Assembly (NCBI GenBank): GCA_964488175.1
Contig: CAZATZ010000001.1
Location: 1-31,072, forward strand
DNA from: an uncultured Spirochaetales bacterium
GTDB taxonomy: Bacteria; Spirochaetota; Spirochaetia; SP-2023; CAYRNA01
Length of the DNA stretch: 31,072 bases
Reading direction: 5' to 3'
Position 1 is the stretch's first letter; every line of letters starts with the position of its first letter. A program made the translations under genes and the position numbers. Below, piece after piece: positions 1 through 31,072 of this stretch. The notes beneath the pieces were generated by a model. That model worked only from the letters and a program-made list of their open reading frames with translations, had not been told where the DNA came from and made no database searches.

Positions 1-55
1 AAGTCGATTTCAGAAAATAACGAAGATATTTTTTGCCAAGTCAAGGAACTGAAAA
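1..55. repeat. Partial second copy of the core of the 89-bp inverted-repeat element at 3092-3180 (truncated by window start)
   Basis: 1-55 matches 3105-3159 at 53/55 positions (differences at positions 5 and 36). The right inverted repeat of the other copy is absent here. Confidence 0.9.
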
Positions 56-73
56 TAAAAAGGAACCCTCTGC

Positions 74-1030
74 ATGGATATATTATCTGCTCTTCTATAC
101 CTCTCAATTGTTATCGTTGTCTACAAAGTTTTTAAGATTTCAGTCAATAAATGGAATGTCACCACCACGGTTCTTATCGGATTCTTTTTGCTAGGTTCTA
201 TTTTTTCTTTCATGGCGTATTACCAACCCTACTCAACTCAAGCGAGAAACTACTTTGTCTCCGTCCAGATACTGAGTCAAGTTCGCGGTCTTGTCACAAA
301 AGTAGGAATCGAAGAGGCGGAGCGTTCCGTCAAAAAAGGGCAGATGCTCTACGAAATTGATCCAACGCCCTTTGAAGCGAGTTTAGAGAGTGCGAGAGCC
401 GATCTTGCGTTTAATCAACAACGACTCGCAGATTCGATCGAACTATACAAACAGGGGGCTGGTCGCCTCTACGAGGTTCAACTCTACCAACAGAACGTAG
501 ATAAAGCAAAAGCCGAACTCAAAAAGGCGAAATTTAACCTAGAGCACACCGTTGTACGTGCTCCTAGCGATGGAATCGTGACACAGATGCGAGTTCGACG
601 TGGAATGATGTCTTTACCCCTGAACCTCGGTCCTCTTCTGAATTTTATTCCCGACGAAAAACCCATCTACGGGGCGGCCTTTCGCCAAATTGCACTCAAG
701 AATATAAAACCAGGATTCCCCGTTGAGGCCATTTTTCCCGCTCTTCCTGGAAGGGTTTTTCGAGGTCGCGTTACCCGTGTTCTCTCAGCCATTCAAGCCG
801 GAGAACTTCAAGGAAGCGGAAATCTTTTTGAGATACTACCAGAGAAAGAGAGTGAACGTTACCTCGTCTTTTTTGAACTAGACAAAGAGATTTTACAGTA
901 CAATCTTCCTCGGGGAAGCTTGCTCAGAGTCGCCGTTTATAGTGATAAAATGCAATTTCTCTCTATCATTCGCCAGATTCTACTGCGAATGGCCAGCTGG
1001 AAGATGTTCTTCGAATTTGAAGGTATTTAA
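74..1030 (+). CDS. HlyD-family membrane fusion / secretion protein, YiaV/YibH type
   Basis: N-terminal TM pattern MDILSALLY...YKVFKISVNKW...MAYYQPYS; lipoyl-like halves (SQVRGLVTKV...VKKGQMLYEIDP and LEHTVVRAPSDGIVTQ); C-terminal FPALPGRVFRGRV and VAVYSD...RQILLRMASW, as in E. coli YiaV/YibH. The coiled coil is shorter than in YibH. Confidence 0.88.
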   Translation: MDILSALLYLSIVIVVYKVFKISVNKWNVTTTVLIGFFLLGSIFSFMAYYQPYSTQARNYFVSVQILSQVRGLVTKVGIEEAERSVKKGQMLYEIDPTPFEASLESARADLAFNQQRLADSIELYKQGAGRLYEVQLYQQNVDKAKAELKKAKFNLEHTVVRAPSDGIVTQMRVRRGMMSLPLNLGPLLNFIPDEKPIYGAAFRQIALKNIKPGFPVEAIFPALPGRVFRGRVTRVLSAIQAGELQGSGNLFEILPEKESERYLVFFELDKEILQYNLPRGSLLRVAVYSDKMQFLSIIRQILLRMASWKMFFEFEGI

Positions 1031-1095
1031 GACCAAGTCGAGTGTTATATTTCAGCTGACAAGGTAGAAAAAGATAGGCGGTTTAAACACCACCT

Positions 1096-2163
1096 CTACT
1101 CAAGATTGGATTCAAGAGGAATGAGAGTCACCTCATCACTCGTCACCTCTACGTAGGGGAAAATCGCCTCACTGACATAGAGATTAATCAACTCTCCCTC
1201 CCTCTCGGCGATCAACAGATCGACACCGGCGGGGAGCCAAGGAGGCGGGGTACTCTTTCCATAGATGTAAAGAGCTGTCGCAAGAGCGTCACTCTCGATC
1301 GAAGAGGGAGCCAAAACCGTTACGGAGAGGAGTGAATTTTCGGTCGGATACCCATTTTTCGGATCAAAAATATGGTGGTAGCGTACCCCCTCTTCCACGA
1401 AGAATCTCTGATAATTCCCAGAGGTCGAGACTCTCTTATCTCCGGTAAGAGAGAGAATCGCTATGTAGCTCTCTTCAGGGTTTGGGTAAGGAGTTTGAAT
1501 TCCGATTCGGAAAGGAGCTCCCCCTTTCGAACCCCACAAGACAAGATTTCCCCCGAAGTCAAGAATCGCATTTTTGACTCCTCTCTCTTTTAGCCAATCA
1601 CTTAAATTATCCGCAATAAAACTCTTTCCGATCGCCCCTGTATCGATGAGATTTTCTCTCTGTTTTAATTGAGCCCGTCCATTTTCCTCATCTAAAACTA
1701 GATCAGAAAATTGACTAAAGGAGAGAGCTTTCTTAACAGCTTCTGGTGAAGGTAAATGCTCATTCTCTGTCCCTATCGCCCACTCTCTAATGAGAGGACC
1801 CAGCATGATATTCAATCTCTCTTCCGTCAAGAAGTACTCTCTTTGGGCAAAAAGAAGTAACTCCATCGTCTCGGGCGAGAGAGAGACCCACCCCTCCCCC
1901 GCTCTCTGATTCAGGGAGAGAACCGTTCCGTTTTCACTCTCATCCTCAGCGTAACTAGATATTTTTTTATTAAAATCTTCGATAAAGAGAAAGCTCTCAT
2001 CCAAGAGAGAGTCTGGATCATAGGATTCTTCCCGTGTCTGATAAAAGGAGAGACTAAGGGCGGTATCCAAAAGAGAGTCCTGCTTTTGATACAGCTGTAC
2101 CGATTCTTGACAAGAGAGAGTCAGAAAGATAAAGAGAGAGCTAAAATAGAACCGTGATTTCAT
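1096..2163 (-). CDS. apbE: FAD:protein FMN transferase (ApbE/Ftp), lipoprotein
   Basis: Motifs DTGAIGKSF, DFGGN, STSGNYQRFF, YHHIFDPKNG and SDALATAL; signal peptide with lipobox LTLSC. Start moved from TTG 2175 to ATG 2163, which has GGAG 6 nt upstream. Confidence 0.95.
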   Translation of the reverse strand: MKSRFYFSSLFIFLTLSCQESVQLYQKQDSLLDTALSLSFYQTREESYDPDSLLDESFLFIEDFNKKISSYAEDESENGTVLSLNQRAGEGWVSLSPETMELLLFAQREYFLTEERLNIMLGPLIREWAIGTENEHLPSPEAVKKALSFSQFSDLVLDEENGRAQLKQRENLIDTGAIGKSFIADNLSDWLKERGVKNAILDFGGNLVLWGSKGGAPFRIGIQTPYPNPEESYIAILSLTGDKRVSTSGNYQRFFVEEGVRYHHIFDPKNGYPTENSLLSVTVLAPSSIESDALATALYIYGKSTPPPWLPAGVDLLIAEREGELINLYVSEAIFPYVEVTSDEVTLIPLESNLE

Positions 2164-2181
2164 ACCATTCTCCAATCTTTC

Positions 2182-2212
2182 AAGACCGTTAAAGAACCGT
2201 TAAAGAACCGTC
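2182..2212. repeat. Tandem 11-bp direct repeats upstream of apbE
   Basis: AAGACCGTT (2182-2190), AAAGAACCGTT (2191-2201), AAAGAACCGTC (2202-2212). Confidence 0.8.
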
Positions 2213-2270
2213 CAAGAGACATTTAAGGAGTGTCGAAAGAGTTTTCGAAAGAGAGTTTCCTGCCAGCACT

Positions 2271-3020
2271 TTAAAGTTGATCAACATCGTAAGAGTCTAA
2301 AATTTTTGACCCGAAAAGTCGTTTCAGATCAACCCGACCCGTCACAATCAATTCGTAGTATTTACCCAACTGGAATCGTTTGGGTATCTTAATAAGAAAT
2401 TCCTTTCGTTCAAAAGGTTTCACTTTCTCATCATACTGGACTTCAACGTAATATTTAAGTGCTTGAACTCCCCCATCCGTAAAAAAATAAAAGAGAAGAC
2501 TGGCCGTCGCAGAAGAGGCTTCATAGAAGCTATCGTTAAGAAAAGAGCTTCGATAGGTATTCATATCGAGTTGCGCCCCCTTCACCTTCACCAACTGTTC
2601 CACTTTCCATTTTGGTGTTTGAGAGAGAGCGCGAATCGTATACCTAGCATAATCTACCTGATAGTAGCTATATGGGGTATCTTCGGGGACTCTAGAGACG
2701 AGAAAAAAAGGCAAAGAGTTCTTAGGAAGGACAATATCCGCTAAAGGAAAATCTTCACTAAAGAGTAAAAACTCTGGATCATAGGGATTCCCACCATTCT
2801 CTTCCGTTACATCTGCGGGAGGAGAGTAGAAGTAAATCCGAAGAACGATATCGGCGATAGCGACGTCTCCGTATGGGTTTCTTAAGTATCCAGCAAACGC
2901 CTGTGTCTCTTCATTACTCTCAACGGGTGAAACAAAGGCAACGTTTCCAGAGAGAGAAGGGAGTGAGAGAACTAAAAGAATTAAAAACAGTGAGGTTTTT
3001 CTTAAAATAAGAAATCGCAT
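2271..3020 (-). CDS. Secreted hypothetical protein, probably two tandem FxLYD-like (Ig-fold) domains
   Basis: Signal peptide MRFLILRKTSLFLILLVLSLPSLSG; two similar segments GYLRN...IVLRIYFYS...LPKNSLPF and SFLND...SLLFYFFTD...VKPFERKEF. Start set at ATG 3020 (AGAGGAG 6 nt upstream) rather than 3053. Domain call is by pattern only. Confidence 0.6.
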   Translation of the reverse strand: MRFLILRKTSLFLILLVLSLPSLSGNVAFVSPVESNEETQAFAGYLRNPYGDVAIADIVLRIYFYSPPADVTEENGGNPYDPEFLLFSEDFPLADIVLPKNSLPFFLVSRVPEDTPYSYYQVDYARYTIRALSQTPKWKVEQLVKVKGAQLDMNTYRSSFLNDSFYEASSATASLLFYFFTDGGVQALKYYVEVQYDEKVKPFERKEFLIKIPKRFQLGKYYELIVTGRVDLKRLFGSKILDSYDVDQL

Positions 3021-3091
3021 CTCCAACTCCTCTCTCGAAAGATCTATTTGCATCAGAGAGTGACACCGTATACAGAAACATTCTCTCTCTG

Positions 3092-3180
3092 GGGTACCTC
3101 TAAAAAGTTGATTTCAGAAAATAACGAAGATATTTTTTGGCAAGTCAAGGAACTGAAAAAAAGGTTTTTTAGAGGTACCC
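3092..3180. mobile_element. 89-bp MITE-like element with perfect 15-bp terminal inverted repeats
   Basis: GGGTACCTCTAAAAA (3092-3106) and TTTTTAGAGGTACCC (3166-3180); the interior is duplicated at 1-55; no ORF and no clear target-site duplication. Confidence 0.6.
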
Positions 3181-3185
3181 TTTTA

Positions 3186-3210
3186 TACAATACAATACAA
3201 TACAATACGA
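3186..3210. repeat. Pentanucleotide microsatellite (TACAA)4 TACGA
   Basis: Read directly at 3186-3210. Confidence 0.95.
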
Positions 3211-3901
3211 GAAATCACTCTTCCTTTCTAACCCTATCGATCATTTCTGCTCATAAAGGTATCAATTTTTTCGTAATCTCTCCCTGCGATGGGGAAAAGG
3301 GGAGATTTTTCTATCAAGACTCATCGCATTTTTTCAAATCACGCCATAAACGCCACAATGTATGTCAAAATATATATCAAAAATCGAGTGAGAAATAAAA
3401 AGAGGTTCTTTTCACGACTCCTCTTTTCTCTGCGAACTTTCTCTGAGTAGTTCAAACTTCTCGCCCTCTAGCTATCAAATCCTCACTCAACGTTTCGAAC
3501 TCCCTGTCAAAATTGAAACCTCTCTCACTTCTACTCAGATCTGTTTCCTGAGAAATTTTAGATAAAAGCTATCGATGACAAAGCCTCTCATCAAATAACA
3601 TCCCCTATATCTCAGAAATCGCAACATCTTAACGTAAATATCCACGTCAAAAAGAGGCGATTATCCTCCCTTTTTTTTGATAAGACAGGAAAATATACAA
3701 TTTTAATAAATTATCTCATAAATTCTTCCGTTCGCTCCAGTCATTTTCCCTATTTTAGCCACTTCTCAACACAAAAGAGAGCATTTCTGAGATCCACTCT
3801 TATCTCTCGTGCTGTTCTTTCGCATTTAAATCTTATTTTTATTTTCGATCTCAGGAAAGGACTACTTTTCGCTCAAATTCCTCTTCTTTTCTCAAATTAG
3901 A

Positions 3902-3919
3902 CTGGCATGACTTTTGCAT
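3902..3919 (+). promoter_or_regulatory. Sigma54 (RpoN) -24/-12 promoter
   Basis: CTGGCATGACTTTTGCAT versus consensus YTGGCACG-N4-TTGCW: one mismatch and exact GG/GC spacing; oriented toward the CDS at 4047. Confidence 0.7.
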
Positions 3920-3965
3920 TTTAAAACACGACACAAAAGTCAATTTAAAAGAGGAGGAGCAAGAT

Positions 3966-4025
3966 ATGGTGCAACTTCTTCTCTTTTTTAGAAGAAAAAA
4001 GGTAGAAGGCACACTGATACCTTGA
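3966..4025 (+). CDS. Putative 19-aa leader peptide (uORF) MVQLLLFFRRKKVEGTLIP
   Basis: GAGGAGGAG SD at 3951-3959, ATG 3966, TGA 4023-4025, ending 21 nt before the ATG at 4047. Confidence 0.45.
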   Translation: MVQLLLFFRRKKVEGTLIP

Positions 4026-4046
4026 AAAAAAATAAAGGAGACGATT

Positions 4047-5123
4047 ATGAAAAATGATTTTAGAGGGCTAAGAGAGGAAGTCTCTCTCTTGCATGAAAAG
4101 TACAAAAAAGATGAAACACAGTGGCCGATTCTAGAAAAAGCGATTTTCCGTTACTTGTACTTCTTTCCTGCCGCCGTTTTTCACGAAAAAGAGGAGGGAG
4201 CGGAGTTTGCCGAAGAGATATTAGACAAGGTTCATCACTGGGTCGAAATACATTCCGGCAAGGTCCCCTTTGAGCTTTATCTCTATCAAGTGGTGCGTTG
4301 GCGTTACTATGATTATACGAGAAAAAAACGAAAAAAGATTTCGCACTCTCTTGAAGAAAATTGGCATGCGATAGAATTTAATGAAGAGTCTCTTTTTCTC
4401 TCAGACAATAGTGGCTCTCTCTACCTCGAAAAGAGATCTATTCTCGATAATAACGACTGCGTCGCACTCTACTTTAAAAATCCAACAAAGAGACAGAGAG
4501 GGGGAGAGCCAATTGCTATCGAGCCAAACCACCCCATCGAAAGTATAACCGAAAAGTTGCTAGAATACCTGCTGACCTACTCGAAGCTCAACTTAAAATT
4601 GGCGAAAACACGGCTTTTCTGCTTTCTGCTCGATACATTTTCACCACTAGACAATCTATCCCAAGAGTTCATCTCGAGAGAGCTTGATCAGAAGAGAGAG
4701 GCCGTAAAACGAATTACATCCAACATATCAAAAGAGATGGAACGACGAAAGGGGATTTATGACTATTACTGCATCAGGAAGAATCGTCTCGACACTCTTT
4801 TAAGAAAAGAACACCGAGAAGCACCACCCAATAGCGAGAAAATTGAGATGCTCAACAAACGACTGACTCATCTAAACAAAAAAATAGAGAACTGTCACCT
4901 TACGGTCTCTCAAAGCTTTTTAGCACGAGAAATAGGAATTCCTAAAGGGACTCTCAACGCACATCTTAAATTTACTCAAAATTTCTTTTCAAAGTTTATC
5001 TTCTCCGAACACCGAAGCTTGCCTGAGATTGAAAGAAGAAAACAAAAAAATGCTACGCCAGAACTTAAGCGGAAATATTTTCCAGAAAAAAAATTCATCC
5101 AGCGATTCTCTGAGCATTTTTAG
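4047..5123 (+). CDS. Atypical sigma70/ECF-like factor (sigma2-like region plus sigma4-like HTHs)
   Basis: AAGGAG SD at 4035-4040. aa ~51-95 AEFAEEILDK...PFELYLYQVVRWRYYDYTRK resembles ECF region 2 (F.tWL..I.rN...D.lR). aa 288-307 SQSFLAREIGIPKGTLNAHL resembles the region 4.2 HTH. The CDS is secure; the function is inferred. Confidence 0.62.
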   Translation: MKNDFRGLREEVSLLHEKYKKDETQWPILEKAIFRYLYFFPAAVFHEKEEGAEFAEEILDKVHHWVEIHSGKVPFELYLYQVVRWRYYDYTRKKRKKISHSLEENWHAIEFNEESLFLSDNSGSLYLEKRSILDNNDCVALYFKNPTKRQRGGEPIAIEPNHPIESITEKLLEYLLTYSKLNLKLAKTRLFCFLLDTFSPLDNLSQEFISRELDQKREAVKRITSNISKEMERRKGIYDYYCIRKNRLDTLLRKEHREAPPNSEKIEMLNKRLTHLNKKIENCHLTVSQSFLAREIGIPKGTLNAHLKFTQNFFSKFIFSEHRSLPEIERRKQKNATPELKRKYFPEKKFIQRFSEHF

Positions 5124-5141
5124 CGAAACGAGCGAACACAA

Positions 5142-5179
5142 GAACGCCTCTCTCTATATTAAAATAGAGAGAGGCGTTC
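5142..5179. terminator. Perfect 16-bp hairpin between convergent genes, probable bidirectional terminator
   Basis: GAACGCCTCTCTCTAT-ATTAAA-ATAGAGAGAGGCGTTC between stops at 5123 (+) and 5208 (-). There is no classical U-tract. Confidence 0.75.
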
Positions 5180-5207
5180 CTCTAAGTGCTAAATATTTAG
5201 GAGACCT

Positions 5208-6212
5208 CTAAAAAGCAACCCCGAAGTCTAATCCTGGTTTGACAGAAACTGATATCTCCTTGGAATTAAAAATAGGATTCTGAGTCATAATCAATTTTTT
5301 AGGGTTAACGATCGCATTGTAAGGAGTCGCAGAAACGCCGATACCAATATAGGGTCGAATAAGAATTCCTTGTTTTAGAATAAAGGTATACCCCGCCTCG
5401 AGGGCTCCTCCAAATCCTAATTTACCTATATACTCAGACCCACGTTCTTGGACACTCGGTCCTTGAGACGTAGTTCGGTAAGGGGTTACATTTCCAGGGA
5501 TCGTCAGACCAAAGCTCAATCCGACAAAATAGCCACCTAGCCCATTAACTCCCTTACTAAAAACATACGCTAATCCGATATCAACCAGATAATATTCAAT
5601 ACCACGTTTAAAGCTATTAAAAATGAGCCCTGGCCTTAGAGATAACTGTATCGGCCCAAGCATACGGTCATAACCAATCTGAAAAGCAAACCGACTAATA
5701 GAGTCTGGAGCTTGATCATCAAAGCCTTCAGGAGAGATATTCATGGAAGTAAAGAGCGAAGAAAGATCGAAAAAGAAGGCGTTCTTTGACTGTCCCAACG
5801 TAACAAGATTTACATATTCGATATCACGCCCAAGGAATGTATCGTAAATAGTAATGGCTGCCTTATCATCAGCTTTAGCAGCATCTTTCTTTTTCTTGTC
5901 TTCTTCAGCTTTTTTCTTTGCCGCCGCTGCTTTAGCTTTAGCAGCAGCTTGTTGCTTCGCTCTTTGTTGCTTCGCTCTTTGTTGCCTAGCCCTCTGTTGT
6001 TGGTTCCCTCCTTTGGCATTTCCTGCTTTGGCATTTCCTGCTTTGGCATTTCCTGGCTTGGCATTTCCTCCCGCACGTCCACCACCCTGCGCAGGCTTTC
6101 CTCCAGCAGGTGCTCCCTGTGCTGATAATGTTAAGTTCCCAAAAGGAAAAAGGAGAAGCAGAGAAAGAAAGGCCAAGTATCTCACAGGATACAAGCTGAG
6201 TATATTTTTCAT
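5208..6212 (-). CDS. Outer-membrane beta-barrel protein (8-stranded OmpA/OmpW- or DUF3575-like) with repeat-rich, low-complexity N-terminal extension
   Basis: Signal peptide MKNILSLY...NLTLSA; G/A/P/K/Q-rich tract; alternating amphipathic strands (FAFQIGYDR, GYFVGLSFG, GGALEAGYTF, IRPYIGIG); terminal GLDFGVAF with C-terminal Phe. Start moved to ATG 6212 (AAGGAG upstream). Confidence 0.75.
   Translation of the reverse strand: MKNILSLYPVRYLAFLSLLLLFPFGNLTLSAQGAPAGGKPAQGGGRAGGNAKPGNAKAGNAKAGNAKGGNQQQRARQQRAKQQRAKQQAAAKAKAAAAKKKAEEDKKKKDAAKADDKAAITIYDTFLGRDIEYVNLVTLGQSKNAFFFDLSSLFTSMNISPEGFDDQAPDSISRFAFQIGYDRMLGPIQLSLRPGLIFNSFKRGIEYYLVDIGLAYVFSKGVNGLGGYFVGLSFGLTIPGNVTPYRTTSQGPSVQERGSEYIGKLGFGGALEAGYTFILKQGILIRPYIGIGVSATPYNAIVNPKKLIMTQNPIFNSKEISVSVKPGLDFGVAF
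5949..5993 (-). repeat. In-frame 15-bp tandem repeat encoding QQRAK-type units
   Basis: TTGTTGCTTCGCTCT x2 (5949-5978) plus a degenerate third copy. Confidence 0.9.
6012..6071 (-). repeat. In-frame 15-bp tandem repeat encoding GNAKA-type units
   Basis: Core TTGGCATTTCCT at 6013, 6028, 6043 and 6058 (period 15). Confidence 0.92.
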
Positions 6213-6552
6213 TTTAAAACATCTCCTTCGAGCAACAATACGCTCTTGAAATATTCTCTTTAAATTTTCACAATAATTTTTTAACCGTCGAAACCCCATT
6301 TTGAAGTCAGACAACCACTTAGTAGAGCAAATAACAATCCTCGAGATAAGGAGAGCGTTATTTATAGAAGTTCATTAATAATCGGTAATCAAATACAATT
6401 ATCGGTACGAGAAGAAGCAGACTAGAGAAAGAAAAATTCTTTCGCTAAAAGAACCGTCTCGTAAAAGGGTTGCTAAGAACACCCCCCTCCAGAGCTTCTT
6501 CGTACTCACAGGCGAATCTAAGTTTTCACCTGTTTATCGAAGTCGAAATAAT

Positions 6553-6578
6553 ACATATTCACTCGACATATTCACTCG
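6553..6578. repeat. Perfect 13-bp tandem duplication
   Basis: ACATATTCACTCG at 6553-6565 and 6566-6578. Confidence 0.9.
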
Positions 6579-6776
6579 TTATTCGAATGAAGTCACCACA
6601 CTAGTATTGTAGAAAAAATATCTTTAAAACCAACCTAACTAGCTAAAAAGACCTTCGTCCCACACTTTTATTGCCTAAACAAAAAGACTTACCAACCAGT
6701 GTTCTACTCATTCTACCATTTTTTAACTTTTTTGGGAAGGAGGTACTCTACCGTGAGAGAGACAAAACGAAAAATA

Positions 6777-6792
6777 TGCAATATTTGCACCA
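6777..6792 (-). promoter_or_regulatory. Possible second sigma54 -24/-12 element facing the beta-barrel gene
   Basis: Minus strand TGGTGCAAATATTGCA has correct GG/GC spacing and TTGCA, but TGGTGC replaces TGGCAC; about 565 bp upstream of ATG 6212. Confidence 0.35.
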
Positions 6793-7230
6793 TCTAAAAA
6801 AAATATTTCTTATGAGAGATATAATGAAGAATGACAATGCACAAAAGAAATCAAGTGACGCAATACCATGAAAAAAATAAAGAGAGAGATGAGAAAATTC
6901 GCAGTACACAGGTGAAAGGGTAAAGAAATCCCGCTATAACTTAAGAATTTAGAGGTGTGAAGACAACTTTCGTCTTCTGCATTGCCTATTTGAACAACGA
7001 GCAAAACCAGAGAGTAAAGCTTCAAGCTCTCACTATATCAAAGATATATATGGGAACGACGTATATCGGCGATACATATGAGAAAAGAATTTTATCGGAA
7101 ATTAAAAAAACGAAAAGTTCACATTGAAAAAAAAGAAATTTCTTAAATTCGCACCTTGTGGAAAATTTTCCAAAGAAAAAAACGACACAGACAACAAAAA
7201 GATTGAATCAAACTCATCAATATTAGCTCA

Positions 7231-7288
7231 AAAAAATCCCTTGAAGGTCATTCTCAGAGTGTTGCCATTTCTAAAATTTCAACACTCT
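7231..7288 (-). terminator. Probable terminator of the ribosomal protein/alpha operon
   Basis: 9-bp inverted repeat AGAGTGTTG/CAACACTCT (7256-7264, 7280-7288) about 20 nt after the rplQ stop, followed by a short hairpin and a T7 run on the minus strand. Confidence 0.55.
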
Positions 7289-7309
7289 CACAAGATTGAT
7301 AAAAAATCT

Positions 7310-7714
7310 CTACTCGCTCTCACTCGTTTCAACTTCTTCGTTTTCGGTAGGAAGAATGTAGCGATCGACTAATTCAAGATAAACCATCTCGGTACTATCC
7401 GCAGCTCGCTTACCAAGCTTCAGAATACGAGTATATCCACCAGGTCGTTCGCTATAAGAGGGTGCTATCTCTGTAAAAAGTTTATGCAGAATAGAGCGAC
7501 TCTGAATCTCCTTGGCAACGATCCGTCTGGTATGAACAGAGTCTACTTTGGCCTTTGTTATAATCTTTTCAATAAACCGGCGAATCTCCTTCGCCTTTGT
7601 CTCGGTCGTCTTAATCCTCTCGTGCTGAAAGAGAGAGAGAGCCATATTTCTTTTGAGTGCCTTACGGTGGCTCGGTTTACGATCCAGCCGATTAAATCCA
7701 ATTCTATTATGCAT
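7310..7714 (-). CDS. rplQ: 50S ribosomal protein L17
   Basis: [20 protein letters not shown]...[13 protein letters not shown]...[12 protein letters not shown]; follows rpoA. Confidence 0.98.
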
Positions 7715-7716
7715 TT

Positions 7717-8820
7717 CTATTCACCTTTAGATTTTTTTTGCTGTCTCTCAAGCTCTAAACGAGCTCGAATACTCTCTTTCAAGGCAGCGTAGTCGGTTAA
7801 TCCCAAGTATAAACCACGCTCTCGTAATTTATCTTTTATTTCCATCAAAGATTTTTTTCCAAAATTTTTCGTCCGTGCAATCTCTTCGTCTGTTTTCTTA
7901 ACGAGATCACCCAAGGTAAAAATACTGGCATTTTTTAAACAGTTATTGGATCTAACAGAGAGCTCTAACTCTTCAACTGGGGTAGCGAGGAGTGCCTTAA
8001 CCATCACCTCTTCTTCGTCAAATCCTTTATCGACAACCACCAATGACTCATCAAAATTGATGAAAGGATCCAGCCCCTCTTTTAAAATTTTTGCCGCTCG
8101 TCCAACTGCATCCGTTGGTGAGAGCGTTCCATCCGTCCAAACTTCGAGAATCAACTTATCGTTATCGTTACGGTTTCCAACCCTATGGTCTTCTGTCGTG
8201 TAACGAACCCTCTTAACAGGAGAAAAGAAGGCATCAAGAGGAATGACTCCCACAACGTCTATATATTTCTGATTGACTTCCGAGGGAACGTATCCCCGCC
8301 CCCAATCAATCTGAATATCAATCTCTAAATCAGCTTCAGGCATCGCAGTAAAAAGTTCCTGCTCTTTATTGGTAACAATAATGCCATTCTTCTCTAGGAG
8401 AGCACCCGTTGCAACTCCCTTCCCTTTCCAACCAACTGTAATTGTCATCTCTTCTTTATCATCTGGCAGTGCAAGAGATAATTTTTTTAAATTATTAATA
8501 ACAATGGCTGTATCTTCTACGACGTAAGGAATAGGCTCATATTCGCTGGAAATTCCTACGCTAGGACCAACAAGGTTGCCCCCTGCATCCAATACTTTTC
8601 CAGATCCTTTTTCGCTAAAAGAGGTTATCTTAATCGCTGAAACGGCGTATCCAGGAATAGAAGAGAGTAAGGCTCTGCGAAGTGAATTACCAACCGAATG
8701 CCCAAAACCTCTTTCAAAGGGAGCGGCTTCAAATTTCCCGTATTTATCATCAGATTCTAGCGTTGAAAAAACAACGTTACTAGGTCTTTTAAATCCTTTT
8801 AGCAGATTCTTTTCGGTCAT
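7717..8820 (-). CDS. rpoA: RNA polymerase alpha subunit
   Basis: [61 protein letters not shown]. Start set at ATG 8820 (AGGGAG 6 nt upstream). Confidence 0.98.
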
Positions 8821-8987
8821 TACCAACTCCCTAACCTTTAGTACTTATCACTCAGTATATAGATAAATCGATCCTCACAAAATCAGATTTCGATTTAAAA
8901 GAAAGAATTTCAGCGATAGTGAAACCCCCTCAAAAATTCTTAGTTGGCCTCTTTTTTCAAAAGAACCACGCAAGAGAATCGTCTTTT

Positions 8988-9362
8988 CTATATTCTTCGA
9001 CTCTTTTGGGGTCGACATCCATTGTGAGGAATGGGTGTCACATCACTGATTGAAAGAACTCTTAATCCAACACTACCTAGAGCACGGATAGCAGCTTCTC
9101 TACCCATACCAGGCCCTTTCACATAGACGTGTACTGACTTTAATCCCTGATCCACTGCCGGTCGCAATGCCGTTTCCGATGCCAATTGAGAGGCGTAGGG
9201 CGTTGACTTCTTAGCTCCTTTAAAGCCAAGAGTTCCAGAACTACACCAAGAAATGGTCGCACCCGATAAATCGGTAACAGTGATCATTGTGTTATTAAAA
9301 GTCGCCTGTATGAAAACCTTTCCCTCAGAGATCGACTGCTTGTGTTTCTTCGCCTTAGCCAA
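8988..9362 (-). CDS. rpsK: 30S ribosomal protein S11
   Basis: [47 protein letters not shown] start with AGAGGGG SD. Confidence 0.98.
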
Positions 9363-9486
9363 AAGTTTTCCCCTCTACTAACCAAGAGAGACCCTTTTAA
9401 AAAGGATCATTCACATCAAGTTTCCTCGGTCTCTCTGATTCAATAATAACGATTTTGTAACCACCATCCTCTAGGGACATCGGGTT

Positions 9487-9515
9487 ATCTTATTTATAAA
9501 ATTTCTTCTTGTCAA
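9487..9515 (-). promoter_or_regulatory. Internal sigma70-type promoter upstream of rpsK
   Basis: Minus strand TTGACA (9515-9510), 17-nt spacer, TAAGAT (9492-9487). Confidence 0.65.
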
Positions 9516-9572
9516 ACTCGATAAACAGGGTTTGAAGATAACGCAAACCATATTCTGTTCGAGATTTTTCGC

Positions 9573-9941
9573 TTAAGCCTTCTTCTTGTTGGCTATCGCA
9601 ACGCCTTTCCCTTTTCGTGTTCTAGCGTTAGTCTTCGTTTTTTGTCCACGAACAGGGAGACCCTTTCTATGTCGCAGACCACGATAGCACGCAATATCGA
9701 TAAGTCGTTTGATATTGAGACTAACCTCACTACGGAGAGCCCCTTCTACCCGATATTTGGCATCAATTAGCTGCTGAATCGCTCTTATTTGCTCGTGCTC
9801 TAAACCTGAGGTCTTTGTCACGGGATCAATCTTAAGCTCTTCGCAGATCTTTAAGGCAGTCGTTCTGCCGATTCCGACAATGTAAGTAAGAGCAATTCCG
9901 ATATTTTTACTTGGTAGGTCGACACCTGAAATTCGTACCAC
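9573..9941 (-). CDS. rpsM: 30S ribosomal protein S13
   Basis: [52 protein letters not shown] start with AGGAG SD. Confidence 0.98.
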
Positions 9942-9953
9942 AACAACTATCTC

Positions 9954-10067
9954 CTACTTCTGTCTCTGTTTGTGCTTTGGGTTTTCACAGATAACTCGGA
10001 CAACGCCTCGTCGTCTAATCACCTTGCACTTATCACAAATCGCTTTTACACTCGCTCGAACTTTCAC
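9954..10067 (-). CDS. rpmJ: 50S ribosomal protein L36, Zn-ribbon type (not in the supplied ORF track)
   Basis: Manual translation from GTG 10067: [40 protein letters not shown] at 9954-9956. Confidence 0.97.
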
Positions 10068-10105
10068 AACCTATCCCCTTCAACTCTACCCATACTTCTA
10101 TTAAT

Positions 10106-11437
10106 TTACAAATTTCTCGAACGGATTCTACCCTTTTTCAAAAATCCGTCATAATTATGTGTTTTTAAATGCCCTTCAATCTGGGACATCGTATCCAACT
10201 CAACCCCAACCATAATCAGCAAGGACGTTCCACCCATAAGAAAAGCGACCTGAGCGGGGAAATTGAATAGCTTAACGATGATAGCGGGAACAATAGCTAT
10301 CATGGCCAAAAAAAGAGCCCCTGGCAATATAATCCGGTTTAAAACTTTCGAAAGATAACTCTCTGTATTCTCCGAACGAATTCCTGGAATGGTTCCGCCG
10401 TTCTCTCGGATTCTTCTGGCAATCTCTACTGGGTTGGCCGAAACCATCGTATAGAAATAGGCAAAAAAGACAATCAAAAGAGTGTACGTTACCATGTAGG
10501 GAAACCCGAGAGGGTTTAACAGGGCGTTCAACCAGAGAAAACGTCCTCCTCCAGCACCCGATAATAGCTGTACTGGTAATTGGAGCAAGGCGGAAGCAAA
10601 AATGACGGGAATAACTCCCGAGGGATTTATTTTAAAAGGAATATACGCATTCTGTCCGTCGTACATCTTTCTACCGACGATCCGCTTCGCATAATGAACT
10701 GGAATCCGTCGCTGTCCCTGCTGCTCATAAACTACCGCTACGATCACAGCGACATAGACAAGAAAGACAATCACAAGGAAGACTGGATTTAACTGACTCC
10801 CTCGAACACTTGCTCCTAGAAGACCCATGGCATTAGGAATTCTTGCGATAATACCAACCGCTATAATAATTGAAACACCGTTTCCAACTCCTCTGGCGGT
10901 GATTTGTTCACCCATCCAGACCAAGAGCAGAGTTCCAACGGTAGCGATAAAAACGAGTAAGAGGATAAATTGCCACGTAACCCCTCCACCACCTATGATC
11001 ACGCTAGGAAACTGTTCTGCTATCTGTCGAATATACCAAATCACTGGAATCGACTGAACAAAACAGACAAGAACAGTACCAAACCGAGTAAACTGCTGAA
11101 TCTTTGCTCGTCCCCCATCATCTTCAGAGATCGCCTTCAAAGAAGGAATCAAAACAACAAGAAGTTGCATAATGATGGATGTGGTAATGTAGGGAAATAT
11201 ACTGAGCATGAAAATAGAGAAATTTGCAAACGCACCGCCTGAAAAAAAGTTAAAGTAGTCGACGATCGTCTGACCAGTAGAGGAGCCTTGGCTCCGAAAA
11301 TAGTCATCCAATACGGATGCGTTTAATCCAGGAACTGGAATAAACGTTCCCATGCGATAAACGATCAAAACGACAATTGTATAAATGACACGTTGTCGCA
11401 AATTAGGAGTTCGAAAGATGTCTAAAAAAGAGGCCAT
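10106..11437 (-). CDS. secY: Preprotein translocase subunit SecY
   Basis: VYRMGTFIPVPG, FSIFMLSIFPYITTSIIMQLL, GEQITARGVGNGVS, IPVHYAKR, GVIPVIFASA, GGTSLLIMVGV; TAATG overlap with rplO. Confidence 0.98.
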   Translation of the reverse strand: MASFLDIFRTPNLRQRVIYTIVVLIVYRMGTFIPVPGLNASVLDDYFRSQGSSTGQTIVDYFNFFSGGAFANFSIFMLSIFPYITTSIIMQLLVVLIPSLKAISEDDGGRAKIQQFTRFGTVLVCFVQSIPVIWYIRQIAEQFPSVIIGGGGVTWQFILLLVFIATVGTLLLVWMGEQITARGVGNGVSIIIAVGIIARIPNAMGLLGASVRGSQLNPVFLVIVFLVYVAVIVAVVYEQQGQRRIPVHYAKRIVGRKMYDGQNAYIPFKINPSGVIPVIFASALLQLPVQLLSGAGGGRFLWLNALLNPLGFPYMVTYTLLIVFFAYFYTMVSANPVEIARRIRENGGTIPGIRSENTESYLSKVLNRIILPGALFLAMIAIVPAIIVKLFNFPAQVAFLMGGTSLLIMVGVELDTMSQIEGHLKTHNYDGFLKKGRIRSRNL

Positions 11438-11904
11438 TACTCGCTTTTACTCTCCGTGGGATTTAGCATCTCAACACTACCGCCCGCCTCCTTGATCATA
11501 AGTGCAGCCCCTTCAGAAATGAACGATACTTGGAACGTCAACTTCTTTTTCAGCTCGCCACCACCCAAAATCTTGAAAGATTTCTCGCTCTTTTTCAAAA
11601 TTCCACACTGGACAAGAGAATCAAAATTGACCGTATCACCCTCAGCAAAGTTCTTTTCGATAAGAGGTAATTTAACGATGGTATACACTTTTTTGAAAGG
11701 ATGGTTAGAAAAACCGCGTCTAGGCAAACGACGATAAAGGGGCATCTGACCCCCTTCAAAACCGATTCTTACCTTTCCGCCAGAGCGAGCCTTCTGACCC
11801 TTAACTCCACGTCCAGCCGTCTCTCCCCAACCAGAGGACTGACCTCTTCCGACTCGTTTTCTTCGTCGGGTTGCACCTTTAGGAGCTCTTAATTCTATAT
11901 TCAT
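11437..11904 (-). CDS. rplO: 50S ribosomal protein L15
   Basis: RVGRGQSSGWGETAGRGVKGQKARSG, GFEGGQMPLYRRLPRRGF. ATG 11904 preferred over GTG 11907 for SD spacing. Confidence 0.97.
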   Translation of the reverse strand: MNIELRAPKGATRRRKRVGRGQSSGWGETAGRGVKGQKARSGGKVRIGFEGGQMPLYRRLPRRGFSNHPFKKVYTIVKLPLIEKNFAEGDTVNFDSLVQCGILKKSEKSFKILGGGELKKKLTFQVSFISEGAALMIKEAGGSVEMLNPTESKSE

Positions 11905-12092
11905 CACGACTCCTTAATCTGAATCAAATGGGAAATTCGTTTGAGCATACCACGAACGACTGGTGTATCGGGCTTCTCAACCACCTTCCCAATCTTTGTC
12001 AAACCAAGAGCTACCGCTGTTCGTCTCTGCTTAGGCTTGACCCCAATTGTACTCTTAATTAAAGAGAATTGAATCTGTCTCTTTTCTGCCAT
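11904..12092 (-). CDS. rpmD: 50S ribosomal protein L30
   Basis: IQFSLIKSTIG...TAVALGLTKIG...DTPVVRGML; start set at ATG 12092, just after the rpsE stop. Confidence 0.95.
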   Translation of the reverse strand: MAEKRQIQFSLIKSTIGVKPKQRRTAVALGLTKIGKVVEKPDTPVVRGMLKRISHLIQIKES

Positions 12093-12094
12093 GA

Positions 12095-12595
12095 TCAACC
12101 CCAAATTTCTTGGACAGATTTTCCTCTGGCCTCGGCAATACTTTTAACGTCATAGAGTGAAGAGAGTCCTTCAAAGACCCCTTTCACGGTATTGATTTTG
12201 TTACGACTTCCTTGGGACTTACAAAGGATATCCTTAATTCCTGCTGCTTCAAAAACAGCACGAGCGGCTCCCCCTGCAATAACTCCCGTTCCTGGTGCTG
12301 CTGGCTTAATCAAAATCGAAGAGCTCTTATAGCGACCAGTCACTTGGTGTGGAATGGTATTTTTACTTCTGATGATCTTAATCATGCTTTTTTTTGCCTT
12401 ACTGGAAGCCTTTCTAATCGCCTCAGTAACGTCGTTTGCCTTTCCAAAGCCGTACCCTACGGAGCCGTTACCATCACCTGTGACAACAAGGGCAGAAAAT
12501 GACATATTCCTTCCCCCTTTCACAGCCTTTGAGACACGATTCAATTGAATCATATGTTCAATAAAATCTTTTTCGCCCTCTTTAAAGCTTCCCAT
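12095..12595 (-). CDS. rpsE: 30S ribosomal protein S5
   Basis: [44 protein letters not shown]. Confidence 0.98.
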
Positions 12596-12606
12596 GTACC
12601 CCTCTC

Positions 12607-12966
12607 CTAGAATTGAATTCCTACTGAACGAGCACCATCAGCGAAAGCCTTAACAACGCCGTGATACTTATACCCATTTCTGTCAAAGACAACACTTTTT
12701 ACCTTCGCTTTTTTCAGTCGGCCTGCTATCTCTTTTCCCATCGCCTCGCCTGCGCTCAGCCCTTTGCCTAAAGATCGAAATTCTTTCTCGTATGTTGAAA
12801 CCGAAAGAAGAGTCTTCTGTTCTACATCATCAATTACTTGAGCGATCAGATTTCGATTACTCTTATAAATGGTCAATCGCGGAATACTCTCTGTTCCAGA
12901 GAGACGCTTTCTTATGTGCATCTTTCTCTGCTTGCGAGTTCTTTTTTTTCTCTCTAAACGATTCAT
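12607..12966 (-). CDS. rplR: 50S ribosomal protein L18
   Basis: PRLTIYKSNRNLIAQVIDD, VVFDRNGYKYHGVVKAFADGAR. Confidence 0.98.
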   Translation of the reverse strand: MNRLERKKRTRKQRKMHIRKRLSGTESIPRLTIYKSNRNLIAQVIDDVEQKTLLSVSTYEKEFRSLGKGLSAGEAMGKEIAGRLKKAKVKSVVFDRNGYKYHGVVKAFADGARSVGIQF

Positions 12967-12977
12967 TTAACGCCCCT

Positions 12978-13523
12978 CTATTTTAGGCCAGCTTTTCCTA
13001 CCTTGCGTCGGATCTGTTGATCGGCATACTTGATCCCCTTGCCTTTATACGGTTCTGGCGGGCGTAGTGAAACAATTTCACTAGCACATAAACCGACTTT
13101 TTGTTTGTCGATTCCGCTTACCACAACAACCGTTCCCCCCTTGCCTTCAACAGCTAAGGTTATCCCTTGAGGGGGTTCATACTCAATCTGTGTCGAATAC
13201 CCTAAGTTAAAGAGTAGATTACTCCCTTTTGGCTCTGCGCGATATCCAACTCCATTGATCTCTAAAGTTTTTTTGAAGCCATCACTAACTCCAATCACCA
13301 TATTATTCAGTAAACTACGATACAATCCGTGCATCGCTCTTGTCTCTTTGGCGTCATCTAATCGTTTAACGACTAAATTCTCACCCTCAAGCAAAAATTC
13401 TACTTTAGGTTTATACTCTTGGGTTAACTCACCCTTTGGCCCTTTAACCGCAACGATATCACTTTTAATATCAACAGAAACGCCTTTGGGAAGTATAATG
13501 GGAACTTTTCCTACTCTAGACAT
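12978..13523 (-). CDS. rplF: 50S ribosomal protein L6
   Basis: MSRVGKVPI, VKGPKGEL, HGLYRSL, GVGYRA, RPPEPYKGKGIKY. Confidence 0.98.
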   Translation of the reverse strand: MSRVGKVPIILPKGVSVDIKSDIVAVKGPKGELTQEYKPKVEFLLEGENLVVKRLDDAKETRAMHGLYRSLLNNMVIGVSDGFKKTLEINGVGYRAEPKGSNLLFNLGYSTQIEYEPPQGITLAVEGKGGTVVVVSGIDKQKVGLCASEIVSLRPPEPYKGKGIKYADQQIRRKVGKAGLK

Positions 13524-13532
13524 CTCTATCTC

Positions 13533-13934
13533 CTACCAAATTTTACAAATGAGCTCGCCACCAACACTTAGGCCTTTGGCTTTTCTTCCTGTCATCACAC
13601 CCTGCGAGGTCGAAACAATTAACGTTCCTAAACCATTTAAGATGCGAGGCATCTCGGCACAACCAGTGTAAAACCGTCTTCCTGGGGTTGAGATCGACTG
13701 TAAATCGTGCAAAACCGCCTGCTCACCTTTGTCGTACTTTAAAAAGAGAAGAATTTCATCGAAATTTCCACTTTTTTGTACCTCAAACCGCTCTACATAT
13801 CCCTCTTCTACCAAGATCTCAACGATTCGTTTCTTCATTTTTGAGACAGGTTTGATAGAAACAGTTTGCAACTTTGCCCGATTTGCATTACGAATTTTTG
13901 TTAACATATCCGCAACGGGATCAGAAACACTCAT
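13533..13934 (-). CDS. rpsH: 30S ribosomal protein S8
   Basis: DPVADMLTKIRNA, ISTPGRRFY, GLGTLIVSTSQGVMT, GGELIC. Confidence 0.98.
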   Translation of the reverse strand: MSVSDPVADMLTKIRNANRAKLQTVSIKPVSKMKKRIVEILVEEGYVERFEVQKSGNFDEILLFLKYDKGEQAVLHDLQSISTPGRRFYTGCAEMPRILNGLGTLIVSTSQGVMTGRKAKGLSVGGELICKIW

Positions 13935-13950
13935 GAAATACCTCTTCCTT

Positions 13951-14136
13951 CTACCAACTCGATTTTGTTATTCCAGGAATATAGCCCTTCGATGCCAACT
14001 CCCTAAAACAGATACGGCACAATTGAAATTTTCGCATATATCCACGTGGACGTCCGCAACAACGACAGCGGTTCACTTTTCTGGTTGGATATTTCGGCTC
14101 TCTTTGAGCCTTCACGATCAACGATTTTTTCGCCAT
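13951..14136 (-). CDS. rpsN: 30S ribosomal protein S14, short Zn-binding (type Z)
   Basis: 61 aa with [10 protein letters not shown] and [10 protein letters not shown]. Confidence 0.97.
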
Positions 14137-14147
14137 ACTAAAAGTTC

Positions 14148-14711
14148 CTATACCCGCTCAAAAGGCATTCCCAATCCAGAAAGGAGAGAGAAAGCTTCTT
14201 CATTATTCTTTGCCGTCGTTGAAAAGGCAATATTCAAACCTCTTACCTGTGCAATCTTATCGTAACGAATCTCAGGGAAGACGATCTGTTCCTTTATTCC
14301 TAAAGAGTAATTACCATTTCCGTCAAACGATTTTCGTTTGACACCCCTAAAGTCTTTTACTCGAGGGAGGGCAATCGCCACAAGTCGATCCAAAAATTCG
14401 TACATTCTATCACCACGAAGAGTAACACTAGTCCCGATCAACATTCCCTCTCGTATCTTAAAATTGGAAATTGATCTTTTCGCAGCGTTTCGAATCGGTT
14501 TCTGCCCAGTGATAATACTCAGCTCTTCCACCGCCGACTCTAATAATTTTTTATCTTTAGAAGCATCACCGACTCCCATACTTACCACAATTTTTTCAAT
14601 CTTTGGTACTTGCATGAGACTAGTGTAAGAGAACTCCTTCCTTAAGGCAGGAACGACTTTCTCATAATAAGACTTCTTTAGCCTCGGTGAATCATCCTTT
14701 TTTTTAGCCAT
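14148..14711 (-). CDS. rplE: 50S ribosomal protein L5
   Basis: [48 protein letters not shown] 14711 overlaps the end of rplX. Confidence 0.98.
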
Positions 14712-15027
14712 CAATTACTTCCCCAAAATTTTTCGCAACGCGGCTCTTGTTTTTCCCGTCGACCTTGATTCCCAACCGGCTTTTTCCTTTCTCTGAAAGG
14801 TACATAACATTGGAAATATGAATCGGAGCCTCGATCTCTATAATCTCACTCTCTTCACTCTCCGAGCGTCTTTTCTTTGTTTTTTTGACAAGATTACACC
14901 CTTCGATGTAGACTCTGGATTTAATCGGATCAAATCGCAAGATTCGTCCCGACCTTCCTTTCTCTCCTCCAGCGATAATTTCAACTAAATCGCCTTTCTT
15001 TAATTTTGTTACAATCTTTGGTTTCAT
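14704..15027 (-). CDS. rplX: 50S ribosomal protein L24
   Basis: [31 protein letters not shown]. Confidence 0.97.
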
Positions 15028-15029
15028 CT

Positions 15030-15398
15030 CTACAAAACCTCCGGAGCTAAAGAGACAACTTTCATGAAGTTGACCTCTCTCAATTCTCGTGCAACGGGAC
15101 CAAAAACGCGTTTCCCGACGGGTTCGTGTTTCGCATCAAGGATAACACAAGCGTTGTCATCAAACCGAATATAAGAACCATCACTTCTTCGATACTCTTT
15201 ACGGACTCGAACAATGACAGCACGTCGGACATCACCCTTCTTAATTGGCCCGTTAGGAACGACCTCTTTAATCGCAACGACGATAATATCTCCGACGGAG
15301 GCGACTCGACGTCTCGTTCCACCCAGTACCTTGATACACTGAACGACCTTGGCACCGGAGTTGTCTGCTACATTTAAGTAAGTATTATCTTGTATCAT
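15030..15398 (-). CDS. rplN: 50S ribosomal protein L14
   Basis: [44 protein letters not shown]. Confidence 0.99.
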
Positions 15399-15403
15399 GC
15401 CAA

Positions 15404-15670
15404 CTACCTCGCCTTCTCGAGAATGTCAATTAACATCCACTTTTTTTCCTTGCTAACAGGACGACATTCACGAATTCTGACAGTATCACCTAAGTGTGCG
15501 CTGTTTTCGGGGTCATGAGCCTTATACTTCTTTGTTCGCGTGACGTATTTTTTGTATAAAGGATGAAGCCTCTTTGTCTCAATTTGAACGACAACGGTCT
15601 TATCCATCTTCTCACTCGTCACTAACCCTGTAAACTCTTTTTTATTTGTCTTTTTGACAGTGTCAATCAT
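15404..15670 (-). CDS. rpsQ: 30S ribosomal protein S17
   Basis: [42 protein letters not shown] 15670 preferred over TTG 15673. Confidence 0.97.
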
Positions 15671-15682
15671 CAATAAAATCCC

Positions 15683-15889
15683 CTACCCTTTATCTCGGTT
15701 CGAGTCAAGTTCATACTCTCGCAAAAGAGTATTGATTCGAGCAATGCCCCTGCGTATTCCCTTGAATTCACGGACATTTACGACATGTCCCATTACCGAA
15801 TCGAAGCGTAAATCGTGTTGTCGCTTCTCAAGTTCAATCTTTTTATCCTTAAGCTCGCCAGAACTCAAAGAGCGTAACTCTTTTAACAT
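15683..15889 (-). CDS. rpmC: 50S ribosomal protein L29
   Basis: ELRSLSSGEL...LRFDSVMG...IRRGIARINTLLRE; lies between rplP and rpsQ. Confidence 0.95.
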   Translation of the reverse strand: MLKELRSLSSGELKDKKIELEKRQHDLRFDSVMGHVVNVREFKGIRRGIARINTLLREYELDSNRDKG

Positions 15890-15895
15890 CCCTTT

Positions 15896-16315
15896 TTACT
15901 CCATTGTAAATTTTGTAACAAATCGGGTTTTTATAGGAAGTTTTGCACCCGCCAACTCCATCGCCTCCCGTGCAAGGGCTTCATCAACACCCGCCATTTC
16001 AAACATGACAGTCCCTGGTTTTACCTGAGCAACCCAGAATTCGACATTTCCCTTTCCTTTTCCCATCCGAACCTCTGCCGGCTTTTTCGTAAAGGGCGTG
16101 TGGGGAAAAATACGAATCCAAACCTTTCCACCACGTTTAATCCGCCTTGTCATAGCGATACGAGCAGCCTCTATCTGTCGAGAACGAATCCAAGCGTTTC
16201 CAAGAGAGACAAGGGCAAAATCTCCAAATGCGACCTTATTCCCTGAACTCGCTTTTCCTCCAAACATTCGTCCTCGTTGAGGCTTCCTGTACTTTACTCG
16301 CTTCGGCATCAACAT
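15896..16315 (-). CDS. rplP: 50S ribosomal protein L16
   Basis: [39 protein letters not shown]. Confidence 0.99.
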
Positions 16316-16363
16316 CTAGATATCCCTCTTCGCTTCTCTATTCATTTCTGGGTTAATTTCTGG

Positions 16364-17053
16364 CTAACCTTCGTTTTTCTTTGTTTTAATGACCGCACCA
16401 GCGTCACTAGGCTTTTCATCCCCTAGAATTTCACCGTTACAAACCCAAACTTTAATACCGATAACACCGTAAATAGTCTTCGCCTCACTCAGAGAGTAAT
16501 CGATATCGGCTCGCAACGTCTGAAGAGGAATTCTACCCTCTTTTAACTCAACACGCCTAGCCATCTCAGCACCACCAAGACGTCCAGAAATTTGTATCTT
16601 AATTCCCTTCGCTCCCGCTTTCATTGCAGAAGAGACAGACATCTTTAAAACACGTTTAAAAGGAGATCGTCCCTCTAACTGTCTAGCAATAGAGAGTCCA
16701 ATGACCTTGCTATCCAACTCAGGTCTCTTAATCTCACGGACCTTAACCTGAAGTTTTTTTGACGTTAATTTCTGTAATTTTTTGTTCAAACGCTCAATCG
16801 ATGCCCCTTTAGAGCCGATAATCACTCCAGGTCGCCCCGCTTTAATAAAAACGGTAACACGCTGAGGTTGTCTAACTATCTCGATCTCGCTGATATCTCC
16901 TCGAGAGGCCTCTTCATCACCAAACACCTCTTTACGAAGTAAAATATCTTCGTGGAGGACAGACGCAAACTCTCTTGGATGTACATACCATTGAGACTTC
17001 CAAGTTTTATTTACTCCCAGCCGAAAAGCGTACGGATTTACCTTTTGTCCCAT
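16364..17053 (-). CDS. rpsC: 30S ribosomal protein S3
   Basis: MGQKVNPYAFRLG, RPGVIIG, SGRLGGAEMAR, PLQTLRADID, YGVIGIKVW. Confidence 0.99.
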   Translation of the reverse strand: MGQKVNPYAFRLGVNKTWKSQWYVHPREFASVLHEDILLRKEVFGDEEASRGDISEIEIVRQPQRVTVFIKAGRPGVIIGSKGASIERLNKKLQKLTSKKLQVKVREIKRPELDSKVIGLSIARQLEGRSPFKRVLKMSVSSAMKAGAKGIKIQISGRLGGAEMARRVELKEGRIPLQTLRADIDYSLSEAKTIYGVIGIKVWVCNGEILGDEKPSDAGAVIKTKKNEG

Positions 17054-17064
17054 CTACAACCCCT

Positions 17065-17457
17065 CTACAGCGACTTTGACTCTGATTTCGACTCTTCGAC
17101 TTTAACATACAAGTGTGCCGATCTCTTCTGTTGAATATCTGCACGACCTCGACCTCGACGCCAAATCTTTTTCTGTCTCGCCCCTTCATTGATCATCACT
17201 GCTTCAACATAGAGACTCTCTTCGTCGATATTTGCATCTCGATCCTGTGCATTTGCCATCGCTGACAACAAAACCTTTTTTAAAAGTTTTGCTCCCTTGT
17301 TTGGCATCGCCGTCAATCGAGAGAGAGCACTTACGCACTTCTCACCTCGTATCTTATCAGCAATCGGACGTATCTTACTCGCCGCCATCGGTTGGTACAT
17401 GGCCGATGCTCTATAGCCACTCTTCCAAAAGGTCGGATCTTTTTTCTTTTTTGACAT
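17065..17457 (-). CDS. rplV: 50S ribosomal protein L22
   Basis: SKIRPIADKIRG, SAMANA, NEG...RGRGRAD...KRSAH; short N- and C-terminal extensions. Confidence 0.96.
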   Translation of the reverse strand: MSKKKKDPTFWKSGYRASAMYQPMAASKIRPIADKIRGEKCVSALSRLTAMPNKGAKLLKKVLLSAMANAQDRDANIDEESLYVEAVMINEGARQKKIWRRGRGRADIQQKRSAHLYVKVEESKSESKSL

Positions 17458-17467
17458 CTACTTCGCC

Positions 17468-17746
17468 CTACCTACTTCCCTTTTTATCCGATTTCGTATG
17501 TCCTCGGAACAGTCTGGTCGGAGAGAACTCTCCCAGTTTATGTCCAACTAAATTTTCAGTAATGAAAATGGGAACAAATGTCTTTCCATTATAGACAGAA
17601 AGAGTTGAACCAACCATTGCAGGAACAATGGTAGAGGCTCGAGAATAGGTCTTGATAGGCCTCTTCTCCCCCTTTTCTGCTGCTATTCTTATCTTTTTAT
17701 AAAGGCTCTTTTCAATAAAAGGTCCCTTTTTTAGCGATCTTGCCAT
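17468..17746 (-). CDS. rpsS: 30S ribosomal protein S19
   Basis: [35 protein letters not shown]. Confidence 0.99.
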
Positions 17747-17749
17747 ATA

Positions 17750-18583
17750 TTATCGCCCTCTCTTTTTTCGTGCCACAATAAACTTTTCAGACGGTTTCTT
17801 GGGATTTCTTGTCTTATATCCCTTGGTAGGAACACCCCAAGGAGAGACGGGATGACGCCCTCCAGAAGTCTTTCCTTCTCCTCCACCATGTGGGTGATCA
17901 ACGGGATTCATGACAACTCCCCGCACTTTTGGACGACGTCGCATCCAGCGAGCACGACCAGCCTTTCCTAAAGAGACGTTCATCTTCTCTTCATTTCCAA
18001 CCGTACCAATCGTTGCCATACAAGAGGTGTGAATCATTCGACTCTCGCCCGAAGGTAGTAGAAGTGTCGCATAACGATCTTCGATCGCCACTAGCTGAGC
18101 TCCTCCGCCTGCACCACGTACCAGTTGTCCACCTCGTCCCGGTCTCAATTCAACGTTATGAACAATTCGTCCTAGAGGAATTTCTCCCAGTGGCATCGCA
18201 TTTCCTAAAGAGATAGCAACTCTTTCAGTTCCACTAATAATGGAATTTCCTACGACTAAACCCTTGGGCGAGAGAATATAACGCTTCTCTCCATCTTTAT
18301 AGTGGATCAGGGCAATATTGGCACCTCGGTTCGGATCGTACTCAACCTGAGCGACCACACCTGGAATCCCATATTTGTCCCGTCGAAAATCAATTTTTCG
18401 ATACTTACGCTTAGCACCCCCACCCCGACGACGTACACTAATACGTCCTCTCGATCGACCTGCCTTCGCTCCACTTCCCTTTGTAAGGGATTTTTCCGAA
18501 CTCTTACGTGTTATCTCATCACTATGAAGGAGCTGAGTAAACCGTAACGTTGGGGTAGTTGGTTTAAATTTCTTTATTGCCAT
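17750..18583 (-). CDS. rplB: 50S ribosomal protein L2
   Basis: [39 protein letters not shown]. Confidence 0.99.
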
Positions 18584-18595
18584 AAACCTCTGCCT

Positions 18596-18910
18596 CTACA
18601 CTCCCTCAAATCGCTCAATCCGTTCACCTTTGGGGAGAGAGACTATCGCTTTTTTCCAAGAACGGGTCGTCCCATGCCCACGTCGAAAATTCTTACGGGA
18701 AATAGGACGGTTGCTCTTTTTTTTCCCTCTTACATTGATGATTCTGCACGACTCTGGAGCCACCGAATAAATCGCTTCAACAGCTCGAAGGATGTCAATC
18801 TTTGTCGCTCTTTTTGAGACCTCAAAAGTATACTGCTTTTTCTCGCCTTCACGCAAAAAAGTACTTTTCTCCGACAAGACCGGTCTTAAGATAATATCGT
18901 ATTGATTCAT
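18596..18910 (-). CDS. rplW: 50S ribosomal protein L23
   Basis: RPVLSEKS, YTFEV, ATKIDI, NVRGK...WKKAIVSL; ATGA overlap with rplD. Confidence 0.97.
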   Translation of the reverse strand: MNQYDIILRPVLSEKSTFLREGEKKQYTFEVSKRATKIDILRAVEAIYSVAPESCRIINVRGKKKSNRPISRKNFRRGHGTTRSWKKAIVSLPKGERIERFEGV

Positions 18911-19542
18911 GCTTCCGTTCCATATAATTGATTCAATCTTTCTGCGGCGGACTGTAAGACAAATAATGTTTCACAGTAAAAAAGATCGTGAACCCGTAAC
19001 CTATCACTACTAAGTAGAGTTAAGTTTGGAATATTACTTCCCGCTCGTTTTAAGAGAGAGTCATTCTCCGAATAGATAAGAACGCCCCTCTTTGAAGAGA
19101 TGCCCAATCCGTCTAACATCTTTGCCAACTCTTTTGTCTTTCCAGACTCTACTGAAATCTCTTTAATAACTTTAAACTTCTCATCATCTTGAGCCTTTAA
19201 CGTCAAAGTTGAACGAAAGGCCAATCTCTTTAATTTTTTAGGGATCGAGTATCCATAATCTCGATTTTGGGGACCAAAAACAACCCCTCCTGATCGCCAG
19301 ATAGGAGAAGCTTTATCTCCAACTCGAGCGTTTCCCGTTCCCTTTTGGCGCCACGGCTTGCGATTACTTCCTCGAACAGCAGAGCGGTTCTTTGTCTGCG
19401 CTGTCCCCTGTCTCAGGTTAGCCAACTCGCTTTTGATTGCTTCGTAAATCGCACCTTGACTTATCTTTACACCAAAAACATCATCTTTTAACGAAATTTG
19501 ACCAGCGTCTTTTCCGTCGCTACTATATACCTTTTTCTCCAT
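18907..19542 (-). CDS. rplD: 50S ribosomal protein L4
   Basis: RQGTAQTKNRSAV, KPWRQKGTGNAR, SPIWRSGGVVFGP. Confidence 0.98.
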   Translation of the reverse strand: MEKKVYSSDGKDAGQISLKDDVFGVKISQGAIYEAIKSELANLRQGTAQTKNRSAVRGSNRKPWRQKGTGNARVGDKASPIWRSGGVVFGPQNRDYGYSIPKKLKRLAFRSTLTLKAQDDEKFKVIKEISVESGKTKELAKMLDGLGISSKRGVLIYSENDSLLKRAGSNIPNLTLLSSDRLRVHDLFYCETLFVLQSAAERLNQLYGTEA

Positions 19543-19589
19543 TACCCTACCTTAGTCCCTCTGTTCACGGTCAAATTGCAACTCTATCC

Positions 19590-20216
19590 TTAAGCCTTTT
19601 TCGCACTACGAATCAAGACAGTTGCTCCTCTTCGTCCAGGAACCGCTCCTTTAATAAGAAGTATTTGATTTTCTTTGTCGACTCGCACTAACTCAAGGTT
19701 TTGCACGGTAACTCTTGCCCCACCCATTCGTCCAGCGGTCTTAGTCCCTTTATGCGTTCGCCCAGGCCAAGTCGCCATTCCTGTACCACCAGCCTCTCTA
19801 TGAAATTTTGAACCGTGTCCAGCTGGGCCTCCATGGAAGTTATGTCGTTTCATAACCCCTTGAAACCCCTTTCCTTTAGAAGTTGCTACAGCGTCGATAA
19901 ATAGAAAGGATTCCAACAACTCGACTCCGAGTTTATCGCCTACCTTAACCTCTTTACCAAACTCTCGCATCTCCCAAATAGCTCTAACGGGTTTTTCTAA
20001 TCCAGCCTTCTGGGAAAGAGCGAATTCTGCCTTTGAGACGGTCTTCTCTTTTCTCTCTCCCGAGCCGATGACGGCGGCTGAATACCCATCTTTTTCATTC
20101 GTCTTTAGACCGAGAACAACATTTAACGGGACAGAGACAACCGTCACAGGGACAACATCTCCAGCCTCATCAAAAATCTGAGTCATTCCCTCTTTTTTTC
20201 CAATCAAACCAAGCAT
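19590..20216 (-). CDS. rplC: 50S ribosomal protein L3
   Basis: GKKEGMTQIF, SKGKGFQGVMKRHNF, HGSKFHR, GRMGG, KGAVPG. Confidence 0.98.
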   Translation of the reverse strand: MLGLIGKKEGMTQIFDEAGDVVPVTVVSVPLNVVLGLKTNEKDGYSAAVIGSGERKEKTVSKAEFALSQKAGLEKPVRAIWEMREFGKEVKVGDKLGVELLESFLFIDAVATSKGKGFQGVMKRHNFHGGPAGHGSKFHREAGGTGMATWPGRTHKGTKTAGRMGGARVTVQNLELVRVDKENQILLIKGAVPGRRGATVLIRSAKKA

Positions 20217-20232
20217 TAAAATTACCCCTGTT

Positions 20233-20535
20233 TTATTGTCGTATTTCGACGTAGACCCCTGCCGGAAGTTCTAGCTTCATCAGAGCTCCCATAACAGAGG
20301 GAACAGGATTTACAATGTCGATAAGTCTTCGATGTGTGCGCATCTCAAATTGCTCTCTCGACTCTTTGTTGACAAAAGTCGAGCGGTTGACAGTATACTT
20401 ACTGATCGTCGTAGGTAAAGGAATCGGACCGGAGACCTGAACTCCCTCCTTTTCAACCGTGCTAACAATCGAGCTTGCACTCTGATCAATGAGAGCAATA
20501 TCAAAACTCTTCAGTTTAATCCTAACTCTTTCCAT
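20233..20535 (-). CDS. rpsJ: 30S ribosomal protein S10
   Basis: [36 protein letters not shown]. Start moved to ATG 20535 (GGAG 5 nt upstream). Confidence 0.98.
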
Positions 20536-20685
20536 ACAAACTCCAGTACTCAATTTTATAAACCAAATTTTAAGAACAAACACACAGGGAAAAAATGAGA
20601 GACCCATTCGCCTCCCATTCTCAAAGACCTCTTTGTGCAGGGGAACCTCAAAAATATTCCTAGGAACCGCTCCCCTTATAGATTT

Positions 20686-21873
20686 CTATTCAATAATCTC
20701 AAGTACCTGCCCACTGGCAACCGTTCTTCCACCCTCACGGATAGCAAAACTTAAACCTTGGAACATCGCAATTGGGTGAATCAATTCGATCTCAAGCTCT
20801 GTATTATCACCAGGCATTACCATCTGCTTATCCGCAGGAAGGACAACCGTTCCCGTGATATCCGTCGTCGTAAAATAGAACTGAGGACGATATCCACTAA
20901 AAAATGGATTGCTACGACCACCTTCGTCTTTTGTTAGACAGTATATTCTTGCTTTAAACTTCGCATGAGGGGTAATTGAACCAGGCTTTGCTAAGACCTG
21001 CCCTCTTTCAACAGCGTCTTTATCTATTCCACGCAGGAGAAGTCCAGCGTTATCTCCAGCCATTCCCTGATCGAGTTCTTTATTAAACATCTCAACCCCA
21101 GTAACAACCGTTTTTTGAGTATCGCGGATTCCCACAATCTCGACGTTATCACCGACGTTGACAACTCCCTGCTCAATCCTTCCCGTAACAACCGTTCCAC
21201 GACCACTAATGGAGAAAATATCCTCAACAGGCATCTGGAAGTCTTTATCGATCGCCCGAACAGGCATAGGAAAGTAGGAATCCATCGTATTCAATAGCTC
21301 GTCAATACAAGCCGTCGCCTCTGGATCCGTCAAGTCGCTCATCGCTTTAAAGGCAGAACCCTTAATGATTGGTGTATCTGCGTCAAATCCGTACTTCTCA
21401 AGACGCTCAGCAACCTCAAGTTCAACCAACTCAACCAGCTCAGGATCCGCTAAGTCCATCTTATTCATAAAGACAATGAGCTTTTCAATCCCAACCTGCT
21501 TTGCAAGGAGAATGTGCTCTGTCGTCTGAGGCTCAGGACCACTATCGGCTGCAACCAAAAGAATCGCACCATCCATTTGAGCGGCTCCCGTGATCATATT
21601 CTTAATATAATCGGCGTGACCAGGACAGTCGACGTGAGCGTAGTGACGCTTCTCTGTTTCATATTCAATGTGGCGAGTATTAATCGTAATTCCTCGCTGT
21701 CGCTCTTCGGGGGCGTTATCAATATCGTCGTACTTCATTGCGACGCCACCACTCTTTACAGCACAATACGCTGAAATAGCGGCAGTCAATGTCGTCTTAC
21801 CATGATCGACGTGACCAATCGTCCCTACGTTTAAGTGCTCCCGTTCCCCTCTTACAAATTTTTCTTTTGCCAT
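20686..21873 (-). CDS. tuf: Elongation factor Tu
   Basis: [47 protein letters not shown]. Start moved to ATG 21873 (GGAGG SD). Confidence 0.99.
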
Positions 21874-22008
21874 CTCACTATCCTCCGAAAGAATAAAAAG
21901 CAATCGCCTTCTCTATATACAAAATAAGAATCCCCTTTCGAAACCTAGAGGGGGAGCATCGGAATACAAAACGAATCCGACCTCTTATACTACAAACTTC
22001 TAATTAAC

Positions 22009-22479
22009 TTACCACCGAAAATGCGAGAAAGCTTTATTCGCTTCCGCCATTCGATGAACTTCTTCTTTTTTCTTGACCGCTGCCCCACCTTGATTAAAGG
22101 CGTCGAGAAGTTCGGCACCCAACTTCTCTTTCATGCTTCGACCACTACGTGTTCTCGCACTGCTAATCAACCACCGCATCGCAAGAGCTTGACTTCGAGC
22201 CGAAGGAACCTCAATGGGAACCTGATAAGTCGAACCACCAACGCGTCTCGACTTTACTTCGACTTGTGGCTTCACATTCTCTATCGCTTTGGTAAAAACC
22301 TTTAACGGATCGTCGTTTGTCTTCTTAGCCACCATATCCATGGCACCATAAAAAACACCCAAACCAACAGACTTCTTGCCGTCTCGCATCATGCAGGCGA
22401 CAAAACCACCTACTAATTGACTTCCAAACCGAGGATCCTTGACAGGCTCTCTCTTCTGTGCTGTTCTTCTTCTTGACAT
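22009..22479 (-). CDS. rpsG: 30S ribosomal protein S7
   Basis: MSRRR, GKKS, EVKSRRVGGSTYQVP, HRMAEANKAFSHFRW. Confidence 0.99.
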   Translation of the reverse strand: MSRRRTAQKREPVKDPRFGSQLVGGFVACMMRDGKKSVGLGVFYGAMDMVAKKTNDDPLKVFTKAIENVKPQVEVKSRRVGGSTYQVPIEVPSARSQALAMRWLISSARTRSGRSMKEKLGAELLDAFNQGGAAVKKKEEVHRMAEANKAFSHFRW

Positions 22480-22493
22480 ATATCTTAAGACCT

Positions 22494-22868
22494 CTACGCC
22501 TTTGGCTTCTTGGCACCGTATTTCGACCGGCCACGTCTTCGATCGCTAACACCCAGACTATCACGGGTTCCACGAACGATGTGATAACGAACTCCAGGAA
22601 GGTCTTTAACTCGACCGCCACGCACCGCCACAATGGAGTGCTCCTGTAGATTATGCCCAACTCCAGGAATATAAGCCGTTACCTCAATTCCATTACTTAA
22701 TCGTACCCGAGCAACCTTTCGCAGTGCCGAGTTTGGCTTCTTTGGAGTCGCCGTCTTTACTTGAGTACAGACCCCTCTTTTTTGTGGACAAGACTGTAAC
22801 GCAGGAGACTTTGTTTTACTAACAATTTTCTTCCGCCCTTTTCTCACCAATTGATTTATCGTTGGCAT
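22494..22868 (-). CDS. rpsL: 30S ribosomal protein S12
   Basis: [41 protein letters not shown]. Confidence 0.99.
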
Positions 22869-22929
22869 ATATGTAGTAAACTCCTTCCTTACAAAATAAG
22901 TAACTAGGTACTCGTTGAGGCATTCGACT

Positions 22930-22958
22930 ACTCTACCGAAATCACCACCTCATATCAA
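22930..22958 (-). promoter_or_regulatory. Probable sigma70 promoter for rpsL-rpsG-tuf
   Basis: Minus strand TTGATA (22958-22953), 17-nt spacer, TAGAGT (22935-22930), about 60 nt upstream of rpsL. Confidence 0.55.
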
Positions 22959-23112
22959 GACAAAAAATGGAAGAAAAAGCATTTTCTCTGAGAAAACTCG
23001 CCGCACGGCGGAGGGGAACGATATCCTTCCTTCTGAAACTAGAAAAATACTTCCTCTTATCCTTACAACGAGGTCTTTTTGCTAAAAAATTTCATCTCCG
23101 CCACTCTAAAAC

Positions 23113-26100
23113 CTAAGAAGAGAGTGGCGTATTTTCTTCAACCGAATCACTCTCTTCTTCGAGTGAAACCTCTTTATTCTCTTTTTCTCGAGAATCCTCT
23201 ACCGTCACGCCGCTATACTGCACGATTCCCGTTCCAGCTGGGATAATGTGACCGATAATGACATTCTCTTTAAGTCCTCGTAGCTGGTCAACCTTTCCAG
23301 CGATCGAGGCGTTAGTGAGAACTTTCGTTGTTTCTTGAAAAGAAGCAGCAGAGATCCACGAATCAATACTCAAAGAGGCTCTTGTTATACTCTGTAAAAG
23401 AGGTTTCGCAATTGCGGGCTGACCTCCAGCCTCCATGACTCGTCTATTTTCCTCAAAAAAATTATACTTGTCAATGACTTGCTCGTAAATAAAACTAGTA
23501 TCGCCAACTTCGAGGATCTCAACCTTTCTCATCATCTGGCGAATAATCACCCCGATGTGTTTATCGTTGACCTCAACTCCTTGCATTCGGTAGACCTCTT
23601 GAACCTCGTCCAAGAGGAATCGCTGAAGCTCGTTCTCTCCTTTAATCGTTAGGATTTGATGGGGATCCATCTGTCCGTCACAGAGAGGTTCACCGTATTC
23701 AACGTTATCACCATCTCGTGCCAGAAGGTAGCGTCCAAGAGGAACAAGGTGTTTAAAGCGATTTCCAAAAGAGTCCTCTATTTCAAGAACTCTATTTCCC
23801 TTATTTCTTCCCGCAAAGTGAACGACGCCAGAGACCTGAGCAAGAATAGCGATTACGCTAGGTCGTCTCGCTTCAAAAAGTTCAACGACTCGTGGTAGTC
23901 CTCCCGTAATATCCTGCGTCTTTGCCGTACTTTTAGGGATTCGTGCCAAAACGGCTCCAGCCTCAACCGTTGCCCCTTCTTGGACGGCAACGATCGCATT
24001 GACGGGGAGATAGTAACACTCCTCCTTCTTACCTTTACGAACCAGCAGTCTCGGCTCTAGCGTATCGGAGGTATTTGTGGTGACACGAACCTCTATCTGT
24101 CCCGTATGAGAGTTTATCTCTGAGGTAATACTACTCTCAGGAATCATGTCGGCAAAGACAACCTTTCCCTCGACCTCTGCGATAATCGGCTCACTATAGG
24201 GATCGTAGGTTGCGATCGTCTGCTCTGGTAAGATAACGGTATTTAAAGCGACCTCTAAGGCTGATCCTGTTCGCATCTCGATACGCTGCTCTTGACCGAC
24301 TAAGAGGAAACGGTTTTTTCTCTGAATTCGGATAAAACCCGCCTCTTGTGCCTTAATCTCCTCGCCCTTCGTCGTTACGTAGAGAACTTCATTTTTAGCA
24401 ACTCGATCACCATTGACTAACGAGATCTCTTCTCCCTTAGAGAGACGGAACTCGCCGATGACACGGTTGTACTTGAGGTATCCTTTTCTCGTAAAGAGAG
24501 GATTTTCACCCTTTATAATCGTCGTTCCCACAATCTCGGTAATGACGATCGGCATCTTCATAAAGAGACTATTTCCCTCGGATGACGTACTCGCCGTTCC
24601 TCCGACGTGGAAGGTTCTCATCGTTAACTGGGTTCCCGGTTGTCCAATCGATTGTGCTGCGATAATTCCTACCGCCTCTCCGATATCGACCGTTTTTCTG
24701 CTCGCTAAGTTTCGTCCGTAACACTTCTGACAGACTCCGTGTTTCGCTTCACAGGTAAAAACCGTTCTGACGGTAACACCTTCAACTCCTAGGTGCTCTA
24801 ACTCACTCGCCACCTCATCGGTAATCTCTTCGTTTAAATCTAGAACGAGTTCTTTGGTAATAGGGTGTTTAATTCGCTCGAGAGTGAAAGCACCTCGAAT
24901 TCGATCACTAAGAGACTCGACGATCTCCTCGCCGTCTTTTAAGGCGGTGATATGGATTCCGTTAATCGTTCCGCAATCATTCTCGTTAATAACAACGTCT
25001 TGAGCGATATCGGCCAATCGCCTCGTTAAATACCCCGCATCCGCGGTTTTAAGAGCCGTATCGGCCAAACCCTTTCTCGCTCCGTTCGTTGAGATAAAGA
25101 ATTCAATAACCGAGAGTCCCTCTTTAAAGTTTGAGCGGATAGGGAGTTCGATAATATCTCCCGAAGGCTTAGCCATTAATCCACGCATTCCTGCGAGTTG
25201 GCGTATCTGGTTACGAGAACCACGAGCCCCCGAATCAGCCATCATGTAGACGTTGTTAAACCCTTCCTTATCCTTCTGAAGAGATTGCATCATCGTATCG
25301 GTTAATCTCTCATTGGTGTCGGACCAGACCTCGACGATCTTGTTATGCTTCTCTTCTGAGGTAATAATTCCAGTCTCTTGTTGCTCTTTAATCTTTTGAA
25401 CCTCTTCATTCGCCGTCTGAATCAGATCTGTTTTTTCGTCAGGAATCATCATGTCATCGACACCGATGGAGCAACCAAAGGTCGTCGCATAACGAAATCC
25501 GACATTCTTCAAATTGTTTAACAACTCAACGACGACTCCCGCTCCTTTGGCGGTAAAGGTTCGATCGATTAAGTTACGAATCGCCTTTTCAGAGAGAACC
25601 TCGTTGACAAACTCGACCCCCTCATTCAAATCAAGATTTAACTTAATTCGACCGGGCGTGGTCTCAAGAACGGTGTTGTCCTCTTGGATGACTCGAACGA
25701 GAGCTTGATCGGAGACGCTCTTCGTCTCCGCCGCCATAACCGCCTCATCAAAATCGGAGAAGAGAGAGTTCTCTCCCTTCGCCCCTTTGCGAATCGATGT
25801 AAGAGAGTAGAGGCCTAAAACCATGTCCTGTGAAGGAAAGACGACCGGTTGTCCGTTCGCAGGGTTAAAAAGATTACGCGAGGACAACATCAGTGTCCAA
25901 CACTCCATCTGAGCGGCCTCTGTCAGAGGGACGTGAACCGCCATCTGGTCTCCGTCAAAGTCCGCATTGAAAGCGTGACAGACGAGGGGGTGGAGACGAA
26001 TCGCTTTTCCATCGATCAAGACCGGCTCAAACGCTTGAACACTCAACCGGTGCAGCGTCGGAGCCCTGTTAAGTAGTATGGGATGCTCCCTTACTATCAT

Positions 26101-27303
26101 CTCAAGGATTTCCCAAACTGCGGTCTCTTCATTCTCAACAATCGTCTTCGCTCGCTTAATATTGGAAGCGATCTCATTCTCAATGAGAGATCGCATAATA
26201 AATGGTTTATAGAGTTCCAACGCCATTCGAGAGGGCAGACCACACTGGTGCAACTTGAGGGAGGGGCCGACAACAACGACCGAACGTCCCGAATAATCGA
26301 CCCGTTTTCCCAAAAGGTTCTGTCGGAATCGTCCCTGTTTTCCCTTCAAAAAATCGGAGAGTGATTTTAAAGGTCGATTTGAAGATCCTTTAACGACCTT
26401 CTTTTTCTTTGAATTATCGAAGAGTGCGTCGACCGCTTCCTGCAACATCCGCTTTTCATTACGGATGATAATATCGGGGGCGTTCAATTTTTGCATGCGG
26501 AAGAGTCGGTTATTTCGGTTGATGACTCGGCGATAGAGATCGTTAAGATCGGAGGTCGCAAATCTTCCCCCGTCCAACTGAACCATCGGACGCAGATCGG
26601 GAGGAATGACGGGAATCACATCCATCACCATCCACTCGGGACGACTCGCCGATTTTCTAAAATGTTCAACAATTTCAACTCGCTTGAGCAATTTTTTATC
26701 GCTACTACGCTTCTCGATCATTCTTTGACGCAACTCAGAGGCCAGAAGATCGAGGTCTATCTGTCTTAGTAAAATTTTAATCGCCTCGGCGCCGATCTCG
26801 GCGACAAAGTTTGATTCGTATCGCTCTCTCGCCTCGACATACTCCTCTTCGGTTAAGAGATCTAGCTTCTTTAGATCGGTGCCTCCAGGCTCAACCACGA
26901 TAAACTTCTCGTAGTAGAGAACCGATCGTAGCGTTGAGACCGAGAGATCGAGCAAAAGCCCCATTCTCGAAGGAACCGAGCGGTAGAACCAGATGTGTGA
27001 GACGGGGGTCGCTAACTTGATATGCCCCATTCGTTCTCGCCGAACTTTAAAATGGGTTACCTCGACACCACAACGATCGCAGACAACGCCCTTGTACCGA
27101 ATCGACTTGAACTTTCCGCAAAAGCACTCCCACTCTTTCGTTGTTCCAAAGATTTTCTCGCAGAAGAGTCCCTCTTTTTCGGGACGCAACGTTCGGTAAT
27201 TGATCGTTTCTGGCTTATTAACCTCACCGTATGACCACTCTTTGATCTGCTCTTGTGACGCCAACTTAATCATGAGACTATCAAAATTTTTAATGTCGTT
27301 CAT
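23113..27303 (-). CDS. rpoC: RNA polymerase beta' subunit
   Basis: Zn finger CFCGK...[51 protein letters not shown]. Confidence 0.99.
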
Positions 27304-27393
27304 CCACTACCCCGTCTTTTCTAAAAAGGTCTAAAACACTCTCTTTTTGCAGGTACTTCAAACAAGGCACCTCTAAAATACTTAGAAATGCTC

Positions 27394-30300
27394 TTAAAAC
27401 TGACTCTCCTGCTTCTGTAAAATCTCGCTATCTCGTTCAGTTAACGCAAGCTGTTCTCCCTTAGCATCAAATATCTGTACATCGAGTCCTAATCCTCTCA
27501 ACTCTTGAATCAAGACGTTAAACGACTCGGGGGTTCCCGCACTCTCCATCTGCGTTCCCTTCACAATCGCCTCATAAATTTTTGAGCGACCCGTCATATC
27601 ATCCGACTTGAAGGTCATCAACTCCTGAAGTGTATTCGCCGCTCCGTACGCCTCTAACGCCCAGACCTCCATCTCTCCAAACCGCTGGCCTCCAAATTGA
27701 GCCTTTCCCCCCAAGGGTTGCTGGGTTACCAGCGAGTAAGGCCCCGTCGATCGAGCGTGCATCTTATCGTCTGCAAGGTGGTGAAGTTTCAGGTAGTACA
27801 TGTATCCGACCATGACGTTGTTCTGGAATTTCTCCCCTGTCAAGCCGTCATAGAGAGGCTGTTTCGAACTCTTATCGATTCCGGCCTCCTCCAACTCTTT
27901 TTCAATCTCAGCGATCGAAGCGGATTGGAAGACCTCTGTTTTGTATAAATGGTTTAATTTCGCCCCCGCCATACCGAGCATCGTCTCGAGTAGCTGTCCG
28001 ATATTCATTCGAGATGGAACACCAAGAGGGTTCAAGCAGACATCCAGCGGGGTTCCGTCTTCGAGAAAAGGCATATCCTCTTCGGGGAGAATCTTAGCGA
28101 TAACACCCTTGTTACCGTGACGCCCCGCCATCTTATCTCCCTCTTTCAGTTTTCGCTTGGAGGCGACATAGACCTTAATCTCCTCCTCGACGCCGGGGCT
28201 TAATTCGGTCGAACCACCACCCCTCTGTAACCGTTGAATATCGATAACCGTTCCTTCAATTCCGTGGGGAACTCGTAGAGAGGAGTCTCTGACATCCTTA
28301 ACCTTGGCACCGAAGATAGAGTTCAAGAGTTTAAACTCGGGAGTCGTCTCTGTTTCAGAACGAGGAGTTGTTTTTCCTACTAAGATGGTTCCCGAAGAGA
28401 CCTTGGCTCCTACACAGATGATTCCATCCTCGTCGAGATTCTCAAGCTCTTTTTCTCCGACATTGGGAACGTCGCGGGTTATTTTTTCGACTCCCAGCTT
28501 CGTATCACGTGCCTCTAAAACAAACTCTTTAATGTGAATCGAGGTGTAATAGTCGTCGCGTACGACTCTCTCTGAGATAAGAACTGCGTCCTCAAAGTTA
28601 TACCCGTTCCAAGGAACGAATCCAACAAGAAGATTTTTTCCTAACGCAAGCTCTCCCCCCTGTGTCGAAGGGCCGTCGGCGATCACATCCCCTTTAGAGA
28701 CCGTATCTGAGACACGAACAACGGGAACTTGATTGAAGCAGGTGTCTTGGTTTGTCCGCTGATACTTGACCAGAGGAGCGATATGCGTCTCTCCCGACTC
28801 GTCGAGAATCTCGACACAATCGGAGGTAACCGAGCTAACAGAACCAGAGACGGGTGCCTTCGCCACAACTCCCGTATCGTACGCAACTCTCGTCTCAAGC
28901 CCCGTTCCTACAATGGGAGCCTGTGGAAAGAGGAGAGGAACCGCTTGTCGCTGCATATTACACCCCATGAGCGCTCGGTTGGCGTCATCGTGTTCCAAGA
29001 AGGGAATGAGTGAGGTTGCGGTTGAAATAAGCTGTCGAGGAGAGACGTCCATGTAGTCGATCTGATCGACCTCTATGGCGAAGTAGTCACCAGATCGCCG
29101 TACCGCTACCGTATCGTTAATGAAATTCCCATTCTCATCGATAGGAGCACTCGCTTGTGCGATCGTGTACTTGTCTTCCTCTAACGCAGAAAGATAGTCG
29201 ATTTGATCGGTAACACCCTTTCCTTCAACTCGCCGATACGGCGTCTCTAAGAAGCCAAATTCATTAATTTTTGCGTAGTTAGAAAGAGAGACAATTAGAC
29301 CGATATTCGGCCCCTCGGGAGTCTCAATCGGACACATCCGACCGTAGTGAGAGTAGTGAACGTCTCGGACTTCAAATCCCGCTCTATCACGGGAAAGCCC
29401 TCCGATTCCCAGCGCACTTAGACGCCTCTTGTGCGTTAATTCGGCGAGAGGGTTGATCTGATCCATAAACTGCGACAGCTGACTCGAGCCAAAAAACTCT
29501 TTGACCGAAGCGATGATAGGCTTAATCGAGAGTAGGTCTTGAGGTTTCAGATCCTCGCTCTCTTTCATCGTCATTCTATCTCTAGCGATTCTATCCAACC
29601 GAGCGAAGGCGGTCTTTAGCTGGTTCTGTAGGAGTTCACCCACAGACCGAATACGACGATTCCCTAGGTGATCGATATCGTCGACTTTTGCGTCGCCCGT
29701 ATAGACTCGCAAGAAGTAACGAAGCGTTGCCACGATATCTTCTACGTCGAGAACACGACTCTCCTTCGTCTCGTCGAAGCCCATCTTTAGGTTCATTTTA
29801 TAACGTCCGACAGCCCCCAGATCGTACCGATTGGAACCGAAAAACATATTCTTCAGATCTTCAGTCGCCTGCTCAGGACTTACCGTCTCTCCAGGAGAGA
29901 TCGTCGCACGGACTAGAATAACCGCCTCTTCTTGACTCGGTTCATCCTGCTCAACGTTATCTCTATTGTAGGTGCTGACCTCTCGATCAAAGCAGTTAAT
30001 CAGAGCGTCTGAGCGGAGAGAATCTTCAGCTTTAAAATTAATCAAAGAGATTTTCTCAACACCAGCTCGGTGCAACTCATCAAAGTGGTGGAGATGAACT
30101 CTCTCGCCAGCTTGATACAACTTCGTCTGTTTTCCGTCGATCTCAACAAAAACGGTCTTGGCGTAGACACCACCGATCCACTTCTGATTGACAGTATCAT
30201 TTTTAGAGACAGAGACAGTCCGCATCTTGTAGAACGTCTCAATAATTTTTTCACGAGTCTCTAATCCCAGAGCTCGTAGAAAGAGAGTGGCAAGCACCTT

Positions 30301-30885
30301 CTTCTTTCGATCAATTTTAACGTACGCAATGCTCTTCTTTTGATCGATTTCAAACTCAAGCCAAGAGCCTCGATAAGGAATAATCCGTGAATAGAGCCTT
30401 CCCCTCTCAGAGGCAAAAATAACTCCTGGAGAGCGGTGAATCTGCGAGACAACAACTCTCTCTGCCCCATTGATGATAAAGGTTCCTCGATCCGTCATCA
30501 TGGGAAGATCACCCATATACACGTTTCGGTGACGAATCTCACCCGTCTCGTGAAAGACCAAGTTAAAATCCGCTTTAAGAGGAACGCAGAAAGTAGTACC
30601 TGCCCGTTTACACTGAGCCTCATTCATTCGAATCGAATCAAAATCAAGGGCGTACCCCCCATACTCTAGGGACAGCGCCTTGGCTGCGTTCTCAACGGGG
30701 AAGGTGTTTTGAAAAACCTCTTCTAATCCTTGTCGCAACAAGGGTTCCCCTTTTCTAAGCTTCTCAAATTGCAAAAACCGCTCGTAAGACTCAAACTGTG
30801 CTTGAATAAGATTTGGAATCGTCAAGACCTCTTTAAATTCTTTTCCGATCTTAACTCGTTTATTCAACCGATTCTCTGTTTCCAC
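27394..30885 (-). CDS. rpoB: RNA polymerase beta subunit
   Basis: [62 protein letters not shown] start. Confidence 0.99.
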
Positions 30886-31072
30886 AGACTCTCCCCCCTA
30901 CAACAAGAAAGAAATACAACAAAATCCTATCGACCTAACTCTTCCGCCTCTCTTGAAAGAGACAATAAGGGAGTTGATGGATTCAAACGAACGGGAAGAC
31001 CTCATAAAGACTCAATGCTTAACTGAGGCGACACCCCTGAAGGATAACAATTAACTAGCTCAAGTAATTAGC

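Follow-up and report, generated by a model that had tools for sequence, protein, structure and literature searches.

Within the window, as the whole 31,072-nucleotide stretch of DNA analysed here is called, a 358-aa sigma-70/ECF-like protein (P0001) is encoded downstream of a −24/−12 box of sigma-54 type, and the features of this locus are listed in Table 1. Its neighbours are the rplQ-rpoA operon and genes for ApbE, for proteins resembling HlyD and outer-membrane proteins, and for a secreted protein of 260 aa, and the remainder of the window is a minus-strand block of rpoB-rpoC, tuf, ribosomal-protein, secY and rpoA-rplQ genes. The product of the gene convergent on that for P0001 carries a signal peptide and a stretch rich in Lys, Ala, Gly and Gln, its C-terminal part ends in Phe, and it looks like an outer-membrane protein. 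Part of the hairpin lying between the two convergent genes scored as terminator-like on the minus strand, and the hairpin is probably a two-way terminator. Neither Rfam nor tRNA scans gave a match, whether in the intergenic DNA or in the whole window.

The EF-Tu encoded in the window shared 68–72% identity with that of Spirochaetota MAGs, and its RpoA 53–61% by alignment, indicating a spirochaete with no near relative yet sequenced. The source is a deep-branching, uncultured spirochaete, in keeping with the original prediction of a spirochaete-like genome. An apparent Bacteroidota affinity in a first RpoA search (37–38%) was an artefact of the peptide patterns used in that search; EF-Tu and the RpoA alignment both lead to Spirochaetota.

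Table 1. Features of the sigma-like gene and its flanking DNA (window coordinates)
Feature	Position	Strand	Remarks
TCTCAGRAA copy 1	3545–3553	−	distal inverted pair with 3610–3618
TCTCAGRAA copy 2	3610–3618	+	distal inverted pair
TCTCAGRAA copy 3	3784–3792	−	proximal pair; ~−141 from predicted start; candidate activator (UAS) site
TCTCAGRAA copy 4	3849–3857	+	proximal pair; ~−76 from predicted start
Sigma-54-type −24/−12 box, CTGGCATGACTTTTGCAT	3902–3919	+	GG 3904–3905, GC 3916–3917; predicted transcription start ~3929
Upstream ORF, 19 codons (MVQLLLFFRRKKVEGTLIP)	3967–4026	+	in predicted 118-nt leader; strong AGGAGGAG ribosome-binding site ahead
Gene for 358-aa sigma-70/ECF-like protein (P0001)	4047–5123	+	AAGGAG ribosome-binding site
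Perfect 16-bp hairpin, GAACGCCTCTCTCTAT / ATAGAGAGAGGCGTTC, 6-nt loop	5142–5179		between convergent genes 4047–5123 (+) and 5208–6314 (−)

A small protein family with sigma-like modules

Among ~15 billion proteins, P0001 had two detectable relatives, each of 291 aa and each from an uncultured MAG: P0002, from the locus denoted L161 (phmmer E 1.7e-10, ~24% identity to the window protein), and P0003, from L163 (phmmer E 2e-4, ~30% identity). Both were recovered by phmmer from 1.84 billion representatives, together with a third sequence, P0004, whose match was a repeat artefact; searching 5.8 billion clusters by word index returned the window protein itself and nothing else. A profile search added no new members to the family, a GTDB genome scan with P0001 and two JGI metagenome scans yielded zero relatives, and a GTDB genome scan with P0002 recovered its own contig only. 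In 80 spirochaete rpoA-rplQ loci, the DNA downstream of rplQ never encoded a family member, and such convergent genes as occurred there were few and unrelated.

The source of P0002 is an uncultured Spirochaetales MAG, where its gene, like that in the window, is convergent on rplQ-rpoA, and the RpoA encoded there is 67% identical to that of the window. This shared synteny shows that the gene is real and vertically inherited; P0002 is the positional orthologue of a very fast-evolving gene. The gene for P0003 lies on a contig of 4.3 kb belonging to a different MAG, whose GC content is 60%. With three sequences known, the family of the window gene is tiny; it evolves fast, and it is new.

Similarity of the family to sigma factors was weak yet coherent. 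Pfam returned no match to the window protein, with none of Sigma70_r2, r3 or r4 found at threshold, and Sigma70_r2 (PF04542) matched none of the three members even at E-values up to 10. The general sigma-70 model TIGR02937 matched P0001 (E 2.9e-4, 20.5 bits) and P0002 (E 1.2e-7, 31.5 bits; aa 26–287, model positions 4–163 of 165), with significant E-values and with bit scores under the curated cut-off of 42.9; P0003 gave no match to this model. Pfam Sigma70_r4_2 scored 19.8 bits against P0002 (cut-off 25.7; E 6e-4), and neither Sigma70_r4 nor Sigma70_r4_2 matched P0001. Other weak NCBIfam matches were nearly all to sigma factors, PHROGs gave weak matches to phage sigma factors (the best PHROG match being a sigma factor), and the weak PDB matches of P0002 were, in 7/7 cases, ECF sigma4 domains.

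When the family profile was compared with PDB, weak matches were obtained to ECF sigma2 (profile positions 49–103; SigH E 1.2–1.4) and then to sigma4 (274–304), in the right order. Comparison with small ECF profiles by hhalign gave E-values of 7e-4 to 1.4e-3 for sigma4, at a probability of just 18–26%, and of 0.025 for sigma2, at a probability of 2%, the latter being the weaker of the two signals. Scanned over ~6000 ORFs, a crude ECF HMM ranked P0002 and the window protein first after the true ECFs. A homologue search from an ECF seed, meant to supply a deep ECF profile, recovered near-identical enterobacterial RpoE only and brought no gain. Two AlphaFold models (pLDDT 49 and 63) contained no sigma fold. 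All that was modelled with confidence was a long hairpin of antiparallel helices (predicted in the P0002 model) leading into a helix-turn-helix, and when the models were compared with PDB by Foldseek, coiled-coil and helical-bundle noise was all that came back. This poor structural output counts neither for nor against a sigma fold.

The 358-aa protein can be laid out as a sigma2-like part (~25–100), a variable, poorly predicted stretch (~100–165), a conserved helical region (~165–282), a sigma4.2-like helix-turn-helix (~285–320) and a basic tail. The spacer between the sigma2-like and sigma4-like modules, within which the conserved helical region lies, amounts to ~180 aa in the window protein and ~150 aa in P0002 and P0003; canonical ECFs have just a short variable linker at this point (PMC7826278). 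The spacer might represent a degenerate region 3. Judged on profile matches and motif order, the family is rather likely to be a remote branch of the sigma-70 family, in which a sigma2-like module and a sigma4.2-like helix-turn-helix stand 150–180 aa apart. The sigma2-like and sigma4-like motifs that had been noted in the protein are real and in the right order but weak, there being no Pfam match and the TIGR02937 match (E 2.9e-4) lying under the cut-off.

An anti-sigma-like partner was sought beside all three genes and none was conserved, in agreement with what is seen for ECFs under transcriptional control, ECF32/HrpL among them (PMC7826278, PMC5263251).

The −24/−12 box and the upstream DNA

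The box CTGGCATGACTTTTGCAT matches the extended sigma-54 consensus YTGGCACGRNNNTTGCW at 13/14 defined positions, with GG and GC intact, and stands far ahead of the next-ranked site in the window (11/14, in coding DNA). Its core, TGGCATGACTTTTGCA at 3903–3918, has GG and GC exactly 10 nt apart and differs by 1 mismatch from TGGCAC-N5-TTGCW; at ≤1 mismatch to this motif, the box is the sole match on both strands of the window. Shuffled windows contained 0.30 such matches each, with at least one match in 27% of shuffles, so that the match taken alone is weak evidence and not significant. Boxes of this type can be scanned for genome-wide with the pattern YTGGCAYGRNNNTTGCW.

The box lies on the same strand as the sigma-like gene, within a 993-nt intergenic region, and its end is 128 nt from the ATG at 4047. 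Upstream, 849 nt separate it from the start (3053) of a divergent minus-strand gene, a stretch in which the only ORFs are of 116 and 53 aa, the 116-aa ORF having no Pfam match. The original prediction had placed here a near-consensus sigma-54 site with one mismatch and the right spacing, ~130 nt upstream of the 358-aa gene and preceded by ~850 bp of gene-free DNA; its coordinates and distances proved correct, and the preceding 849 nt held no recognisable gene. A search for a sigma-70-like promoter over 3860–4046, the ~190 nt leading up to the window gene, found none. RpoN-box and GAFTGA motifs were searched for across the 31-kb window and every fetched locus, with nothing relevant found, a result of little meaning for loci as opposed to whole genomes.

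A second copy of the box is present upstream of the gene for P0003. At positions 257–274 of L163 (assembly GCA_964422595.1), CCGGCATGATTCTTGCAC is identical to the window box at 14/18 positions, with GG and GC intact and with GGCATGA and TTGCA retained at equal spacing, in flanking DNA that cannot be aligned with the window. It lies 46 nt upstream of the annotated ATG and 35 nt upstream of an in-frame GTG, which has a better-placed AAGGAG than the ATG. The probability that a match of 14/18 or better turns up by chance somewhere in the 320 nt upstream in L163 is ~0.002 (20,000 dinucleotide shuffles), or 0.0016 when estimated from 2.67 Mb of spirochaete background DNA, and ~0.004 for both regions tested (L161 and L163). 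The box has been kept across a wide gap in base composition, GC content being 60% in the L163 genome and 44% in the window. At L161 (assembly GCA_964425555.1), the positional orthologue beside rplQ, the 320 nt upstream contain no GG-N10-GC. The box is therefore well placed and conserved before one of the two detectable relatives; the search upstream of orthologues, as originally suggested, found it at L163 but not at L161, and with three family members in all, its conservation rests on a single comparison. L163 also contains a sigma-70-like promoter, TTGAGA-18-TATATT, at 107–136 (10/12), farther upstream than the box, so that two promoters may operate there.

Short repeats, different in each case, occur upstream of all three genes. 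In the window, TCTCAGRAA occurs 5 times, 4 of these inside 3545–3857, against 1.68 expected per whole window, for a motif derived post hoc from the repeats found there. The four copies form two inverted pairs, each spaced 65 nt, the second pair being 239 nt farther upstream (~−319/−384), and the DNA between the paired sites has no other similarity. Enhancer sites are usually 100–150 bp away, which the distance of the proximal pair fits (PMC3037356); the motif having been defined post hoc, its copies are regarded as no more than candidate activator sites. In L163, TGTCAA is repeated three times in exact 10-bp phase at ~−92 to −67, again a candidate activator element at a canonical distance, and L161 has three copies of GAAATTAC.

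The leader at 3929–4070 is predicted to fold with −29.8 kcal/mol (z −3.68 against shuffles), both ribosome-binding sites being paired. Neither the 19-codon ORF nor the leader had a conserved counterpart in L161 or L163, which makes the leader only a lead.

A proposed sigma-54-to-sigma cascade and its alternatives

These features can be arranged into a cascade. The sigma-54 holoenzyme would bind the box at 3902–3919 and wait there as a closed complex, with transcription to start near 3929; an ATP-dependent enhancer-binding protein would open the complex, perhaps from the TCTCAGRAA pairs at ~−76/−141 and ~−319/−384. The mRNA would give a sigma-like protein whose activity, as it lacks a conserved anti-sigma partner, is most likely set by the amount made. 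A further, translational layer of control may come from the 118-nt leader, in which a small ORF is present and the ribosome-binding sites are paired. First candidate targets of the sigma-like protein would be the upstream regions of the flanking envelope genes at 2271–3053 and 5208–6314. What the analysis shows is the box, its copy in one relative, the repeats and the coherent if weak sigma similarity; we infer the presence of sigma-54 and an activator in this genome, use of the box, and binding of the protein to core RNA polymerase.

Put in full, namely that a remote sigma-70 offshoot is transcribed from an activator-opened sigma-54 promoter at 3902–3919, this account is evenly poised between right and wrong; in outline, one sigma factor probably switches on another in this spirochaete. 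The two-tier RpoN-to-sigma cascade originally proposed is partly supported: it gains from the box, its copy in L163 and the sigma-like character of the family, and loses from the boxless L161, the missed sigma cut-offs and structural models that did not confirm the sigma assignment. A bolder version holds that the three proteins are a new, spirochaete-restricted class of sigma-70 factor (sigma2, a long antiparallel helical arm and sigma4), with no anti-sigma and gated by sigma-54 and its enhancer-binding protein via a structured small-ORF leader; this is possible, and can be put forward only tentatively.

Other readings bear on different parts of the cascade. The box might be a chance look-alike in both genomes, the gene being read from ordinary sigma-70 promoters: a match of equal quality arose in 27% of shuffled windows, L161 lacks the box, and L163 offers the 10/12 sigma-70-like promoter at 107–136. 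It is unlikely all the same, given that a 14/18 match in 320 nt of L163 has a probability of ~0.002, that the positions matching there are exactly those critical to sigma-54, and that no sigma-70-like site was found in the 190 nt ahead of the window gene. Still less is to be said for the conserved 18-mer as an operator bound by a different DNA-binding protein, or as an autoregulatory promoter of the sigma-like protein, which is very improbable. Classical regulators clearly act in these upstream regions, to judge from the short repeats particular to each of the three, and ECF genes are often autoregulated (PMC7826278), but the 18-mer is no palindrome, it agrees with the sigma-54 consensus at 13/14 positions, and its GGCATGA and TTGCA lie 3–4 nt apart, as befits −24/−12 elements and not the 16–17 nt of ECF −35/−10 spacing.

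The remaining alternative accepts the sigma-54 promoter and questions its product, which could be a regulator of helix-turn-helix type, or some other protein that associates with RNA polymerase, equipped with a coiled-coil arm and only resembling sigma2 and sigma4. That no curated threshold was reached is in its favour, as are the confidently modelled helical hairpin with helix-turn-helix, the Foldseek results devoid of a sigma fold and the weaker sigma2 signal (hhalign E 0.025). Against it, the TIGR02937 match to P0002 (E 1.2e-7) covers the whole model from sigma2 to sigma4, the weak PDB profile matches are to ECF sigma2 and sigma4 segments in the right order, and of ~6000 ORFs scored with the crude ECF profile, only true ECFs come ahead of the family; such a product is accordingly somewhat unlikely, and a sigma-like protein is preferred here.

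Control of one alternative sigma factor by another is familiar from Borrelia burgdorferi, in which a −24/−12 promoter and an NtrC-type activator drive the gene of a further alternative sigma factor (Rrp2-RpoN-RpoS; PMC3037356). Both cases concern a spirochaete with a −24/−12 promoter ahead of a sigma or sigma-like gene, although no rpoN or activator gene lies within the window. The window protein differs from Borrelia RpoS in size and architecture, being without region 3 and without a Pfam sigma match; the suggestion that it stands ‘in place of RpoS’ is not upheld, for the protein is not RpoS-like and matches none of Sigma70_r2/r3/r4 at threshold. Moreover, Rrp2 of Borrelia works without an enhancer, whereas the window has repeated motifs at enhancer-like distances.

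By analogy of function, the closest counterpart is the HrpR/HrpS-sigma-54-HrpL system, closer than the Borrelia cascade. HrpL is a canonical ECF of ~180 aa that passes family models and is encoded in a type III secretion cluster adjoining hrpRS, whereas the proteins described here are of 291–358 aa with a long helical spacer, and the window gene lies beside the ribosomal-protein/rpoA operon. Neither adjoining activator genes nor a secretion cluster, as in the HrpL layout, was found among the neighbours of the window gene. In Pseudomonas syringae and Erwinia, HrpR/HrpS and sigma-54 transcribe the gene for HrpL, which is of ECF type (ECF32), has no anti-sigma and is not positively autoregulated (PMC5263251, PMC3105312, PMC7826278), a precedent that makes the idea of a sigma-54-to-sigma cascade less novel. 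The window system belongs to neither the Borrelia RpoS nor the ECF32 type: the logic of the cascade is already known, and the sigma-like family is one not previously recognised.

The organisms being uncultured and the cascade logic known, the immediate impact is modest. If the preferred account, of a sigma-like gene under sigma-54 control, is true, it would constitute a second, independent spirochaete case of sigma-54 controlling another sigma factor, and would add a sigma-like family missed by current domain libraries. The family permits a co-occurrence test, in which presence of the box would go with presence of rpoN and be set against genomes where the box is absent, and it would offer a compact system in which to see how RNA polymerase makes room for the long helical segment that parts sigma2 from sigma4.

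Compared with canonical ECFs (group 4; E. coli RpoE), the proteins have the same succession of a sigma2-like block (AE..., F..YL..V.RWRY...R) and a sigma4.2 helix-turn-helix (GIPKGTLNAHL). They depart from them in an inter-module spacer of 150–180 aa, as against ~20–30 aa, and in scores that are all under curated cut-offs, and the window gene, in contrast to that of RpoE, has no rseA-like anti-sigma gene beside it. A further point of likeness is that E. coli rpoE, too, has an upstream leader ORF, rseD, where the window gene has its ORF of 19 codons.

Repeats upstream of the box

TCTCAGRAA occurs five times in the window, and four of the five copies cluster upstream of the sigma-54-type box, forming two inverted pairs with the same internal spacing (65 nt) that lie 239 nt apart. 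These copies are candidate sites at which a regulator may bind. The repeats differ by relative: L163, the locus of the distant relative that carries a similar box, and L161, the positional orthologue lacking it, each have their own set (see table).

Repeats and other features at the window and relative loci
Feature	Position	Details
TCTCAGRAA copies	3545-3553, 3610-3618, 3784-3792, 3849-3857	two inverted pairs
TCTCAGRAA, weaker copy	3712-3723	
TGTCAA, three copies	L163 192-217	exact 10-bp phase; directly upstream of L163 box
GAAATTAC, three copies	L161 9902-9976	one inverted; immediately 5′ of L161 start codon
Upstream ORF	3967-4026	19 codons; inside leader; strong ribosome-binding site AGGAGGAG
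Hairpin	5142-5179	perfect 16 bp, 6-nt loop; between sigma-like and convergent genes
Weak sigma-54-like site ATGGTGCAAATATTGCA	6777-6793 (-)	10/14 positions; ~550 nt from start of 5208-6314 gene
Inverted repeat GGGTACCTCTAAAAA / TTTTTAGAGGTACCC	3092-3106 / 3166-3180	perfect, 15 nt; 59-nt loop
Third copy of core ACCTCTAAAAAG	5204-5215	overlaps stop codon of 5208-6314 gene

Leader and start codons

The predicted leader (3929-4070), which contains a short upstream ORF, folds with unusual stability (z -3.68), both ribosome-binding sites being paired; neither relative locus compared (L161, L163) showed conservation of this arrangement. In L163 (297-321), 18 nt separate the annotated ATG of the sigma-like protein P0003 from an AAGGAG site, and an in-frame GTG at 309 lies 6 nt from that site. 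Judged by this spacing, the GTG is more likely to be the start than the annotated ATG, and P0003 would then gain four residues.

The convergent gene and flanking intergenic DNA

The ORF convergent on the sigma-like gene (5208-6314, -) probably starts at a Met near 6212. Its product resembles an outer-membrane protein: a signal peptide is present, along with a low-complexity stretch rich in Lys, Ala, Gly and Gln, and the C-terminal part has Phe as its last residue. The product matched no family, and the gene is missing at the syntenic position in L161. The hairpin separating the convergent pair is likely to act as a two-way terminator, although the + strand lacks a U-run after it. Between this gene and rplQ (6315-7309, ~1 kb) there was no notable ORF and no Rfam or tRNA match, and a weak sigma-54-like site was found.

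The window has three copies of ACCTCTAAAAAG, the core of the inverted repeat, where 0.49 would be expected. The intergenic region upstream of the box also holds a short (ATACA)n microsatellite at 3185-3209.

Follow-up and report, generated by a model that had tools for sequence, protein, structure and literature searches.

Does a short open reading frame in the leader of an orphan, sigma-like gene govern translation of that gene, and if so, how? The gene lies in a 31,072-nucleotide stretch of DNA from an uncultured Spirochaetales bacterium, and we refer to the whole of the stretch analysed as the window. A first-pass annotation of this DNA had described a leader ORF (uORF) behind a very strong Shine-Dalgarno sequence (SD1), together with mutually exclusive hairpins, and had read them as a translational switch. 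The parts themselves are all there. SD1, the 19-codon uORF, the CU tract inside it, the AGAAGAA motif (3990-3996) and the AAGGTA/TACCTT stem lie at the positions collected in Table 1, and a complementarity search confirmed the 11-bp stem, with exactly two G-U pairs, between SD1 and the CU tract. Three features had been overlooked: the frame shared by the uORF and the main ORF, the pairing of the CU tract (Y2) with the SD of the main gene (SD2), and a second CU tract (Y1) further upstream.

Table 1. Features of the leader, the main gene and its 3' end, in window coordinates
Feature	Coordinates	Strand	Description
Y1	3878-3893	+	upstream CU tract TTCCTCTTCTTTTCTC; complementary to SD1
Hairpin P	3908-3942	+	TGACTTTTG/CAAAAGTCA; 9 bp, nested between Y1 and SD1
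SD1	3949-3959	+	AAGAGGAGGAG; GGAGG at 3953-3957, 8 nt before AUG1; read from the sequence
Leader ORF (uORF)	3966-4025	+	19 codons, MVQLLLFFRRKKVEGTLIP; TGA stop at 4023-4025
Y2	3975-3989	+	CU tract CTTCTTCTCTTTTTT; uORF codons 4-8 (LLLFF)
R2	3990-4002	+	purine tract AGAAGAAAAAAGG; codons RRKK; other partner of Y2
Hairpin C	3999-4023	+	AAGGTA (3999-4004)/TACCTT (4018-4023); spans the 3' end of the uORF; -8.8 kcal/mol
SD2	4034-4041	+	AAAGGAGA; main-gene ribosome-binding site at a distance of 6 nt from ATG 4047
Main ORF	4047-5123	+	358 aa; orphan with sub-threshold ECF-sigma-like signals
3' hairpin	5142-5179	.	perfect 16-bp hairpin GAACGCCTCTCTCTAT/ATAGAGAGAGGCGTTC, loop ATTAAA; between the convergent genes 4047-5123 (+) and 5208-6314 (-)

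The main ORF is a real gene. Differences between strains within it are mostly synonymous (3/4 and 9/13), and it has relatives, if few. A phmmer search of 1.84 billion representatives found two, P0002 (E 1.7e-10) and P0003 (E 2e-4), both 291 aa long and 25-29% identical. A word-indexed search of 5.8 billion proteins matched the main protein to itself only, and a profile search, a JGI metagenome DNA pattern scan, a JGI protein scan and GTDB scans gave no further homologues. The family of the sigma-like protein has three members, the two homologue loci being L081 (3001-3876) and L082 (321-1196).

The organism itself is remote from known genomes. Its rpoA (7717-8826, minus strand) is only 52% identical to that of the nearest of 185,579 GTDB species-representative genomes, and we therefore place it in a deep-branching Spirochaetales-like lineage. 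The window sequence was found in two DNA sequencing runs only, from an invertebrate metagenome; no RNA or Ribo-seq runs were found.

P0002 comes from an uncultured Spirochaetales MAG. There (locus L081), as in the window, the sigma-like gene and rplQ-rpoA share a neighbourhood and run towards each other. The window differs from L081 in gene order by a 368-aa orphan ORF (5208-6314, minus strand) that separates the sigma-like gene from rplQ; this ORF carries AGNAK and QQRAK low-complexity repeats, and its C-terminal half has no family match. No stretch of the window stands out more in folding than the perfect hairpin between the two convergent genes (z -7.4). It probably acts as a bidirectional terminator and would mark the end of the transcription unit. 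Downstream of rplQ lies a second non-coding gap of ~1 kb (6315-7309), and within it the segment 6481-6601 is strongly structured on both strands (z -4.7 and -4.6) and matches no Rfam family.

What kind of protein the gene encodes is less clear. The main ORF matched no Pfam family, even at E values up to 10, and had no Sigma70_r2, r3 or r4 match. Its best NCBIfam match is TIGR02937, the sigma70-ECF superfamily (E 2.9e-4, 20.5 bits against a cut-off of 42.9). The homologue P0002 matches the same model at E 1.2e-7, also below the cut-off, and Sigma70_r4_2 at 6e-4. ECF sigma factors of the PDB match a profile of the three sequences at consistent sigma-2 and sigma-4 positions, at E values of 0.8-2.5 only. 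AlphaFold models from the single sequence or from the three-sequence alignment reached a pLDDT of 48-49, too poor to use. Because the TIGR02937 and ECF signals are all sub-threshold, the label sigma-like is reasonable but unproven.

The leader ORF, with its own SD and start codon, is present 5' of the main gene and would belong to the same transcript. SD1 is a strong site. Six nucleotides separate its last GGAG from ATG 3966, its predicted pairing with the assumed anti-SD is worth -11.9 kcal/mol (-8.8 for SD2), and by inspection it outranks the SD-like motifs of the other genes in the window. GGAGG occurs 51 times over both strands, mostly within genes, and we estimate that an ATG would follow at a distance of 4-11 nt about 14% of the time by composition. 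The window holds three GGAGG-N(4-11)-ATG sites. Apart from SD1, one (15042) precedes a real gene start and the other (21886) lies just within the longest ORF of the gene at 20686-21903, where it may mark an alternative start. No sigma-70-like promoter scoring at least 8/12 was found in 3725-3965.

The uORF and the main ORF are in the same frame, and the uORF stops 21 nt before ATG 4047 and 11 nt before the main GGAG. A distance of less than 50 nt from the stop of a short ORF to the main start is the range quoted for translational coupling (PMC13285730), and the 21-nt gap falls inside it. The shared frame also raises the question of whether the two ORFs are really one gene, joined by readthrough or recoding of the TGA or separated recently when a nonsense mutation broke an N-terminal extension. 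Indeed, there is no stop in the seven intervening codons, and TGA is a rare stop here (2/31 genes). However, TGA ends two genes of the ribosomal cluster, the TGA of the uORF is identical in both sequencing runs (X1 and X2), and SD2 is well placed for a start of its own. Moreover, the alignment of the three homologous proteins begins at their first residues and so settles the start at 4047, and the relatives have no extension. Because the N-termini align with this start, the uORF is a separate cistron rather than a severed N-terminus. The N-terminal alignment and the conserved TGA led us to reject the single-gene reading, which we consider very improbable.

Two other readings of the uORF codons came to nothing. 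An A_AAA_AAG slippery heptamer lies in frame within the uORF (3995-4001), and a -1 shift there would lead to a TGA at 4055-4057, just beyond AUG2; it is probably meaningless, since 26 kb of coding sequence contains six such heptamers in frame. Pausing at rare codons in AGA AGA was also rejected, because AGA is common here, being a major arginine codon.

How would such a leader fold? For a short leader we assumed a transcript start near 3935 (ends 3935-4080). The minimum free energy fold and the near-optimal folds agree. The 5' half of Y2 pairs with SD1 and leaves AUG1 open in a 15-nt loop, while the U-rich 3' half (3981-3990) pairs with the SD region of the main gene (4033-4041) and encloses hairpin C. 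That the same fold also masks SD2 had been missed in the first-pass annotation. In the ensemble of the free RNA the probability of being unpaired is 0.13 for SD1 and 0.04 for SD2. When 3969-3999 was forced open, mimicking a ribosome, these values rose to 0.94 and 0.91.

The pairing of SD1 with Y2 is made by CTTCTTCTCTT (3975-3985), which lies within the 15-nt pyrimidine run, and hairpin A, which results, has an energy of -11.3 kcal/mol in isolation. The proposed alternative, in which the CU tract pairs instead with AGAAGAA (hairpin B), is sound as far as complementarity goes (-5.3 kcal/mol). In the short leader, however, hairpin B is predicted only if SD2 is otherwise occupied, and only in transcripts that start upstream of ~3865 would it be more than a minor alternative.

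Longer transcripts are predicted to fold differently. Y1 is the better complement of SD1 (-16.2 kcal/mol for the Y1:SD1 duplex versus -15.0 for Y2:SD1) and, if transcribed, forms a 13-bp helix (3878-3890/3947-3959). For starts at or upstream of 3865 this helix locks SD1, with hairpin P nested inside it. The uORF then folds on itself, so that Y2 pairs with R2 in an extended hairpin B and not with SD2, and SD2 and AUG2 are weakly paired with 3836-3852.

It follows from these folds that the two SDs differ in how firmly they are predicted to be masked. The first-pass annotation held that both the SD and the AUG of the uORF are buried. This is borne out for SD1, whose masking is robust in silico because its probability of being unpaired is at most 0.23 for every assumed transcript start. 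It does not hold for AUG1 when transcripts start at or downstream of ~3885, as the start codon then lies in the open loop; AUG1 is largely paired (probability unpaired 0.28) for starts at or upstream of 3825. Masking of SD2 is not robust. Its probability of being unpaired ranges from 0.04 to 0.42 with the transcript ends and reaches 0.64 with the sequence of strain X2. Even so, only one of 31 genes has an SD that is more strongly masked. Sequestration of the main-gene SD by the leader structure is a prediction that varies with the ends of the transcript.

The competition between Y1 and Y2 for SD1 admits a different explanation, namely transcription attenuation. Hairpin A (GAGGAGGAG/CTTCTTCTC) followed by TTTTTT (3984-3989) could be a leader terminator, with Y1:SD1 acting as anti-terminator or with a ribosome at SD1/AUG1 blocking the hairpin. 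Prevention of a leader terminator hairpin by a ribosome is known as pyrBI-type attenuation. The hairpin has an energy of -11.3 kcal/mol (-16.1 in strain X2), it has four A residues before it and six U residues after it, and Y1 competes for the same arm with its -16.2 kcal/mol. Its stem, though, is GA/CU-rich and contains G-U pairs, its loop is 13-15 nt long, and a terminator scan did not call it. We regard attenuation of this kind as unlikely.

The leader is preceded by ~900 nt (3054-3948) that contain no ORF with a family match and are CU-rich on the plus strand; it may represent the remains of a gene or an extended regulatory region. Near its far end is a perfect 15-nt inverted repeat (GGGTACCTCTAAAAA/TTTTTAGAGGTACCC, 3092-3106/3166-3180, 59-nt spacer), just upstream of the start of a 260-aa gene on the minus strand, in a region with z -4.0. 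At 3650-3680, AAAAGAGGCGATTAT resembles the SD and start region of the main gene, AAAGGAGACGATTAT (4034-4048). Because AAAAGAGGCGATTAT is followed by CCTCCCTTTTTTTT, this segment looks like a weak hairpin with T8, terminator-like on the plus strand.

A thermosensor was among the forms of switch originally envisaged, and U-rich pairing with an SD does resemble fourU thermometers, to which the pairing with SD2 can be likened. The predicted response to temperature is negligible. The probability that SD2 is unpaired is 0.00, 0.00, 0.04 and 0.09 at 15, 25, 37 and 42 °C, and that for SD1 goes from 0.19 to 0.12 over the same range, so that SD1 stays closed. On this evidence we discarded the thermosensor in silico.

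A thermometer acting on SD2 is one variant of a broader explanation in which the uORF plays no part and the leader is a target for something acting in trans. SD1/R1 would then be a decoy or platform for a CsrA- or Hfq-like protein or for an sRNA. GGA and ARN-type motifs can be read in AAGAGGAGGAGC, and CsrA acts on the iraD leader ORF of Escherichia coli (PMC5574718). However, GGA is present in any strong SD, and the leader matches no thermometer or sRNA family of Rfam: a search gave nothing at gathering score and chance-level matches only at E values up to 5. Together with its thermometer variant, this explanation strikes us as improbable.

Could so much pairing have come about by chance? In a tract-rich, fast-evolving non-coding stretch, pairing in silico may be promiscuous; the uORF would then lie off the transcript or be inconsequential, and the gene would be translated from SD2. 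The tests that bear on this were all chosen post hoc, once the pattern had been seen. The 121-nt fold is moderately better than chance, with a z of -3.43, and 1/200 shuffles folds equally well; taken over both strands of the whole window, 1.7% of stretches of that length have a z this low. When 3969-4032 was shuffled 1000 times, both SDs were as masked as observed in 0.5% of the shuffles (p ~0.005), and energies as low as observed were found in 0.7% of shuffles of that segment. Complements of the SD1 11-mer with at most two G-U pairs occur at just two plus-strand sites in the 31-kb window, 3878 and 3975, and both flank SD1. This argues against chance, as do the rarity of such double masking among the shuffles, the strength of SD1 and its optimal spacing from the ATG.

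Other features of the sequence point the opposite way. Purine or pyrimidine tracts of at least 10 nt are ~4 times commoner in the window than in composition-matched shuffles. At least four of them fall within 130 nt at two loci, this leader and a YRYR cluster inside the coding sequence of apbE. Moreover, the pairing partners within the leader shift with the assumed transcript ends. In our judgement the features of the leader exceed what is random, yet they are within reach of a tract-rich genome.

Comparison with a second strain is informative in both directions. Strain X2 differs from the window at five positions in 173 nt of leader (3860-4032), and the changes largely spare the stems. T3908C removes the terminal pair of hairpin P, and A3933G, which both X1 and X2 show, gives the same hairpin one more C-G pair (from -7.9 to -11.9 kcal/mol). 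G3971T and A3974G lie in the loop of hairpin A, at synonymous third positions of uORF codons 2 and 3, and A3974G lengthens hairpin A by a C-G pair (from -11.3 to -16.1 kcal/mol). The fifth change, placed by sub-stretch comparison, falls within the unpaired A-run at 4026-4029. The uORF peptide, its TGA stop and the stem arms are preserved in this other strain (2/2 uORF changes synonymous), a point against chance that carries a p of only ~0.06 for two synonymous changes. The X2 changes are compatible with a maintained uORF and maintained helices, in numbers too small to say more. Against this, the leader is ~6 times more densely changed relative to X2 than the main ORF, which implies little overall constraint, and its density of strain differences is near or above the level of synonymous sites in the ORF.

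Run X1 also contains a second strain, 6-11% divergent from the window at 4650-4810 and 3697-3854; in the latter segment it differs at 9/158 positions. The leader of this divergent strain (3855-4198) was left out of the covariation comparison.

Conservation in orthologous leaders had been suggested as a check, and the arrangement does not recur: neither of the two distant homologue loci has an SD-preceded leader ORF. The SD of the homologous gene is predicted to be open in L081 (probability unpaired 0.61), and the SD region is predicted to be largely paired in L082 (0.18). With proteins only 25-29% identical, the absence of a leader ORF from these loci says little. It sits nonetheless with the dense strain differences on the side of chance. 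Taking both sides together, we find chance a rather doubtful account of the leader, and still one to be taken seriously.

The explanation that we put forward, tentatively and at somewhat less than even confidence, is that translation of the main gene is unmasked by, or coupled to, translation of the leader ORF. The CU tract in leader codons 4-8 would serve as an anti-SD. Its 5' half would sit on SD1 with AUG1 exposed in the loop, and its U-rich 3' half could cover SD2. Efficient translation of the main gene would begin only once a ribosome has loaded at SD1 and passed through the CU tract. Transit of this ribosome would strip the tract from SD2 and open hairpin C; the ribosome would then terminate beside SD2, 21 nt from AUG2, and re-initiation or binding of a fresh 30S subunit could follow. 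Such a device would take its input at SD1: Y1 and Y2, and possibly a factor acting in trans, would compete for this site, and how accessible it is would set the rate. The analysis shows the sequence elements and their complementarity, the predicted energies with their excess over shuffles, and a uORF preserved in one other strain. Three parts of the model we infer: the presence of the uORF on the transcript, its translation, and the dependence of main-gene translation on it.

As for the post-transcriptional switch proposed at the outset, some translational control is plausible, given the masking of SD1, the distance suited to coupling and the uORF kept in X2. The specific forms that had been suggested for it are weak or mistaken.

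A stronger version of the leader-ORF model can be imagined. One CU tract would be the shared anti-SD for the leader SD and for the SD of the orphan sigma-like gene, Y1 would compete with it, and the first ribosome would open both sites, giving a self-reinforcing, switch-like translational gate. We offer this version as a long shot.

How does the proposed control compare with systems already described? The first-pass annotation had invoked rpoS. In the rpoS leaders of enterobacteria and Borrelia, the SD of a sigma-factor mRNA is occluded by an upstream leader segment, and these leaders are opened by Hfq-dependent sRNAs; to our knowledge they have no leader peptide. Occlusion of the SD by an upstream leader segment is common to rpoS and, as a prediction, to the window, but the window gene carries a uORF and, judged by its sequence, is certainly not rpoS. 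The analogy is a loose one, the gene being an orphan with sub-threshold ECF-sigma signals.

Translational attenuation offers a second comparison. The classical ermC model has a free SD1 and an SD2 covered by segment 3:4, whereas here SD1 itself is predicted to be masked. In other respects the leader resembles those of ermC/cat attenuation (ErmCL; PMC5499644), with an SD1, a short leader peptide (19 codons here), alternative hairpins and an SD2 that can be masked. The gene regulated there is a resistance gene, whereas the window gene has no Pfam family and only the sub-threshold signals noted above. No known arrest motif was identified in the uORF peptide.

The closest parallels are the leader ORF of E. 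coli iraD (PMC5574718) and mgtQ-mgtB of Salmonella (PMC8092293), in which translation of the short ORF releases or couples the main gene. Both have a translated leader ORF, a main SD in a stem-loop that overlaps the short ORF, and control at the ribosome-binding site of the short ORF, all of which the leader-ORF model supposes here. There are differences. The stop of the short ORF overlaps the main start in iraD but is 21 nt upstream of it here, and mgtQ is intergenic and dependent on acidic codons. In the window leader, by contrast, both SDs have their complement in one and the same CU tract, and the masking of SD2 is not robust in silico.

Of 15 upstream ribosome-binding sites predicted in Sinorhizobium meliloti, 13 were translated and 9 affected the downstream gene, some of them by coupling (PMC13285730). 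These uORFs share the operational definition used here, an SD and start codon in a leader; they belong to another phylum and were studied by Ribo-seq and reporters, whereas ours is a sequence prediction. Among spirochaetes, the bmpA mRNA of Borrelia burgdorferi has two SDs, and the short leader ORF behind the first of them modulates the main gene (bioRxiv 10.1101/542589). Its leader is likewise in frame with the main ORF in some strains. This leader ORF differs, however, in sharing 8 bp with bmpA and in its reported inhibitory effect, and the genes are unrelated.

The control proposed for this leader belongs to a known class and introduces no new mechanism. Because both uORF coupling and SD masking are already well described, it opens no long-standing question. 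If real, it would show that an uncultured lineage of spirochaetes gates a lineage-specific, sigma-like regulator after transcription. The switch-like gate, were it true, would sit on a lineage-specific transcription factor of a deep-branching, invertebrate-associated spirochaete. More generally, the leader would be a further example of strong-SD leader ORFs as common control devices in bacteria.

Follow-up and report, generated by a model that had tools for sequence, protein, structure and literature searches.

The coding sequence at positions 4047 to 5123 on the plus strand of the window (the whole 31,072-nucleotide stretch of DNA analysed here) specifies a protein of 358 aa, P0001, that on balance is likely to be an alternative sigma factor, a very divergent member of the sigma-70 superfamily with most resemblance to the ECF type (group 4), and to be under sigma-54 control. 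Its listing as a divergent sigma-70-family (ECF-like) protein draws on the ORF list, on homologues in other genomes and on the model TIGR02937. Global transcription programmes are under the direction of sigma factors, of which the canonical ECF type, of about 170-200 aa, has one sigma-4 domain and a short linker.

This ORF, the coordinates of which had been given exactly in an earlier note on the same DNA, is a real gene, as follows from its ribosome-binding site, a terminator-like hairpin, three full-length homologues and the conserved location of the gene in locus L001. The Shine-Dalgarno sequence AAGGAG (4035-4040, plus strand), read from the sequence, lies 6 nt 5' of the ATG; the frame is uninterrupted across 358 codons; and a perfect intergenic hairpin of 16 bp (5142-5179, not assigned to a strand) with convergent genes on both sides, likely a shared terminator without a U-tract, folds at -32.6 kcal/mol (z = -6.5), a stability equalled by none of 200 shuffled sequences. 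In L001 the homologous gene is on its own, with groES and rplQ as its neighbours, and is convergent on rplQ-rpoA, the same location as in the window; in another locus of the family (L082) the downstream gene encodes a Ham1-family NTPase. The ORF does lie where the GC content of the window is lowest, with an ORF-free gap of about 1 kb on either side, and when P0001 was the query of a word-indexed search, 5.8 billion proteins yielded only the ORF itself; all of this would suit a pseudogene in decay, or an ORF that is spurious, within AT-rich DNA with few genes. However, the presence of full-length homologues in three other genomes of very different GC content, together with the intact frame, the ribosome-binding site, a conserved promoter motif and the terminator hairpin, leaves this explanation with a negligible probability, effectively refuted.

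The three homologues (P0002, P0003, P0005) are all encoded in spirochaete MAGs with GC contents of 38-60%, and with P0001 they make up the four members found in a scope of about 15 billion proteins, a family size at which conservation statistics are thin. The shorter homologues have 291-292 aa compared to 358 aa in P0001, and sequence identity is about 25% between members whose L17 and RpoA proteins share 67-68%. All three homologues are left unnamed in the public records that contain them; one family member matched a PHROG sigma-factor family. No members beyond those already known were returned from the 5.8 billion proteins by word-indexed search with P0001 and a three-sequence profile, relatives were absent from two metagenome scans (one with P0001, the other with P0003 and P0005), and family HMMs detected no member among all ORFs of 80 rplQ loci from GTDB representative genomes, about 25 of them spirochaetes. 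In L014, L015, L018, L037 and L069, what converges on rplQ is an ORF for an unrelated protein, and P0004 (1534 aa, E = 2e-4) was discarded as a homologue, being a low-complexity repeat artefact. A tblastn search of phage and plasmid collections gave no match, and thus no sign of an origin from a mobile element. Nothing was found by phmmer of P0001 against PDB sequences, or by Pfam models on P0001 at E-values up to 10. Genuine ECF sigmas, which were wanted as references, did not occur among the fetched rplQ loci; the references used for hhalign were E. coli RpoE (100% identical to 1OR7_A) and AlgU from a PDB alignment.

The N-terminal sigma-2-like domain (aa ~25-98; 4119-4340, plus strand) was delimited by TIGR02937, AlphaFold and Foldseek, and contains the motifs AEF.EE (aa 52-57), G.VPFELYLYQ (aa 71-81) and RWRYYDYTR (aa 84-92). 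The region-2-like segment noticed earlier was recovered by TIGR02937 (sigma70-ECF), which places aa 36-106 of P0001 on profile positions 13-83 (19.1 bits, E = 7.6e-4); over a longer span of P0001, aa 37-232 are placed on positions 14-162 (E = 2.9e-4). In P0002 (aa 26-287 on positions 4-163, E = 1.2e-7) and P0005 (aa 22-282 on positions 3-159, E = 2.2e-8) the same model extends from the N-terminus through the C-terminal helix-turn-helix (HTH). The description of P0001 as a sigma-like protein is supported, its N-terminus resembling sigma-2 and its HTH that of sigma-4.2. The scores across the family, from 20.5 bits (P0001) to 33.9 bits (the best member), are all below the curated cut-off of 42.9. 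In the Pfam comparison that had been proposed as a check, Sigma70_r2 was undetected in all four members at E-values up to 10. By hhalign, aa 50-82 of P0001 align weakly (P = 0.13) with residues 45-77 of RpoE in the expected register. The AlphaFold model built with the four-sequence alignment is confident only at aa 1-98 (pLDDT 72-90). The best small-domain matches by Foldseek are sigma-2 domains (2o7g_B, TM 0.62; 4lup_C, TM 0.60; 5or5, TM 0.62) with E-values of 1-5 that are not significant, and many sigma chains are among the top 50 matches to the P0001 model, again at E-values that are not significant. Positions typical of the ECF sigma-2 domain are conserved throughout the family, F75, Y78 and W85-R86 among them, and a D..R motif (D89, R92) can be read directly from the sequence of P0001.

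The sigma-4-like domain (aa ~262-317; 4830-4997, plus strand) was assigned by hhalign to RpoE and AlgU and by model matches of the homologues. Within it only the 4.2 part is clearly detected, as the HTH TVSQSFLAREIGIPKGTLNAHLKFTQNFFSK (aa 286-316), which includes the second of two motifs singled out in the earlier note (aa 287-303; 4905-4955). Alignment of the family profile with residues 153-183 of RpoE/AlgU has P = 1.2e-4 for the whole profile and P = 9.7e-6 for the C-terminal part (aa 286-316). A homologue segment at this HTH matches Sigma70_r4_2 (E = 6e-4; score 19.8, cut-off 25.7) and more than 20 sigma-factor NCBIfam models, all below their gathering scores. TIGR02937 misses the C-terminal HTH in P0001 itself, for which the support comes from the family profile and the homologues. 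The second motif is, by its sequence, a sigma-4.2 HTH. Following it is a basic C-terminal tail (aa 318-358; 4998-5120, plus strand) of 41 aa with 11 K/R and 6 D/E by charge count, which is unique to P0001 in the family alignment (A4, comprising P0001, P0002, P0003 and P0005).

Between the two domains is a spacer of about 165 aa in P0001 (aa 99-261) and about 130 aa in the shorter homologues. It consists of a variable segment (aa 99-162; 4341-4532, plus strand), which occupies gap-rich columns of A4, has pLDDT 24-38 in both AlphaFold models and is mostly missing from the homologues of 291-292 aa, and a family-specific middle region of predicted helices (aa 163-261; 4533-4829, plus strand) that contains the first of the two motifs (aa 204-220; 4656-4706). 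Both motifs are where they had been reported. Alignment of the middle region is unstable: two MAFFT runs placed it on different homologue helices. The AlphaFold model with the alignment has pLDDT below 50 over two thirds of its length and is not confident in the middle region or the sigma-4 domain; the model without an alignment (mean pLDDT 48) is uninformative except for a helical hairpin, which has pLDDT 85-90 there versus 43-52 with the alignment.

From the similarity to sigma-2 and sigma-4.2 observed at its two ends, we infer that P0001 binds core RNA polymerase and recognizes promoters. The sigma-2 domain (aa ~25-98) would attach to the clamp helices of beta-prime and would recognize and melt the -10 element; the sigma-4 domain (aa ~262-317, with the HTH at aa 286-316) would have the -35 element and the beta flap as its binding sites; and the spacer of about 165 aa, a variable and probably disordered stretch (aa 99-162) followed by conserved helices (aa 163-261), would link both domains, taking the usual place of the sigma-3/3.2 region or of the short ECF linker. 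A built-in regulatory or dimerisation insert in the spacer is possible. The undescribed sigma architecture proposed earlier is supported as to a non-canonical layout below all curated family cut-offs, but not in its duplicated sigma-4.

The earlier note had proposed two sigma-4-type HTHs (aa ~186-232 and aa 286-316) with an intervening coiled coil as a regulatory or dimerisation module, an arrangement that now appears improbable. It draws on the longer TIGR02937 span, which sets the first motif on sigma-4, on hhalign placing aa 200-221 on residues 150-171 of RpoE in the expected register, on the middle of P0003/P0005 (QQRLLILCLKYP...CPQIARLTDTPLEIISHSLTNIRNTL), which resembles a sigma-4 pattern by eye, and on long helices with a marginal heptad signal after the first motif. 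However, the first motif raises the ECF model score by only about 2 bits (21.1 versus 19.1) and its hhalign placement has P = 0.55-0.57; taken separately, the P0003 and P0005 middle regions matched no NCBIfam model at E-values up to 1, and sigma and HTH proteins are missing from what the middle-region profile matched in the PDB; the middle-region and C-terminal-region profiles do not align with each other (P = 0.48); the sigma-4-like readings of P0001 and P0003 fall on different helices in A4; and in P0002 and P0005 it is the C-terminal HTH that the ECF model reads as sigma-4. The likeness of the two motifs, with 5 identities in 17 positions and an ungapped BLOSUM62 score of 27, is at chance level, as seven other pairs of 17-mers in P0001 score at least 27 and 65% of shuffled sequences contain such a pair. 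Sigma-4.2 behaviour is confined to the second motif (aa 287-303). The basic helical stretch described between the motifs does exist (aa 203-262; 15 K/R versus 10 D/E, predicted helical), but the coiled coil is weakly supported, since aa 262-291 are the only stretch in which a crude heptad score rises above the 95th percentile of shuffled sequences.

Two other explanations accept the similarity to sigma factors and differ on what P0001 has become. It might be a degenerate group-3-type sigma, in which aa 163-261 are a diverged sigma-3 domain with a region-3.2-like linker and the first motif corresponds to the HTH-like helices of region 3.1. Several conserved helices do occur in the middle region, right after the variable linker, and RpoS of Borrelia, the known sigma-54-dependent sigma factor of spirochaetes, has a sigma-2/3/4 layout; but Sigma70_r3 is unmatched in every member at E-values up to 10, the PDB profile matches include no sigma-3 segment, hhalign with an unverified E. 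coli FliA sequence gave nothing (P = 0.2-0.6), and the models that do match are of ECF type, which makes a group-3 origin unlikely. Rather less probable still is a sigma-derived protein that is no longer a sigma factor: it may regulate by binding DNA through its C-terminal HTH alone, or titrate a partner by mimicking a sigma, the way PhyR works with its sigma-like domain. PhyR is a precedent for the reuse of a sigma-like fold in a non-sigma role, and the extreme divergence (relative to L17 and RpoA), the scores below family cut-offs and the large uncharacterised spacer would be in keeping with such a fate; yet both sigma ends are kept in the correct order in all four members, the ECF-typical sigma-2 positions are conserved as noted above, with D89 and R92 also present in P0001, and a fused signalling domain, such as a receiver, is absent.

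Expression of this predicted sigma factor appears to be governed by another. A perfect sigma-54 type -24/-12 element, GGCATGACTTTTGCA (3904-3918, plus strand; TGGCATG-N4-TTGCAT in context), is the sole match to the pattern GGCAY-N5-TTGCW on both strands of the 31-kb window, where 0.08 would be expected. The same element is likewise the sole match in L083 (8361-8375; 0.06 expected) and in L082 (259-273; 0.03 expected), on the coding strand 38-48 nt 5' of the start codon in these two loci and 38-143 nt across the three. The shuffle expectations translate, for each locus, into a probability of about 3e-4 to 7e-4 that a correctly oriented match falls by chance in the 200 nt upstream. Three of the four family loci have the element; in the fourth, L001, it is absent even if two mismatches are allowed. 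Sigma-54 RNA polymerase with an enhancer-binding protein would fire the promoter at 3904-3918, and transcription would start near position 3930, giving a predicted 5' leader of about 117 nt (3930-4046, plus strand) with a boundary set by the promoter. This leader folds at -28.6 kcal/mol (z = -4.1 versus shuffles) with the Shine-Dalgarno region paired in the MFE structure, and so structured an mRNA leader may additionally gate translation. Upstream of the promoter, L082 and L083 have in common three GTCAA repeats, candidate regulator sites that are phased at 10 bp, with exactly 46 nt from the last of them to the -24 GG; the upstream regions of these two loci align poorly by MAFFT and the motifs were located by pattern. 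No equivalent of the phased repeats was identified in the window. Scanning the surroundings of the gene for sigma-70-type promoters gave no more than background, the window yielded nothing in Rfam and tRNA scans, and neither rpoN nor a gene for an enhancer-binding protein occurs in the 31 kb of this genome that were covered.

As had been observed earlier, no anti-sigma-like gene is adjacent: the neighbours (2271-3053 and 5208-6314, both on the minus strand) have no family matches and neither is co-oriented. Control of transcription from a conserved sigma-54 promoter would explain this, and would be a simpler reason than a built-in insert; the activity of P0001 would then be set mainly by its synthesis, not by an anti-sigma factor. 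Taken together, the promoter and the protein point to a predicted RpoN-to-alternative-sigma cascade like the RpoN-RpoS cascade of Borrelia. If the sigma-54 promoter is functional, it provides a concrete target for the RpoN/enhancer-binding-protein systems of spirochaetes other than Borrelia, and wiring of one sigma under another would recur in the phylum with a non-orthologous downstream sigma. An enhancer-binding protein for sigma-54 is predicted in Treponema denticola, where its targets are unknown and Rrp2 was called "unstudied" (PMC12070737). Standard annotation of such spirochaete genomes would miss the sigma gene, because it has no Pfam match and is below NCBIfam cut-offs, and the spacer of about 165 aa bears on sigma architecture. 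A more ambitious reading, put forward tentatively and with a good deal of doubt, is that the family founds an undescribed sigma-70 class of non-Borrelia spirochaetes, in which a large helical module specific to the family (perhaps a dimerising coiled coil, perhaps a cryptic second sigma-4/HTH) links sigma-2 to sigma-4. If so, the helical module would change the seating of the sigma on RNA polymerase or its reading of promoters; in Treponema-like and free-living spirochaetes, the conserved Hpk2/Rrp2-RpoN pathway would have its long-sought output in this class; and the sigma-54-to-alternative-sigma cascade would be ancestral to spirochaetes and not a speciality of Borrelia.

Of the known systems, the ECF sigmas (group 4; E. 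coli RpoE/sigma-E, PDB 1OR7; TIGR02937) share with P0001 the order of a sigma-2 domain (in P0001, a sigma-2-like one) followed by sigma-4. The motif AEF.EE corresponds to AED.vQE and G..PFELYLYQvvRWRyyDytR to G.saFytWLyrIavNtakNyl, the sigma-4.2 HTH aligns with residues 153-183 of RpoE, and P0001, like the ECF sigmas, has no detectable sigma-1.1 or sigma-3. The differences are the long spacer (about 165 aa, or about 130 aa in the shorter homologues) and a total of 358 aa compared to about 170-200, scores below the curated cut-offs with Pfam Sigma70_r2 silent, and a gene that has no co-transcribed anti-sigma and, instead of an ECF-type autoregulated promoter, of which there is no indication, a predicted sigma-54 promoter. 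SigI-type, ComX and other ECF-like sigmas also escape Pfam and stand outside the ECF classification (Casas-Pastor et al. 2021, PMC7826278), and P0001 resembles them in being a probable sigma-70-family protein below the Pfam models that standard classification misses. There are weak matches to SigI models in the family (E = 0.01-0.02), but P0001 lacks a SigI-C-type C-terminal domain, has a canonical sigma-4.2-like HTH and has no RsgI-type anti-sigma neighbour. ECF41, ECF42, ECF238 and others are regulated by fused extensions (PMC8999054, PMC3426412); they resemble P0001 in having no anti-sigma and extra polypeptide that could modulate activity, in this case the basic tail of 41 aa, but the other family members lack this tail, and SnoaL, TPR and Cys-rich domains were undetected. 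The remaining comparison is with the Rrp2-RpoN-RpoS pathway of Borrelia burgdorferi (PMC3037356, PMC2940757), in which direct activation of rpoS by sigma-54 is established (PMC3037356). P0001 is not an orthologue of RpoS, as sigma-3 is undetected in it, the models it matches are of ECF type and it is found neither by RpoS-family models nor together with them, and sigma-54 dependence is deduced here from sequence alone, with one of four loci lacking the element. In both cases, a -24/-12 promoter precedes a spirochaete gene for an alternative sigma (a predicted one in the case of P0001), which would be transcribed by sigma-54 holoenzyme under an enhancer-binding protein and with no anti-sigma factor involved, and just as BosR binds direct repeats at rpoS of Borrelia, phased direct repeats lie upstream of the promoter in L082 and L083.

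The gene for P0001, which an earlier note had described as sigma-like, is present at 4047-5123 (+) and encodes 358 aa, with a Shine-Dalgarno sequence (AAGGAG, 4035-4040, +) six bases upstream of the ATG; the two peptides quoted in that note had been placed correctly, in amino acid and nucleotide coordinates alike, at aa 204-220 (the first motif) and aa 287-303 (the second motif). Pfam has no match to P0001. The NCBIfam sigma70-ECF superfamily model TIGR02937 matches P0001 (E = 2.9e-4) and its full-length homologs P0002 (E = 1.2e-7, aa 26-287 to profile positions 4-163 of 165) and P0005 (E = 2.2e-8, aa 22-282 to positions 3-159), running in these two from an N-terminal sigma-2 through sigma-4.2 at the extreme C-terminus and skipping a large insertion. 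When P0001 is truncated to its N-terminus, aa 36-106 align to profile positions 13-83 (19.1 bits, E = 7.6e-4). The sigma-like nature of the protein is supported. By eye, AEFAEEIL...GKVPFELYLYQVVRWRYYDYTRKKR parallels the ECF pattern AED.vQE.f...G.s.F..WLyrIa.N...D..R of RpoE (reference sequence verified as PDB 1OR7_A), and hhalign places aa 50-82 on RpoE residues 45-77 in the same register, weakly (P = 0.13). AlphaFold with the four-sequence alignment models aa 1-98 at pLDDT 72-90 and the remaining two thirds below 50. Foldseek matches of this model to PDB have non-significant E-values; sigma chains are a large share of the top 50, and the best compact matches are isolated sigma-2 domains (SigC 2o7g_B, TM 0.62, 4.7 Å, 89 columns; sigma-E 4lup_C, TM 0.60; 5or5, TM 0.62).

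A duplicated sigma-4 HTH had been proposed, of which the second copy stands. With hhalign, aa 286-316 (TVSQSFLAREIGIPKGTLNAHLKFTQNFFSK) of the family profile align to residues 153-183 of RpoE/AlgU (P = 1.2e-4 with the full-length profile and 9.7e-6 when just its C-terminal part is used), and the corresponding segments of the homologs match Sigma70_r4_2 (E = 6e-4) and more than 20 sigma-factor NCBIfam models; these alignments identify the second motif as a sigma-4.2 HTH. The first motif fails every test applied: including it raises the TIGR02937 score by about 2 bits, from 19.1 to 21.1; hhalign to RpoE gives P = 0.55-0.57; the middle regions of homologs P0003 and P0005, scanned alone, have no NCBIfam match up to E = 1; and the PDB matches of the middle-region profile are limited to designed repeat proteins and splicing factor SF1, and this profile does not align with the C-terminal one. 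Nor does the claimed similarity of the motifs survive, as the BLOSUM62 score of the 17-residue pair (27) is reached in 65% of shuffled versions of P0001. In two MAFFT runs (the four-member alignment A4 and a second run, A7) the first motif meets different helices of P0003 and P0005, and therefore the sigma-4-like pattern seen by eye is not conserved or homologous. Because of these failures P0001 is assigned one sigma-4 rather than two, and a duplication appears quite improbable. A sigma-3 identity of the middle region is equally undetectable. The coiled coil proposed between the motifs is plausible but weak: heptad scoring gives a marginal signal, and the hairpin, which AlphaFold models at a confidence of 85-90 when no alignment is supplied, drops to 43-52 when one is. 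The protein with its single sigma-4 is divided into a sigma-2-like domain (aa about 25-98), a segment of low model confidence that is variable, rich in indels and for the most part lacking in the homologs (aa 99-162), a conserved family-specific helical region (aa 163-261), a sigma-4-like domain (aa about 262-317) and a basic tail found only in P0001 (aa 318-358). The linkers of ECF sigmas are short, and group-3 sigmas carry a recognizable sigma-3 flanked by sigma-2 and sigma-4.

Among 5.8 billion proteins searched by a word index, P0001 itself was the sole match. When phmmer was run exhaustively against 1.84 billion cluster representatives, with a single sequence rather than a profile as query, two of the matches were true relatives, namely P0002 (291 aa, E = 1.7e-10) and P0003 (291 aa, E = 2e-4), and a search seeded with P0003 added P0005 (292 aa, 58% identity to P0003); a third phmmer match, P0004, is a repeat artefact and not a relative. 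The three homologs align end to end with P0001 at 23-26% identity (A4), compared to 67-68% for L17 and RpoA between the window and the P0002 genome, and thus the P0001 gene evolves very fast. It is a real, conserved gene, but of a very small family of four sequences. P0002 is encoded at the syntenic position, convergent on rplQ-rpoA (locus L001), where the outer-membrane-like gene that intervenes in the window (5208-6314, -) is absent. The contigs of P0003 and P0005 are GC-rich (56-60%) and look Treponema-like because a neighboring gene matches Pfam family TP_0437. The gene 3' of the homolog in locus L082 is of the Ham1 family, and in locus L083 the following gene aligns over its first 25 codons with the N-terminus of this Ham1-family gene. 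Searches of 80 rplQ loci from other genomes, two metagenome scans and searches of phage and plasmid collections yielded no further member of the family.

The window comes from a spirochaete. Its minus strand carries rpoB-rpoC and the ribosomal-protein/secY/rpoA/rplQ cluster, and the L17 encoded there reaches at most 72-73% identity among GTDB representatives, to L17 of MAGs of Oceanispirochaeta and Spirochaetaceae. Between the P0001 gene and the convergent 5208-6314 (-) lies a hairpin with a perfect 16-bp stem and a 6-nt loop (5142-5179; -32.6 kcal/mol, z = -6.5), lacking a U-tract on both strands, which is probably a shared bidirectional terminator. The 368-aa product of 5208-6314 has a signal-peptide-like N-terminus, a Lys/Ala/Gln/Gly-rich low-complexity region (NAKAGNAKAGNAK..., QQRAKQQRAK...) and a beta-rich C-terminal half ending in Phe; it looks like an outer-membrane barrel, with no Pfam match and no meaningful NCBIfam match. 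Divergent from the P0001 gene across a 1-kb gap, 2271-3053 (-) encodes a protein of 260 aa that has a hydrophobic N-terminal segment and no family match; its cytoplasmic N-terminus of only about 15 aa is too short to carry an anti-sigma domain. The reported lack of an adjacent anti-sigma-like gene is borne out, as the window holds no co-oriented neighbor and the flanking proteins have no family matches. On each side of the gene pair 4047-6314 there is a gap of about 1 kb (3054-4046 and 6315-7309), longer than is usual in bacterial genomes; the gaps contain no credible ORFs, and no Rfam families or tRNAs were found in them. GC content reaches a minimum around the gaps (0.355 for 3001-4000). Just upstream of 2271-3053 are a perfect 15-nt inverted repeat (GGGTACCTCTAAAAA, 3092-3106; TTTTTAGAGGTACCC, 3166-3180; arms 59 nt apart) and, after it, an (ATACA)4 microsatellite (3185-3204).

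A textbook sigma-54-type -24/-12 element is located upstream of three of the four family genes: cTGGCATGACTTTTGCAt in the window (3904-3918, +), ending 128 nt before the ATG; CGGCATGATTCTTGCA in L082 (259-273, coding strand), with the start codon at 309 or 321; and CGGCACAGTTTTTGCA in L083 (8361-8375, coding strand), with the ATG at 8413. The pattern GGCAY-N5-TTGCW matches each sequence exactly once, counting both strands, compared to shuffle expectations of 0.08 (window), 0.03 (L082) and 0.06 (L083), and all three matches are on the coding strand directly 5' of the family gene; these expectations imply that a correctly oriented match would arise by chance in the 200 nt upstream with a probability of approximately 3e-4 to 7e-4 per locus. 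Retention of the element between the window and the Treponema-like loci, despite protein identity of only about 25% and a GC difference of 12-16 points, argues for function. The element is not universal in the family, because L001 keeps TTTGCAT but lacks GG at -24 and has no element even at two mismatches; the P0002 lineage may have switched promoter type. The region upstream of P0002 (L001 9682-10000) is extremely AT-rich, with two 39-nt imperfect direct repeats. L082 (193-217) and L083 (8295-8319) have in common three GTCAA copies at exact 10-bp spacing, with a fourth in L083 at 8281; in both, the final copy precedes the -24 GG by exactly 46 nt, and the array is a likely candidate binding site for a regulator of the sigma-54 promoter. 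In the window, a second copy resembling the -12 region (CTTTCGCATTTAAA, 3817-3830, versus CTTTTGCATTTTAA, 3911-3924) is found 94 nt 5' of the promoter and has no -24 GG to match, and an 8-bp inverted pair (CTGAGATC, 3787-3794; GATCTCAG, 3847-3854; coordinates read from the repeat arms) is also upstream. Compared with shuffled sequences, the inferred leader (approximately 3930-4046) is more stably folded (z = -4.1), and its minimum free energy structure pairs the Shine-Dalgarno sequence, at most a hint of possible translational control.

The explanation that we favor, by a little over even chances as a whole, is that P0001 is a divergent alternative sigma factor under a sigma-54 cascade; its sigma-like ancestry is more secure than this joint explanation and its sigma-54 dependence less so. 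An enhancer-binding protein would activate the sigma-54 holoenzyme at the -24/-12 promoter of the P0001 gene, and P0001 would use its sigma-2 and sigma-4 domains to redirect core RNA polymerase, the long spacer spanning the enzyme to connect them. The regulated quantity would be the amount of P0001 rather than its sequestration by an anti-sigma factor, and such sigma-54-driven wiring would account for the absent anti-sigma gene. An obvious candidate target is the adjacent outer-membrane-like gene.

The proposed wiring, inferred here from sequence, resembles a cascade of Borrelia burgdorferi, Rrp2-RpoN-RpoS, where rpoS is transcribed directly by sigma-54 (PMC3037356, PMC2940757). P0001 is not an RpoS ortholog. 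Rrp2 of Treponema denticola is a predicted sigma-54 enhancer-binding protein, called unstudied (PMC12070737). P0001 would work like an ECF sigma, yet it is not filed as one because it does not reach curated scores, Pfam Sigma70_r2 is silent, and it departs from the short-linker architecture of 170-200 aa; nor is it demonstrably a group-3 sigma, since sigma-3 is not detected. It resembles the ECF-like sigmas listed by Casas-Pastor et al. as escaping their Pfam-based pipeline (PMC7826278). As read from its four members, the lineage of P0001 is a tiny, fast-evolving, spirochaete-restricted branch of the sigma-70 family with a large inter-domain module and a sigma-54 promoter conserved in three of four loci.
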